A DNA stretch of 64,000 nt from Bacilli bacterium (GCA_045628045.1 JAZQOV010000001.1:1-64000), one strand, 5' to 3'; shown: positions 1 to 64,000, counted from the stretch's first letter. The notes: generated by a model not told the origin, from the sequence alone. A program made the numbers and translations.

Positions 1-923
1 CCCATCATTTCAACGTGTGCTGGAACTGATGAAGAACCTGCGAATTGAGCATCTGAGTGCATTCTTCCCATTGTATCTGTCATACCATAGGATGCTGGAC
101 CTGCTGCCATGTTATCTGGGTGAAGTGTACGACCAGTTCCACCACCAGATGCAACTGAGAAGTATTTCTTACCTTGTTCTACGCATTCTTTCTTATATGT
201 ACCTGCGACTGGGTGTTGGAAACGAGTTGGATTTGTGGAGTTTCCAGTAATAGAAACATCGACTCCTTCCATGTGCATAATTGCGACGCCTTCACGGACA
301 TCATCAGAACCATAGCAACGTACTGCTAATCTATCTGGATTTGAACCGTATTTAGTTTCCTTAACGATTTCAACTTTACCAGTGAAGTAATCAAACTTGG
401 TTTCAACATGTGTGAATCCGTTGATTCTTGCAATAATCTTTGCTGCGTCTTTACCAAGACCATTTAAGATGACTCTTAATGGTTCTTTACGAACTTTGTT
501 AGCTTTCTTGGCAATACCAATAGCACCTTCAGCAGCTGCGAATGATTCGTGACCTGCTAAGAATGCGAAACATTTTGTTTCTTCGGAAAGTAACATTGCG
601 CCTAGGTTACCATGACCTAAGCCAACTTTACGATCATCAGCGACTGATCCTGGAATACAGAATGATTGTAAACCAACACCAATCCATTTTGCTGCTTCAG
701 CAGCTGATTTAACTTCGTGTTTAATTGCGAGTGCTGCGCCAACAGTATATGCCCAGCATGCATTTTCGAAACAGATGGTTTGGATGTCTTTTACCATTTG
801 GTAAACATCTAAGCCTTTTGCTTTACAAATCTTTTCACATTCTTCGAGTGAAGCAATGCCATTTTCTTTTAAGCATTTTTCGATTTGTGCGATTCTTCTT
901 TCATAACCTTCAAATAAAGCCAT
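1..923 (-). CDS. GGGtGRT family protein (3' end runs off the window)
   Basis: Not in the ORF track. Minus-strand ATG at 923 after an AGGAGG SD reads MALFEGYERRIAQIEKCLKENGIASLEEC...ICFENACWAYTVGAA...FCIPGSVADDRKVGLGHGNLG...FLAGHESFAAAEGAIG, and stays open to the window edge. The named C-terminal motif lies outside the window. Confidence 0.85.
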   Translation of the reverse strand, partial: MALFEGYERRIAQIEKCLKENGIASLEECEKICKAKGLDVYQMVKDIQTICFENACWAYTVGAALAIKHEVKSAAEAAKWIGVGLQSFCIPGSVADDRKVGLGHGNLGAMLLSEETKCFAFLAGHESFAAAEGAIGIAKKANKVRKEPLRVILNGLGKDAAKIIARINGFTHVETKFDYFTGKVEIVKETKYGSNPDRLAVRCYGSDDVREGVAIMHMEGVDVSITGNSTNPTRFQHPVAGTYKKECVEQGKKYFSVASGGGTGRTLHPDNMAAGPASYGMTDTMGRMHSDAQFAGSSSVPAHVEMM

Positions 924-935
924 TGTCCGAACCTC

Positions 936-1628
936 CTATTCCTTACGTGGGTCAATAAATTTGACACCATCGTCGTAGCGGCCGTATTGGCCTTTTGCCT
1001 TTTCAAGGGCTGCTTCTGGAGTTTCACCCTTCTTTAAGAAGTCTGTGAATTTTCCAAGTGATAAGTATTGATAACCAATAATTTCGTTATCTTTATCAAG
1101 AGCCATTGAAGTAATGTAACCTTCGGTTAATTCAAGGTAACGTGGTCCTTTTTCTTTAGTTGCAAAGACTGTTCCAACTTGTGAACGAAGTCCTTTTCCT
1201 AAGTCTTCAAGACCAGCACCGATTGCTAAACCGTCTTCTGAGAAAGCTGATTGAGTTCTACCATAGACGATTTGTAAGAATAATTCTCTCATAGCAGTGT
1301 TGATTGCGTCACAAACTAAGTCTGTGTTGCAAGCTTCAAGTAATGTTTTGCCAACAATTGCTTCAGAAGCCATAGCTGCTGAGTGAGTCATTCCTGAACA
1401 GCCTAATGTTTCAATTAAAGCTTCTTCAATGATTCCCTTTTTAACGTTTAATGAAATTTTACATGCACCTTGTTGTGGAGCACACCATCCAATACCGTGG
1501 GTAAAGCCACTGATATCTTCGATCTTCTTGGAATAGACCCATTTTCCTTCTTCAGGAATTGGAGCACATCCATGAGAGGCACCACAATTGACTTTGCACA
1601 TATTTTGTACGTCTTTTGTATATTGCAT
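936..1628 (-). CDS. IscU/NifU-like Fe-S scaffold-type protein, the usual partner of GGGtGRT proteins
   Basis: APIPEEGKW, HGIGWCAPQQGACK, GCSGMTHSAAMASE and TDLVCDAINTAMRE motifs; AGGAGG SD; directly upstream of the GGGtGRT gene. Confidence 0.8.
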   Translation of the reverse strand: MQYTKDVQNMCKVNCGASHGCAPIPEEGKWVYSKKIEDISGFTHGIGWCAPQQGACKISLNVKKGIIEEALIETLGCSGMTHSAAMASEAIVGKTLLEACNTDLVCDAINTAMRELFLQIVYGRTQSAFSEDGLAIGAGLEDLGKGLRSQVGTVFATKEKGPRYLELTEGYITSMALDKDNEIIGYQYLSLGKFTDFLKKGETPEAALEKAKGQYGRYDDGVKFIDPRKE

Positions 1629-1712
1629 TCAATATATCCTCCTAAATGTGAGCATATTAAATATACGTAGTTATCGAGGAATTGTAAAGAAAAAACGGCT
1701 TTTCTAATTTGA

Positions 1713-1889
1713 CTATTTTTCAAAAGTCAATTTAGTTCTACCGTTAATTTCTGATTTTTTTATTAACTTCCAACCATCCTTTTGATGCTTAGAAATTACT
1801 GATTCAGTTTCATTATTTTCCACAAGAATTGTTTTAGAACAACCTTGTTTATTCATAATCGCATTTATTTGTTCATCACTTAGTTTCAT
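1713..1889 (-). CDS. small hypothetical protein, 58 aa (below the ORF-track cutoff)
   Basis: GGAGAGGT SD; ATG directly follows the TAA of the upstream lipoprotein gene; MKLSDEQINAIMNKQGCSKTILVENNETESVISKHQKDGWKLIKKSEINGRTKLTFEK*. Confidence 0.65.
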   Translation of the reverse strand: MKLSDEQINAIMNKQGCSKTILVENNETESVISKHQKDGWKLIKKSEINGRTKLTFEK

Positions 1890-2612
1890 TTAACCTCTCC
1901 AGGTGATTGTCATTTCTTTAATAAGAACTCTTCCACCACTAGATGCGATTGTGAATGAACTTGTTCCTTCAGAATATTCTTTTGAAAATGTTGAATAAAC
2001 TGGAGTAACTCCTGCTGCCAATTCTAATGAATGATCATCTGAATCGATAAGGAAATGAGCGTTATTATCGACTGTAATTCCGCTATTTCCAGTGTAAGAA
2101 TAACTCTTGTAGTAATTAACAACAGTAAATTGAACTTTGTAAATTTTAACTATTGATGTCCAAGTCATTGATCCTGAATTCTTACTAGAGCCAAGGCATA
2201 AATGAGAACCTAAATCAGCATCTAGAGTTTGAACATAACCAGTAAATGTAAGTGATTTGATTAAATCAAGATATTCCAAAAATCCATCGAAATATTCCAT
2301 TAATGATTCACCATTATGGGAATAACTAGAATTGTCAAATTGAACTCTATCACCAAAATTTGAGGTCAAATCTGTTCCACTTGTTTTAATTGTGGCTGTG
2401 TATTCTTGAAGAAGTTCTTCTTTTTCTTCGGTTTCTGTATTTCCACCAGTGTTATCACCGGTATTTCCGCCATCATCGGTGTGTTGTTCATCGCCATGAT
2501 CTTCTGTATTTTGATTTGTGTTATCTGGTTTTGAGTTGGAATTAAAAAGCTTAAAGTCGCATCCAACAAGTAATGAGCTGCTAAGCAAAAGTAGTAATAA
2601 ATTCTTTTTCAT
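1890..2612 (-). CDS. hypothetical lipoprotein
   Basis: Signal peptide II with LLVG-C lipobox, then an Asn/Asp/Gly-rich linker and a beta-rich domain. Confidence 0.8.
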   Translation of the reverse strand: MKKNLLLLLLSSSLLVGCDFKLFNSNSKPDNTNQNTEDHGDEQHTDDGGNTGDNTGGNTETEEKEELLQEYTATIKTSGTDLTSNFGDRVQFDNSSYSHNGESLMEYFDGFLEYLDLIKSLTFTGYVQTLDADLGSHLCLGSSKNSGSMTWTSIVKIYKVQFTVVNYYKSYSYTGNSGITVDNNAHFLIDSDDHSLELAAGVTPVYSTFSKEYSEGTSSFTIASSGGRVLIKEMTITWRG

Positions 2613-2647
2613 AGTAAAAAGTATATCATATTATAAGAGGTATTAGT

Positions 2648-3202
2648 ATGAGAGGATTAATGATTTTAGCAGATGGCTTTGAAGATACAGAAGCTTTAAC
2701 AACTCGTGATGTTTTGACAAGAGCTGGCATTGAAGTAAAGACATGTTCAATCACTGATAGACTTGAAGTTGAATCAAGTTTTGGTGTGCACGTTTTAGCA
2801 GACGCACTCTTAAAACTCATGTTCGATTTAGAGCCTTACGATTTCATTATTTTACCTGGTGGCGGACGCGGCACTCGTAACTTAAAAGAATGCGAATTTT
2901 TGAAAGCATATTTAGATTATTTTTCACTTCACGATAAACTCATTTGCGCAATATGTGCAGCGCCTTCAATTCTTGGTTATTACGGTTACCTCGATAACAA
3001 AAAATATACATGTTTTGCGGGATTTAATGCCGGAATTCGCGGGGATTTTACCGGAAATGAAGTTGAGCGAGATGGAAATATAATCACTGCGAGATCAATG
3101 CAATATTCAATACCTTTTGCACTTGAAATTATTGATTACTTACTCGGTTCAGAAGTAAAAGAAAAAGTCCTCATCGGACTCCAAGGAAAAGTAGCTAAGT
3201 AA
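2648..3202 (+). CDS. DJ-1/PfpI (ThiJ/YajL-like) family protein
   Basis: LADGFEDTEA, ILPGG, AICAAP (catalytic Cys) and DGNIITAR motifs. Confidence 0.9.
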   Translation: MRGLMILADGFEDTEALTTRDVLTRAGIEVKTCSITDRLEVESSFGVHVLADALLKLMFDLEPYDFIILPGGGRGTRNLKECEFLKAYLDYFSLHDKLICAICAAPSILGYYGYLDNKKYTCFAGFNAGIRGDFTGNEVERDGNIITARSMQYSIPFALEIIDYLLGSEVKEKVLIGLQGKVAK

Positions 3203-4069
3203 TTATTTATTAAGAAGATAATCAACATAGCAACCTGCGACATTCACGTGGGTTGTTTTTTCTATTCCTTCATAGAACGCATTTGAGTTAACTTCTGATA
3301 AAATTGGTTCCTTATTTTCACCTTCCAAAATATCAACACCACAATAATCTAGACCAAGAATTTTGCTGGCCTTAACCGCCATGTCTAAATACGATTGTGG
3401 AAGCTCAACAACACTTGCAGTTCCACCAGTTGCTAAGTTAGAGAGATAAGAATTTTTGTTCTCTCTTTTCATGTAAGCAACAACCTTGTTTCCAATAACA
3501 ATAATGCGGTAATCTTTGCCTTTTGATGACTTAATAAATTGTTGGAAAATGTGTGGAATATGAATGAGTTTATTTTCAATTTCTAAAAGTTCTTTTTCGT
3601 TATTAACTAAGTAAACTTGTTTTCCTAAAGAACCGTAATTTTCCTTGATTATTAGCGGAAATCCTAGGGTTTTCTCGACTTTTTTTAGATAATCACGGTT
3701 TCCATTATCTGTGTAACAAAGCGTTGAAGAAATCGTTGTAGGCATCTTAATTCCTTGATCTGCTAAACAGATGTGAGTGAGCATTTTGTCATCACATTTA
3801 ATAATTGAATTTATTGAGTTATAAAGTTTGTATCCAGCCTTCTCAAGTAGTCCTGCAACATAACGATCCTTATCTAAATAAAGAACAAAATCATATTTAG
3901 GAAGAGTAACTTCAGTGTTTCCGTCTTTTAGCATTGTGAAAACTTCAGTGTTCTTAATTACCTCAACCTCAACATTTCTTTTTGAAAATTCTTCAGTAAG
4001 TCTTTCGACCTGATTTTTGATTCCTGAAGCTAGGCCATAACCATTAATAACAATCAAAACTTTTTTCAT
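3203..4069 (-). CDS. RimK/LysX-family ATP-grasp ligase
   Basis: KCDDKMLT, PLIIKENYGSLGKQV, KDYRIIVIG, SNLATGG, GVDIL and EVNSN motifs. Start moved to MKKVLIV at 4069. Confidence 0.85.
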   Translation of the reverse strand: MKKVLIVINGYGLASGIKNQVERLTEEFSKRNVEVEVIKNTEVFTMLKDGNTEVTLPKYDFVLYLDKDRYVAGLLEKAGYKLYNSINSIIKCDDKMLTHICLADQGIKMPTTISSTLCYTDNGNRDYLKKVEKTLGFPLIIKENYGSLGKQVYLVNNEKELLEIENKLIHIPHIFQQFIKSSKGKDYRIIVIGNKVVAYMKRENKNSYLSNLATGGTASVVELPQSYLDMAVKASKILGLDYCGVDILEGENKEPILSEVNSNAFYEGIEKTTHVNVAGCYVDYLLNK

Positions 4070-4178
4070 GTTATTAAGTATATCAAAATTAATTTTGATA
4101 TACAAGTAAAATAACAAATAAATATTTGTTTTTTTATATTGAAATTTGAAATTTGAATACTTATAGTATTAAATCGTT

Positions 4179-6011
4179 ATGAAAATGTCGGACAAAATTA
4201 AGTTAGTACTAAAAAGTGTTAGACAATATAAGAAGTATGCAATAATTACTCCACTTTTTATGGTTGGCGAAGCATTTCTTGAATGTGTCATGCCTTTCAC
4301 CATGTCAATGTTGATTGATTCTGTCGGAAACGCTGTTAAATCTGGAACAAAGTTTTCAATTGTATCACCGATTCCTTATGTAAATACAAACCTCCATATT
4401 AATATGAACGTTTCTATTTTAGGATTGATTCTAACTTTGTTAGGAATTGTCATTTGTTCAATTATATGTGGAATTTTAGGAGGTAAATATGCTGCTAAAG
4501 CTTCTGTTGGTTTAGCAACAAACCTTAGATCAGATATTTATAAGAAGATACAATCTTTCTCATTTGCAAACATTGATAAATTCTCATCTTCATCTCTTGT
4601 AACAAGAACTACAACAGATGTCGGTCAGATCCAAATGGCATTCCAAATGTGTATTCGTATTGTCGTAAGAGCACCGCTTATGATGATCTTCTCTGCAATT
4701 ATGGCATTCATCACTGGAGGAATTATGGCATGTATCTTTGTCGTGCTTGTTCCAATTGTTGGTTTTGGCTTATATCTTATTGGAAAGAACGCGATGGGAA
4801 TTTTCATTCGTGTTTTCAAAAGATACGATAAGTTAAACGAATCTGTTCAAGAAAACGTTTCTGGAATTAGAGTTGTTAAATCATACGTTCGTGAAGACTT
4901 TGAAAAGCAAAAGTTCAATAAAGCTAGCGATTCGATGAAAATGGACTTCGTTAAAGCTGAAAAAATTGTTGCTTTAAATAACCCATTAATCAACACAACA
5001 GTTCACATGTCAAACATCCTAGTTTTAGGGTTTGGTTCATTAATTTATTCTAAATATAAAACCGGAGTTTCAAGGTTCGCTATCGAGATTGGTCAAATCT
5101 CAGCACTTCTTACTTATGGAATTCAAATCCTCATGAATGTCATGATGATTTCAATGATTTTAGTCATGCTTGTTATGTCGCTTGAAAGTGTTAACCGTGT
5201 CAGCGAAGTTTTAATTGAAGAGGCAACAATCGTAAATCCAGAAAACCCAATTATGAAGTTAGAAAACGGTGACGTTACATTTAAAGATGTTAACTTCAAA
5301 TATAAAGAAACTGCTGAAAGATATGCATTAAAAAATATCAATTTAACCATAAAATCAGGGGAATTCGTGGGTATTTTAGGTTCTACAGGTTCCGGAAAAA
5401 CAAGTTTAGTGAATCTTATTTCAAGACTTTATGATGTGACAACTGGCTCAGTAGAAGTCGGTAATCATAACGTTAAAGATTATGATTTAAAAACACTCAG
5501 AGACAATGTCGCTGTTGTTCTACAGAAGAACGTTTTATTCTCAGGTTCAATTGAATCAAACCTTAAATGGGGCGATCCAAATGCAACTGAAGAAGAAATG
5601 GTTCGTGCATGTGAAATCGCACAATGCATGGATAGCGTGCGTGCTAAACCTGAAGGATTTGGAAGTACTGTCGAACAAGGCGGTGCTAACTTCTCTGGTG
5701 GTCAAAAACAACGTCTTTGTATCGCACGTGCTATTTTGAAAAAACCAAAAATTATGATTCTTGATGACTCAACATCTGCTGTTGACACAAGAACTGATAG
5801 ATTAATTAGAAAAGGTCTCAAAGAAGACTTACCAAATATGACAAAAATTGTCATTGCTCAACGTATTTCTTCTATAGAAGATGCAGATAAAATCATCATT
5901 TTAGACAATGGCGAAATTAATGCTATTGGAACACATGATGAACTCTTAAAGAATAATAAGATTTATCAAGAAGTTTATTATTCTCAAAACAAAGTGGGAG
6001 GTAATAAGTAA
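4179..6011 (+). CDS. heterodimeric ABC exporter, permease/ATP-binding subunit 1
   Basis: TM domain, Walker A GSTGSGKT, FSGGQKQR signature and degenerate Walker B ILDDSTSAVD. Confidence 0.92.
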   Translation: MKMSDKIKLVLKSVRQYKKYAIITPLFMVGEAFLECVMPFTMSMLIDSVGNAVKSGTKFSIVSPIPYVNTNLHINMNVSILGLILTLLGIVICSIICGILGGKYAAKASVGLATNLRSDIYKKIQSFSFANIDKFSSSSLVTRTTTDVGQIQMAFQMCIRIVVRAPLMMIFSAIMAFITGGIMACIFVVLVPIVGFGLYLIGKNAMGIFIRVFKRYDKLNESVQENVSGIRVVKSYVREDFEKQKFNKASDSMKMDFVKAEKIVALNNPLINTTVHMSNILVLGFGSLIYSKYKTGVSRFAIEIGQISALLTYGIQILMNVMMISMILVMLVMSLESVNRVSEVLIEEATIVNPENPIMKLENGDVTFKDVNFKYKETAERYALKNINLTIKSGEFVGILGSTGSGKTSLVNLISRLYDVTTGSVEVGNHNVKDYDLKTLRDNVAVVLQKNVLFSGSIESNLKWGDPNATEEEMVRACEIAQCMDSVRAKPEGFGSTVEQGGANFSGGQKQRLCIARAILKKPKIMILDDSTSAVDTRTDRLIRKGLKEDLPNMTKIVIAQRISSIEDADKIIILDNGEINAIGTHDELLKNNKIYQEVYYSQNKVGGNK

Positions 6012-7996
6012 TGCCAGCACCAGCGCCAAGAATTAAAGAACCCGGCAAGATGAAAAAAGGCACTCTTTCCCGCTTACTAAAAATGCTTGTTAAGGAATAT
6101 CCAGTTCGTTTAACAATTGTTTTCGTGTTTATTATTTTCAACGTTTTTGCAAACCTTTGTTCCTCAATCTTTGCAAACTTTATCACTAACTGCCTTGATG
6201 TTGCTTTAAAGCAAAGTTCAAACCCATTTACTGGAAAATATGCTATTGAGGCAATGGGCATTAGCTTAAACACAAACGTTACAATTTTGCTTATCACAAT
6301 GGCTTCAATTTACGCAGTCGGTATTTTTACTGCATGGTATTGGAATAGAACAATGGCAATTATCACACAAGAATTTTTAAATTCTATGCGTGAAAAAATG
6401 TTCAACCATTTGCAAGATCTTCCAATCAAATATTTTGATACACATCCACACGGCGCAATCATGTCATTATTCACAAATGATATTGATACAATCCGTCAAT
6501 TTGTTTCACAAGCTCTTCCAAGTCTTGTCCAAGCAACTTTTGCAGTTGTATTTGTTTTCACTGCAATGCTTCTTAACTCAATTTGGATGACTTTAGTTAC
6601 TGTACTTTGCGCAATCGCAATGTTTATGAACACAAAATTCATTGGTGGTCGTTCTGCAAAATACTTCATGAAACAACAAAAACAAGTTGGCATTGTTGAG
6701 GGTAATATTGAAGAATCAATTAAAGGTTTAAAAGTCATTAAAGTTTTCTCACACGAAAAAGATTCTTGTGATGACTTTGATGTTTTAAATGACTTACTCG
6801 GTGAGTTCTCAACTGAAGCTAATATTCACGGTAATATTACAATGCCAATTAACGGAAATATCGGCAATTTCATGTATGTTTTGACTGCTACAGTCGCATT
6901 TATGATGATTCTCATTCCTTCTTTCCCAAATGTTAATTTATTTGGAAAAGTTACATATTTCAGCCAAGAAACAGCTTCAACATTCTGGGGAATGATTGTC
7001 GCATTCTTAATGATGTCTAGAATGTTCACAAATAACATCAACACCTTCTCACAACAAGTTACATTTATTGTTATGGGTATGGCTGGTGCTTCACGTTGTT
7101 TTGACTTATTAGATGAAGTTCCAGAAGCAGATGATGGCTATGTTACTTTAGTCAATGTTAAAACAGATAAAAACGGAAATCTTGTTGAGACACAAGAAAG
7201 AACACGTGAATGGGCTTGGAAACATCCACATCAAGCAACCGGAGAAATTACATACACTCCACTTAAAGGTGATATTCAACTTCTTAATGTTGATTTCTCA
7301 TACGATGGAAAGAAGATGGTTCTTCACGACGTAAGCGTGTACGCTCACCCAGGCCAACAAATCGCACTTGTAGGCGCTACTGGTGCAGGTAAAACCACAA
7401 TCACAAACTTAATCAATAGATTCTATCCTTTAGCAGATGGCAAAGTCCGCTACGATGGAATTAACATTAATAAAATTAAAAAAGATGATTTAAGACGTTC
7501 CTTAGGCATTGTTTTACAAGATGTTAATTTATTTACTGGCACTGTTATGGAAAACATTAGATACGGTAGATTAGACGCTACAGATGAAGAATGTATTGAA
7601 GCTGCAAAGATTGCTAATGCACATGACTTCATTACTCGTTTACCTGAAGGTTATAACACCATGCTTTCTGGAGATGGTGCAAACTTATCTCAAGGTCAAA
7701 GACAACTACTTTCTATTGCACGTGCTGCAGTTGCAGATGCGCCTGTTATGATTCTTGATGAAGCAACTTCCTCAATTGATACTCGTACTGAAAAGATTGT
7801 TCAACAAGGTATGGATCAATTAATGAAGGGTAGAACTGTCTTTGCAATTGCTCACCGTTTATCAACAATTCAAAATTCCAACGCTATTATGTGTATGGAA
7901 AAAGGCCGCATTATTGAACGTGGTGACCATAACGAATTGATTGAGAAAAAAGGATATTATTATCAACTTTACACCGGAGCATTCGAGCTCGAATAG
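6011..7996 (+). CDS. heterodimeric ABC exporter, permease/ATP-binding subunit 2
   Basis: GATGAGKT, LSQGQRQL, ILDEATSSID and AHRLST motifs; TAATG coupling to the previous gene. Confidence 0.92.
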   Translation: MPAPAPRIKEPGKMKKGTLSRLLKMLVKEYPVRLTIVFVFIIFNVFANLCSSIFANFITNCLDVALKQSSNPFTGKYAIEAMGISLNTNVTILLITMASIYAVGIFTAWYWNRTMAIITQEFLNSMREKMFNHLQDLPIKYFDTHPHGAIMSLFTNDIDTIRQFVSQALPSLVQATFAVVFVFTAMLLNSIWMTLVTVLCAIAMFMNTKFIGGRSAKYFMKQQKQVGIVEGNIEESIKGLKVIKVFSHEKDSCDDFDVLNDLLGEFSTEANIHGNITMPINGNIGNFMYVLTATVAFMMILIPSFPNVNLFGKVTYFSQETASTFWGMIVAFLMMSRMFTNNINTFSQQVTFIVMGMAGASRCFDLLDEVPEADDGYVTLVNVKTDKNGNLVETQERTREWAWKHPHQATGEITYTPLKGDIQLLNVDFSYDGKKMVLHDVSVYAHPGQQIALVGATGAGKTTITNLINRFYPLADGKVRYDGININKIKKDDLRRSLGIVLQDVNLFTGTVMENIRYGRLDATDEECIEAAKIANAHDFITRLPEGYNTMLSGDGANLSQGQRQLLSIARAAVADAPVMILDEATSSIDTRTEKIVQQGMDQLMKGRTVFAIAHRLSTIQNSNAIMCMEKGRIIERGDHNELIEKKGYYYQLYTGAFELE

Positions 7997-8005
7997 GAGA
8001 TTAAT

Positions 8006-10009
8006 ATGAAAAAGAGATTACTTTTACTCCCATTATTTGCAATGGTTTTATCTTCTTGTGATTTTATTTATTCAATAGTAAATAAAGATGATAAACCAAC
8101 ACAAGACGTTGTAGATGATGAACACGAAGATGACGATGATCATGAAGATGATACACCTGTAAAAGTAGACTCTATTTCTTTAAATAAAACATCGCTTACT
8201 CTTACTGAAGGAGAAAGCGAAACTCTTTCATACACAATTCTCCCTGTAGACGCTGAAAATAAAAACGTTACTTGGTCAACTTCTAATGCTGGTGTTGCTA
8301 ATGTTACAAATGGCGTTGTAAACGCAATAAGTGAAGGAACTTGCAATATTACTGTTACCACTATTGATGGAAATAAAACTTCTTCATGTAGTGTTACCGT
8401 AAATAAAAAAGAACAAGAGAAAATCCTCATAGAGGATACTTTCGATTTAAATACCCAAGGTTATTCTTTTGAAAGACAAGAACTTATTGAAAACCCAATT
8501 ACATTTAAAGGTTATACAATTTCTTTTGCTATTGGTGAAAACACATATAACAACAAACCAATAATCCAAAAGACCACTAAAAATAAATACGAAGCGCGTC
8601 TTTATTGGGGAAATACTTTCACAGTCACTTCTTCCGTAAATACATTAGAGAAAATCTCATTCACTTTAGGTGAGAATGATAAAGGAAATGGAATGACAGT
8701 AAGTACTGGTTCTTTTGATAATGGTGCTTGGGTTGGCGAAGCCAAAGAGATTGTCTTCTCCATTTCAGGAACAAGTGGTTATAGAGCTTTTGAAGCTTTT
8801 ACACTTTGTTTTGAAGGAAGTGCTGAGGAAGATGACAATACATTTGTAGATCTCGGCGAAAAGACCATTAAAGAAGTTAAAGAATATATCGCTGAACACC
8901 CAGTAAATAAAAACGCATTTGGTAATGGTGTAAACGAAAAACGTTTAGTCACAATTAAAGGTTATGCCTTAGCAAAGTTTGATTTAATCAAATCATCCGC
9001 TGCTTATGGATTAAACGTTTCTGAACACGGAAAAGTTATTATGGGTGATGCAACAGGCGTAATTGCCGCAGCAACCACTGTTAATAATCAAGGCACATCA
9101 TTATGGGGCAAGGTTGCAGATTATGCTTGCAAAGACACCTCAAAATATGTTGTTTCAGGTTATATTTCCGAATATCTTGGTCATCCTGAAATTGTGGTTA
9201 CAGAATTTAAATATGATTCAGCCTTAAACATCACTGTTGATTTTGCTTCTCTTTCTCAAGAAACAGTCACATTAGAACAATTCTACACTAAAGCTCAAAA
9301 CGTTAATTATAACTGCGCAGGTCATGGTTATGGTGATGTTGTTACAGTGAATAATTTGAAATGCTACTATGTAGAAGCTGATGGACAAGGTAAACGTTAC
9401 TATAACTTTACAGATGGTACAAAGAACATTAGAGTTAACGCATTTAACCTTTCTGGAGCAACAGAAGGCAAAATTTATAACGTTACCGGAATTATTTCAT
9501 TAAAGAACTTATCTCCAATTATTATTGCTTTCAAAATTACTCCAGTTAATGAAGGTACAGTTACATTTGACTACAAAACTGCCGCAACATCATTATCAAT
9601 AAGCGAACTTAAAGCAATTAAAGGCTCGCAAGATGACACAAGCACACGTTATCCAGCAGTTGTTAATGTTTATAGCTCATTTTATAAAACAACCGCATAC
9701 ATGGTCGCGGTAGAAGAAGGTGGCAAATTATACGTCGGAATTTCAGATACTCCACGTACAACAATCATTTCTGGTAAAACAAATGCTATGGCTAACTACA
9801 ACGTAGTTCTTATCAAAAATAGTAACTTCTGGAACACAACAGAAGATGAATTATATTTATTCAACCCAATTTATGAAGAATATCTTTGCGAAGAAACTCC
9901 AATTGAGATTTATTACATCGCAAGACAACTTGATTACAGTAGTGGTAAAGCAATGTGGCAAATCTTATTAGTGCCAGACTTCATAAGTAGTTTGACGCAA
10001 GCAGAATAA
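8006..10009 (+). CDS. surface lipoprotein with an Ig-like (Big_2) domain and probable OB-fold domains
   Basis: LSS-C lipobox, His/Asp-rich linker, Big_2 signature SISLNKTSLTL...VTWSTSNAGVANV...GVVNA...GTCNITVTT. Confidence 0.8.
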   Translation: MKKRLLLLPLFAMVLSSCDFIYSIVNKDDKPTQDVVDDEHEDDDDHEDDTPVKVDSISLNKTSLTLTEGESETLSYTILPVDAENKNVTWSTSNAGVANVTNGVVNAISEGTCNITVTTIDGNKTSSCSVTVNKKEQEKILIEDTFDLNTQGYSFERQELIENPITFKGYTISFAIGENTYNNKPIIQKTTKNKYEARLYWGNTFTVTSSVNTLEKISFTLGENDKGNGMTVSTGSFDNGAWVGEAKEIVFSISGTSGYRAFEAFTLCFEGSAEEDDNTFVDLGEKTIKEVKEYIAEHPVNKNAFGNGVNEKRLVTIKGYALAKFDLIKSSAAYGLNVSEHGKVIMGDATGVIAAATTVNNQGTSLWGKVADYACKDTSKYVVSGYISEYLGHPEIVVTEFKYDSALNITVDFASLSQETVTLEQFYTKAQNVNYNCAGHGYGDVVTVNNLKCYYVEADGQGKRYYNFTDGTKNIRVNAFNLSGATEGKIYNVTGIISLKNLSPIIIAFKITPVNEGTVTFDYKTAATSLSISELKAIKGSQDDTSTRYPAVVNVYSSFYKTTAYMVAVEEGGKLYVGISDTPRTTIISGKTNAMANYNVVLIKNSNFWNTTEDELYLFNPIYEEYLCEETPIEIYYIARQLDYSSGKAMWQILLVPDFISSLTQAE

Positions 10010-10013
10010 AAAT

Positions 10014-10035
10014 AAAACTCGGTTCGCCGAGTTTT
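10014..10035. terminator. bidirectional intrinsic terminator
   Basis: AAAACTCGG-TTCG-CCGAGTTTT between convergent genes. Confidence 0.85.
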
Positions 10036-10819
10036 ATTTATGAATTTTTATCAAATTCTCTGTAAGAGCTAACCTAGTTAATAGACCAACACCACCAGGA
10101 ACTGGTGTTTGAAGTGCAACCTTTTGTCCTGGTTCAATGTCACCATGAAGTCCATCTTCATCTCTATTAATTCCAACATCCACTAAGATTGCTGACTCTT
10201 TAAATTTATATTCACTTGTAATTAAGTGTTTCTTTCCGACTGCCACAACAACTATGTCTGCGTTCTCAAGATAAGTTTTCATATCTTCATGAGAAGTCTT
10301 TGAATGAAGTACTGTTACGTTGCAGCTTTCTTTTAGTAACATCTTTGCCATTGGCTTGCCAACAATGTTTGATCTACCAATAACAACCGCGTTTTTCCCG
10401 AGAAATTGCACGTTTTCGTGCTTTAAATAATTCATTATTCCTTGTGGTGTGCACGGATTGAGTACACTTAATGGATGAAAACCATCGACATCCTTCAACG
10501 GTGAAATGGCAAGTTTAACTGTTTCTTCATTAATTTGTTTTGGAAGAGGCATTTGAACAATAAACCCATCAACTTTTTTGTTTCTATTGAGTTTAGCAAT
10601 GACTTTAAGAAGTGCCTTCTCAGAAGTATCAACAGGTAGTTTTATAAGTTTCGCATCAATTCCTATTTCCGCAGAATCTTTGAGCTTTCCTTTAACGTAG
10701 GCTTTACTTGCTTCATCTTCATTTAATTGGACAATAACAAGTGTTGGTTTTTTATCCATTTTTAAAACTTCTGCTTTTAATTCTTCTTTGCGAAACGCAA
10801 TGTATTCTTTTATAGTCAT
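10034..10819 (-). CDS. folD: methylenetetrahydrofolate dehydrogenase/cyclohydrolase
   Basis: VQMPLP, KDVDGFHP, PCTPQG, GRSNIVGKP, DVGIN and TPVPGGVG motifs. Confidence 0.95.
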   Translation of the reverse strand: MTIKEYIAFRKEELKAEVLKMDKKPTLVIVQLNEDEASKAYVKGKLKDSAEIGIDAKLIKLPVDTSEKALLKVIAKLNRNKKVDGFIVQMPLPKQINEETVKLAISPLKDVDGFHPLSVLNPCTPQGIMNYLKHENVQFLGKNAVVIGRSNIVGKPMAKMLLKESCNVTVLHSKTSHEDMKTYLENADIVVVAVGKKHLITSEYKFKESAILVDVGINRDEDGLHGDIEPGQKVALQTPVPGGVGLLTRLALTENLIKIHK

Positions 10820-10878
10820 AAATCTACCTCTAGAGAAAATTATAACAAATTACATAAAAATTTTATATAATTAGTTAT

Positions 10879-11562
10879 ATGGAATTCGTTGGCATCGATA
10901 AATTTTCACTTCTAGACTACGACGAAAAAGTATCAGTGGTTCTATTTTCACCTGCATGTAATTTTAGATGCCTATTTTGCCATAATGGCGAATCTGTATT
11001 AAATGCGAATACTGAAATTCCTTTTGAGGAAATACTTTCTTATCTCAAAACAAAAGTTAAATTAATTGATGCTGTTGTAATCACTGGTGGTGAACCAACG
11101 CTTATGCCTGAACTTGAAGAAAGAATTTTAAAAATTAGAGAATTAGGATTTTTAATCAAATTAGACACAAACGGATCTAACCCAGAAGTCTTAAAAAATT
11201 TGCTTGATAAAAAACTTTTAGATTACGTTGCGATGGATGTTAAGAACTCTGAAACAATGTATCCTAAAACAACCGGTTGCAAAGTAATAAACATCGAAAA
11301 CATCAAGAAATCTTTAGAAATTCTCAGGAATTCCGGTGTTTTTTACGAATTACGTACAACATTAGTTAAAGAGTTTCACGACGTTAATTCAATTACTGAA
11401 ATGGCAAAACTTGTAAAAGGACATAAGAAACTCTATTTGCAAAAATTCGTGAATAGAGAAGGTGTTATACAAAAAGGCCTCCACGAGATTTCTCTCGAAG
11501 AAGCCAATTCATTTAAAGATATTTTATCTAAATTTGTTCCAACAGAACTTAGAGGCTATTAA
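10879..11562 (+). CDS. nrdG: anaerobic ribonucleotide reductase activating enzyme (radical SAM)
   Basis: CNFRCLFCHN radical-SAM motif, ITGGEPT and KLDTNGS; close to nrdD. Confidence 0.9.
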   Translation: MEFVGIDKFSLLDYDEKVSVVLFSPACNFRCLFCHNGESVLNANTEIPFEEILSYLKTKVKLIDAVVITGGEPTLMPELEERILKIRELGFLIKLDTNGSNPEVLKNLLDKKLLDYVAMDVKNSETMYPKTTGCKVINIENIKKSLEILRNSGVFYELRTTLVKEFHDVNSITEMAKLVKGHKKLYLQKFVNREGVIQKGLHEISLEEANSFKDILSKFVPTELRGY

Positions 11563-12458
11563 CCAAGATACTTAACTGCAGACATTGCAGCGATAGCACC
11601 ATCATTGCAGGCAGTCACAACTTGTTTGATTGCCTTTTTTCTTGTGTCACCGGAAGCATAGACACCAGGAGTTTTAGTGCACATGTTTTCATCAGTAACG
11701 ATAAATCCTTCATCAAGATCAACTAAATTTGAGAAGACTTCATTGTTTGGTTTTTGACCAATTGAAACAAACACGTTGTCTGTTTTAAATTCAAATTTTT
11801 CTTTTGTCATAGTGTTTTCAAAAACTAAACCTTCAAGTTTATCTTTTCCAACATATTCAAGAAGACTCATGTTGTTAGTTACAAAAATATTTTCTTTTTT
11901 GTTAACTCTATCTTGTAATACTGGATCACCAAAGAAATGATCAAATAAAGTAAACATATGAACCTTTGTGCAGAAACCTGCTAGTAAAAGAGCATACTGA
12001 AGTGCTGTATTTGCATCTCCAATTAAATAAACTTCTTTGCCTTTATACATTGGTCCATCGCAAACAGCACAATAATAAACACCATGTCCAATTAAATTCT
12101 CTTCATTAGGAAGATTAAATGTTCTATGTTCAACTCCGTTTGCAATTATAACGGCTTTACATTCATATTGGTTGTAATTCGTTGAAACCTTGAAAATATC
12201 CCCGTTTTTCTGGATATTTTCCACGTTTTCTAGCTCAAAATCGACACCAAGTGACATTATTTGATCAACCATTTTGTCTGTTAATTCTGCACCCGAAATT
12301 TCTTTAATAGTTGGATAATTTTCTACTTTTGGTGAATTAGCAATCTGACCACCAAAATTTTCTTTCTCCAGTATTAAAACTTTTTTATTACTTCTTAATG
12401 CGTATAAGGCGGCAGTAATTCCTGATGGGCCACCGCCTATAATAATAATGTCATGCAT
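11559..12458 (-). CDS. trxB: thioredoxin-disulfide reductase
   Basis: GGGPSG, GGQI, YCAVCDG redox motif and PGVYASGD. The NADPH-binding motif is atypical (GDANTA). Confidence 0.85.
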   Translation of the reverse strand: MHDIIIIGGGPSGITAALYALRSNKKVLILEKENFGGQIANSPKVENYPTIKEISGAELTDKMVDQIMSLGVDFELENVENIQKNGDIFKVSTNYNQYECKAVIIANGVEHRTFNLPNEENLIGHGVYYCAVCDGPMYKGKEVYLIGDANTALQYALLLAGFCTKVHMFTLFDHFFGDPVLQDRVNKKENIFVTNNMSLLEYVGKDKLEGLVFENTMTKEKFEFKTDNVFVSIGQKPNNEVFSNLVDLDEGFIVTDENMCTKTPGVYASGDTRKKAIKQVVTACNDGAIAAMSAVKYLG

Positions 12459-12459
12459 T

Positions 12460-14826
12460 TTATTTTTGGCTTTCTATATAACCTTTAATGCTTGAGGCAT
12501 TTTCGTATGCATCAATCTTGTCACCGTTTGGTACAAGTAAGGTTGGAGCTTTATGAACTCCGTATTTCTTAGTGAGTTCAACATTTTCTTCTGCATCAAC
12601 CCATTTATATTGAATGTGTGCCTTGTCTAAAAGCATTTTTGCCATTTTACAATTTGGGCAGGTCTTAGTTCCAAAAAGCATAATTCCGCCAAGCGTTGCA
12701 TTTCTTTCACATTCATTTTCTTTTGCGTGAAGTTCGTGTGTTAAATGTGATTTATTTGGATCATATTCTTTACGTTGGCCAAACTCTGCAACCTTGCCGT
12801 CGTTCCAGTTTTGAACTGGTCTATAGTAACCAGTAATTCTGGAATAAACTTCAGTTTTTTGACCACAATGTGGGCAGGTATATTGTTCGCCATCAAGATA
12901 TCCGTGATCCTTACAAATTGAGTAAGTTGGAGACATTGTATAGTAAGGAATATGGTAGTTTTCCGCTATTTTTCTCACTAAATTCATGCATGATTTGTAA
13001 GATGGAAGCTTTTGTCCTAAGAAACAATGGAAGACTGTTCCTGAGGTGTAAAGTGTTTGAAGACCATCTTGAATATCAAGTGCTTTAAATATGTCATCGG
13101 TAAATTCAACAGGAAGGTGTGATGAGTTTGTGTAATAAGGTGTCTTTGCAACTCCTTCTGAAGCACAAATAATGTCTGGATATTTTTCTTTATCGTGTTT
13201 TGCGAGACGATATGAAGTTGATTCAGCAGGTGTAGCTTCAAGGTTATAAAGATCACCATAAAGTTCTTGGTAGTCAGAGAGTCTTTCTCTCATGTGATTT
13301 AAAACATCTTTAGTAAATTGAACAGCTTCTGGGTTTGTTAAATCTTTTCTTAACCATCTAGCATTTAAACATGCTTCATTCATACCAACTAATCCGATTG
13401 TTGAGAAGTGATTTGCAAATGTTCCAAGATAACGTTTTGTAAATGGATAAAGACCAGCTTCAAGAAGTTTTGTGATTGTTGTTCTTTTAACTTTTAATGA
13501 ACGAGCTGAGATGTCCATAATCTTGTCTAAACGTGTGTAGAAATCTGCTTCATCAGTTGCTAAATATGCAAGTCTTGGCATGTTAATTGTAACAACACCA
13601 ACAGAGCCTGTAGACTCACCAGAACCGAAAAATCCACCGGATTTCTTGCGTAATTCACGTAAATCTAGGCGTAAACGACAGCACATACTTCTAACATCAC
13701 TTGGTTCCATGTCGGAATTAATGTAGTTACTGAAATATGGTGTTCCGTATTTAGCAGTCATTGTAAATAAGAGTTTATTGTTCTCAGTTTCTGACCAGTC
13801 AAAATCTTTTGTAACTGAGTAAGTTGGAATTGGATATTGGAAGCCGCGTCCATTAGCATCGCCTTCAATCATAACCTCAATAAAGGCTTTGTTAACCATG
13901 TCCATTTCAGCCTTGCAATCTTTATATTTGAAATCAACTTCTTTACCACCAACAATACAGTTGAGTTCTGCCATATCATTTGGAACAACCCAGTCTAATG
14001 TAATGTTTGTAAATGGAGCTTGTGTTCCCCATCTAGATGGAGTGTTAACGCCGAAGACAAATGATTGAATGCATTGTTTAACTTCTTTATATGAAAGATT
14101 ATCAACTTTAACAAATGGTGCTAAATAAGTATCAAATGAAGAGAAAGCTTGAGCGCCAGCCCATTCATTTTGCATAATTCCAAGGAAGTTAACCATTTGG
14201 TTACATAAAGTTGATAAGTGAGAAGCTGGAGAGGATGTGATCTTGCCAGAAACACCACCTAAACCTTCTTGAATAAGCTGTTTAAGTGACCAACCTGCGC
14301 AATAACCTGTAAGCATTGATAAGTCATGAATGTGAATATCAGCATTTTTATGTGCATCACCAATTTCCTTATCATAAATTTCACTTAACCAATAGTTAGC
14401 AGTAATGGCGCCGCTGTTCGAAAGGATCAAACCACCAACAGAATAAGTAACTGTTGAGTTTTCTTTAACTCTCCAGTCGCTAATTTTTAAGTAATTATCA
14501 ATGACGTTCTTGTAATCAATACTTGTCTGGGAGATAGAACGGAGGTTTTCGTGTTGTTTTCTATAAACCATGTATGATTTAGCAACGTCAACATATCCAC
14601 TTTGTACTAAAACGACCTCAACTGAGTCTTGAATGTCCTCAATTGAAATAGTTTCATCTGATTTAATTTTGTTATTGAAATCTGCTGTTACGCGTAACGC
14701 GAGCATTTCTATAATATCTTTAGTATAGAATTTGTGCTCTTGCATAAAAGCACGTTCAATTGCGTTCTCAATCTTTTTTATATCAAAATCGATAATTGAG
14801 CCGTCTCTTTTTTGAATTTTAATCAT
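12460..14826 (-). CDS. nrdD: class III (anaerobic) ribonucleoside-triphosphate reductase with N-terminal ATP cone and C-terminal glutaredoxin-like domain
   Basis: ATP cone KRDGS, HIHDL, RSMCCRL finger loop, EATPAES, CKDH...CPHC zinc site, glycyl-radical YSRITGYYRP and a C-terminal TKTCPNCK domain. Start placed at 14826 after a GGAGGG SD. Confidence 0.93.
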   Translation of the reverse strand: MIKIQKRDGSIIDFDIKKIENAIERAFMQEHKFYTKDIIEMLALRVTADFNNKIKSDETISIEDIQDSVEVVLVQSGYVDVAKSYMVYRKQHENLRSISQTSIDYKNVIDNYLKISDWRVKENSTVTYSVGGLILSNSGAITANYWLSEIYDKEIGDAHKNADIHIHDLSMLTGYCAGWSLKQLIQEGLGGVSGKITSSPASHLSTLCNQMVNFLGIMQNEWAGAQAFSSFDTYLAPFVKVDNLSYKEVKQCIQSFVFGVNTPSRWGTQAPFTNITLDWVVPNDMAELNCIVGGKEVDFKYKDCKAEMDMVNKAFIEVMIEGDANGRGFQYPIPTYSVTKDFDWSETENNKLLFTMTAKYGTPYFSNYINSDMEPSDVRSMCCRLRLDLRELRKKSGGFFGSGESTGSVGVVTINMPRLAYLATDEADFYTRLDKIMDISARSLKVKRTTITKLLEAGLYPFTKRYLGTFANHFSTIGLVGMNEACLNARWLRKDLTNPEAVQFTKDVLNHMRERLSDYQELYGDLYNLEATPAESTSYRLAKHDKEKYPDIICASEGVAKTPYYTNSSHLPVEFTDDIFKALDIQDGLQTLYTSGTVFHCFLGQKLPSYKSCMNLVRKIAENYHIPYYTMSPTYSICKDHGYLDGEQYTCPHCGQKTEVYSRITGYYRPVQNWNDGKVAEFGQRKEYDPNKSHLTHELHAKENECERNATLGGIMLFGTKTCPNCKMAKMLLDKAHIQYKWVDAEENVELTKKYGVHKAPTLLVPNGDKIDAYENASSIKGYIESQK

Positions 14827-14841
14827 ATTTTCCCTCCATTT

Positions 14842-14919
14842 TTGCGTTTTTAAAATATACTCTGCGAGCAGAGTATACCAACTCTTTTTCAAGAGATTTC
14901 TTAGATCGCAATTATTATA
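14842..14919 (-). promoter_or_regulatory. nrdD promoter (-10 TATAAT at 14914-14919) and structured 5' leader
   Basis: Hairpins CTCTT-GAAA-AAGAG and TATACTCTG-CTCG-CAGAGTATA, flanked by TTGCG/CGCAA. Confidence 0.5.
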
Positions 14920-15017
14920 CAAGAGAAATAAAAAACTTGCCTTATAAAAGCATTCAAAATATATACAGTGTATAACTTTTTCTTAAAAATGGTCGGAGTA
15001 ATCACAAAGTTTAAAAT

Positions 15018-15045
15018 AAAAAGTCCGGTTATGTTAACCAGACTT
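15018..15045 (-). terminator. intrinsic terminator
   Basis: Minus strand AAGTCTGGTTA-ACA-TAACCGGACTT followed by a T-run, after the pcrA...mazG-like gene run. Confidence 0.75.
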
Positions 15046-15065
15046 ATTTAATATCATTAATGATA

Positions 15066-15380
15066 TTACTCGTTATATTTTTTCGCAATTCCTTTGAATT
15101 TTTCGACCGGATATTTTTTTTCGTTTTGGTCCATTTTTTGATTAACGACTTCGTCGAGGTCTAAATTGAGCTCATCGGCCAGGTTTTGGCAGTTTACTAT
15201 GACATCTGCGAGTTCTTCTTTGACCTTTTCGAGCTTAAAATTCTCATTCCATTGAAAACATTCGAGTAATTCAGTGGATTCAATTGCGATAGTTTTAGCT
15301 AAAGCATTAGGTGTATGGAACTTATTCCACTCGCGATCACTTGTAAATTTACGGATACGTTTAATTGTTTTTCTTTTCAT
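15066..15380 (-). CDS. MazG-like nucleotide pyrophosphohydrolase
   Basis: RDW-like REWNKFHTP, ELLECFQW, EELADV and KYPVEK motifs. Confidence 0.88.
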   Translation of the reverse strand: MKRKTIKRIRKFTSDREWNKFHTPNALAKTIAIESTELLECFQWNENFKLEKVKEELADVIVNCQNLADELNLDLDEVVNQKMDQNEKKYPVEKFKGIAKKYNE

Positions 15381-15383
15381 ACT

Positions 15384-16292
15384 TTATGCCTTAATAAAGT
15401 TCCAAATGTACTCATAGACATCCTTCTTATTTGTTTCATTAAGAATTTCATGTCTCATATTTTCATATAATTTGAGTTCAACATTATTCATACCTAGTTT
15501 CTTATAAAGCTTAACAAGGGCTTTTGGTCCTTTTCCGCATGCGCCAACAGGGTCATCGTATCCCGCAATAACTAAAACTGGTAAATCTTTACGAATCTTA
15601 TGTAAAAACTTATTTTTATAGAGTCTATGATTGCCTTTAAGTAACTCTCTATAGAAACCATTTGATGAAGGATGGCCACATTTTGGATCTTTAATGTAGT
15701 TTTGGACATTTTCTTCATTAAATGAAAGCCAATCTAAATCAGTCTTTCTATTTTTGATTGATTTTCCATAACTTCCTACTGCTAAATTAGCGAGCATTTT
15801 TGCTTTTTTGGTCTCGCCTTTAAATTTGCAAATAAGTCTAGCTAATGGATAACCAACTGCGTAAGCTAATTTCGCATTTGGTCCATTTGTTCCAACAATA
15901 ACAACTTTACTTGCACGTTTAGAGTAACGTTGAATGAAGTCTTGAACAATAAATGAACCCATTGAATGTCCCAAAACAACTAATGGTTTATTTTTAATTG
16001 CGTATTTCTTTGCAACGTCATCAATAATTCTAACTGACTTTGAAAAGAATGAACGTGGAACGATTCCTAATTCATCAAGGGTAAGTGCATTTTCACCATG
16101 ACCATAATAATCAACGCAATAAACATTGTAGTTGTGTGCATTAATAAATTTTGCAAAATCATCATAGCGTCCAGCGTACTCTTCCATACCTGTGGTAATA
16201 ATTAAAACACCTTCAGGAGAAGGGACTTCCCAAGCGAAACCAAAAAGGGTGTCGCCATTTACAGTTTTAATAGAAATTCCGTGTTTTTCCAT
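15384..16292 (-). CDS. alpha/beta hydrolase (lysophospholipase-like)
   Basis: GHSMG nucleophile elbow, DDPVG and RHEILNE. Confidence 0.88.
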   Translation of the reverse strand: MEKHGISIKTVNGDTLFGFAWEVPSPEGVLIITTGMEEYAGRYDDFAKFINAHNYNVYCVDYYGHGENALTLDELGIVPRSFFSKSVRIIDDVAKKYAIKNKPLVVLGHSMGSFIVQDFIQRYSKRASKVVIVGTNGPNAKLAYAVGYPLARLICKFKGETKKAKMLANLAVGSYGKSIKNRKTDLDWLSFNEENVQNYIKDPKCGHPSSNGFYRELLKGNHRLYKNKFLHKIRKDLPVLVIAGYDDPVGACGKGPKALVKLYKKLGMNNVELKLYENMRHEILNETNKKDVYEYIWNFIKA

Positions 16293-16304
16293 AGGATTTT
16301 TCCT

Positions 16305-17324
16305 CTATTTATCGAATCCTCTAGGATTATTTTTTTGCCAATTCCAAGAATCACGACATGCATCAACAATGTCATGTGTGCATTTAAATCCCATCTCTTT
16401 ATAGGCTTTATCTGCATTAGCATAACATGATGCAATATCACCTGGACGACGATCAACAATTTTGAATTTAATTGTAATGTTATTTGCTTTTTCAAAAGCG
16501 TGTACAAGTTCTAAAACCGATGTACCTTTTCCAGTTCCTAAGTTATAAATTACAAGACCTGGATTTGTTTCAAGTTTTTTAATTGAAAGAATGTGGCCAT
16601 GAGCCAAATCTTCAACGTGAATATAATCTCTAACACCAGTTCCATCAACTGTATCATAATCGTTTCCAAATACTTTTAATTCTTCAAGTTTACCAACAGC
16701 CACTTGAGTAATATATGGCATTAAATTATTTGGAATACCTTGTGGGTCTTCGCCAATAAGTCCTGAAGCATGTGCTCCAATAGGATTGAAATATCTTAAA
16801 AGCGCAATGTTCCAGCTTTTATCTTTCTTAGCTAAATCTTGAAGCATTAATTCAATACGATATTTTGTTTCACCATATGGATTTGTGGTTCCGCCAATTT
16901 CATCTGTTTCATAAATTGGAACACGTTTTGGATTTCCATAAACTGTTGCAGAACTTGAGAAAACAATATTCTTGCAACCATGTTTCTCCATGGCGCTTAA
17001 AAGAACATTGGTTGACCCAATATTGTTATCAAAATAAAGGTCTGGTTTTTGAACTGATTCACCAACAGATTTTAAACCTGCAAAATGAATAACAGCAGAA
17101 ATTTCATGTTTATCAAAAATTTCGTTAACGTGAGCTTCATCACGAACGTCATATTCATAAAATAGTGGTCTTTTTCCGCTTATTTTTTCAATTCTGTTCA
17201 ATACTTCTGGTTTTGAGTTGCAGAGATTATCGACAATAATTGGATCGTATCCTGCTTCAATAAGTTGGATAACAGTGTGCGAGCCAATGTAGCCCATTCC
17301 ACCTGTAACTAGAATCTTTTTCAT
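16305..17324 (-). CDS. galE: UDP-glucose 4-epimerase
   Basis: TGGMGYIGSH, HFAGLKSVGES, SSSATVYG, YGETK and LRYFNPIGAH motifs. Confidence 0.96.
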   Translation of the reverse strand: MKKILVTGGMGYIGSHTVIQLIEAGYDPIIVDNLCNSKPEVLNRIEKISGKRPLFYEYDVRDEAHVNEIFDKHEISAVIHFAGLKSVGESVQKPDLYFDNNIGSTNVLLSAMEKHGCKNIVFSSSATVYGNPKRVPIYETDEIGGTTNPYGETKYRIELMLQDLAKKDKSWNIALLRYFNPIGAHASGLIGEDPQGIPNNLMPYITQVAVGKLEELKVFGNDYDTVDGTGVRDYIHVEDLAHGHILSIKKLETNPGLVIYNLGTGKGTSVLELVHAFEKANNITIKFKIVDRRPGDIASCYANADKAYKEMGFKCTHDIVDACRDSWNWQKNNPRGFDK

Positions 17325-18751
17325 CGTTTGTTTAGCTCCTCTAATAATAAATCGGAAGTAATTTTTGGATTAATTTTTCCTTGTGTCTTTTTCATAATTT
17401 GACCAACCAAGAAACCAAGAGCTCTTCCTTTGCCTTCTTTGTAGTCAATGATTGCTTGTGGGTTTTCTTCAAGCACAGCATTTACAGCGTCTTTAATAAA
17501 TGAAAGATCACTAATTTGTGAAGAGATACCAAGTGCTTCTTTTGCTTTTTTAGCATCTAGATTGTCTGAAAGCATCTTAGCAAAAATTTCTCTTGCTTGA
17601 TTTGAGTTAACTTCGTTAGATGCAACCATATTAACAAGTCCAACTAAAGTATTTGGTTTAATTGGGAATTCTTTAATTGAGATAACGTTTTTGTTTAAAT
17701 ATGCTGCAACATCAACGTTAATCCAGTTTGCTAAAAGTTTATAAGCATTAGAAGATTTTGTGGCTTCATCGTAATAATCAGAAACTGCTTTTTCGCTTAC
17801 AAGTAAAGAAGCATCGTAGTCATTAAGGCCGTGTTCTTTGATGTAACGATTTTTCTTTGATTCAGCAAGTTCTGGGCATGATGAAATAGCGTCTTCAATA
17901 AACTCATCGCTTAATGCAATTGGTGTAATATTGCCTTCAGGGAAATATTTATAATCAACTGCATCAGTCTTCAAACGCATTGAAATTGTTTCACCCTTTT
18001 TATCGTCAAATCTACGGGTTTCTTGGAGGATTTCTCCGCCAGATTCAATAATTTTGGCTTGGCGAGCGACTTCAAAATCAATTGCTTTTTGGACGTAATT
18101 TATGGAGTTAATGTTTTTAACTTCAACTTTCTTTCCAAATTCGTTTGATCCTTTTGGTCTAATAGAAACGTTTGTGTCAACACGGAGAGATCCTTCTTCC
18201 ATCTTGCCATCACTAACGCCTGAGAAAACAACAATTGAGCGAATCTTTTCAACATATTTCATTGCTTCTTCACCGCTTCTAAGTTTTGGCTTAGAAACAA
18301 TTTCAATAAGTGGGGTTCCGGCACGGTTGTAATTTAAAAGTGTAAAACCTGGTAAGTGAAGTTGTTTACAAGTATCTTCTTCCATGTGAAGTCTTTCGAT
18401 TCCAATTTTCTTGGTTTTTCCATCAACTTCAATTTCAAGATAACCTTCACTTCCTATTGGACGTCTATCTTGAGTAATTTGATAACCTTTTGGAAGGTCG
18501 CTATAGAAATAATTTTTACGATCAAAATGTAAAACATTATCAATGCTCATATGAAGTGCATTACACACTCTAATTGCGTAAATAACCCCTTCTTTATTTA
18601 CAACCGGCATTGTTCCTGGAAACGCCATATCAAGTGGTGCGCACAAAGTGTTTGGCTCTTTTCCATAAGCAACAGGGGCATCAGAAAACATTTTTGACTT
18701 AGTCTTAAGTTCAACGTGAATTTCAAGACCGATAACTGGTTCAAATTCCAT
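17321..18751 (-). CDS. gatB: Asp/Glu-tRNA amidotransferase subunit B
   Basis: IGLEIHVELKTKSKMF, FDRKNYFYSDLPKGYQITQ, NRAGTPLIEIV and MEEGSLRVD motifs. Confidence 0.97.
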   Translation of the reverse strand: MEFEPVIGLEIHVELKTKSKMFSDAPVAYGKEPNTLCAPLDMAFPGTMPVVNKEGVIYAIRVCNALHMSIDNVLHFDRKNYFYSDLPKGYQITQDRRPIGSEGYLEIEVDGKTKKIGIERLHMEEDTCKQLHLPGFTLLNYNRAGTPLIEIVSKPKLRSGEEAMKYVEKIRSIVVFSGVSDGKMEEGSLRVDTNVSIRPKGSNEFGKKVEVKNINSINYVQKAIDFEVARQAKIIESGGEILQETRRFDDKKGETISMRLKTDAVDYKYFPEGNITPIALSDEFIEDAISSCPELAESKKNRYIKEHGLNDYDASLLVSEKAVSDYYDEATKSSNAYKLLANWINVDVAAYLNKNVISIKEFPIKPNTLVGLVNMVASNEVNSNQAREIFAKMLSDNLDAKKAKEALGISSQISDLSFIKDAVNAVLEENPQAIIDYKEGKGRALGFLVGQIMKKTQGKINPKITSDLLLEELNKR

Positions 18752-20208
18752 TATTTTCTACCTCCTTTTGCTACGATATTTGCAAGTCCGGTGACTTTTT
18801 CAAGTTCATTAGCAGCTTTTAAAAGTTCGCATTCTTCAAATGCTCTTCCCATGAGGTTTGCACCAAATGGCATATTATCTTTAAATCCAATTGGAAGAGT
18901 AATTGATGGAAGACCAGCAAAGTTGCCCATACAAAGATGATTATCAGCAATTAAATATTCATCAGAAAGTCTATCGCTTGATTCATCTTTCTTAGGAGCA
19001 ATGCCTGGAGCTGCTGGAAGATAAATAAAATCGTTATCTTTTAAGATATTGTTAATCAAATCAACAACTCTTCTTCTATTCTTTTGAGCACGATTAAATA
19101 ATTCTTCCTTATTTTCTTTCATCAAAGCATAGCTTCCAATGATAAATCTACGTTTAATAAGTTCACCAAAACCTTTAGTTCTAGCTTCTTTCATAACTTC
19201 TTCAAAAGTTGCCCCATTAGAAAGTGGACCAAACTTAATTCCATCCAAATTTGCGTTATTTGATGTGGCTTCTGCACAGGAAATAACAAAATATGTAGGG
19301 AATAATGAAGTTAAAACTTCAACAGGCATAGAAACTGTGTTAATTTCAAAACCATTTGCTTTAAGTTTATTTAAAGTATTTTCAAATGCATCTAAAACAT
19401 ATTTTTCTTTAATAGAGTCTACAATCTCTTTAATAACTGCAATTTTCTTGCTCTTAAGAGGTTTTTCAATTTCTTGGAAATAATGTTCAACAGGTTTTGT
19501 GGATGAAGTTGAATCTTTTTCATCTCTTCCTGATAAAACTTCTGTAACAATAGCAACGTCTTTGACGTTACGAGCAAAAATACCAACTGTATCCATTGAA
19601 GGACAGAATGGGAATAAACCAAATCTAGAAATTCTAGACCATGTTGGTTTAAAACCAACAAGTCCTGCATAAGAAGCTGGTTTTCTTGTGGAGTCGCCTG
19701 TGTCGGATGCAAGTGCGAATGGCACAATTCCTGCGGCTGTTACGGCTGCAGATCCACATGAGGAACCACCCACTAACCTTGTGTGTGTTTCGTCGTATGG
19801 GTTAAATGTCATTCCTAAGTGTCCGCTTGTACCTGTACCGCCCATTGCGAGTTCATCAAGTGTTGTTTTTCCTATTGGAACTGCTTTTGCATTTTTAAGT
19901 TTTTCAACAATTGTTGCATCAAAAACCGGAACATAACCATTCAAAATATTTGAGCTTCCTGTTGTAGGAACATCTTTTGTGGACATGTTGTCTTTAATGA
20001 CAAAAGGAATACCCCATAATGGGTTATTTTCTTCTGGTTCAGTTAATTTTGAGGCAATTTCCAAAGCCTCTTTTTCCATGATATATTCAAATGCATTGTT
20101 TGCATCTTTCTTAGAAAGCTCAATTGCATCTTTTGCTAAATCTAATGGAGTTACCTTCTTAGATAGAAGCAATTCATGAAGTTCTAATATCGTCTTTCCT
20201 TCGTACAT
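18751..20208 (-). CDS. gatA: Asp/Glu-tRNA amidotransferase subunit A
   Basis: Amidase signature IKDN...GGSSCGSAA...SDTGDSTRKPA and NLDGIKFG. Start placed at MYEGK (20208). Confidence 0.93.
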   Translation of the reverse strand: MYEGKTILELHELLLSKKVTPLDLAKDAIELSKKDANNAFEYIMEKEALEIASKLTEPEENNPLWGIPFVIKDNMSTKDVPTTGSSNILNGYVPVFDATIVEKLKNAKAVPIGKTTLDELAMGGTGTSGHLGMTFNPYDETHTRLVGGSSCGSAAVTAAGIVPFALASDTGDSTRKPASYAGLVGFKPTWSRISRFGLFPFCPSMDTVGIFARNVKDVAIVTEVLSGRDEKDSTSSTKPVEHYFQEIEKPLKSKKIAVIKEIVDSIKEKYVLDAFENTLNKLKANGFEINTVSMPVEVLTSLFPTYFVISCAEATSNNANLDGIKFGPLSNGATFEEVMKEARTKGFGELIKRRFIIGSYALMKENKEELFNRAQKNRRRVVDLINNILKDNDFIYLPAAPGIAPKKDESSDRLSDEYLIADNHLCMGNFAGLPSITLPIGFKDNMPFGANLMGRAFEECELLKAANELEKVTGLANIVAKGGRK

Positions 20209-20209
20209 A

Positions 20210-20506
20210 TTATTGCACCACCTTTGGTAACTTGATTTGGCCTCCAACTTTACGCTTGGAGTTTCTTAAAGCATCTTCTCTTTCAAGAGGAGTGCCTGGT
20301 TTATCTTCCCTAAGGAATGAAGTTGTACATTCAAAAGGAAAAGTCATTGGCTCATATTTATCAATGTCCTTATTTGAGCCAATAATGTCCATTTGTTTAG
20401 TGACAATATCAAACTCTTTTAGCAAAGTTTCATATTCACTATCGGACATATCAAACAGCAATCTATTTGCTGCGTCTTTTAATACATTAATGTTGTAATC
20501 TTTCAT
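20210..20506 (-). CDS. gatC: Asp/Glu-tRNA amidotransferase subunit C
   Basis: Size, position before gatA, LRED and LPKVV motifs. Confidence 0.88.
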   Translation of the reverse strand: MKDYNINVLKDAANRLLFDMSDSEYETLLKEFDIVTKQMDIIGSNKDIDKYEPMTFPFECTTSFLREDKPGTPLEREDALRNSKRKVGGQIKLPKVVQ

Positions 20507-20523
20507 AACGGTTTTATATGATA

Positions 20524-24740
<4,217 letters not shown>

Positions 24741-24809
24741 ATAATTAACTAACTTATTACTATGTAATATTTTACTACAATTATAGTAATTACTCAAGTA
24801 AATTAAGTA

Positions 24810-25262
24810 TTAGTTTAGAAGTTGTTTGATAGCAATTTGACCAGCAACGTTTTTTGTAACAATATGATGTTCAATTTTAAGCATTGATGGATAGCCTAAA
24901 ATAGCAATATCCTCGGTTTTTCCCGCACCAATTGTGTAAAGAACATCATCTTCTAGTGGCACTTTGTTTGAAGCTTTAACAAAATAAATGTCGTTCCTTT
25001 CAATAGCTTTCTCAATCATAAAATCTTTTAACTCTTGGCAGTGATTGCAATTAATTGAATAGAAGTAGACAAAATAGCAATCAAGATTTGGAGTAAAGAT
25101 TTCATTGAACTCAATTTCAAATTCTTTAACTTCAGAATAATCATGACTAACTGGGACATCTTCAATTGTGTAGTGAACGTCTTCTTTTTCTTCAGTTTTT
25201 AGATCGCAACCAGCGCTAAATAAAATAGGAACAGTAATAAATAATTTAAGTATCTTTTTCAT
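24810..25262 (-). CDS. thioredoxin-fold lipoprotein (CxxC)
   Basis: SAG-C lipobox, VYFYSINCNHCQ and GYPS cis-Pro-like motif; GGAGGG SD before 25262. Confidence 0.7.
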   Translation of the reverse strand: MKKILKLFITVPILFSAGCDLKTEEKEDVHYTIEDVPVSHDYSEVKEFEIEFNEIFTPNLDCYFVYFYSINCNHCQELKDFMIEKAIERNDIYFVKASNKVPLEDDVLYTIGAGKTEDIAILGYPSMLKIEHHIVTKNVAGQIAIKQLLN

Positions 25263-25333
25263 AACACCCTCCACTAACTAGATACGGTAAAAAAATGGTT
25301 TTATGTTAATGAAGTTTGTATATAATATATTTA

Positions 25334-26233
25334 ATGGAAGTTTTTAATAATAAAAAATCAACATTAATAAGGACTATATGTTTTATGGCTTTTTTTGTAG
25401 CCATCAATGTAATCTGTTCTTTATTGTCTCTTTATGTTCCGCTATTTTCTATTATCTTAATTATCTTTCTACCACTAACCAGCGCGGTTGTTGAAATCAA
25501 TTGTAAAGACCGCTGGTTTCCTATCTATGCATTAGCCACAATCGGGCTATCAATTGTTGTAACTTTATCACAAATAGATTTCACCATTTTTTATATTGTT
25601 CCATCAATCTTTACTGGCTACATTTTCGGGCTTGTTTCGAAGAAGAAATTGCCTGACATGTTTGCAATATTTTTGGCCACTGCAATTCAATCAATTTTAT
25701 CATTTGTTTCTATCCAAATAATTGATGCAATTGGAAATACTGATTTGCTCGATTTTATCGCAAAAATATTAAGGATTTCCAGTAGATTTTGGTTTAATAC
25801 ACTATTTGTTTTGGGTCTATTTTTGGTGTCTTTAATTCAAGTAATTTTATCATTCATTGTAGTCGATAATGAGCTTAGAAAATTGAAACTAAAAGAAGAT
25901 GATAAAAATGATTATTCGATGATTTCTAATCTTGGTTCGATTTTGTTCCTAATCGTCGCAATTGGTTTTGCATTTTTCTCATTGAAATTCGCCCTTCTTT
26001 TTGAGGCGTTTTCATTTTACTTTGCTGTGTTCAGTGTCATCTTCCATTTCAAAAAGAATGAGAAGATTTTAATTATTTTTGATGCTGTATCAATACTTGT
26101 CACAATTTTTGTTTATGCATTTATGTATAAACTCTTTAAAAACGGAGCTGATCTAATGCTCTTTTTAACAATTCCATTTATTATTTCAATCGCATCTATT
26201 TTGCATTACTTCTTGAAGAAGTCGAAACAATAG
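25334..26233 (+). CDS. multi-pass membrane protein, probable DUF2232/YybS-like
   Basis: About 9 hydrophobic segments; the N-terminal pattern (AINVICSLLSLYVPLFSIILIIFLPL...GYIFG) resembles YybS. Confidence 0.5.
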   Translation: MEVFNNKKSTLIRTICFMAFFVAINVICSLLSLYVPLFSIILIIFLPLTSAVVEINCKDRWFPIYALATIGLSIVVTLSQIDFTIFYIVPSIFTGYIFGLVSKKKLPDMFAIFLATAIQSILSFVSIQIIDAIGNTDLLDFIAKILRISSRFWFNTLFVLGLFLVSLIQVILSFIVVDNELRKLKLKEDDKNDYSMISNLGSILFLIVAIGFAFFSLKFALLFEAFSFYFAVFSVIFHFKKNEKILIIFDAVSILVTIFVYAFMYKLFKNGADLMLFLTIPFIISIASILHYFLKKSKQ

Positions 26234-26246
26234 ATAAAATATAAAT

Positions 26247-26735
26247 ATGGCAAAGTTACTAAAAATGTTCGGAAAAGGCGTACTTATTACAGTATTGCTT
26301 CCTTTCATTTTAGTCGTTTGGTGTTTATATAGCGTTTATTGTCTCTCAACTTTTATCGTAATGTTTTTCATTAACGTATTTGAATTCTTTAGAGGCAAAA
26401 ACAGCAATAATGACCTTATTGAAGATCTTGAGGCTCGCAAAATAGTGCTCGAAAAAGAAAAAGCCGATGATCAAACTAGACAAATGGTTAACGTGCTTTA
26501 TCAAAATGCATTAGCACAAGCTGCTATTAACCAGCAACAAGCTCCTCAAGCACCTGTAACACCAGTTCAACCATATGGAATTGATAATCTATCAAAACCA
26601 ATGCCAGAACCACAAAATAATCAAGAAATTGAACAATCATCTAATTTAGATGAAACAATAGAACCGTCTAATCAAAATGACGTAAATAATGGAGAAAATA
26701 GCGATGAATATTCTGATGATGCAGAAAATGTCTGA
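26247..26735 (+). CDS. hypothetical membrane-anchored protein with a Gln/Pro/Asn-rich acidic tail
   Basis: Hydrophobic N-terminus and low-complexity C-terminus. Confidence 0.7.
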   Translation: MAKLLKMFGKGVLITVLLPFILVVWCLYSVYCLSTFIVMFFINVFEFFRGKNSNNDLIEDLEARKIVLEKEKADDQTRQMVNVLYQNALAQAAINQQQAPQAPVTPVQPYGIDNLSKPMPEPQNNQEIEQSSNLDETIEPSNQNDVNNGENSDEYSDDAENV

Positions 26736-27345
26736 GAATACTAAGAGAATATTAGTAATATTGCTCCTGGTTTTCATCATTATTTTCGTCTTGGTTGGAG
26801 CTATTGCAACTGCAATTCAAAGCGGCATGAAAAAGCAAGGCCTTAAGGCTGATGAAATGATGGCAAATGTCACAAAAGCAGAATATTTTAAGAAAGAATC
26901 AAAGTTTATTAACTTTGGAATCAGAAAAAATATTCGCACCTTCTACGTAAGAGCAAGAATTCCGTTTATGCTCATTTTAGGTGCCGGAATTGCATACGTT
27001 TTATACTGTTTATTTGGTGGAGCTCCTTGGGGTTACAATCCATTCAATAATGTCGATGGTTTCGCAACAATTTTAATCAAATTCGGCCCTGCTCCTAAAG
27101 AAAAATTCTTCGGAATTAACCTTATTTCTGATTGGCCACCAATTATTAAACCTGAACCAACAATTAAAGCACTTTTCTCATACATTTTTGTTCCAGTAAC
27201 TATTGCTGGTTACCTTTGGATTTTAATTGAAACCCTTGGTTATATTGCTCGTTCTTTTAGAATTCGTAAAATTGCCAAATCAATTTATAGAAAAAAGTTG
27301 GTGCCTGAAGAGCAACCAACTTCTAATCCAGTTGAAAATAAATAA
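26728..27345 (+). CDS. hypothetical membrane protein (3 TM)
   Basis: Start placed at MSENTKR, overlapping the previous stop by 8 nt; three hydrophobic stretches. Confidence 0.7.
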   Translation: MSENTKRILVILLLVFIIIFVLVGAIATAIQSGMKKQGLKADEMMANVTKAEYFKKESKFINFGIRKNIRTFYVRARIPFMLILGAGIAYVLYCLFGGAPWGYNPFNNVDGFATILIKFGPAPKEKFFGINLISDWPPIIKPEPTIKALFSYIFVPVTIAGYLWILIETLGYIARSFRIRKIAKSIYRKKLVPEEQPTSNPVENK

Positions 27346-27346
27346 G

Positions 27347-27511
27347 CTATTTTATCATTATGATAATTTCATAAATTAGCATAGCTAATAAAATGGCTGC
27401 AAACACACACAATAAACCAAAAATACGGTTAAGTGAATGTTGCTTGCGTTGAGCTTCGATAGCTGCAGGAGTTAATTCCTGTAGCTCTTTTTCTTTTCTT
27501 TCGTTAAACAT
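27347..27511 (-). CDS. small single-TM protein, 54 aa (below the ORF-track cutoff)
   Basis: ATG 2 nt after the asnS stop; MFNERKEKELQELTPAAIEAQRKQHSLNRIFGLLCVFAAILLAMLIYEIIIMIK* fills the gap exactly. Confidence 0.6.
   Translation of the reverse strand: MFNERKEKELQELTPAAIEAQRKQHSLNRIFGLLCVFAAILLAMLIYEIIIMIK
27461..27501 (+). terminator. plus-strand intrinsic terminator inside the antisense small ORF
   Basis: AGCTGCAGGAG-TTAA-TTCCTGTAGCT followed by CTTTTTCTTTTCTTT; the G-U pairs form only on the + strand. Confidence 0.55.
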
Positions 27512-27513
27512 AA

Positions 27514-28920
27514 TTAATATTTGATTGGGTCACTTGTTCTTGGGAATGGTTGAACATCCCTGATGTTTTGCATTCCTGTAACATACATAAGAAGACGATC
27601 AAAACCAATTCCGAATCCAGAATGTGGGCAGCCGCCATATTTACGTGTGTCAAGGTACCATTCAAGTCCTTTTGTAATTCCGAGCTCATCCATACGAGCT
27701 TTAAGCTTGTCATAACGTTCTTCACGTTGTGAACCACCAACAAGTTCACCAACATATGGAACAAGTAAGTCACATGCTGCAACAGTTTTTCCGTCATCAT
27801 TTTGTCTCATATAGAAAGCTTTCATTTCTTTTGGATAATCAGTAACGAAAACTGGTCCTTTAACGACTTGTTCAGTAATGTAACGTTCATGTTCTGATTG
27901 CATATCCATGCCCCAGAAAATCTTCATATTGTCAAATTTATGGCCGTTTTTTACAGCTTTTTCAAGTTCGGCAATAGCTTCTGTATAAGTCATACGTTTA
28001 AAGTCACTATGTAAGACTTGGAGTAGACGATCCTTTAAGGATTTATCGATAAATGAGTTAAAGAAATCCATTTCGTCTGGGTATCTATGAAGTGCAACAT
28101 CAATACAATGTTTTAAGCATGCTTCGATGCAATTCATATCATCATTTAAATCAGCAAATGCCATTTCTGGTTCAATCATCCAGAATTCACTTGCGTGACG
28201 TGTTGTATTTGAATGTTCTGCTCTAAATGTAGGACCAAATGTATAAACATCACGGAATGCTAAGGCAAATGGTTCAACATGTAATTGACCTGAAACAGTT
28301 AATGAAACATCCTTGCCAAAGAATTCAGTTCTTGAATTTTTCTTGCCGGTAACAATACCAAAGGTATTTCCTGCGCCTTCACAATCGTTTCCAGTAAAAA
28401 GTGGTGTATGAACATACATAAATCCTTCGTTTTGGAAGAATTCATGAATTGCCATAGACATAGCATTTCTCATTCTGAAAACAGCGTTAAATGTATTTGC
28501 TCTTGGTCTTAAGTGAGCGATTTCTCTTAAGAATTCCATTGAATGAGCTTTCTTTTGAAGTGGATAATCTGCATCAACAGTTCCTGTTATTTCAAATTCT
28601 TTAACTTGAATTTCGAAAGGTTGTTTTGCACCTGGAGTTAAAACTAATTCTCCAATGACTGATAAAGCTGCACCAGTATTAACGTGGCTTATAGTAGCAT
28701 AATCTTTAACAACTTTTGCATCGTAAACGAGTTGAATATTTTTAAAACAACTTCCGTCATTTAATGCGATAAAACCAACTGAACCGTTATCACGGTTAGT
28801 TCTTACCCATCCTTGAACATAGACATCCTTTATCTCATCAAGGATTTTCTTCATTTCTTTGTCGTCTTGTTCAGCGACAAGGGTGTATAAATCGGTTACT
28901 AATACACTTTTTGGTTCCAT
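27514..28920 (-). CDS. asnS: asparagine--tRNA ligase
   Basis: GWVRTNR, YPLQKK, HLRPR, LTVSGQL, FGPTFRAE, EFWMIEPE, GGSQREER and PHSGFGIG motifs. Confidence 0.97.
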   Translation of the reverse strand: MEPKSVLVTDLYTLVAEQDDKEMKKILDEIKDVYVQGWVRTNRDNGSVGFIALNDGSCFKNIQLVYDAKVVKDYATISHVNTGAALSVIGELVLTPGAKQPFEIQVKEFEITGTVDADYPLQKKAHSMEFLREIAHLRPRANTFNAVFRMRNAMSMAIHEFFQNEGFMYVHTPLFTGNDCEGAGNTFGIVTGKKNSRTEFFGKDVSLTVSGQLHVEPFALAFRDVYTFGPTFRAEHSNTTRHASEFWMIEPEMAFADLNDDMNCIEACLKHCIDVALHRYPDEMDFFNSFIDKSLKDRLLQVLHSDFKRMTYTEAIAELEKAVKNGHKFDNMKIFWGMDMQSEHERYITEQVVKGPVFVTDYPKEMKAFYMRQNDDGKTVAACDLLVPYVGELVGGSQREERYDKLKARMDELGITKGLEWYLDTRKYGGCPHSGFGIGFDRLLMYVTGMQNIRDVQPFPRTSDPIKY

Positions 28921-28971
28921 TTTCTTAACCTCCGATATATGAATACATTATATCAAACAACTTGTTGTTCG

Positions 28972-29982
28972 CTAGAATGTTTTATATTTATCAATGCGCC
29001 AGTTAGGGTCGCATGACACGCTTGGATCGCATGTAACACCCATTTTCCAAAGGTGTTCAGCAAGTCTTACAATCATGGCCGCATTGTCTGTTGTGCACCA
29101 AATTGGTGGAACAATTAAATCGATATCTGTGCCATCTAATCTTTGATGCATTTGTTCTCTTAAGTAAGAGTTTGCGCTAACGCCACCAGCAAGAACAACT
29201 TGTTTAATGTCATAACGCTTAATTGCTTTTTCTAATCGATCCATTACCATTCCGACAGCGGTGTCTTGGAATGATTTACATAAATCAGGCACTCTAATTT
29301 CATTACCGCGAGCTTTTTCGTTATTAACTAGGTTAATTACAGCGGTTTTTAAACCTGAATATGAGAAATTTAGAGAATTATCGTGAAGTGGCATTGGTAA
29401 ATCGTAAGTGTGTTTACCTTCCTTTGATAATTTATCAATAGGAATTCCGCCCGGATAAGGAAGACCTACGGTTCTTGCTACTTTATCAAAACATTCTCCG
29501 ATAGCGTCATCCTTGGTTTCACCAATAATTTCAAAATCCATATCTTTTTTCATGTAAACAAACTCTGTATTACCACCTGAAACAACAATTGATAAAGCAG
29601 GGAATGTTAATGGTTTTACGTATTCATTAGCGTAAATATGTGCCGCTAAATGGTGAACTGGAATAAGTGGTTTATCATATAAAACTGCTAAAGTTTTGGC
29701 GACTTGCATTCCAATATGAAGCGCACCAATTAAACCTGGACCACGTGTGAATGCAAAAGCATCAACTTGGTCCAAAGTAATATTTGCTTTTGTTAATGCT
29801 TCATCAAGAACAAATAATGCGTTTTCGCAATGAAGTCTTGATGCAAGTTCAGGCATAACTCCGCCGAACTTTTGATGCATTTCAATTTGAGTTGCAACGA
29901 CATTGCTCAAAAGTTCGCCATCCTTGATGATAGCGATAGATGTTTCATCACAGCTTGATTCAATACCTAGAATAATTGCCAT
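28972..29982 (-). CDS. tsaD: tRNA t6A37 threonylcarbamoyltransferase
   Basis: ILGIESSCDET, GGVMPELASRLH, HHLAAH, DDAIGECFDK and TDNAAMI motifs. Confidence 0.97.
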   Translation of the reverse strand: MAIILGIESSCDETSIAIIKDGELLSNVVATQIEMHQKFGGVMPELASRLHCENALFVLDEALTKANITLDQVDAFAFTRGPGLIGALHIGMQVAKTLAVLYDKPLIPVHHLAAHIYANEYVKPLTFPALSIVVSGGNTEFVYMKKDMDFEIIGETKDDAIGECFDKVARTVGLPYPGGIPIDKLSKEGKHTYDLPMPLHDNSLNFSYSGLKTAVINLVNNEKARGNEIRVPDLCKSFQDTAVGMVMDRLEKAIKRYDIKQVVLAGGVSANSYLREQMHQRLDGTDIDLIVPPIWCTTDNAAMIVRLAEHLWKMGVTCDPSVSCDPNWRIDKYKTF

Positions 29983-29984
29983 TT

Positions 29985-30431
29985 TTATAACCTCTTAAGC
30001 ATGTAGATTGCATTTTCTCCATCTTTGTAATAATTCTTTTTTGTCACAACAACTTCATACCCATTTTTTAAGTACAAATTCTTTGCGGCAACGTTACTCT
30101 CTCTAACTTCAAGAGTTACGTTTTCGACTAAATCGTCAACTTCTTTAGGAAATGATTCGATCATTTCGTTAAGTAACTTTGTTGCAATGCCTTGACCTCT
30201 AAATTTTGAGGTTACAGCTACTTGCATAATTGTTGCGGAATTGAATGTTATTAGAAAATCAATAAATCCAATAACTTTACCATCATTTTCTGCAACAATA
30301 ATTTTATTTACAGGGTTTTTTTCGAACTCATAATGTAAATCGCTATTTGAATAAGGTTCTTTGAAACACTCATTCTCAATTTCTTCTACATCATTAAAAT
30401 CGTTTAATGTTGCGAGACGATATTTGATCAT
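29985..30431 (-). CDS. rimI: ribosomal protein S18 alanine N-acetyltransferase (GNAT)
   Basis: RGQGIA, LEVRESN and YY..GENAIYM motifs; lies between tsaB and tsaD. Confidence 0.88.
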   Translation of the reverse strand: MIKYRLATLNDFNDVEEIENECFKEPYSNSDLHYEFEKNPVNKIIVAENDGKVIGFIDFLITFNSATIMQVAVTSKFRGQGIATKLLNEMIESFPKEVDDLVENVTLEVRESNVAAKNLYLKNGYEVVVTKKNYYKDGENAIYMLKRL

Positions 30432-31015
30432 TTTAATAAATCCTTGAGATAGACTGGATTCAATCTAAATGGATCAACAGCCTCTTTTTCATTAAAGTCC
30501 AGTAAGTTATCAATTACATCATATTGTCCAGACTCTAATCCAATTTGATAAGTGTCTCCGTTAACAATGTAATCTTTATGTTTACTTATGTAATCGAGAA
30601 CTTTTTCATTCTCTAAAACAACATCTTTTTCAAGAACTTCTCTTCCCTTGTAAACACCAAAATAACTTCTTCCACTACGTGCATTAAATAAACAAATAGT
30701 TGGTTTTTCTGGGTCTTTTAATAAAGAAAGTGAAGATTTTCCATAAAGTTTTATCTTTAAGGCATACGCTATTGTCTTTGCGATTGTGACTCCAATTCTA
30801 ACGCCTGTGTATGAACCTGGGCCTACGCCTACAACAACTGCATCAAGATCTTTTTTATCAACATTGTTCCTTTTTAGAATATTGTCGATTTCAGTAATCA
30901 TCATTTCGCTTTGTCTTTGCCAAGCTTCATATGAAATCTTATCAACAATCTTTTTATCTTTTGCAAGACCAACAGATAAATATGTGTTTGAACTATCGAG
31001 TAATAATTGATACAT
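30428..31015 (-). CDS. tsaB: tRNA t6A biosynthesis protein TsaB
   Basis: LLDSSN and GPGSYTGVRIG motifs. Confidence 0.93.
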   Translation of the reverse strand: MYQLLLDSSNTYLSVGLAKDKKIVDKISYEAWQRQSEMMITEIDNILKRNNVDKKDLDAVVVGVGPGSYTGVRIGVTIAKTIAYALKIKLYGKSSLSLLKDPEKPTICLFNARSGRSYFGVYKGREVLEKDVVLENEKVLDYISKHKDYIVNGDTYQIGLESGQYDVIDNLLDFNEKEAVDPFRLNPVYLKDLLK

Positions 31016-31477
31016 CTACTTTTCCTCGAGAGCCTCTATAAGAGACTTATAATTTTCATTTGGATCGCTAACTTCTATTTCACGTTCATTATCGCCTATT
31101 CTTTTAATTGAAATTTCAAGATGTTTAGCAGGAATAAGTGGTTCAATGAACTTTGGCCATTCAATGAATGTAATGCCGTTTCCTTCAATAAATTCATCTA
31201 ATCCAATATCAATGTTTTGATTCTCTAAACGATAAGCATCAATATGGAAAACATTAGGTTTTACTTCAAAATAACATTTTAAAATGTTAAATGTTGGAGA
31301 AATAACGTGTTCTTTATAACCAAGTGATGCAAGCGCGCCTCCAACAAAAGTTGTTTTTCCTGCGCCTAAATCACCTGTAAGAAGAACAACATCTCCAGGT
31401 TTAAGAAAACTAATAATTTTAGCTGCTAATGACTGAGTCTGATTAGCATCTTTTGAAATAAAATTGTATTTCAACAT
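31016..31477 (-). CDS. tsaE: tRNA t6A biosynthesis ATPase TsaE
   Basis: GDLGAGKTT, SPTF, HIDAYRL and IEWP motifs. Confidence 0.95.
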   Translation of the reverse strand: MLKYNFISKDANQTQSLAAKIISFLKPGDVVLLTGDLGAGKTTFVGGALASLGYKEHVISPTFNILKCYFEVKPNVFHIDAYRLENQNIDIGLDEFIEGNGITFIEWPKFIEPLIPAKHLEISIKRIGDNEREIEVSDPNENYKSLIEALEEK

Positions 31478-31531
31478 ACCACGACCCTGATATATTATAG
31501 CAAAATGAAAAAATTATTATATAATTATTTC

Positions 31532-32428
31532 GTGGAAAAGATTTATAAAGTCATTATTATTGGCGCTGGCCCAATCGGTCTTTACTTTGCTGGTAAGTGT
31601 GAAGAAGCGGGTCTTGATTTTTTAGTTGTTGAGGCCTCTGACAAAATCGGTGGTCAATTAACAAGACTTTATCCCGAAAAAGAAATTGTTGATATTCCAG
31701 GAATTAAGTCAATCAAAGCAAAAGATTACATTAAACTTCTAGAATCAAAAATTAATCTCGAAAAAATCATTTTAAATACAAATATTTGCGAAATAAAAAA
31801 TAGCGATAAAATCGAAATATCTACGGGAAAAACCCATTATTTTTGCGAAAAACTAGTTATTTCAACCGGCCTTGGAATGTCAGTTCCTAGACCACTTGGA
31901 ATTGAAAGAGAAAATGACTGCAATAATATCATTTATTCAATTCATGATTACGAATTTTTACGTGGCAAACAAGTTGTTATTTTCGGTGGTGGAGACAGCG
32001 CATTAGACTGGTCAAAAACTTTATCAAACGTATGTGCTCGCGTTCATCTCGTACATAGAAGAACAGAATTTAGAGGAAATCCAGACACAATTAAAGGATG
32101 TAAAAATTTAGATGTTCATTTGCCATTTGTTCCGCATAGTTTAAATGTAGAAAATGGTAAAGCAACATCCGTTTCTATAAGAAATGTTGCAAATGAGAAT
32201 GAAATTCTTGTCTTACCAACGGATTATATTTTCGTAAATTTCGGAAATGTCGCTTCTTTCCCTTTATACCCATTTAAAATGATCAATTCTTTCCTTGCTA
32301 CAGATGAAAATTTAGTTATAGAAAAGAATATTTTCGCAATCGGAGATGTTTCTCAACACGAAAATAAAACCAGACGCATTGCGCCTGGTAATTTGGAAGC
32401 TGATAAAGTTTTCAAACAAATTATTTAG
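31532..32428 (+). CDS. ferredoxin/flavodoxin--NADP(+) reductase-like (YumC-type) FAD oxidoreductase
   Basis: GAGPIG, GGQL..LYPEK.I.DIPG, GGGDSALDW and HRR motifs; no CxxC. The likely start is GTG at 31532. Confidence 0.85.
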   Translation: MEKIYKVIIIGAGPIGLYFAGKCEEAGLDFLVVEASDKIGGQLTRLYPEKEIVDIPGIKSIKAKDYIKLLESKINLEKIILNTNICEIKNSDKIEISTGKTHYFCEKLVISTGLGMSVPRPLGIERENDCNNIIYSIHDYEFLRGKQVVIFGGGDSALDWSKTLSNVCARVHLVHRRTEFRGNPDTIKGCKNLDVHLPFVPHSLNVENGKATSVSIRNVANENEILVLPTDYIFVNFGNVASFPLYPFKMINSFLATDENLVIEKNIFAIGDVSQHENKTRRIAPGNLEADKVFKQII

Positions 32429-32951
32429 AAGTTTGCTCTTCAAACTTTTTATAGTAAGCACGAATTTCCTCATCAATGAATGGAAATTCTTTTTTATTTA
32501 TCATTGAGTAGACTTTGTCTACTGATTTTTGAAGAACGTCTTTAATTTCTTCACTATAGCCTTGCTCTTCAGCGTGTTTTTTGTATTCATTAACGTCTAA
32601 TAGACGTGTTGTTCCATCTTCATAAAGTTTGATGTCTAAATCGTAATCAATGTACTTTACAAAACCTTTATCATAAATAGCTGGAGAAGCAATATTTACA
32701 TAGTAACAAATCCCTTTTTCTTTAAGCATTGCGATTACATTGAACCAATGTTTCTTAGAAAGAATGAAGATTGCTGGTTCTTTTGTGTGCCATTTTCTTC
32801 CATCGCTTTCAATGACAGCGGCCCTAATAGAAGCAAAGATAAAATAATCATCATTCTCTTCTATAGAATAGGAATGAGTCCACTCTCTATGAATTTCTTC
32901 GTTGTGCTTATAGGCTTGAATAATAACCCATCTTTTATCTAACGTTCTCAT
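32421..32951 (-). CDS. DUF402 / YgaC-type nucleoside tri/diphosphate phosphatase
   Basis: IQAYKHN..IHREW, WFNVI, YYVNIASP and YIDYDLDIK motifs. Confidence 0.88.
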   Translation of the reverse strand: MRTLDKRWVIIQAYKHNEEIHREWTHSYSIEENDDYFIFASIRAAVIESDGRKWHTKEPAIFILSKKHWFNVIAMLKEKGICYYVNIASPAIYDKGFVKYIDYDLDIKLYEDGTTRLLDVNEYKKHAEEQGYSEEIKDVLQKSVDKVYSMINKKEFPFIDEEIRAYYKKFEEQTSK

Positions 32952-33889
32952 TATTTATTGAGGGCCTCCAGTAATTCACAAACGGCTTTAATATCTTTTT
33001 TGTACTTTTCAGTTGGTTTTGAATCAAATTCATTTTGCATCGGGAGAATCATTAAAGGATCATCATAGCCCATCATTATGTAGGCTTTGCCTTCATAAAG
33101 TGAAATAGCTACATCAACAAGAATTTTCTCTGTTTTAATTGCGTTTAAGGCTTTCGTGACTGGTCCAGTAATAACTTTTTTCCAATCTTTACCATTTGTA
33201 TAAATTGCCATTTTGTTATCTTCAAAAACATTTTTAACTTCTTCTAAATTTGTTGGAGGAAGAGCTCTATCATTGCCTTTTAAATAAACAAAAATTGGTG
33301 TTTTTCCTTTATAGGAAACTTTTCCTCTTAACATTTTACCAACAAATACAGGTTTCATGCTTCTCGCAGCTTTAATATTTCCTGCACAATCAACAATGCT
33401 AAGATCTAATTTCTTATATTTAAAAGTTGTGAGACCTCTTGAGCCTGTTTCACTAACATCTTTATATAATTTACATTCGTTAAATTCATCTAATGTGATT
33501 TTGCCAGGGCTTTGTAATTCAACATCCTTAAAATCTTTTGAATCTAAAGCGAATTCATTAATGCACTTAAAATATTCATTAAAGTAGATTTTTAATCTGC
33601 GATCGAATTTTTTGCGAACCCAGAAGCTGTATGCTAAACCAGCACCTAGGAAAACAATTGTGACAAGTAAAGTCACTGCTCCACGTGCTTTTTCTGGAAT
33701 AAAAGCCATTCTTGGAACAAGAACAAAAGCAACAATGACTGCTATAAAACAGAGCACTGCAACAATTGTTTTAACTGAATTATGCTTTTTATAAGATTTC
33801 CAGAATTCCAATCTTTTATCTTCGATAACTTGCAAAGATTTATGCGGATATTCTTTCTTATTTTGTAATTCTTTTGCGTCATTTTTCAT
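32951..33889 (-). CDS. hypothetical membrane protein (2 TM plus a large basic domain)
   Basis: 312-aa ORF with a GAGG SD and two N-terminal TM segments. Confidence 0.7.
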   Translation of the reverse strand: MKNDAKELQNKKEYPHKSLQVIEDKRLEFWKSYKKHNSVKTIVAVLCFIAVIVAFVLVPRMAFIPEKARGAVTLLVTIVFLGAGLAYSFWVRKKFDRRLKIYFNEYFKCINEFALDSKDFKDVELQSPGKITLDEFNECKLYKDVSETGSRGLTTFKYKKLDLSIVDCAGNIKAARSMKPVFVGKMLRGKVSYKGKTPIFVYLKGNDRALPPTNLEEVKNVFEDNKMAIYTNGKDWKKVITGPVTKALNAIKTEKILVDVAISLYEGKAYIMMGYDDPLMILPMQNEFDSKPTEKYKKDIKAVCELLEALNK

Positions 33890-33941
33890 ATTTGAAAATC
33901 CTCAGATATCTCTTTAATAATACGAAAATAGTTAAGCATTA

Positions 33942-34487
33942 TCAAATGCTTCTTAATGGATAACGCTGGTTTACCAATAAAATTGGTTTGTAAAGAAGAA
34001 GCATAGCGGCAAGTACAACTCCGCATACTGGTCCGATATATAAAATGTTGTAAATTAACCCTTCAATAAATGTAACTTTATAAAATAAAACCGATGATAT
34101 TGTGCTTGAAAGTAGTCTGCCTGTGCATCCCAAAATTACTCCAAGGCACATAAACAAAATCCCGGATAAAGTTATCTTTTCTTTAATAATAAACGGTTTA
34201 AAAAATCCAATTATTGCTATTGAACCAAAACCAAGAATGTAATCAAATGGTATTGAGTAAAATGGTTCTGCATCCTGAATAAAAGCTAGAAAAGCGTAAA
34301 CAATTCCAATAGAAACAAAACCTTTGAGTGGTCCAAACCTAAGTGCAAGAATAAAAAGCGGAATCATTGTCAAAGATATTGAGCCGCCATTTGCACCAAC
34401 TTTTATTTTTAAAAAAGGGATGTCTAAAACAATAGCTAGTGCCACTAGCATTGACATTTCTGTGATTTCTCTTACTGTTAATTTCAA
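33942..34487 (-). CDS. thiT: ECF-type thiamine transporter S component
   Basis: ALAIVLD, GGSISLTMIP and FDYILGF motifs; TTG start; downstream of a TPP riboswitch. Confidence 0.9.
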   Translation of the reverse strand: MKLTVREITEMSMLVALAIVLDIPFLKIKVGANGGSISLTMIPLFILALRFGPLKGFVSIGIVYAFLAFIQDAEPFYSIPFDYILGFGSIAIIGFFKPFIIKEKITLSGILFMCLGVILGCTGRLLSSTISSVLFYKVTFIEGLIYNILYIGPVCGVVLAAMLLLYKPILLVNQRYPLRSI

Positions 34488-34526
34488 AATAAAATCCGCC
34501 TTTGTAGCGGATCATTTTAATTAAAA

Positions 34527-34617
34527 AATTACCTCCGCTAGCATTACCTAGATCAGGTTCGGTTTAGCTTCGCAATAGAAGCAATCTCAGCCGAGTAATC
34601 TCAGCTCCCGTAAATAA
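34527..34617 (-). ncRNA. TPP riboswitch aptamer
   Basis: Minus strand GGGAGC...GGCTGAGA...AACCTGATCTAGGTAATGCTAGCGGAGG; followed by hairpin ATCCGC...GCGGAT and a U-rich tract over the thiT SD and start. Confidence 0.93.
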
Positions 34618-34628
34618 GTATAATTTTT

Positions 34629-35285
34629 TTAGTTATTCCAATCAATAACTTTTAAGTTTTTCTTCTCTAAAAATTTGTTGCATTCAATGAATGTATTTTG
34701 ATTAAACCAACCACCTTGATTTGCACCTAATGGAGATGGGTGAGTTCTCTTAATAACTAGGTGATTTTTGTTTGTCAAATACTTCTCATATTTTTGTGCG
34801 TTTCCACCCCAAAGCATGAAGACAATTGGTTGATCTAAATTATTCAAAAAACCCAGTAATTCCTTGATAAATTTCGAATAATCCTTACTTTTGTGAGACA
34901 TTGGTTGGCCTTCTCTAACAGTCAAAATTGTATTGATCAAAAACACACCTTGTGTTGTTAAATAAGTGAGATCTCCTTGCTTCTTACATGGCTTGCCAAA
35001 TTCAATTTCGATCTCCTTAAAAATGTTAATTAATGAAGGAGGACATTTGCACTCATTTGGAACAGAAAATGCGAGTCCCATTGCTTGACCTTTTTCGTGA
35101 TATGGATCTTGCCCAATAACAACAACTTTTGTCTTTTCAAGTGGAGTTAAATTAAAGGCATTAAAGATTAAATCTCTTGGTGGAAAAACAACATGATTTT
35201 TGTATTCCTCATCCCAAAATTTATTTAGGTTTTTAAAAAAATCTTCATCTTTAATTTGTTCAAAAAAATCTTTCCAGGTTTTCAT
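34629..35285 (-). CDS. ung: uracil-DNA glycosylase
   Basis: GQDPYH, GLAFSV, PPSL.NI, FMLWG and HPSPL motifs. Confidence 0.96.
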   Translation of the reverse strand: MKTWKDFFEQIKDEDFFKNLNKFWDEEYKNHVVFPPRDLIFNAFNLTPLEKTKVVVIGQDPYHEKGQAMGLAFSVPNECKCPPSLINIFKEIEIEFGKPCKKQGDLTYLTTQGVFLINTILTVREGQPMSHKSKDYSKFIKELLGFLNNLDQPIVFMLWGGNAQKYEKYLTNKNHLVIKRTHPSPLGANQGGWFNQNTFIECNKFLEKKNLKVIDWNN

Positions 35286-35342
35286 AACAATAATTATATC
35301 TATGATTTAGACCGAATAACAATGTATAATTGTATTAGGTCT

Positions 35343-36416
35343 ATGAAAAAAGTACTCATTGTATTCAATCATCCTGCTCCATATAAAGTTAGATTATTTA
35401 ACGAACTTTCAAAATATTTTGAGCTCCACGTTATATTCGAAAGAAATTCTGCAAGTGACAGAAATTCCAAATTTTATTTTGAAAATAAATATAACTTTAT
35501 AACACACAAAATCAAGGGTCTTCCTTTAGGAAAAGAGAATATTATTTCTTCCGGTGTTGCAAAACACTTAAAAGAAAATAAATATGACCTTATTGTGGTG
35601 AATGGCTATTCAACACTTGCCGAAATGAAGGCCTTATCTTATCTAAAAAAACATAAAATCTCGTACCTTTTTTACATAAATGGTGGTGTAGTTCCATCAA
35701 AAGAATGCAAATTAAAGGCTAAAATTAAACGCCACTTCATAGAGGGAGCAATGGGTTATCTTTCACCAGATGAAGAAAGTAATAAGTACTTAATTCACTA
35801 TGGCGCAAATGAGAAAAAGATCTTCAATTATCCATACTCAACGATTTATCAAAGCGAAATTTTAAAATCTCCTTCAAAGAAGAACAATTCAAGCGGATTT
35901 GAAAAAACATTTGTTTCTTCTGGTCAACTAATTAGAAGAAAGAATTACATCGAGCTAGTGAAAGTTTGGGCAAAAATGCCTAAATCTTATGCTCTTTATA
36001 TTTATGGAGACGGCAAACAAAAAGGTAAGATCCAAAAACTCATAAGAAAAGAACATATTGAAAATGTAATCCTCAAAGGATTCTTGCCAAGAAATGAAAT
36101 GCTTAAATTCTATTCATCATGTGATGCATTTATCTTCCCTTCAAAAAAAGATATTTACGGTCACGTAGTGAATGAAGCATTATCACAAGGTCTACCAGTT
36201 ATTTCATCAAATAAAGTTAATTCAGCAATCCATTTAATTAAAAATGGAATGAATGGTTATTTACTTGATCATCTAGACTCTGATAATTTATGCTCTGCAA
36301 TAAAGAAATTAGATATATCTAATCATTTTGATTCTTGTATTAAAACTGCCAGCGAGAACACAATTGAAAAAATGGCGAAAAAGCACGTAGAAATTTTTGA
36401 AGGAGCAATAAAATAA
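35343..36416 (+). CDS. GT4 family glycosyltransferase
   Basis: PAPYK, GQLIRRKN and FIFPS..DIYG.VVNEALSQGLPVI motifs. Start placed at MKKVLIV. Confidence 0.88.
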   Translation: MKKVLIVFNHPAPYKVRLFNELSKYFELHVIFERNSASDRNSKFYFENKYNFITHKIKGLPLGKENIISSGVAKHLKENKYDLIVVNGYSTLAEMKALSYLKKHKISYLFYINGGVVPSKECKLKAKIKRHFIEGAMGYLSPDEESNKYLIHYGANEKKIFNYPYSTIYQSEILKSPSKKNNSSGFEKTFVSSGQLIRRKNYIELVKVWAKMPKSYALYIYGDGKQKGKIQKLIRKEHIENVILKGFLPRNEMLKFYSSCDAFIFPSKKDIYGHVVNEALSQGLPVISSNKVNSAIHLIKNGMNGYLLDHLDSDNLCSAIKKLDISNHFDSCIKTASENTIEKMAKKHVEIFEGAIK

Positions 36417-37585
36417 TGAATATTTTGTTATTTTCTACTGTTATGCACGATGCCTATTTTTCAAGCTATCAGGCAGAAGCCAAAATTAAACCAAATCCTT
36501 CAAACCAAAACTTTTATTCTAAATTAGTTAAAACATTTCTTATTGGAAATAATGTATCTGTAATTTCAAAACGACCATTAGTTAATGGGATGTTTAGCAA
36601 AAATTCTTTTGATGCAGATTTTTTCGCTGAAAAGAATTTGAAATTCTATTACACAAAAGTACAAGGAAATCGTTCTTACAAATTACTATCCGAAACAAAC
36701 GAAATTGTTAAAACTGCAAATAAAGCAATTGAGGATTTTGTCTCAAAAGACTTTATTATTGTAGTAGATAGTTTAAATTTTACTTTAGTAAAAGCTGCAA
36801 CAAAGGTTGCTAAAAAACATAATGCAAAAATTGTTGCGATGTTGACGGATAATCCATCAAATTTATCTCGTAAACACAATTTTATTAATAATTTATTAGT
36901 GAAAAAAGTTTCCAATTTTGATGGTTTCCTATCTCTTACTCAAGGCTTAGCGAATGTCTTCAATTCAAACAAACCTTCATACATTTTCGACGGCTTAGTT
37001 ACAGAAGAAACTATCGGCAAAGGAAGTCCGATCATAGATTATTTTTACTTTGCAGGTTCTCTTTATGAAAGATATGGCGTAAAAGACTTAATTGATGCCT
37101 TCCACGAGACTAACATTACTTCAAAACTTGTCATAGCTGGGTCTGGTCCACTGGACAAATATATAGAAAAGATGTCACGTGAAGATTATAGAATTCTTTA
37201 TTTAAGTCAGGTTGCTAAGGAAAATAATTTTGCATACATGAAAAATGCAATTGCAAACATAAATCCTCGACCACTTGATACAAGACTTGATGACCAATCT
37301 ATTCCATCGAAATTACTTGAGTATTTATCAATAGGAGTTCCAATTATATCCACGAAATTTCATAGATTTTTCGGTACTTTTAAAGATGATGTTACTTGGA
37401 TTGACGCAAATGGAAAAGATGCAATCAAAGAAGCATTAGAAAGATTTGTTGTGTCCGATATTAACGAAAATAAAAAGAAAGCAATTACTGCAAGACGAAA
37501 AGTTTTTGAGTTCTATGGATTAAATGTACAAGCCGAATCAATTAATTACTTTTTAGCTTCAATTAATTCATCAACTAATGACTGA
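36416..37585 (+). CDS. GT4 family glycosyltransferase
   Basis: FAGSL..RYGV..LI and INPR...SIPSKLLEYLSIGVPIIST motifs. Confidence 0.85.
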   Translation: MNILLFSTVMHDAYFSSYQAEAKIKPNPSNQNFYSKLVKTFLIGNNVSVISKRPLVNGMFSKNSFDADFFAEKNLKFYYTKVQGNRSYKLLSETNEIVKTANKAIEDFVSKDFIIVVDSLNFTLVKAATKVAKKHNAKIVAMLTDNPSNLSRKHNFINNLLVKKVSNFDGFLSLTQGLANVFNSNKPSYIFDGLVTEETIGKGSPIIDYFYFAGSLYERYGVKDLIDAFHETNITSKLVIAGSGPLDKYIEKMSREDYRILYLSQVAKENNFAYMKNAIANINPRPLDTRLDDQSIPSKLLEYLSIGVPIISTKFHRFFGTFKDDVTWIDANGKDAIKEALERFVVSDINENKKKAITARRKVFEFYGLNVQAESINYFLASINSSTND

Positions 37586-38727
37586 GTAAGTTTTGAAATT
37601 TGAAAGTTCTCTTCAAAGTAAGATTTATTATTGAGACCTAAAAGGTCTTTTTCTTTTGATTTTGCAATTTCGTCAAAAGCTCTAGCAATATCTTTTGCAT
37701 TTTCTTCAGCAAAAATTGAGCCTTTAGCTTTTGAAAGAACATCAACTGTGTCTCCTTTTGCTACAACAACTAATGGTTTTCCATATTTCATATATTGAAG
37801 GGCTTTGTTTGGTATTGTTTTTCCAACGTAGCCATCGTTTTTAAGCGAAACAATTAATGCGTCAGCGTTTTTATAATATGTTTCAGCTTTTTCAATTGGA
37901 TAAGCACCTTCATAAATGACTTTATCTTCAAGTTTTTCTTCTTTAATTTTATTAATTATCGAATCAAGTTCTGAACCCATTCCCATTAAATGAAGCTTTG
38001 CGTCAGGAGTTTTTACATATTTCATCGCATCAACTAATAAATCAGTAAGTTGCAATTTTCCAATGTTACCAGCGTAGACAAAATTATGTTTATTTTTGTA
38101 TTCAACAGGTTCATTGTTCTTGTTAGATAATAAAATTGGTTGGTATACAACATTAAAGACTTTATCTTTAATTCGAAGCTCTTTTTCAAAATATTCTTTG
38201 AAGGATGGTGAAGAAATTACAATTCGATCACATCTTTCATAAATTGATTTACTCCATTTATAAAGAATCTTATAAACTAAAGATCCTTTTCTAACTGCTT
38301 TAGTGACAACTGTAGATTCTGGCCAGAGATCTTGACAATATAAAACGCAAGGAACGTTGTTGTTCTTTGCATATTTTAAAGCTGGGCAAATTGAAATAAC
38401 TGGAGATAAAGAAATTGAAAGAACAACATCAAATTTTTCTTTTAATTTTCTTGCAAAATGTTTTCCGGAAACGTAAAAAGATAAATAGTTTTGAATAACT
38501 GAAAATCTTGAGTTTCTTCTTGGAATTAAACGAACACGGTGAACCTTAACCCCATTAATTTCTTCATATTTTACTTTTTTGTATTCTTTTAAAATATGGT
38601 GAAAACCATAATTCGGTTTTCCAGTAAGGACTGTTACATCGTGACCTTGTCTAACAAGTTCTTCGGCAATGTCACTCACTGAAAATCTTTCAGGATAATA
38701 ATATTGTGATACAAGCAATATTTTCAT
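37546..38727 (-). CDS. GT4 family glycosyltransferase (WbuB-like)
   Basis: SQYYYPE, GHDVTVLTGKPNY, QDLWPES, YAGNIG and TIPNK...YM..GKP motifs. Confidence 0.9.
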   Translation of the reverse strand: MKILLVSQYYYPERFSVSDIAEELVRQGHDVTVLTGKPNYGFHHILKEYKKVKYEEINGVKVHRVRLIPRRNSRFSVIQNYLSFYVSGKHFARKLKEKFDVVLSISLSPVISICPALKYAKNNNVPCVLYCQDLWPESTVVTKAVRKGSLVYKILYKWSKSIYERCDRIVISSPSFKEYFEKELRIKDKVFNVVYQPILLSNKNNEPVEYKNKHNFVYAGNIGKLQLTDLLVDAMKYVKTPDAKLHLMGMGSELDSIINKIKEEKLEDKVIYEGAYPIEKAETYYKNADALIVSLKNDGYVGKTIPNKALQYMKYGKPLVVVAKGDTVDVLSKAKGSIFAEENAKDIARAFDEIAKSKEKDLLGLNNKSYFEENFQISKLTQSLVDELIEAKK

Positions 38728-38842
38728 ATTTATTAGTATTATATACTATTGATTTCGCCTTTAACATATTTTGATAATTCCAAAGACAATAAATAAATTT
38801 TTGTCTTTTGTTTTTTGAGTTTTTCGCACATATAATAAATGC

Positions 38843-40306
38843 ATGCACGAAACGGTTAGAAGCAACGTTATTGTTAATTTAATTCGTACTATTACGATGA
38901 CAATTTTATCATTCGTTACTTTCCCATACGTCTGTAGAGCACTCGGAGATAAAGCCTTTGGTTTATACTCCTGGGCCGTCTCTTTTGTTTATTATTTTTT
39001 AGTGCTCGCAAGAATTTCAATTCCAAATATTGCGGTTCGTGAAATTGTAAAAGTTAAGGATGATAAAGAAAAATTATCGCAAAAAACACATGAATTTTTC
39101 ATTATTCAAGCAATTGCGACATTATTATCCTTTGGGTTAATGTGTGTTATTTTCTTCAGCGTTCCTTCATTTAATAATGTAGATACAAAATCAATCGTAT
39201 TTCTTTTATCGCTAAATTTCTTAACTGGAGTTTTATCTTTTGAATGGATTTTTACTGCCTTTGAAAAACATACATACATGGCAGTTAGATCAATAGTTAT
39301 TACAACAATTGTAGATATTCTAATTTTCGCATTTATTAAGTACGAGTCTCATTTGCCTTTATACACATTCTTTTGTATTCTCACTACAGTTTTGACTGTA
39401 ATCTCAAACTTAGTTTATCTCCCAAATGTTGTTACTCTTAGAAAACCAAAACAAATAAATTTAAAACAATATCTTCCAATGATTGGAATCATGTTTATTA
39501 TTTCTGTTTTAGCCGCTATCTACGATAAAACTGACACATTTATTTTGGGCCTTATTGATCCAAGTAAAGCTGCTGTTGGTGCTTATGCAGTAGGAATGAA
39601 AGCAGTAGAAATTGTAATTGGAGTTATAGCAGGTCTTTCAACTGTGTTTATTCCACGCGCAACTGCCTATTACGAGGCGAATGACGCAAGACAATTTAAA
39701 AATATCAATGTTTATTCCGCAAATATTTGCTTATTTATCACTCTTCCGGCTACAGCACTTATGATTTGCTTAGCAAAACCATTAACTTTGCTTCTTGGCG
39801 GAACTGTTGGCTATGTTAATTCCAATATGGTTTTAGTCTCCCTTGCATCATTAATGGTTACATTCTCAATCTCGCTTATTATTTACACTCAAATACTTAT
39901 CCCGTCAAAACGTGAGAAAACTTACTTATTTGTACTCTTATTTGGAGTTATCACTAATATAGCGCTCTCATTAATTTTTGGATTAGTTGCTTTTAAAGAA
40001 AATCCTGCATTTGGAGTTGCACTTGGAACTGCTATAACAGATACGCTTATTCTTATTGGAATGATTTCCCTTACTTGGAAAGATTCCCGTCACATTCTTC
40101 TTAGTTGGAATAACTTAAAACTTCTAGGCGTTACATTCATTATTGTAGGCGCTACACTTCTTTTAAATAACTTAATTGTTATTGATGAAGAAGAACCGCT
40201 TTTAAAACTAGTAATTATCTTTGCAATTGATGTTGTTCTTTATATAACTGGTTGCCTCGCATGCAAAGAAAAACTCATAAGTTCTTTTATAAGTAGAAAA
40301 GATTAA
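38843..40306 (+). CDS. Wzx-type oligosaccharide flippase
   Basis: About 12-14 TM segments; TFPYVCRALG...G, D..ILG and VGAY motifs. Confidence 0.88.
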   Translation: MHETVRSNVIVNLIRTITMTILSFVTFPYVCRALGDKAFGLYSWAVSFVYYFLVLARISIPNIAVREIVKVKDDKEKLSQKTHEFFIIQAIATLLSFGLMCVIFFSVPSFNNVDTKSIVFLLSLNFLTGVLSFEWIFTAFEKHTYMAVRSIVITTIVDILIFAFIKYESHLPLYTFFCILTTVLTVISNLVYLPNVVTLRKPKQINLKQYLPMIGIMFIISVLAAIYDKTDTFILGLIDPSKAAVGAYAVGMKAVEIVIGVIAGLSTVFIPRATAYYEANDARQFKNINVYSANICLFITLPATALMICLAKPLTLLLGGTVGYVNSNMVLVSLASLMVTFSISLIIYTQILIPSKREKTYLFVLLFGVITNIALSLIFGLVAFKENPAFGVALGTAITDTLILIGMISLTWKDSRHILLSWNNLKLLGVTFIIVGATLLLNNLIVIDEEEPLLKLVIIFAIDVVLYITGCLACKEKLISSFISRKD

Positions 40307-40317
40307 TATTTGTAAAT

Positions 40318-40354
40318 AAAAAAGACCGGTCATAAACAACAGATCGGTCTTTTT
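40318..40354. terminator. bidirectional intrinsic terminator
   Basis: AAAAAAGACCGGTC...GATCGGTCTTTTT between convergent genes. Confidence 0.8.
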
Positions 40355-40370
40355 AAATTATAACTTCATG

Positions 40371-43300
40371 TTATTTTGTGTATGAAGCGTTCCAAAGAAC
40401 AAAACGGTTTCCTGATGTTGCAGAAATAGTTAAAGTTGTTGCTCCGGATAAACTTGAGACATCAATTTCAAATTTAAATGATGCTTCATTTGTTGATCCA
40501 AGAGTGTAGGTAGGACCAGTCCCTGCAACACCTGCATCTGATGTTAGTGAGAAGCTCTTTGAAATTCCCCCACCAGAAACAGAAATTGTGACACTTTCTT
40601 TGTTCCAACCTGCTGCATAGAAAGTGAGATTTTTCGCTCCAGATGGAACACTTATTGTTGTTGAACCTGCTGCAGAGCCGGTACCAGCTTTAATAGAATT
40701 AGAATAAGAAGTTCCATTAAAGACGACTGTTGCGCTTCCGCCTAAATCAATAGGGGAACTTGTTGTTGTACCTTTTGGTACAACTGTAACACTACAAGTT
40801 GCTGTCTTTTCACCATCAGTTGTTTTAACTGTAATAGTTGCTGTTCCTTGTGCAATACCTGTAACCTTGCCTGTGCTATCAACAGTCGCAACACTGCTAT
40901 TACTTGATGACCAAGTTACTGATTTATCGTTTGCATTAGATGGAGCAACTGTTGCAACTAATGTTTCATTACTTCCAACATTTATACTTGTGGATGTTTT
41001 ATTTAATGAAACGCTTTGTACAGGTACTTGTTCCGCACTTCCCATTTCGTTAAAGTGAACCTCAATTGAAGAGAAGTATGATGCACCTTTTGTCCACACA
41101 ACACTGAAATAATTACATCCTGCAGGAGCACTAACGTTGAAACTTCCAACTGTAATTAAACTTAAATCTGTATTTGCACCATAACTTGTATCATTTCCAG
41201 TTGGTGTAACAGATGAGCCAAATCTAACTGAACCTGTTGCAGCGGCTCCTGCGGCATAACCAACGTTAAATTTGATGTATGTAATGTTTTTACTGAATGC
41301 AATTTTATTATGCAATTCAGAACTCTTGCTACTGTTTCCTTGCAATGTATCACTATTGCCTTTGCATAACATTGTCCAAGCAAGATCTGTATTTGTTCCA
41401 TCAGCATATGAATCAAGTCCAAGACTTGCCGCATCGATTGAGTATAAATCAACATTGGAAACATCAATTTGTGGTTCTGTTGGTTTAGTAACAGTAAATG
41501 AATATGTTGCAGTTTTTTCAATTCCGCCTTCGGTATAAGAAATTGTTACTGAAGTATCTGTAACAGCTAAAGCTGTAGTTTTTGAAATTGTATAATCTGT
41601 AACAACTGCATCTTGTTTGCCTTGTGTATAGTGTGCTGTAACAACTAAGTCGTCCTTTGAAATTACGGCGCCTACACTATAAGCGTTTGTTTTTCCCTCA
41701 GCATTAGCAACAGAAATAGAATCTAAAACTGGAGCTGGTGTTACTGTAACAGATACGTTAGCTGTAAAGCCATTGTATGTAATTACAATACTATTTGTAC
41801 TGGTTGTGAGTGGATCAGTAGAATATGTAAATCCCGAACTAATTGTTTCTGGTTCGTGTGGGGATGAATATGAAACAGTAATTGTCATTCCGGATGGATT
41901 GAAGGACTCACCTTCAACATAAGTTGTTTTTGATGGTTGAGTTGCAACTGCAATACCCGAAATAACTTTTTCTGCAGCAGCTACTGTAACAACGCATGTT
42001 GCTGAGAAATCGCCAGCGGTAGCAGTTACTGTTACTTCACCAGCAGCAAGTGCATGAACAAGACCATTTGAAACTGTAACAATACCTTGTTCAGAAACAG
42101 TCCAAGTAACTGTTTTATCATCTGCATCTGCTGGAGCAACTGTTGCAACAAGTTGCACATCAGCATCTAGAACATGCATTGATAGTGTGGATTGATTTAA
42201 TGTAATGCCGGTTACAGGTACCGGAGCCTTTGTAACAGTAATTGGTACTTGAACGGTTTTGGTTACATCGTCCTCGGTGTAAGAAACGACAACATATTCA
42301 TCACCAAGGGCTAAGGTAGTTTTATCGATACTATAATCACTTGATTGAAGAACCTTGTCTGCTCCTCCATTTGTATATTTTGCAGTAATAACCATGCCGT
42401 TTGCATCAAATGATTCGCCAACATAATAACTTGATTTGGTTGGTGCAGTTGTTAGCTCTAATGAGCTTAATTTTGCAACTGGTTCTGAAACAGATCCGTC
42501 GACAAACTCAATTTTTGTAATACAGATACCGTAGTTGTTACTACTAGCATCTTTTGATTCAAGAAGAAGTGAACCTGTATTTTCAGCAATTTCAAACTCA
42601 ATACTAATTGGTTCTAAATCACCAAGAACGGCTTTCTTTGTGACGTCTTTTGTAATGCCATTAACTGTTAATGTTCCGTCGTCTCTAGCACCAATAACGT
42701 CCATTTTAATTTTAGAGAATGTTGCAGTTGGATCTAATGTTAAAGAAATTGAGCCTTTAGCTTGACTTTTTCCAACTTTTAAACAATTCCAGATATTCCA
42801 TTGAGTATCACCAGAACCACCATTACCACCAATATAGGCATTGGTTGGTGAACTCATTCCGGTAATAATTGCTCCTCCATCTGAAACTACACACCCCATA
42901 AATTGTTCTGATGTCCATGTTCCAACGTTTTGAGCCGAAGTTTTATCATTAATAAATGTATATGAAATTGATGAATGGGCAACTTTAGCAACGACTTCGA
43001 TTGTAAAGGTGGCTGAACCAATAACTTGACCTTCAACTTCATAATATGCCGTTGCTGTAACACCAGTTTTGATAACCGATGTGTCACATTCAACTCTTGT
43101 GGCTTTTACAGTGCCTGTTGATCCATCATCATATGAAACATTTAATGAAATATCAGAAGCCTTAATTGTAGAATTCTGTTCTACAGTTGTTGGAAGACCT
43201 TGAGAAACAACTGATGTAACAGCAGTAATTGTTTTTGGAGCTGGTTTTGAAACAGATACAACATAACCGCCACTTGTTTCTGGTTTTCCATTACTATATT

Positions 43301-44645
43301 TTTGAATTTGTGCATAAACAACAACCTCGTCTCCTACAACAATGTCACCTTCATTAAATTTGGTAAACTCTGGGCCGTTCTTTAATCTCCAGCAAATAAA
43401 TCCATCTTCAATCTTAAAGGAGTAGTTACCAAATGAAGCACTAAATGTTTCTTCAAATGATTGAACAATGCCTTTTATAAAGTATGATTCTGTTGTTACG
43501 CCACCAAGTGCTAATTTACTAGAAACTAATACAGCATCAGCGCCAGTAAATGGATCAGCTTCTGTTCCAGCGTGCACTGGATTTACAGAAGCAATTACTG
43601 TGACCTCAAATGTTTTTTCTAAACCTTCATACTTTGCTGTTGCAGTAACTTGTCCAGTTGCGCTTGTATCACAGATTACTTGTTGTGCAGCGACTGTTTT
43701 TGTTTGTTCATCACTAAATTTAACGCTAAGTGAAACTAAGCTTGGATCAATTGTAGCGCCTTGTTCAACTTCAGTTGGCGCTGATAAAACACTAAGAATC
43801 TCTGTTGCGGTGGCTTGTCCTGGTTTTTTAACACTTACGACATAACCATTCTTAGATTCTGGTTTTGGGTCTTCGCCTTCCTTCACGTAACTTTGAATTT
43901 GAACATATATAAGAACTTCGTCACCAATTGCTATATCGCCTTCATTAAAATTGGTAAAACTTGCTCCGTTCTTTAATCTCCAGCAAATAAATCCATCTTC
44001 AATCTTAAAGGAGTAGTTACCAAATGAAGCACTAAATGTTTCTTCAAATGATTGAACAACACCCTTGACATAATAATATTCTGTAGTAGAGCCGCCGGCT
44101 TCTAATGAATTTGCAACCTTAACGGCATCGGCGCCACTATATGGATCATCGTATGTTCCTGCATGCTCGGTGTCAATATGAGTTTCGTCCTTAGTAACTG
44201 TAACTGTAATTACTGCTTGTTTATCCAAATAACTTACAGTTACTGAAGCAGTTCCTTTTGCAACTGCTGTGACGACGCCTGCCTGCACTGATGCAATTTC
44301 TGGGTGATCTGAGACATAGGTAACACCCTCTGTTACAGCAGAACCATCATACTTTGCAACAATGGTATGATTTTCCCCTTCTTTTAATGTGATGGCTGTA
44401 CAATCAAGTGTGAATGTGTGAGTGGTTGTATCGCCACCATCGTCGTCATCATCTTTGTGATCATCATCGTCATCTTTGTGTTGATCATCTGGCTTACTAT
44501 CATCTTTTCCATACGGAAGGATGTTAGCGATAGGATCAACAATTTTGTGCCCAATCTCTTTGATTTTGTCAGCAATGCTGCGCATGTCACAGCCTGTTAA
44601 CAACAATCCGACGAATGGGAGAAAGACTAAAGTTCTTTTTTTCAT
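40371..44645 (-). CDS. large surface lipoprotein (1424 aa) with several bacterial Ig-like domains and two OB-fold-like repeats
   Basis: LLTG-C lipobox; Big_2 units (VTWSSSNSSVATVD); Big_3-like units (PTKSSYYVGESFD, PSKTTYVEGESFN); duplicated HAGT..DP..GADAV domain. Confidence 0.85.
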   Translation of the reverse strand: MKKRTLVFLPFVGLLLTGCDMRSIADKIKEIGHKIVDPIANILPYGKDDSKPDDQHKDDDDDHKDDDDDGGDTTTHTFTLDCTAITLKEGENHTIVAKYDGSAVTEGVTYVSDHPEIASVQAGVVTAVAKGTASVTVSYLDKQAVITVTVTKDETHIDTEHAGTYDDPYSGADAVKVANSLEAGGSTTEYYYVKGVVQSFEETFSASFGNYSFKIEDGFICWRLKNGASFTNFNEGDIAIGDEVLIYVQIQSYVKEGEDPKPESKNGYVVSVKKPGQATATEILSVLSAPTEVEQGATIDPSLVSLSVKFSDEQTKTVAAQQVICDTSATGQVTATAKYEGLEKTFEVTVIASVNPVHAGTEADPFTGADAVLVSSKLALGGVTTESYFIKGIVQSFEETFSASFGNYSFKIEDGFICWRLKNGPEFTKFNEGDIVVGDEVVVYAQIQKYSNGKPETSGGYVVSVSKPAPKTITAVTSVVSQGLPTTVEQNSTIKASDISLNVSYDDGSTGTVKATRVECDTSVIKTGVTATAYYEVEGQVIGSATFTIEVVAKVAHSSISYTFINDKTSAQNVGTWTSEQFMGCVVSDGGAIITGMSSPTNAYIGGNGGSGDTQWNIWNCLKVGKSQAKGSISLTLDPTATFSKIKMDVIGARDDGTLTVNGITKDVTKKAVLGDLEPISIEFEIAENTGSLLLESKDASSNNYGICITKIEFVDGSVSEPVAKLSSLELTTAPTKSSYYVGESFDANGMVITAKYTNGGADKVLQSSDYSIDKTTLALGDEYVVVSYTEDDVTKTVQVPITVTKAPVPVTGITLNQSTLSMHVLDADVQLVATVAPADADDKTVTWTVSEQGIVTVSNGLVHALAAGEVTVTATAGDFSATCVVTVAAAEKVISGIAVATQPSKTTYVEGESFNPSGMTITVSYSSPHEPETISSGFTYSTDPLTTSTNSIVITYNGFTANVSVTVTPAPVLDSISVANAEGKTNAYSVGAVISKDDLVVTAHYTQGKQDAVVTDYTISKTTALAVTDTSVTISYTEGGIEKTATYSFTVTKPTEPQIDVSNVDLYSIDAASLGLDSYADGTNTDLAWTMLCKGNSDTLQGNSSKSSELHNKIAFSKNITYIKFNVGYAAGAAATGSVRFGSSVTPTGNDTSYGANTDLSLITVGSFNVSAPAGCNYFSVVWTKGASYFSSIEVHFNEMGSAEQVPVQSVSLNKTSTSINVGSNETLVATVAPSNANDKSVTWSSSNSSVATVDSTGKVTGIAQGTATITVKTTDGEKTATCSVTVVPKGTTTSSPIDLGGSATVVFNGTSYSNSIKAGTGSAAGSTTISVPSGAKNLTFYAAGWNKESVTISVSGGGISKSFSLTSDAGVAGTGPTYTLGSTNEASFKFEIDVSSLSGATTLTISATSGNRFVLWNASYTK
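43375..44059. repeat. 94-bp exact direct repeat (43375-43468 and 43966-44059) inside the duplicated domain
   Basis: CCGTTCTTTAATCTCCAGC...TCAAATGATTGAACAA is identical in both copies, which are 591 bp apart (in frame). Confidence 0.9.
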
Positions 44646-44679
44646 AGTTTTTCCTCTCTTTCTTATTTATGAAAATATG

Positions 44680-44768
44680 AAAAAACCCGGTCTAAATAGC
44701 TATGCACTTAGTGCACAGTTATTCACGACCCGGGAAAATTCGTAAATCATAAATGCACTTATATTATA
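44680..44768 (-). promoter_or_regulatory. promoter plus candidate transcription attenuator in the lipoprotein leader
   Basis: -10 TATAAT at 44763-44768; long hairpin at 44686-44734 followed by six Ts, upstream of the GAGAGG SD. Confidence 0.65.
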
Positions 44769-44882
44769 ATATAAATTTCTTTTATTGAAAAGTATGATAA
44801 TAGAAATTTTAAAACAATTTAAAAAGTTTAGATTCCATGGGCATTTGTAAAATGACTTCAGTTAATTTATACTAAAAGCGCT

Positions 44883-45761
44883 ATGAAGGGTATTGCTAAA
44901 AACATATTCGAAAATCCAATTCGTTTTGTGGTGAAAAAGATTTCGCCAGTTTTTTACGTTAAATGGCAATACAAACACATCACCCATCACAAGCTTAACC
45001 TTGAAAATCCAGTAAGGTATACTGAAAAACTTCAATACTTAAGATTATTTATTTATCCAAGCGATAAATTAGTGAATAAATGTGCATCAAGAGATGGCGC
45101 GAGAGAATATTTAAAAGAATTAGGCTTACTTGAATACTTGATTCCTGTTTATGGAATTTATGATTCTTTTGATGAAATAAATTTTGATACTTTACCAGAT
45201 AGTTTTGTCATGAAATGCACTCATGCATGTGGTTTTAATAAGATAATAACTAATAAAGCCGAGATGAATAAAAAAGCTCTCAAAAAACAATTCAATAAAT
45301 GGCTTAAAACTAATTATGGGGAGAAGACTATGGAGATGCATTATTCTCCAATCAAGCCTCGAATCATTATTGAAAAATATCTTGGAGAAATAGATTTACT
45401 TCCTATCGAATATAAGATCCACGTGTTCAATGGAAAAGCTCGTTCAATGTATGTTGTAACAGGCCGTGGAAAAGACATTCGTTACAATAATTATTACATT
45501 GACTGGACACCATTTGATGGTTCTCAATTTAATGGTTGGAAGAAAACTGATTACGAATTGAAAAAACCAGAAAATTGGGGAAAAATGGTGGAAATCGCGG
45601 AGATTTTAGGAAAAAAATTCCCGTTTGTTAGAGTTGATTTGTACAACATAAACGGGAAAATCTATTTCTCTGAATTAACGTTCACACCTGCAAAAGGAAC
45701 GCTCATTCTCGACGATGATAAATGCGATTTTGAAATGGGCGAATGGCTTAAAATTAATTAA
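44883..45761 (+). CDS. TupA-like ATP-grasp protein (polysaccharide amidoligase family)
   Basis: LNLENP..YTEKLQY, LPDSFVMKCTH, PRIIIEKYL, YKIHVFNG, FVRVDLY and YFSELTFTP motifs. Confidence 0.88.
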   Translation: MKGIAKNIFENPIRFVVKKISPVFYVKWQYKHITHHKLNLENPVRYTEKLQYLRLFIYPSDKLVNKCASRDGAREYLKELGLLEYLIPVYGIYDSFDEINFDTLPDSFVMKCTHACGFNKIITNKAEMNKKALKKQFNKWLKTNYGEKTMEMHYSPIKPRIIIEKYLGEIDLLPIEYKIHVFNGKARSMYVVTGRGKDIRYNNYYIDWTPFDGSQFNGWKKTDYELKKPENWGKMVEIAEILGKKFPFVRVDLYNINGKIYFSELTFTPAKGTLILDDDKCDFEMGEWLKIN

Positions 45762-46612
45762 CGCCAGGTTGACTCACCAATAAAGATTTCATAGAGCATC
45801 AACGCCATGTGGTGCTCTTTTTCTTTATTATTAAAATCATCTGATAAGTCAGGAAGTTCATCATGTAGTTTCCATTCAAATGACATAGCTTCTGCGCCAT
45901 TAAGTTGAAGCTCAAAATCGTTATCAAAATAAGGCATGAATGAAACAAAGGAAGTGATTCCGTTGTTATCAACTGCCATTGGAATATCTTCTAATCTAAA
46001 TTCAACTTTTGTGTATAAATCTTGTTCAGTAGTTTTTCTATAAAATGACCAAGTGACATCAATACGAATTGAGGTTCTGTTAATTGATGGATTTTCGTCT
46101 TTCTCTTCATTTGTATATGTAGTTCCACCTCTAGCAGAAAACCCTAAATACTGGCAATTTACCAGGTATTTTGGGAATTTCATGGCAAATCCAGTGGAAT
46201 TTACTTGAACTCTTGATAATTGATAAAGGCCATCACACCAGATACGACCATCAAATAATTTTGAGGTCATTCCGTATCTAAATTCTTTATTCGAATCTGA
46301 TTTTGAAAGGTTGTTGTTGTAACCAAATTCTTGAGAATGATCAAAGTCATTTCTCCACACATATTTTTCAGGGTTAAAATCGTATCCATTGTGTTTTAAA
46401 TCAACGACGCCCTTGTCAATTGTGCTCTTTAATGATTCATAACTTCCAAGAACAGTGTTGGTTTTAAGTTCGTCAATGCCATCCCATTTCGTGTAGTAGT
46501 TAGCATCAAAGTTTGGGTTGTTGTATTCATCACGTCTATAAAGTTCTTGAGTTTTTGTACAACCCGCTAAAGTAAGGCCAAGAATAGCAGCAAATAAGAT
46601 TTTATTTTTCAT
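45758..46612 (-). CDS. hypothetical lipoprotein
   Basis: MKNKILFAAILGLTLAG-C after a TAAGGAG SD. Confidence 0.78.
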   Translation of the reverse strand: MKNKILFAAILGLTLAGCTKTQELYRRDEYNNPNFDANYYTKWDGIDELKTNTVLGSYESLKSTIDKGVVDLKHNGYDFNPEKYVWRNDFDHSQEFGYNNNLSKSDSNKEFRYGMTSKLFDGRIWCDGLYQLSRVQVNSTGFAMKFPKYLVNCQYLGFSARGGTTYTNEEKDENPSINRTSIRIDVTWSFYRKTTEQDLYTKVEFRLEDIPMAVDNNGITSFVSFMPYFDNDFELQLNGAEAMSFEWKLHDELPDLSDDFNNKEKEHHMALMLYEIFIGESTWR

Positions 46613-47945
46613 GTTTCTTCTCCTTACTTTCTTCAGCATAAAACATAAAACCAAAGAAGAACAAAATAACGAATACTAGCGGGTTTCTTAAGAAAGTTAA
46701 TGTAAACTCGTCATGAATGTACGGGAAAATTTCATTCGATAATGAGCTATATATAAAGAATGAAAGTAGTAAGGTCAAAACAATAACTTTAATGTTATCA
46801 GAATCGTTTTTCTTTCTCATGTATCTGAAGAGGAAATAAAACATCTCTAAACCAAATGCTAAGAAAATGAACGCTCCAATAACTCCAATTTCTTTTAAGA
46901 GTTCTACTTCAAAGATTCCTGTGTTAATAAATATTGTGCTTTGATTGATTTCATAAGGAATAATTCCTAATAAGTTTTCGCCTTTGTTTCCTAACACAAG
47001 TTCCATAACTGGTGTCACGTTTTTCATGATTCCGTTTGTCACAAAAAGCTTATTTAAAAAGCCAGGAAATTTATAACCGATTGCAACATTAACAAGAGAA
47101 AGGATGAAAAATAAAACAACGATTGAAACTAGAGAAATTACAGAAATCCCCGTAATTTTCCAGGTTTTTTCACTATTTTTGCCGAACTTATAAATCACTG
47201 CACCAATTGATGAAACAAGTAAAATTATAATTGCTTTAATGTTTGGAAGAGCGATTAAGGCAAACAAACCAATTGCACCAATAAGTAATGTTAAAAGAAA
47301 TTCATTTCTATTCTTCTTGTGTGACACAAAAAGAAGGCCTGGCAAGAAAGAAGCAGCGAGCAAAGCATAAAGCGATCCATGGCCAATTGATGTCTCTGTA
47401 AACTTGAATCCATTAAGCCAAAACATTTCTTTTGTGACATCGCTAACTTCACCGTTGTAGAAATAAAATGGAGTGTCCTTAAACTTTAAGGAATAAAAGA
47501 ATCCATAACTTGCTAAGGTTGAAATTAAACAAATTAATGTAAGCAAAGCAAACACACCACCAATTATTAATATAATTGTAGACATCTTAAAATCAGCAAA
47601 TTTTCTTAAGCAAACGCCAATTATAAACGCTGAAGGAAGTGCAAGAAATAAAACTATATTAGAGAAACTTGAAAATATTTTTGAGAATTCATTAAAGGAT
47701 GCAATTCCCGAAATGCACATCAAAATAAATACAGGTGGAATAAGATATAAAAGAGTTTTCTTCTCTTTAGTCATGCCAATTAAGAAAATGACACCACCAA
47801 TAGCAATCAAAACACCAAATAGCATTAAAATTGAGGAAATTGAATTTCCGCTACCGCCAAAATTAAAAGCAAGAAGTGCAACAATTTCTACCATTAAAAA
47901 TGAGATGAGCGATTTGTATTTTGTAAAGAATGAAGTTTTTTTCAT
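46602..47945 (-). CDS. polytopic membrane protein, possibly Wzy/O-antigen-ligase-like
   Basis: About 12 TM segments; a late loop followed by NTGIFEVELLKEIGVIG resembles the Wzy_C-type 'L.E.G..G' motif. Confidence 0.45.
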   Translation of the reverse strand: MKKTSFFTKYKSLISFLMVEIVALLAFNFGGSGNSISSILMLFGVLIAIGGVIFLIGMTKEKKTLLYLIPPVFILMCISGIASFNEFSKIFSSFSNIVLFLALPSAFIIGVCLRKFADFKMSTIILIIGGVFALLTLICLISTLASYGFFYSLKFKDTPFYFYNGEVSDVTKEMFWLNGFKFTETSIGHGSLYALLAASFLPGLLFVSHKKNRNEFLLTLLIGAIGLFALIALPNIKAIIILLVSSIGAVIYKFGKNSEKTWKITGISVISLVSIVVLFFILSLVNVAIGYKFPGFLNKLFVTNGIMKNVTPVMELVLGNKGENLLGIIPYEINQSTIFINTGIFEVELLKEIGVIGAFIFLAFGLEMFYFLFRYMRKKNDSDNIKVIVLTLLLSFFIYSSLSNEIFPYIHDEFTLTFLRNPLVFVILFFFGFMFYAEESKEKKHEK

Positions 47946-47956
47946 AATATTCTCTC

Positions 47957-48433
47957 TTATTTATGATAAGTCTCGTTATTAAGTATTTTAAACGATCTGT
48001 AAATTTGTTCTAGAAGAATCAATCTAGTCATTTGATGCAAAAATGTCATTTTTGACAATGATATTGAGGAATTACATCGTTTTTTAAGGTCATCTGAAAG
48101 ACCATAGCTTCCACCAATAACAAATGAAATTGAGGAGCCTCCTTCGACCATTTTTTGTTCAATGTATTTTGCAAATTCTTCTGAAATAAATTCTTTCTTG
48201 TTCATATCAAGGCCAATAAGATAATCATTTTTAACAAGTTTCAAAACTCGTTCGCCTTCTTCATCTTTTGCCTTCTTGATATCTGCATCATTAGGATTAT
48301 CTTTTACCTTAGAATCCGCGACCTCAATAATTTCAATATTTGAGTACGGAGAAATGCGTTTAATATATTCATTAATTCCGTCTTTTAAATATTGTTCTTT
48401 TATTTTTCCTATCGCGTAAATTTTAATTTTCAT
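47957..48433 (-). CDS. rlmH: 23S rRNA pseudouridine-1915 N3-methyltransferase
   Basis: IGKIKE, FVIGGSYGL, LSKMTF.HQ..RLILLEQIYR and YHK motifs. Confidence 0.96.
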   Translation of the reverse strand: MKIKIYAIGKIKEQYLKDGINEYIKRISPYSNIEIIEVADSKVKDNPNDADIKKAKDEEGERVLKLVKNDYLIGLDMNKKEFISEEFAKYIEQKMVEGGSSISFVIGGSYGLSDDLKKRCNSSISLSKMTFLHQMTRLILLEQIYRSFKILNNETYHK

Positions 48434-48489
48434 ACGATAATTCTTGTCCCAATTTATTGCTATCTCAATTATACCAAACGTACGTGAAT

Positions 48490-48516
48490 AAAAAAAGAGG
48501 CCGCCAAGCGACCTCT
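48490..48516 (-). terminator. intrinsic terminator after hppA
   Basis: Minus strand AGAGGTCGC-TTG-GCGGCCTCT followed by a T-run. Confidence 0.8.
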
Positions 48517-48531
48517 ATTTATAAATCTATA

Positions 48532-50691
48532 TTACTTTACAAGTAATGACCAAACAGAGAAGTTCTGTAAGACTGGTGCAATAATAAGAGCAATAACAGA
48601 CATTAACTTAATAAGAATATCCATTGTTGGTCCTGCTGTATCCTTTAAAGGATCTCCGACTGTATCGCCAGTAATTGCAGCGAAATCTGTTTCAGTACCT
48701 TTTAAACCGTTTGATTCAATGTACTTCTTAGCGTTATCCCAAGCGCCGCCAGAGTTAGCCATAAAAATAGCAAGCATTCCTGATGAAGCAAGACCGCCAA
48801 TTAACATTGCTCCAAGGCCAGCTGTTCCAAGTAAAATTCCTACAACAATAGGTGATAATACTGCGACAACACCTGGAACAATCATCTCTTTAAGAGATGC
48901 TCTTGTTGCAATATCAATACAACGATTATAATCTGGTCTAACTTTACCAGTTAAAATTCCTGGTTCTTCTCTGAATTGTTTACGGATTTCAAGAACCATC
49001 TTATTTGCGGCTTTACCAACTGAGTTGATAACAAGTGATGAGAATAAGAATGGAATCATAACGCCGATGAGAATACCAATAATAAATGGTGTAACATCAA
49101 CATTCATAAAAGTTGCGCTTGCATTTGCGGTAATATTTTCGATTAATCCTGATGCTTGTCCATAGGACAAAATAAGTGCAAGAGCTGTAAATGTGGCAGA
49201 CCCTGTACAGAATCCTTTTCCGACAGCTGCTGTTGTATTTCCGACAGCATCAAGGTGGTCAGTAATTTTACGGACTTCTGGTTTTAGACCAGACATTTGT
49301 GCTAAGCCACCTGCGTTATCTGAAATTGGTCCATAAGCATCAACTGAGATTGTGATACCAGCAGTTGAAAGCATGCCGACTGCAGCAAGTGAAATACCAT
49401 AAATTCCAAATGTAAAGTAAGCAACAATAATACCAATTGCTAAAGCAATAGTGGTTGCTGCTGTTGATTTCATACCAAGGGCCAAACCAGAAATAATATT
49501 TGTTGCGTGTCCTGTTTCAGATTCCTTAGCAATACGTTTAACTGATTTATATTCATCTGATGTATAGATTTCAGCAATCTTGCCAACGGCAACACCACAA
49601 AGTAATCCAATTGCGACTGCTGCGATAGCCCATGGTGACTTATGATGATCAATTTCCATGAATGAGCCATCTTCGTTTCTTAAATAGAAAATTGAAAGGA
49701 AAATAGATGCAACTACAACAATGCCTACGGCAATATAAGTTGCAATATCAAGTGTTTTTTGTGGGTCTTTCCATTCACGTGAACGGATGATAATAACCGA
49801 TATAACTGATGCGATAATTCCGATTGTTGCTATAGCAAGTGGGAAAATTGCTAATTTAAGATCTGTAACATTTTGAATGAAAACTGTTCCTAAAGTGATT
49901 GCGGAAACAATAGCTCCAACATAAGATTCACAAAGGTCTGATGACATACCAGCGATATCTCCAACGTTGTCACCAACGTTATCAGCAATTGTTGCTGGGT
50001 TTCTAGCATCATCTTCTGCTAAATCTGCTTCAATTTTGCCAACAATATCTGCACCAACGTCAGCACACTTGGTATAAATACCACCGCCAACACGGCCAAA
50101 TAAAGCAACCATCGAACAGCCTAAGCCGTAACCTGTAATAATTTTTGAAGCTGCAATAAGTGCTGCAACTGGTTCGAGACCTGTTGATTTAAATATTCCA
50201 TAAGCAGCAAAGAATAACCCGCTTAAACCAACTAAGCCAAATCCAACAACGCAAAGCCCTAAGACAGCGCCGCCAGAGAAGGCCACATGAAGAGCTCTTC
50301 CTAAACCTTTTTCGTTTGCGCCGTCAGCTGTTCTAGAATTTGAGTGGGTTGCAGAAAGCATTCCTACCAAACCTGCTAAAGCAGAAAATGTTGCACCGAT
50401 CAAGAAACAGATAGCACTTTGCCATCCAACGCCTTCGGCGTCTTTAATACCTGGAACAAAGCCAAGTATTGCAAAAATGGCTGCAAAAATGAGAATAAAT
50501 GGAATAATAACTTTGAATTCACGTTTCAAAAACGTGATTGCACCATTACGAATAAAACTTGCATTTTCAGCAATTTCCTTATTTTTAACTTTAATATTTC
50601 TAACTCTACGATAAATTAAAAAGACATAGCCTAAAGTTAAAAGAGGAATTGCAATGGCGCAAATTAACATGATAATATTTGCTCTTTCCAT
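48532..50691 (-). CDS. hppA: membrane-bound ion-translocating pyrophosphatase, K+-dependent type (probably Na+-pumping)
   Basis: GGIYTKCADVGAD, IADNVGDNVGD, DAYGPISDNAGG, GNTTAA (Ala indicates the K+-dependent class) and GDTVGDPLKD motifs. Confidence 0.93.
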   Translation of the reverse strand: MERANIIMLICAIAIPLLTLGYVFLIYRRVRNIKVKNKEIAENASFIRNGAITFLKREFKVIIPFILIFAAIFAILGFVPGIKDAEGVGWQSAICFLIGATFSALAGLVGMLSATHSNSRTADGANEKGLGRALHVAFSGGAVLGLCVVGFGLVGLSGLFFAAYGIFKSTGLEPVAALIAASKIITGYGLGCSMVALFGRVGGGIYTKCADVGADIVGKIEADLAEDDARNPATIADNVGDNVGDIAGMSSDLCESYVGAIVSAITLGTVFIQNVTDLKLAIFPLAIATIGIIASVISVIIIRSREWKDPQKTLDIATYIAVGIVVVASIFLSIFYLRNEDGSFMEIDHHKSPWAIAAVAIGLLCGVAVGKIAEIYTSDEYKSVKRIAKESETGHATNIISGLALGMKSTAATTIALAIGIIVAYFTFGIYGISLAAVGMLSTAGITISVDAYGPISDNAGGLAQMSGLKPEVRKITDHLDAVGNTTAAVGKGFCTGSATFTALALILSYGQASGLIENITANASATFMNVDVTPFIIGILIGVMIPFLFSSLVINSVGKAANKMVLEIRKQFREEPGILTGKVRPDYNRCIDIATRASLKEMIVPGVVAVLSPIVVGILLGTAGLGAMLIGGLASSGMLAIFMANSGGAWDNAKKYIESNGLKGTETDFAAITGDTVGDPLKDTAGPTMDILIKLMSVIALIIAPVLQNFSVWSLLVK

Positions 50692-50725
50692 ATATTACCT
50701 CCCTTAAAAGACTTGATAATAATAC

Positions 50726-50755
50726 AAAAAAGCCCTTACATTCGCAAGGACTTTT
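50726..50755 (-). terminator. intrinsic terminator
   Basis: Minus strand AAAAGTCCTTGC-GAAT-GTAAGGGCTTTTTT. Confidence 0.75.
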
Positions 50756-50770
50756 AATTTAATTAAAGAT

Positions 50771-51916
50771 TTATTCAGCTTCTCCGATGTATGGATTATT
50801 TATATTCATGAACTCAATTGTAACTATATAATCGTCTAAACTTGCAGCTCTATAACCTAGGGTTGTGCCAGGTAAATAATAAATTGGTTCATTATAAAGA
50901 AATCCATAAATTTCATAGCCGTTATCTATAAGATATTGGTTATATTCATTTGCAAGTTCACTAGTGTCTTTTTGGGAAACATGAACTATAACAATTGCAG
51001 GTTCCCAATCATACTCAACCTCAAATCCAGAATTTGCACCTTGATAAGGCAAAATTGCTCCGGTCGCTTCAAGTTCGTTAAGAACTTCGTTAATTTGATC
51101 AACAGGCCAATCTTTGACAGGAATAATGTAAGAAAATATATCTACATTAAACTCATCTCTATCAGCATCAAGGTAAAAATCTATTCTTATTTCTTGATTT
51201 GGAGAAATAGCGCCAAAGGTGTCTCCGTTCTTCTCAAAAACAACCCAAGAATTCTCTTCTAGAACAGTTCTATAATCATTAACGACGGTTGAGTCGGGGC
51301 CATATCCATTGATTGCAACTGCACCAACCCAATCATAATAAGAGACTTGATAAAAATCAGCTTCAAACTCTGGAATTTTTGTTGTTGAATTTTCAATTAA
51401 ATTTGAAACGGCTTCTTCAATCAAATTTGTTGGCCAATCCACAAGTGCACCAAAGGTGATATAAATAACAAGCTCTCTATTTTCTGGTTCGTAAACGTAT
51501 TCAACCATCATAGAATAATCAGGGGAAAACGCAACACAAAAATCCCCCATTTTTTCTTTCAAAATCCAGTGATTTTCTTCAAGTATTTCGGAATAAAGCA
51601 TTTCGCATTCTTCAAATTCTGTTTGAATATAAATTCCAAAATAACCTTCGAGAAGTGCGGTGCTATCATCATATTCGATTCCAATGCATTTGTCATAGGC
51701 CGGAACAGAATATGTTGTGTCAATTCCAAGCCCTTCTTTGACTAAATCATCAACTTTCTTATTGTCCCACTTTTCATATAGTGGAGGTTCTGGTTGATCA
51801 TTACTATTTTGGTGTTCACTATAAGTGTCTGTATTTTTACCAGTAATTCCGCCTAAAAAATCACACCCTGTAAGAAATGGGATTAAAAATAAACTTAAAA
51901 ATTTAAACTTTTTCAT
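50771..51916 (-). CDS. acidic lipoprotein with three ~110-aa repeats
   Basis: LTG-C lipobox; repeats start at WDNKKV, WPTNLI and WPVDQI. Confidence 0.78.
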   Translation of the reverse strand: MKKFKFLSLFLIPFLTGCDFLGGITGKNTDTYSEHQNSNDQPEPPLYEKWDNKKVDDLVKEGLGIDTTYSVPAYDKCIGIEYDDSTALLEGYFGIYIQTEFEECEMLYSEILEENHWILKEKMGDFCVAFSPDYSMMVEYVYEPENRELVIYITFGALVDWPTNLIEEAVSNLIENSTTKIPEFEADFYQVSYYDWVGAVAINGYGPDSTVVNDYRTVLEENSWVVFEKNGDTFGAISPNQEIRIDFYLDADRDEFNVDIFSYIIPVKDWPVDQINEVLNELEATGAILPYQGANSGFEVEYDWEPAIVIVHVSQKDTSELANEYNQYLIDNGYEIYGFLYNEPIYYLPGTTLGYRAASLDDYIVTIEFMNINNPYIGEAE

Positions 51917-51951
51917 GCCTTCATTTTAAAACAAAATATACGAAAATAAAA

Positions 51952-51973
51952 TAAAAAATCCTCAAATGAGGAT
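51952..51973 (-). terminator. tmRNA terminator
   Basis: ATCCTCA-TT-TGAGGAT followed by a T-run just after the CCA end. Confidence 0.7.
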
Positions 51974-51985
51974 AATTTATCCATT

Positions 51986-52379
51986 TGGTGGAGTCGGCGA
52001 GAATTGCACTCGTGTCCAGAGAAGGCCCCACAGCAACGTCTACAGCTTAGACGATATTTTAAGATTTAACGAAGCATCACATATCGTAGCTATCTTCGCG
52101 AGACTCATTGGATTTCGGTGAACTTTAGCGAGTCAACTGTGTCTTCCTATCCTTTTGGTATGACACCTTTACTAGACGTGAAAGGAATAAAACTCTAGGA
52201 GGTGTGCTGTCCGGCCTCTAAGGTCGGTCCCTATGTCGGGTAGCTTAAGCTAAACAGCAAGCTTGAGCTCTAGGAGCTCTCATATAACTGTTGTCAGTTA
52301 TTTTGTTTTGGTATTTATGGTTACCAGCCAGCTGCAGTCACTGCCAGGCGATCAACCCTGTCGAAACTAAGTCGACCCC
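51986..52379 (-). ncRNA. ssrA: tmRNA; tag (A)DNSYMRAPRAQACCLA*
   Basis: 5' GGGGTCGACTTAGTTTCGACAGGG and 3' GACACGAGTGCAATTCTCGCCGACTCCACCA; acceptor stem GGGGTCG/CGACTCC with the G3-U alanine determinant; resume codon after AAAATAACT at 52295, stop at 52245-52247. Confidence 0.95.
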
Positions 52380-52480
52380 TTTTGCAAGGAAGATTATACT
52401 AAAAGTATATTTGCAAAGTAAAGAATAATTTTACTAAATAGTTTTATTTAAGTAAAAACTTTGATAACATTATTACGCTT

Positions 52481-53446
52481 ATGAAAAACTTTAAATTAAT
52501 TCTCAAATCACTCGTCAATAATGACGCCGCAATCGATGGCGCGCGCAAAAAACCTTGGTATTTTGCAATTATTATCTTTTTTATTTCTATTTTAGTTTCC
52601 CTTGTTCCGACTGGAGTTACTTCATTAAAACTTCATCTCGATAAGAATTTTGACAATACAACTTATTGTACACAAGAAGCTGTTACTGCTTTCAGTGAAT
52701 ATTTAAACACAAATGAAATCAAGATGCGTGTTGTTCACGATAAGAAAGCAAAAAATGATTATCTTCTTTGTGATCCAGAACTTAATTATAGATATGAAGC
52801 TGAAATTGGAGATAAAAAGATTACACAATTCGTTTTCACATATAGCGAAAACGAAAGTGTTAATGACAAAAAATTATTAATTGAAGAAACATATAATTGT
52901 TCTTATTTTATTTTCACTTCAAATCAAATTCACATTAGAATTGTTGACCAAAACACAATAGCTCAACCATCGGGTGCTAAAGCAACTGTTGTATTTGAAA
53001 CATTATGCACAAACGCATACAAGAAAATTAGCGAAAATCAAATCAAAGAAGCTTATTCATTTGTTGAAGGTAATTACACTAAAACATTAGAAAATACATG
53101 GAAAAACTGGAAGAAATTGCTTAGAGATTTCTATAGAGAAAAGAGATTAACAGACGCTGGCATTGATGTTGGCGTAATCGCAATTGTTGATTTGTCAATC
53201 CTCTTAATTATGGGATTTATGGTATGGATTCTCTGTAGAGGAAAGAACAATCCATACAGATTATTTACTGTTTGGGATTGCTTCAAAATTTCATTCTGGG
53301 CAGGTTTATCGCCAGCACTTCTTACTTGTGGTTTAGGATTCTTGTTTGGAGCAAAGATTTTATTCCCATTACTTCTTGGCGTAAGAGTTATGTGGCTCAC
53401 TATGAAGTCACTTAGACCTGACGGATCAGGATACGCTGCAAATTAA
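52481..53446 (+). CDS. hypothetical membrane protein (1 TM, large external loop, 3 TM)
   Basis: Hydropathy pattern only. Confidence 0.7.
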   Translation: MKNFKLILKSLVNNDAAIDGARKKPWYFAIIIFFISILVSLVPTGVTSLKLHLDKNFDNTTYCTQEAVTAFSEYLNTNEIKMRVVHDKKAKNDYLLCDPELNYRYEAEIGDKKITQFVFTYSENESVNDKKLLIEETYNCSYFIFTSNQIHIRIVDQNTIAQPSGAKATVVFETLCTNAYKKISENQIKEAYSFVEGNYTKTLENTWKNWKKLLRDFYREKRLTDAGIDVGVIAIVDLSILLIMGFMVWILCRGKNNPYRLFTVWDCFKISFWAGLSPALLTCGLGFLFGAKILFPLLLGVRVMWLTMKSLRPDGSGYAAN

Positions 53447-53453
53447 TTAAAAG

Positions 53454-53481
53454 AAAAGAACACCGCACAGTGTTCTTTTTT
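53454..53481. terminator. bidirectional intrinsic terminator
   Basis: AAAAGAACAC-CGCACA-GTGTTCTTTTT between convergent genes. Confidence 0.8.
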
Positions 53482-53812
53482 AATCCCCGTAATCGCTCCC
53501 GCGCGATTTATCTTCGTAAAATATTTTACACGCGTCTGTAATATCAACAAATTCTCTAAGTATTGCATCACCATAATCAAGAAATGGATTTTCGAAATCA
53601 TAAACGAATGCAATTGCTTTATTTTCTTTTACTAATTTATCTATTTGGGCCAGGAATTTGACTCGATTTTCCGGATATCTTTCGAATAGACCCATCATTT
53701 GAGTGTAGAAAGCAGGTTCAATAAAAAAGATATGATTTTCATTTGAAGCAAACTTTTTAATAAATTTGTTATCAGTTATTTCTTTATAATTACTAAATTC
53801 TTCGTAATTCAT
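53480..53812 (-). CDS. hypothetical protein
   Basis: Start MNYEEF with a GGAGG SD; ATGA overlap with the upstream gene; ends EDKSRGSDYGD. Confidence 0.7.
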   Translation of the reverse strand: MNYEEFSNYKEITDNKFIKKFASNENHIFFIEPAFYTQMMGLFERYPENRVKFLAQIDKLVKENKAIAFVYDFENPFLDYGDAILREFVDITDACKIFYEDKSRGSDYGD

Positions 53813-54555
53813 TTTGAACCTCCTTCCACTGAATGATGCTGATGAGCGCAAACTACATCAATATCCTTAAGACTTATTTTAGCATCTTTAAAAACCTTTT
53901 TATATGTTTCAAGTGCAAGACAAGGATCATTAGCTTCTTCTGATAAGTGCGCCAAGATAATTTGTTTAGTTTTTGGGCCAATGCATTTACACATGTATGT
54001 AGCAGATTGAACGTTTGATAAATGTCCTTTATTTGAAATTATTCTTTTCTTTAAATATGGCGGTCTATTTGTGGCCATAAGCATCTCGACATCATGGTTT
54101 GATTCAATAATGTAATAATCTGCATTTTTCATTTTTACTAGGGATTTTGAGGGGATTTTTCCAGTATCTGTCATATAAACTAATTTTTCTTTATCTACTT
54201 TTATCACAAAACCAACAGGATTTTCTACGTCATGACTTGTGGACAACGGAAGTATTTCGAAATGATCAATTTTAAATTTTTCGTATGGAATTATTTCGTT
54301 CACATTTTCTGCTTCATAAGTTTCTTTTGTGGTGTAAATTGGAAGAGGTGGTAAGTACTTAATTCCTGCTGTATGATCAGAATGTTCATGCGTCAAAAGA
54401 AGAGCACTAATGTCATAAAGATTTTTATTTTCTTTATTTAACGCATCCTTTAATGCACAAAGGGTTACTCCCATATCAATTAAAAGAACACGACCCTTAT
54501 CTATGATGAGAGTCGCGTTTCCTTTTGATCCTGATTCAATAACAAGGATTTTCAT
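53809..54555 (-). CDS. walJ: MBL-fold metallohydrolase, WalJ/YycJ type
   Basis: SGSKGN, THEHSDH, TDTG, ESNHD, GHLSN and LAHLSEE motifs. Confidence 0.88.
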   Translation of the reverse strand: MKILVIESGSKGNATLIIDKGRVLLIDMGVTLCALKDALNKENKNLYDISALLLTHEHSDHTAGIKYLPPLPIYTTKETYEAENVNEIIPYEKFKIDHFEILPLSTSHDVENPVGFVIKVDKEKLVYMTDTGKIPSKSLVKMKNADYYIIESNHDVEMLMATNRPPYLKKRIISNKGHLSNVQSATYMCKCIGPKTKQIILAHLSEEANDPCLALETYKKVFKDAKISLKDIDVVCAHQHHSVEGGSK

Positions 54556-56027
54556 TAATCTTGGTTTGGAAGATAATTCACTGATTCATCTTCAAGTTGT
54601 TGATATTTCTTTTCAGCTTCTAATGAAAGGGTGTCAAATCTACAATAATTTTTCTTAAATAATAGTGGGACTGTGCCCATTCTTCCTGAACGGTTTTTAC
54701 GAACAAAAAGATTAACAAGTTTAATATTTTCATCGGAGCCAACTGCTTCTTTCGCGGCTTCCTCAACTCGTTGATTGTGTTGTTCTAATTTATTTTTTGT
54801 ATTAGATGGTTCAAGGAATTTCTTTTCTTGAAGCATTAAAACAATATCAGCATCTTGTTCGATAGAACCAGATTCACGAAGGTCACTTAATTGAGGTTCT
54901 CCGCCTCTTTCTTCAACATTACGGTTTAATTGAGCAACACCAATGATTGGAACATTTAAATCAAGGGCGAGTTTTTTAAGAGTTTGAGAAATCATTTGGA
55001 CTTCTAATTGTCTTGATTCTGATTTAGTTTTTGATGTTGTAGTAACAAGACCAATATAGTCGACAACAATTAAACTAAGATTTGGTTCTTGTGATTTAAG
55101 TTTTCTACATTTTGCAACTAAGTCTAATAACTTAATGCCTGCTGTATCATCAACATAAAACTTCTTTTGTGCCATTCTCTCACAAGATTGTTGTAGTTTT
55201 AATCTCTTATTTGGATTTAGTCCAAAACCAGTAATAAGATTATCGAATTCAACATCCGCGTCAGCACTGACTAAACGTTTAAATAACATTTTTGCAGGCA
55301 TTTCGAGTGAGAAGTATGCGACTGGGTAATTTGATTTAGTTGTAGCATTATATGCTAAATTGAGAGCAAGAGCAGTTTTACCAACGCCTGGTCTAGCAGC
55401 CAAAATAATTAATTCACCTGGTTGAAAGCCGTGTGTTAAGGTGTTTAATCTTGGGAAACCGGTTGGTGTTCCTGTAACTTCGCTATCACTTGTTGTGCTC
55501 TTTAAGTTTGCGAGTTCTTCAGAAAGAACTTTTGCGACTTGATCAGCTCTTTGGAAGTCGCCAATTCTACGTTTCTCAGTTACGTCGGTAATTTTCTTCT
55601 CGCAAGCAGCAATAAAATCAGATATTTCGCTAATATCTTTTGTATAATATGTATTTTCAATATCACCAAGTGTTTTTAAGAAACTTCTTAAAACTGAGTG
55701 ATCTTGAACAATACGAACATAGTTTGAGAAGTTTTCGAATGTGACAATAGAATCTGCGAGTTCCATTAAATATTCAGGTCCACCTGAGACTTCTAATTCT
55801 TTAGAATTAATTAACTCGTTCGTGATTGTTTGAACATCAACAGCATCTCCGCGTGTGTATAAGCGATACATTGCGCCAAAAATAGCACGATGTTTTTCGT
55901 TTTCTTCAAAGAAATCTTCAACTTCAAGTTTTGCAACTGCTTCTGGAACAAGTTTCGAAGAACGAATCATCGAACCTAAAACCGCTTTTTCAGCTTCGGT
56001 ATTATGTGGTAATTTTTTATCTGCCAT
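54555..56027 (-). CDS. dnaB: replicative DNA helicase
   Basis: PHNTEAEKAVLG, ARPGVGKT, FSLEM, QLNR, SDLRESGSIEQDAD and KNRSG motifs. Confidence 0.97.
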   Translation of the reverse strand: MADKKLPHNTEAEKAVLGSMIRSSKLVPEAVAKLEVEDFFEENEKHRAIFGAMYRLYTRGDAVDVQTITNELINSKELEVSGGPEYLMELADSIVTFENFSNYVRIVQDHSVLRSFLKTLGDIENTYYTKDISEISDFIAACEKKITDVTEKRRIGDFQRADQVAKVLSEELANLKSTTSDSEVTGTPTGFPRLNTLTHGFQPGELIILAARPGVGKTALALNLAYNATTKSNYPVAYFSLEMPAKMLFKRLVSADADVEFDNLITGFGLNPNKRLKLQQSCERMAQKKFYVDDTAGIKLLDLVAKCRKLKSQEPNLSLIVVDYIGLVTTTSKTKSESRQLEVQMISQTLKKLALDLNVPIIGVAQLNRNVEERGGEPQLSDLRESGSIEQDADIVLMLQEKKFLEPSNTKNKLEQHNQRVEEAAKEAVGSDENIKLVNLFVRKNRSGRMGTVPLLFKKNYCRFDTLSLEAEKKYQQLEDESVNYLPNQD

Positions 56028-56039
56028 AATTCGCTCTCC

Positions 56040-56486
56040 TTATTTTTCACTAACGTGAACTGTAACAGTTCCATAAACTTCTTTAAACAATTCGATTTTT
56101 AACTTTGTATAACCGAAATGATCAACTGCTTGCTTATCAACAAATTTTCTTTTATCGATTTCAATATTAAATTTTGCTTTTAAATCTTGTTCGATTTGCT
56201 TTGTAGAAATAGTTCCAAACATTCTTCCATCTCCGCTTCCGTTTGCGGTAAATTCGAGAACAATTGATTCTAATTTCTTAGCTGAGGCTAAAGCCTCTTG
56301 TCTCATCTTCTCTATATTTGCAGCTTCTTCAGCTTTTTGTTCATTAAGAATTTCATGTGATTTCTCGCTATATAAAACTGCGAGTTTATGAGGGACGAGA
56401 TAGTTTAAAGCATAACCATCTTTAACATTAACGATTTCTGATTTTTTGCCAATTCCTTTGACATCACTCAAAAGTATAACTTTCAT
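56040..56486 (-). CDS. rplI: 50S ribosomal protein L9
   Basis: [27 protein letters not shown] and GRMFG motifs. Confidence 0.97.
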
Positions 56487-56495
56487 AATCCCTCC

Positions 56496-58502
56496 TTATT
56501 TCACAACTCTTGCATCGTTTAAGTAGTCACTTAAAACATTGAGAAGTTTTGTTTCAACTTCCTCAAGAGTTTCATTTTTAAATGCAGCAGCACTTTGCGT
56601 AAAATGGCCTCCGCCGCCAAGTTTTTCAGCTAAAAGCTGAACATTGACTGTGCCATCACTACGACAGGAAATTCTAATTTCATTAGATTGAGTTTTACCA
56701 ATGATAAATGAAGCGTTTATGCCTTTCATTGTCATACATTGATTGCCAACTTTAGCAAGTGTTGCAGCTTCGATAATATCTTCTTCGTCTGCTAAGCAAT
56801 AAACAATTCCATAATATGGAGTTTTTGTATTAGCCAAAATTTTATTAATTAATGAATGTTCTTCAAATTCATCTTTTAAAAAATCGTCAGCTTTTGTATT
56901 ATCTGCGCCACATTCCTTTAGGAACATTGCTGCCTCAAATGTTCTTGCACCACAGGTGGTGGATTTGAAGAAGTTAGAGTCCATAAAGATACCAGCAAGC
57001 ATAATTGTTGCTAATGGTGCAGGAACAATAACTCTTGGGTTTTCAGAGGAATATTTGATAAGTTCAGCAACCATTTCTGATGTAGAAGAAGCTGAAGAAT
57101 CAATATCACAGAAAATAGGAGATTCAATAAAGTCTTCCCCACGTCTATGGTGATCAATAACCATGATTTTGTTAGCCTTATCAATAATTTTTGGGGCAGA
57201 AGTCATAGATGCTTTGTGAACATCACATACCACGACAAGTGAATTGCCTTTTAACATATCAAGACCTTGAGTTTCTGTGATAAATACATCACCCATTTCT
57301 TCTTTTGCGAATGTTGAAAGTAAGGCACCTTTAGTCTTTCTTTCAATACTCTTTGGGTTATAAACAATTCGGCATTCTGTACCAACAGCATCACAAATAG
57401 ATTTAATACCAACGCATGCGCCAAGTGAGTCCATGTCACTCATTTCATGGCCCATTACAATGACGTTTGCAGAATTCTTAATAAGAGAAATAACAGCATC
57501 GCCCATAACACGAACTTTAACTTTGTTGTGTTTTTCTTGAGCTTCGCTCTTGCCACCAAAGAATGTTAAATCTTGACCATATTGTGAAACAACAACTTGG
57601 TCACCACCTCTTGAAATAGCAATTTCAACACCTGAAACAGCCATTTCATTTAACTTAAGAACATCAGGATAATCGTAAGCAATTCCTATGGAAAGTGTTG
57701 GTGGAGTTGATTCTTTTTCACCAATCTGGTGGATTTTGTCTAAAAGTGAAAATTTATCTGCAATCATTTTTTCTAATGACTCATAGTTACAAACAATAAA
57801 ATATGCGTCATTGTTAACTTTTCTTAAAAGAGCCGAGAAATCACGGCAATAATCGTAAATTGCGTTTCTAACTTTGGAAAGCGTATCGTTTGATTCTTCT
57901 TTTCCAGATACATCGGAGAAGTTATCAATAATAATTTGACCAATAACAGTGCTTTGTCTTTTTGAGTAGGCACTAATAGTTTCAAAATCAGTTGTATCTT
58001 TAAAGATATATAGACCAGCTTCTTTTAGTAATTTAACTTCATAGTTTCTTGAGTTTAGAGAAATTTTTGCAATTGCGCCTTGTGATTCTTCACTTAAATT
58101 TGCTAAGGTTGGTTGCCAATCCAAAATATTTTCATCAAGGATTTCAATTCCTCTTTCTTTAAATAAAGTATTTGTCCACAAAACAACATTGTTTTCGTCA
58201 ACAACTGCTAAACCTAGCATACCAAAGTTGTAAGCTTCTTGAATGTCTGAACCAATAAGATCGGCGGCCTTTAAGTCTGTCTTTTGTCTGATCTTTGTGA
58301 AATACATAAGAACAATCCATGCATAAAAAATATTTATAGCAGCGATTGCTCCGAGTGTTGGGTAAACAACAATGTCTCCGCCAAGATCTTGAATACTAAT
58401 AAAATCAAAATACACAGCAAGACATACCAAAATAATGCCAATAAGTTCTATAAGGCCAAAAACAAAGCCAACTAATTTAAGTCTAAATAATTTCTTTTTC
58501 AT
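56496..58502 (-). CDS. gdpP: cyclic-di-AMP phosphodiesterase (TM-PAS-degenerate GGDEF-DHH/DHHA1)
   Basis: RGGDQV, GH..SDMDSLG, IDHHRR and GGGGH motifs; upstream of rplI. Confidence 0.93.
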   Translation of the reverse strand: MKKKLFRLKLVGFVFGLIELIGIILVCLAVYFDFISIQDLGGDIVVYPTLGAIAAINIFYAWIVLMYFTKIRQKTDLKAADLIGSDIQEAYNFGMLGLAVVDENNVVLWTNTLFKERGIEILDENILDWQPTLANLSEESQGAIAKISLNSRNYEVKLLKEAGLYIFKDTTDFETISAYSKRQSTVIGQIIIDNFSDVSGKEESNDTLSKVRNAIYDYCRDFSALLRKVNNDAYFIVCNYESLEKMIADKFSLLDKIHQIGEKESTPPTLSIGIAYDYPDVLKLNEMAVSGVEIAISRGGDQVVVSQYGQDLTFFGGKSEAQEKHNKVKVRVMGDAVISLIKNSANVIVMGHEMSDMDSLGACVGIKSICDAVGTECRIVYNPKSIERKTKGALLSTFAKEEMGDVFITETQGLDMLKGNSLVVVCDVHKASMTSAPKIIDKANKIMVIDHHRRGEDFIESPIFCDIDSSASSTSEMVAELIKYSSENPRVIVPAPLATIMLAGIFMDSNFFKSTTCGARTFEAAMFLKECGADNTKADDFLKDEFEEHSLINKILANTKTPYYGIVYCLADEEDIIEAATLAKVGNQCMTMKGINASFIIGKTQSNEIRISCRSDGTVNVQLLAEKLGGGGHFTQSAAAFKNETLEEVETKLLNVLSDYLNDARVVK

Positions 58503-58615
58503 ACTAATAGATATTATAGCGCACTTACTTAATAAAAAGTATCTTTAGTTACTTTTTTCTTCGCAAGTATTAATTATATTAAAAATATGCGGGAAAAGCT
58601 GTGGTTTTAGATAAG

Positions 58616-58640
58616 AAAAAAGAGGCCGTCGCCTCTTTTT
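58616..58640 (-). terminator. intrinsic terminator of small-protein copy A
   Basis: AAAAAAGAGGC-CGTC-GCCTCTTTTT. Confidence 0.85.
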
Positions 58641-58659
58641 AAGTTGTTCTAATCTAGAT

Positions 58660-58884
58660 TTAGAACTTTCCGAAGATTATTCTGAGTAAAAACTCAACAA
58701 TTGCAATTGGAACTAAGAGAATGATTCCAATAAGTGAGCCAAGACAGTCAACAAGAACTTCTAATGCACCGGCAACAACGCCAATGAGGCATCCGAAGAT
58801 ACCATAACTAAAAAGTTGTGCGACTGAATGAAGATTACCCCAGATTAATTTAATCGAAGTTATACAGCTAGTTGCTATTCTCAT
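58660..58884 (-). CDS. 74-aa hydrophobic glycine-zipper protein, copy A
   Basis: AGGAG SD, own promoter and terminator; 53/74 residues identical to copy B. Confidence 0.85.
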   Translation of the reverse strand: MRIATSCITSIKLIWGNLHSVAQLFSYGIFGCLIGVVAGALEVLVDCLGSLIGIILLVPIAIVEFLLRIIFGKF

Positions 58885-58907
58885 ATGATTTTTCTCCTAC
58901 GATTGAA

Positions 58908-58936
58908 ATTATACATAATTTTCACTAATGTTTCAA
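58908..58936 (-). promoter_or_regulatory. sigmaA promoter of copy A
   Basis: TTGAAA-17 nt-TATAAT. Confidence 0.8.
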
Positions 58937-58964
58937 ATAATAATTTCTTTAGGAAAAGGGGAAG

Positions 58965-58988
58965 AAAAAAAGAGGCATAAGCCTCTTT
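58965..58988 (-). terminator. intrinsic terminator of small-protein copy B
   Basis: AAAGAGGC-TTAT-GCCTCTTTTTTT on the minus strand; same stem as the copy A terminator. Confidence 0.85.
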
Positions 58989-59004
58989 AAGTTCGATAAT
59001 TTAT

Positions 59005-59229
59005 TTAGAATTTACCAAATAATAATCTGAGGAGGAGTTCTACTAATCCAACTGGAAGAGCAAGAACGAAACCGATTACGGATCCGATGCAATCGACAAC
59101 AACCTCAAATGCACCGACAACAACACCGATAAGGCATCCAAAGAAGCCATATCCGAAGAGTTGACCGACTGCGTGGAGGTTACCCCAAATTAATTTAATC
59201 GAAGTTATACAGCTGTTAAAAATTCTCAT
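59005..59229 (-). CDS. 74-aa hydrophobic glycine-zipper protein, copy B
   Basis: AAAGGT SD, own promoter and terminator; paralog of 58660-58884. Confidence 0.85.
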   Translation of the reverse strand: MRIFNSCITSIKLIWGNLHAVGQLFGYGFFGCLIGVVVGAFEVVVDCIGSVIGFVLALPVGLVELLLRLLFGKF

Positions 59230-59252
59230 AAATTTACCTTTCTTTCATAATT

Positions 59253-59281
59253 ATTATATTAAAAACATAGCGTTTTTACAA
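59253..59281 (-). promoter_or_regulatory. sigmaA promoter of copy B
   Basis: TTGTAA-17 nt-TATAAT. Confidence 0.8.
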
Positions 59282-59290
59282 ATAGAAATT

Positions 59291-59587
59291 TTAATCTACT
59301 TCCACAACCTCGCTAAAACCAGTCATATCAAATATTTCTTTAATTAGCGAAGAAGTATTAATAATTGTAAGTTTTCCTTTACCATTTAATTCTTTTGAAA
59401 CGGCTAGAATTACTCTTAATCCTGCGGATGTAATGTATTCAACATTTTTGAAATCTAAACAAATATTGCTAATTTTTTTCATTACTTTGCGTATTTCTTT
59501 ATCAAAAGCGCCAGCTGTTTGAGTATCAATACGTCCCTCAATTAAGATTTTTGCGGAATTTTCTTCTTTAATAATCTCTATTTTCAT
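59291..59587 (-). CDS. STAS-domain anti-sigma factor antagonist-like protein
   Basis: EGRIDT..A, LDF..VEYITSAGLRV and EIFDMTGF motifs. Confidence 0.88.
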   Translation of the reverse strand: MKIEIIKEENSAKILIEGRIDTQTAGAFDKEIRKVMKKISNICLDFKNVEYITSAGLRVILAVSKELNGKGKLTIINTSSLIKEIFDMTGFSEVVEVD

Positions 59588-59635
59588 AAAATTTCCTCTG
59601 CTAGATATATTTTATACTTTCTTATTAGTTTTTAC

Positions 59636-59668
59636 AAAAAAAGTAGCCAAATGGCTACTTATTTTTTT
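59636..59668 (-). terminator. terminator of rpsF-ssb-rpsR
   Basis: AAGTAGCCA-TT-TGGCTACTT followed by a T-run. Confidence 0.85.
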
Positions 59669-59670
59669 AA

Positions 59671-59898
59671 TTAGTCTTGTACGAATGGTAATAGTGCCAT
59701 GTAACGTGCATTCTTAATTGCTTTAGCAACTTCTCTTTGATGTTTTGCACATGCACCTGTTGATTGACGTGAAGCAATTTTTCCGTTTGGAGTAATGTAT
59801 TTGCTTAATGTCTCAACATCTTTGTAATCAATGTATGCGACTTTATTTTTACAGAAGTTGCAGACCTTTTTGTGTGGTCTAACTTTTTTGAATCCCAT
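59671..59898 (-). CDS. rpsR: 30S ribosomal protein S18
   Basis: KVCNFC, IDYKD, GKI..R..TG.CAKHQR and AR.MALLP motifs. Confidence 0.97.
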   Translation of the reverse strand: MGFKKVRPHKKVCNFCKNKVAYIDYKDVETLSKYITPNGKIASRQSTGACAKHQREVAKAIKNARYMALLPFVQD

Positions 59899-59917
59899 GA
59901 TAATTTTCCTTTCTTAA

Positions 59918-60346
59918 TTAGAACGGAAGATCGTCATCAGTTACATCAATAGAATCTAAATTCTTAGATTCTTCGATTACTGGTTCGTCATCAAATACAA
60001 TCTCTTCGTTTGGAATTTCTCTTGTTCCTTTTGGTTCAAGGAATTCAACGTGATTTGCGATGACTTCAATAACTGAGGCTTTTGTTCCGTCTTTTCTCTC
60101 GAATGTGCGTTGACGAATTCTTCCATCAACACCAACGAGTGATCCTTTTCTTAAGAATTTTGCAACTGTATCAGCTTGTTTATCCCAAACTGTAACACCG
60201 ATAAAGGACGTTGTTTTTTCGCCATTTGGGCCTTTGACATTATCGTCAACTGCTAATGTGAATGAAGCAACTCCCATGTCGCTGGTTGTTCTTCTAAGTT
60301 CTGGATCTCTTGTTAATCTACCAGTTAAAACGATTCTGTTTAACAT
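59918..60346 (-). CDS. ssb: single-stranded DNA-binding protein
   Basis: LNRIVLTGRLTRDPELR and the C-terminal DDDLPF. Confidence 0.97.
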   Translation of the reverse strand: MLNRIVLTGRLTRDPELRRTTSDMGVASFTLAVDDNVKGPNGEKTTSFIGVTVWDKQADTVAKFLRKGSLVGVDGRIRQRTFERKDGTKASVIEVIANHVEFLEPKGTREIPNEEIVFDDEPVIEESKNLDSIDVTDDDLPF

Positions 60347-60365
60347 AAATGTTAATCCTCCTTAA

Positions 60366-60653
60366 TTAGTCTTGATCGACAGTAAATAAGTGACGTACAA
60401 CATTTTGATTGATTTTTGCTAAACGTGTGAATTCATTTAATGCAGCAGGTTCAGCTGTGAGCTTAACAATGACGTAGTAACCTTTAATTTGCTTATTGAT
60501 TGGATAAGCGAAGTTACGTAAGCCCCATTCTTTAACTTCGCCAAGTTTTGCACCGTTTGAAGTTAAAATTTTGTGAAGTTTTTCGATTTCTGCTTTGCGA
60601 GCTTCTTCATCGAGTCCGTCTTTCACAATGTACATGAGTTCGTACTTTTTCAT
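60366..60653 (-). CDS. rpsF: 30S ribosomal protein S6
   Basis: MKKYELMYIV and WGLRNFAYPI..GYY motifs. Start placed at 60653 after a GGAGG SD. Confidence 0.96.
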   Translation of the reverse strand: MKKYELMYIVKDGLDEEARKAEIEKLHKILTSNGAKLGEVKEWGLRNFAYPINKQIKGYYVIVKLTAEPAALNEFTRLAKINQNVVRHLFTVDQD

Positions 60654-60660
60654 TTTTCTA

Positions 60661-60703
60661 CCTCCCTTTGGTCTTCTGGCTAACATTTCCTGTTAGCAGA
60701 GAG
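60661..60703 (-). ncRNA. S6:S18 ribosomal protein autoregulatory leader
   Basis: CTCTCT-GCTAACA...TGTTAGC-CA..AGACC-AAAGGGAGG: an anti-SD arm pairs with the SD, with an inner hairpin and a CCR motif. Confidence 0.7.
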
Positions 60704-60788
60704 AAAACGCGATTTCGCGTGAAATTATTATACACGAATCGTTTCGTGCTTGCTACATGTATTTGCACGCGGCACATATAAATATAAT

Positions 60789-60814
60789 AAAAGGCAACGA
60801 TTTTATTCGTTGCC
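60789..60814 (-). terminator. terminator after lysS
   Basis: GGCAACGA-ATAAAA-TCGTTGCC-TTTT. Confidence 0.8.
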
Positions 60815-60835
60815 AGTTAAAAAATAAATAATTAA

Positions 60836-62326
60836 TTATTTACCTGAATCCTTCATGCATGGGAAGAGAAGAACTTCACGAATTGAAGTTTGATTTGTCA
60901 TTAACATAACAAATCTATCAATTCCAATACCAATACCGCCTGTTGGAGGCATTCCGTATTCAAGTGCTTCAAGGAAGTCTTCATCCATTTCAGAGGCTTC
61001 TTCATCACCTGCAGCTTTTGCTTCAAGTTGTTTTACTAAACGTTCTTTTTGATCGAGTGGATCATTAAGTTCGCTATAAGCGTTTCCGTATTCCATGCCA
61101 CCAATAAATAACTCAAATCTATCAGTAAACATTGGATTATCTGGGCATTTCTTTGTGAGTGGTGAAACTTCAATTGGATATTCATGAACAAATGTTGGGG
61201 TTTGAAGTAAATCATCACATTTTTCTTCAAAGAAGGCATTTAAGATATAACCAACAGAATTCCAGTGTTTTTCAAGCTTAATTCCGTTTTCTTTTGCAAG
61301 TTTAACTGCTTCATCCATTGTCTTAACTTTATTGAAGTCAATTCCAGTAGCTTCAAGGACACATTCTTTCATGGTTTTCCATGCGAATGGTTTGCCTAAA
61401 TCTAAAGTCTTATCTCCATAAGGAATATTGGTGGTTCCAACGACCTTTTTTGCAACTTCTCTAAAGAGATTCTCTGCAAAATGTCTCATGTCTTGGAGAT
61501 CACCATAGGCTTGATAAAGTTCAATTGTTGTGAACTCTGGGTTGTGTTTTGTGTCCATTCCTTCATTACGGAATAAACGTCCAATTTCGTACACTTTTTC
61601 CATGCCACCAACTATACATTTTTTAAGTGAAATTTCGGTAGCAATACGAAGATAGAAATCTTTATTTAGTGAGTTATGATGTGTGACGAATGGTCTTGCT
61701 GCAGCACCACCAAGAATTGGTGAAAGAATACTTGTTTCAACTTCGCAGAAGCCAAGTGAATCACAATAATCTTGAATTGCACGAATAATTTTTGGTCTTG
61801 CTAAAGCAATTTTCATTGAATCATCATTCATGATTAAGTCAACATAACGATGACGATATCTTTCTTCAACATCAGTAAGTCCGTGGAATTTCTCTGGAAG
61901 TGGTCTTAAAGCTTTAGTTAAATGTGTGTATTTTTCAACTCTGACAGTTAATTCGCCTGTTCCTGAAAGCATTAATCTTCCTGAAACGCCAACGATATCT
62001 CCAATATCAGAAAGTTTAAAAACATCATACATTTGTTCACCTAAAACATTAATGCCTAACCAGCATTGAATATTTCCAGTAACATCTTTGATGTTCATAA
62101 ATGCAGCTTTACCCATTTTACGTAATGCCATAATACGTCCTGCGACAGTGACATTAATTGGTTTAGCTTCTAATTCTTCATTAGTTTTGCCTGCGGCTTT
62201 TTCACGTGCTGATTTAACCGAATCAGTACGTTCAAATCTTTGTCCATAAGGGTAGACACCCATTTCTTCTAAACGTGGAAGTTTGTCTCTTCTAGCACGT
62301 TCTTGATCTGTTAATTTTTCTTCCAT
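60836..62326 (-). CDS. lysS: lysine--tRNA ligase (class II)
   Basis: PLPEKFHGL.D.E.RYR.RY.DL, GGAAARPF.THHN, FRNEG, HNPEFT and YGMPPTGG.GIGIDR motifs. Start placed at MEEK. Confidence 0.97.
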   Translation of the reverse strand: MEEKLTDQERARRDKLPRLEEMGVYPYGQRFERTDSVKSAREKAAGKTNEELEAKPINVTVAGRIMALRKMGKAAFMNIKDVTGNIQCWLGINVLGEQMYDVFKLSDIGDIVGVSGRLMLSGTGELTVRVEKYTHLTKALRPLPEKFHGLTDVEERYRHRYVDLIMNDDSMKIALARPKIIRAIQDYCDSLGFCEVETSILSPILGGAAARPFVTHHNSLNKDFYLRIATEISLKKCIVGGMEKVYEIGRLFRNEGMDTKHNPEFTTIELYQAYGDLQDMRHFAENLFREVAKKVVGTTNIPYGDKTLDLGKPFAWKTMKECVLEATGIDFNKVKTMDEAVKLAKENGIKLEKHWNSVGYILNAFFEEKCDDLLQTPTFVHEYPIEVSPLTKKCPDNPMFTDRFELFIGGMEYGNAYSELNDPLDQKERLVKQLEAKAAGDEEASEMDEDFLEALEYGMPPTGGIGIGIDRFVMLMTNQTSIREVLLFPCMKDSGK

Positions 62327-62382
62327 TTTGAAAAACCTCGCATAAAAGTATAGCAAATACTTGTATTGAATCTCAATAAAAG

Positions 62383-63369
62383 TTATTTGAGAAGGCCTAA
62401 ATCACTTAAAACTTGTTCAATTGGTGTGCCAGGCTCTCCACACTTACCAAAACTCTGACTTGTGTAGAGATCTTCTTCGTTATAAATTACGTTATCGCTA
62501 AAGTAACTATTTATTAAACCATTATTTTTACAATAATATTCTTTGCCAAAAACAGTGAGAACACCTGTGTTAAATGAACCTTCGTTTTCTCTAAATTTGA
62601 TGTCTGCAGTTCCCGTTTTTAATCCTGGATTTTCCACCAAAGAATAGTAGAGATCAACTTTACCGCTATTGTATGACTCGAAATCAACAATTGCATATTC
62701 AAAGACACCATTGCTTCGTGTTTCTTCTCTTTGAGAATCTACTAATTTTTGAGCACTATAAGCATAGAAACCACTGCAATTTTGTAGTTCAAATGGTTTA
62801 TCAAATTTATAATTTGTGCCTAAAACACTATTTAAATAATTAAGTGAAGATTCTTCTGAAATTTGTTCGTATTCTACGTATGAATATTCTTGAATTTTTA
62901 CTGGATTATAAATGTGAAATTCATGATAGGGAGTTGTATAAGAGAATGTTTTTCTACCTTTTCTATTTTGAAAGCCCATTGGAGGTTCATCCATATCTCC
63001 AACCTTTTTCTCCCAAGCCATAGAGTTAGAAAAACCATCAGAAATTGATATCGAATCAAATAACTCAGGTTTATCAATATCACGATTGAAAATACCAAAA
63101 GCCTGTGTGACTTTTAATGGAGTGTTATTATCTTTATAAGAATAATAAACATAACCATTTATATCCAAAGTAAAGTAAGCTTCTGCACCAATCTCGGCTT
63201 TGTAATCATACTTGTCTTCGCTTTTATTGTGAGCTTTTGTATATTTAACCAGCTTATAAGTTCCAACCATATCGCTTTTATCGGATTCATCAGAGCGATA
63301 CATTGAACATGCTCCTAATAAAGGAGCAATAAGAAATAACAACAACGACTTTTTCAAAATCTTTTTCAT
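62383..63369 (-). CDS. hypothetical lipoprotein
   Basis: LLGA-C lipobox; ATGA overlap with the dus gene. Confidence 0.78.
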   Translation of the reverse strand: MKKILKKSLLLFLIAPLLGACSMYRSDESDKSDMVGTYKLVKYTKAHNKSEDKYDYKAEIGAEAYFTLDINGYVYYSYKDNNTPLKVTQAFGIFNRDIDKPELFDSISISDGFSNSMAWEKKVGDMDEPPMGFQNRKGRKTFSYTTPYHEFHIYNPVKIQEYSYVEYEQISEESSLNYLNSVLGTNYKFDKPFELQNCSGFYAYSAQKLVDSQREETRSNGVFEYAIVDFESYNSGKVDLYYSLVENPGLKTGTADIKFRENEGSFNTGVLTVFGKEYYCKNNGLINSYFSDNVIYNEEDLYTSQSFGKCGEPGTPIEQVLSDLGLLK

Positions 63370-64000
63370 ACGTTTTCCTCCGGAATTTCGTTTAAGATTT
63401 TAATAAGCGACTCTTTTGTAGTTAGTGCACTAGCAAGTTTGTTTCTGATTTTCTTTGAATCTGGCATATTTAAGAAGAATTTTGGGGCAATTCCACGCAA
63501 AACCATCATTGCTGCGTATTCTCCTTTTTCCTCAATAAGCATGTCAGCAAAGGTAAGAAGATATTTTTTGCTTTGTGCAATAGATGAAGATAATTCTTCA
63601 TCATTTTTATTATATAACATATTAATTTGTTTTATCAAATTAGGATTTCCGACTCCGCCTCGTGCAACCATGACACCATCAGCGTGAGTAATTTCCATAG
63701 CTTTTTTCGCATCTTCCGCTGTATAAATATCTCCACTCACTATAAGTGGAACGTTCATTTCATCACGTAAATTTTTAACTAAATCCCAACGAGGTTTTCC
63801 TGCGTATCCCGCTCTTGTTGTACGAGCGTGTAGACCAATTGCAGCAATACCGGCATTTTCTAAAGCTTTAATATTTTCTCTAAAATTTATCGTTTCTTCA
63901 TTCCACCCTAAACGAATTTTTGCTGTTACAGGAATTGGTGAATGTTTACAAATTTTCTTAAACATTTCCTCTAATTTTTTAGGGTCTTTTAATAATGCGG
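63366..64000 (-). CDS. dusB: tRNA dihydrouridine synthase (5' end outside the window)
   Basis: PVTAKIRLGW, HART, SGDI and DGVMVARG..GNP motifs. Confidence 0.92.
   Translation of the reverse strand, partial: ALLKDPKKLEEMFKKICKHSPIPVTAKIRLGWNEETINFRENIKALENAGIAAIGLHARTTRAGYAGKPRWDLVKNLRDEMNVPLIVSGDIYTAEDAKKAMEITHADGVMVARGGVGNPNLIKQINMLYNKNDEELSSSIAQSKKYLLTFADMLIEEKGEYAAMMVLRGIAPKFFLNMPDSKKIRNKLASALTTKESLIKILNEIPEENV

Follow-up and report, generated by a model that had tools for sequence, protein, structure and literature searches.

Pmp3/YqaE-type plasma-membrane proteolipids are very small, extremely hydrophobic proteins with a predicted two-helix hairpin, both ends on the same side of the membrane and no enzymatic domain, and their presumed role is in membrane or ion homeostasis. 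The c-subunit proteolipid of the F/V-ATPases, a helical hairpin of roughly 75 residues, has a first helix rich in glycine and carries a conserved carboxylate. The hairpin viroporins and the class II holins and pinholins, such as HCV p7 and phage 21 S68, are about 60-75 residues long, with glycine zippers along the faces of their two hydrophobic helices, and work by oligomerising in the membrane. Bacteriocins of similar size are also described. Tandem pairs of leaderless peptides at 72% identity exist, for example enterocin L50A/B, and circular bacteriocins of the AS-48/gassericin A type are compact bundles of 4-5 helices, cyclised head to tail, with a SpoIIM/DUF95-type protein and a dedicated ABC transporter or immunity gene encoded nearby. 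The mRNAs of type I toxins are translationally silenced, and a structured leader hides the Shine-Dalgarno (SD) sequence. One preprint describes YybS (DUF2232) of B. subtilis as a polytopic protein, modelled as the S subunit of an ECF transporter, that is co-transcribed with gdpP (bioRxiv 10.64898/2026.05.13.724699).

We analysed a window of 64,000 nucleotides from a Bacilli bacterium (GCA_045628045.1, JAZQOV010000001.1:1-64000) whose genome assembly comprises 1.07 Mb in 14 contigs, is 96% complete and has 34% GC. An earlier note on this DNA had claimed a tandem pair of stand-alone genes for 74-aa glycine-zipper membrane peptides, each with a promoter, an SD sequence and a terminator built on the same AGAGGC/GCCTCT stem. 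Both ORFs are present where they had been placed, and every one of these signals was located. The upstream copy (U) and the downstream copy (D) share 53/74 identities (72%) and 63/74 positives with 0 gaps (BLASTP, E 6e-29), and they are the only family copies in the window genome. The features are as follows.

59281->59253 (59253..59281), minus strand: promoter of U, TTGTAA, 17 nt, TATAAT, with 10/12 consensus matches
59237..59242, minus strand: SD sequence of U, GAAAGG, 7 nt before the ATG, from a reading of the sequence
59005..59229, minus strand: copy U, 74 aa, 'MRIFNSC...' type, a derived paralogue confined to the window's lineage
58988->58969, minus strand: intrinsic terminator of U, AAAGAGGC-TTAT-GCCTCTTT and a T-run, from a consensus scan
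58936->58908 (58908..58936), minus strand: promoter of D, TTGAAA, 17 nt, TATAAT, with 11/12 consensus matches
58894..58898, minus strand: SD sequence of D, AGGAG, from a reading of the sequence
58660..58884, minus strand: copy D, 74 aa, 'MRIATSC...' type, nearest to the single-copy form of the relatives
58640->58617, minus strand: intrinsic terminator of D, a 10-bp stem AAAAAGAGGC-GACG-GCCTCTTTTT, dividing the peptide genes from gdpP
58513..58518, minus strand: -10 box of gdpP, TATAAT, 10 nt before the gdpP ATG with no SD sequence, given for context and outside the peptide units
56496..58502, minus strand: gdpP, a membrane-anchored c-di-AMP phosphodiesterase (Pfam GGDEF_GdpP, DHH and DHHA1)
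59291..59587, minus strand: STAS-domain gene (Pfam STAS, 2.1e-13), upstream neighbour in the window's genome only

Both terminator hairpins have the AGAGGC/GCCTCT core followed by a T-run, and the stem of the D terminator was kept in every relative examined. In the 1.3-kb region 5 terminator-like sites were observed compared to 0.6 +/- 0.7 in shuffled sequence. Promoter-like sites as a class were not enriched in the same region (8 vs 5.4 +/- 2.4 in shuffles), and the case for the promoters is therefore one of match quality and, more strongly, of conservation. The pair is flanked by the STAS gene, rpsR, ssb and rpsF on one side and by gdpP, rplI and dnaB on the other, which bears out the earlier observation that no maturation, export or immunity gene adjoins U or D in the window.

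At the nucleotide level U and D are identical at 164/225 bases, with 17, 6 and 38 differences at codon positions 1, 2 and 3. The Nei-Gojobori method gave a dN of 0.17 and a dS of 1.57, which is near saturation, for a dN/dS of 0.11. Selection was also measured over a set of 22 copies with 18 distinct coding sequences, drawn from 18 metagenome loci and two species-representative genomes in addition to the window. The median dN/dS for the family was 0.13 with a range of 0.055-0.32 (152 usable of 153 pairs). U and D are real protein-coding genes under purifying selection, as had been proposed for the pair, and with its conserved expression signals the family is a clear coding example from uncultured small-genome rumen and gut Bacilli. 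The further proposal of high expression remains only a proposal. The signals are strong and conserved. On a self-consistent codon-adaptation index, computed for 887 crude ORFs, the two genes reached percentiles 42 and 38, and rplI, rpsF and rpsR the 73rd-95th percentile of the same set. Such middling adaptation is weak evidence against very high expression of U and D.

Relatives were few. In a word-indexed search of 5.8 billion clusters 14 nameless proteins came up, at identities of 73-100% and with no Pfam domain; 13 have 74 aa and the remaining one has 82 aa. A profile search of all 1.84 billion 50%-identity representatives gave 6 matches at E <= 0.001. Three of these are proteins of 68-75 aa that are 37-46% identical to U, and one is a 105-aa protein that is family-like in its last 42 residues. 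The other two, P0019 (882 aa) and P0020 (710 aa), are repetitive proteins and were taken as spurious. Re-searching with the three distant members as seeds found 6 proteins in all. Against billions of proteins, the family comprises only some 20 close clusters and 6 distant ones. Fused or longer forms were not found at E <= 0.01 among 8000 candidates of 133-2000 aa, which is weak evidence against them. Outside the window genome there was no convincing match in 200-264 genomes of the same family, 400-401 of the same order (with 20 of the same genus among the 400) or 398 scored genomes of the same class, and no member turned up in about 800 other sampled Bacilli genomes; these sets are samples and the absence holds for the genomes searched. 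Weak matches in these genomes (E 4e-5 to 7e-3 and 6e-4 to 9e-4) were partial, lay inside ORFs of 141-591 aa and were taken as spurious. One of them, G195, was inspected and proved to be the glycine-rich membrane tail of an unrelated 140-aa protein; the others were judged without individual inspection.

Among 185,579 species representatives, scanned with an alignment of the closer members, two held close relatives. Both are metagenome-assembled genomes (MAGs), Bacillales bacterium UBA7029 and the sheep-rumen Bacilli bacterium RGIG6798. Two genomes of the same genus had a GdpP N-terminus closest to that of the window (68% vs 42-55% for the rest), and to judge by contig numbers and coordinates these appear to be the same two MAGs. 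So far the family has been found only in a few uncultured small-genome gut or rumen Bacilli. As the family was not found in sampled close relatives its function must be dispensable there, which fits an accessory or niche function, an antagonistic one included.

The gene order on one side of the peptide gene was constant. A locus was counted as informative when it extended at least 372 nt past the peptide stop (six further loci ended earlier), and in 16/16 informative loci, covering 13 distinct peptide sequences, gdpP-rplI-dnaB lay downstream on the same strand. These 16 are both MAGs and 14 metagenome loci, each with a single copy of the peptide gene and a distance of 160-210 nt from it to gdpP, and this is the result of the survey of copy number and neighbours in related MAGs that had been proposed. 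The other side varied. Among 21 loci with enough upstream sequence six kinds of gene lay immediately upstream: DNA-alkylation-repair-like in 11, flavodiiron-like in 6, and in one locus each a membrane protein, a cysteine-synthase-like gene, an opposite-strand aldo-keto-reductase-like gene (the names of these last two enzymes were assigned by eye) and, in the window, the STAS gene, which the other loci examined do not have at that place. A search of all ORFs of at least 35 aa (hmmsearch --max) in the same genus recovered only the four expected matches, and 23 other same-genus loci with upstream sequence had gdpP with no family member upstream of it. In three of these 23 a flavodiiron gene stood about 120 nt from gdpP, showing that the peptide gene is a presence/absence difference at that junction.

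The signals were as constant as the downstream genes. A TTGTAA-like -35 box, a spacer of 17-18 nt and TATAAT were kept in 22/22 copies. The relatives had an SD sequence of the AAAGAGAGGTAA (AGAGAGG) type about 6-8 nt before the ATG, and a AAAAGAGGC-loop-GCCTCTTTTTT terminator followed 15-30 nt past the stop in all 22 copies. Each copy is thus a stand-alone unit, as the earlier note had it. An alignment of 14 spacers between the peptide gene and gdpP showed a conserved hairpin and an invariant TATAATAT box, which lies 10-13 nt before the gdpP ATG, has no SD sequence behind it and in most relatives is preceded by TG one base upstream. With conserved signals of their own and a separate promoter for gdpP, the peptide genes are signalled as monocistrons and gdpP as a near-leaderless unit.

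The constancy of gdpP-rplI-dnaB beside six kinds of upstream neighbour could mean that the peptide partners GdpP in the membrane in an accessory or regulatory role, binding its two-helix anchor and tuning the activity or stability of the enzyme. This reading is drawn from gene order only and we consider it unlikely. Peptide and GdpP are both membrane proteins, and the YybS preprint places another membrane-protein gene, yybS, at the same position in B. subtilis, directly upstream of gdpP-rplI and in an operon with both (bioRxiv 10.64898/2026.05.13.724699). Unlike YybS as described there, the peptides have 74 aa, no DUF2232 match and a terminator of their own that ends the unit. That terminator is strong and conserved, gdpP has a conserved promoter downstream of it, and the 23 peptide-less loci show that gdpP is kept in the genus without the peptide. 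Moreover, the informative loci all fall in one narrow clade, with GdpP about 75% identical, and shared ancestry can therefore explain the adjacency. No sequence relation of the peptide to the GdpP anchor was detected (hhalign probability 0.6%), and on the same value a derivation of the peptide from that anchor was ruled out. In one literature search none of the papers listed dealt with a small protein that partners GdpP in the membrane, which does not prove absence. A fuller version, in which the peptides would be the first such partners, docking on the two-helix anchor and setting c-di-AMP turnover and osmotic homeostasis in apparently wall-less gut Bacilli, is somewhat more doubtful again. 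If a partnership with GdpP were true, the duplicated pair would give two tunings. The fixed site beside gdpP does provide a concrete and cheap hypothesis on the control of c-di-AMP signalling, and for an orphan small membrane protein of narrow range the value lies mainly in annotation and in this hypothesis.

The same signals bear on the possibility that the peptides damage the membrane of the cell that makes them, either as the toxin of a type I system whose antitoxin is an antisense RNA, or as a holin- or pinholin-like lysis peptide. The peptides are small and hydrophobic, lie in stand-alone units and are duplicated in tandem, as many type I toxins are. However, all 22 copies had a short 5' leader and a strong, unsequestered SD sequence, the reverse of what the silenced mRNAs of type I toxins show, and no Rfam match reached the gathering score. 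Synonymous sites in the relatives were near saturation (median pS 0.51), so that no constraint from an overlapping antisense RNA was visible on them. For the lysis variant, 2/18 members weakly matched the Pfam family of two-TM mycobacteriophage holins (best E 0.23), but there were no phage genes, no endolysin and no PHROGs or PADLOC match, and the peptides do not have the charged C-terminal tail typical of holins. The peptides resemble S68 and p7 in length, in their proposed two hydrophobic helices with glycine-zipper faces and in their proposed oligomerisation in the membrane, and differ from them in this lack of phage context and of the tail and in their constitutive-looking signals. Searches of 50,697 phage records, of plasmids and of IMG/VR contigs gave no hit to the family. 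We regard self-directed damage as highly improbable.

Conservation was scored over 32 sequences. The earlier note had listed residues identical between U and D as invariant, and all of them are identical in the two copies. Across the family W15, N17, F25, G28, G31, G35, D46, G49, P59, F71 and G72 were invariant, and S6, I11, I14, Q23, Y27, V45 and G53 were at least 90% conserved. This retains W15, G31, G35, D46, G49, P59, F71 and G72 from that list and removes C32, C47, H19 (56%), E42 and G39 from it. The three cysteines are not a family feature, with C7 at 84% and C32 and C47 minority residues (V was commoner at 32 and L at 47). The proposed G31xxxG35xxxG39 zipper kept its first two glycines, and G39 was at 75%. 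Nor is the proposed buried E42/D46 pair general, as D46 alone was invariant and E42 stood at 81%; D46 is the sole charged residue inside a 44-residue stretch of the distant members. E64 was at 88% and R68 at 75%.

The membrane character of U and D is near certain. GRAVY was 1.46 for U and 1.57 for D, and residues from about 27 to 70 form an unbroken hydrophobic stretch of about 44 residues that dips only at 42-46. Residues 1-20 are amphipathic with a hydrophobic moment of 1.2-1.3, and the net charge is about +1. On a reading of the sequence the charge layout obeys the positive-inside rule, with R2, K12, R68 and K73 at the ends and D46 at the proposed turn. One helical face runs through 24/28/31/35/38/42 (the invariant G28, G31 and G35 with A38 and E42) and another through 49/52/56/59/63/67/70 (including G49, I52, L56, P59 and V63). 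AF2 with 15 sequences gave helices at 2-27 and 29-71 with a break at G28 (pLDDT 73), and with 32 sequences a single helix at 2-71 (pLDDT 91, pTM 0.48). Neither model predicted a hairpin at the proposed D46 turn. A straight helix of 70 residues is implausible as a membrane monomer, and the models were therefore read only as helical throughout; the hairpin topology follows from hydrophobic length and charge distribution only. In comparison to Pmp3/YqaE proteins, with which they share size, hydrophobicity and the predicted hairpin with its ends on one side, the peptides add an N-terminal amphipathic helix, have invariants of their own (W15, N17, D46, P59 and FGK), show no sequence match and are much more narrowly distributed. 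They are like the F/V-ATPase c-subunit in length, in the proposed hairpin, in a glycine-rich first helix and in a conserved carboxylate, but D46 lies at the predicted turn and not in the middle of helix 2, and there is no polar cytoplasmic loop, Pfam match or ATPase operon.

Comparison with the libraries agreed with the earlier note, which recognised no family: no match was found in Pfam, NCBIfam, PHROGs, PADLOC, or PDB sequences or folds. Pfam gave 0 families for U and D at E <= 1, and when 18 members were scanned with the limit relaxed to E <= 10 each family matched 2 of them at most, the best hit being DsbD_2 (E 0.0041, 1 member). The best NCBIfam profile was DppC at E 0.0064, vs a cut-off of 483 bits. 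No PHROGs family matched more than 1/18 members (best E 0.0051), PADLOC had no match, and the best profile match to PDB sequences was at E 0.78. Glycine-zipper families were touched by 1/18 members (Gly-zipper_Omp, E 4.6). Foldseek returned 0 matches at E <= 0.001, and the best VIA-align Z of 7.9, to generic long helical hairpins, was within background for helical models. In the ESM Atlas the best cluster (0.86) was a nameless one of 74 aa, and no named cluster was usable. The suggestion of a pilin- or coat-like subunit found no match in any library. A resemblance to the YccF inner-membrane component domain (PF03733), which we had presumed, was rejected: its 51-position profile had no match in the window genome at E <= 10, control genomes were positive in 10/14 cases, and YccF did not appear among the Pfam hits of the 18 members either. 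Small hydrophobic proteins are under-annotated, and this family is nameless in every library searched.

The earlier note had also named leaderless or circular bacteriocin-like peptides as candidates, here as a two-peptide pair released against competitors. Like enterocin L50A/B, AS-48 and gassericin A, the peptides fall in the range of about 60-75 aa, occur as tandem paralogues in the window genome and have a patchy, strain-level distribution, and they have the short N-terminus and aromatic C-terminus of such peptides. Compared with those bacteriocins they are much more hydrophobic (GRAVY about 1.5) and nearly neutral at about +1, in contrast to cationic soluble bacteriocins. AF2 gave long uninterrupted helices in place of a compact saposin-like bundle of 4-5 helices, although a monomer model cannot exclude another fold. 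Neither the window nor the 22 related loci had an exporter, immunity, biosynthesis or maturation gene adjoining, a search of the 96%-complete genome for SpoIIM/DUF95 (PF01944) gave nothing, and genes like the C39 peptidase were present only on other contigs, with no double-glycine leader on the peptides. The chromosomal place is fixed among housekeeping genes and the relatives are syntenic and single-copy. On these grounds the bacteriocin candidate is very unlikely, and the peptides are more likely to serve as small proteins in the membrane of their own cell than to be secreted as a toxin.

Our preferred reading, to which we give a probability of about 45%, is tentatively that U and D are integral membrane 'proteolipids' of the producing cell, helical hairpins that self-associate through conserved small-residue faces and have a role in the cell's own membrane. 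We infer the hairpin, the oligomer and the physiological role in the following form. The topology would be N-in/C-in, with a cytoplasmic, interfacial amphipathic N-helix at 1-20 that carries the invariant W15 and N17. TM1 would lie at about 24-44 with G28, G31 and G35 on one face, followed by a tight outer turn V45-D46-x-x-G49-S/T50, and TM2 at about 48-70 with G53 and P59. F71-G72-K/R would provide a C-terminal basic anchor. The relatives would form homo-oligomers, and the window genome either homo-oligomers or mixed U/D hetero-oligomers, in which D46 may ring the outer end. The role would be in ion or membrane homeostasis in the cell's own membrane, possibly linked to GdpP. No penicillin-binding transpeptidase was found in the window genome, and the membrane may thus be the only barrier of this organism.

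The history of the pair was read from a maximum-likelihood tree of 32 family proteins. The U-type ('MRIFNSC') sequences formed a clade of 5 rows (support 98/96). Together with D and the two closest relatives of D they make up a larger clade of 8 rows (98/92). The 8-row clade was itself nested among single-copy sequences, which indicates one duplication in the window's lineage with both copies kept. The ancestral state is one copy upstream of gdpP, and the pair in the window is a retained lineage-specific duplication. Separately, three U/D-type pairs among the close matches share the length of their longest contig (2822, 2534 and 1329), which suggests that these may be further tandem pairs.

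Strong conservation was seen, in an alignment of 14 loci, in the spacer that separates the terminator of the peptide genes from gdpP, the c-di-AMP phosphodiesterase gene (window 58500-58660, minus strand). Three features stood out in this spacer: the element CCATAT(A/T)T, a hairpin of the form AAAAAGT-loop-ACTTTTT and an invariant TATAATAT box, which was preceded one base upstream by TG in most relatives. The distance from the TATAATAT box to the gdpP ATG was 10-13 nt and no Shine-Dalgarno site was present between the two. Because of this short distance and the missing Shine-Dalgarno site, gdpP seems to have a regulated promoter of its own and to be transcribed almost without a leader.

The region upstream of gdpP-rplI-dnaB was highly variable within the genus and looks like a rearrangement hotspot. 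Among the same-genus loci (L016-L041) the upstream neighbors included rpsR together with a lipoprotein-like gene, small genes resembling toxin-antitoxin systems, large ORFs resembling surface proteins, and a flavodiiron gene, and no YybS/DUF2232-like gene was found upstream in these loci. In the window, one further gene was located between rpsR and the peptide pair:

59291-59587, minus strand: 98-aa STAS-domain gene, anti-sigma-antagonist-like

This gene had a promoter-like site and a terminator of its own, and was absent at that position from all other loci compared, so that this arrangement was seen in this genome only.

Elsewhere in the genome (G000) two C39 matches were detected, the weaker on contig C6 and the stronger on contig C14:

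Locus L062, 700..1872, minus strand: 390-aa ORF with an N-terminal peptidase C39-like domain (domain E 2.3e-16)

In this ORF the C39-like domain was fused to a multi-helix membrane region and no ABC ATPase was present. The ORF was flanked by ybeY-like and rpsU-like genes, as named by eye. The penicillin-binding transpeptidase domain PF00905 was not found in G000 (1.07 Mb, 96% complete), while the same search detected it in 10 of the 14 genomes used as controls. A cell wall may therefore be lacking in this organism, as in Bacilli of the Mollicutes type.

Among the proteins returned by the sequence searches, the metagenome protein P0018 (105 aa) was family-like over its last 42 residues while the first 63 were unrelated and hydrophilic; possible explanations are an error in the start call, a frameshift in the copy or a genuine fusion. 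P0003 and P0009 were two distinct U-type sequences (beginning MRIFNSC, as in the clade of the upstream copy), and the longest contig was 1329 nt for both, a hint that another population may carry two U-type copies in tandem.
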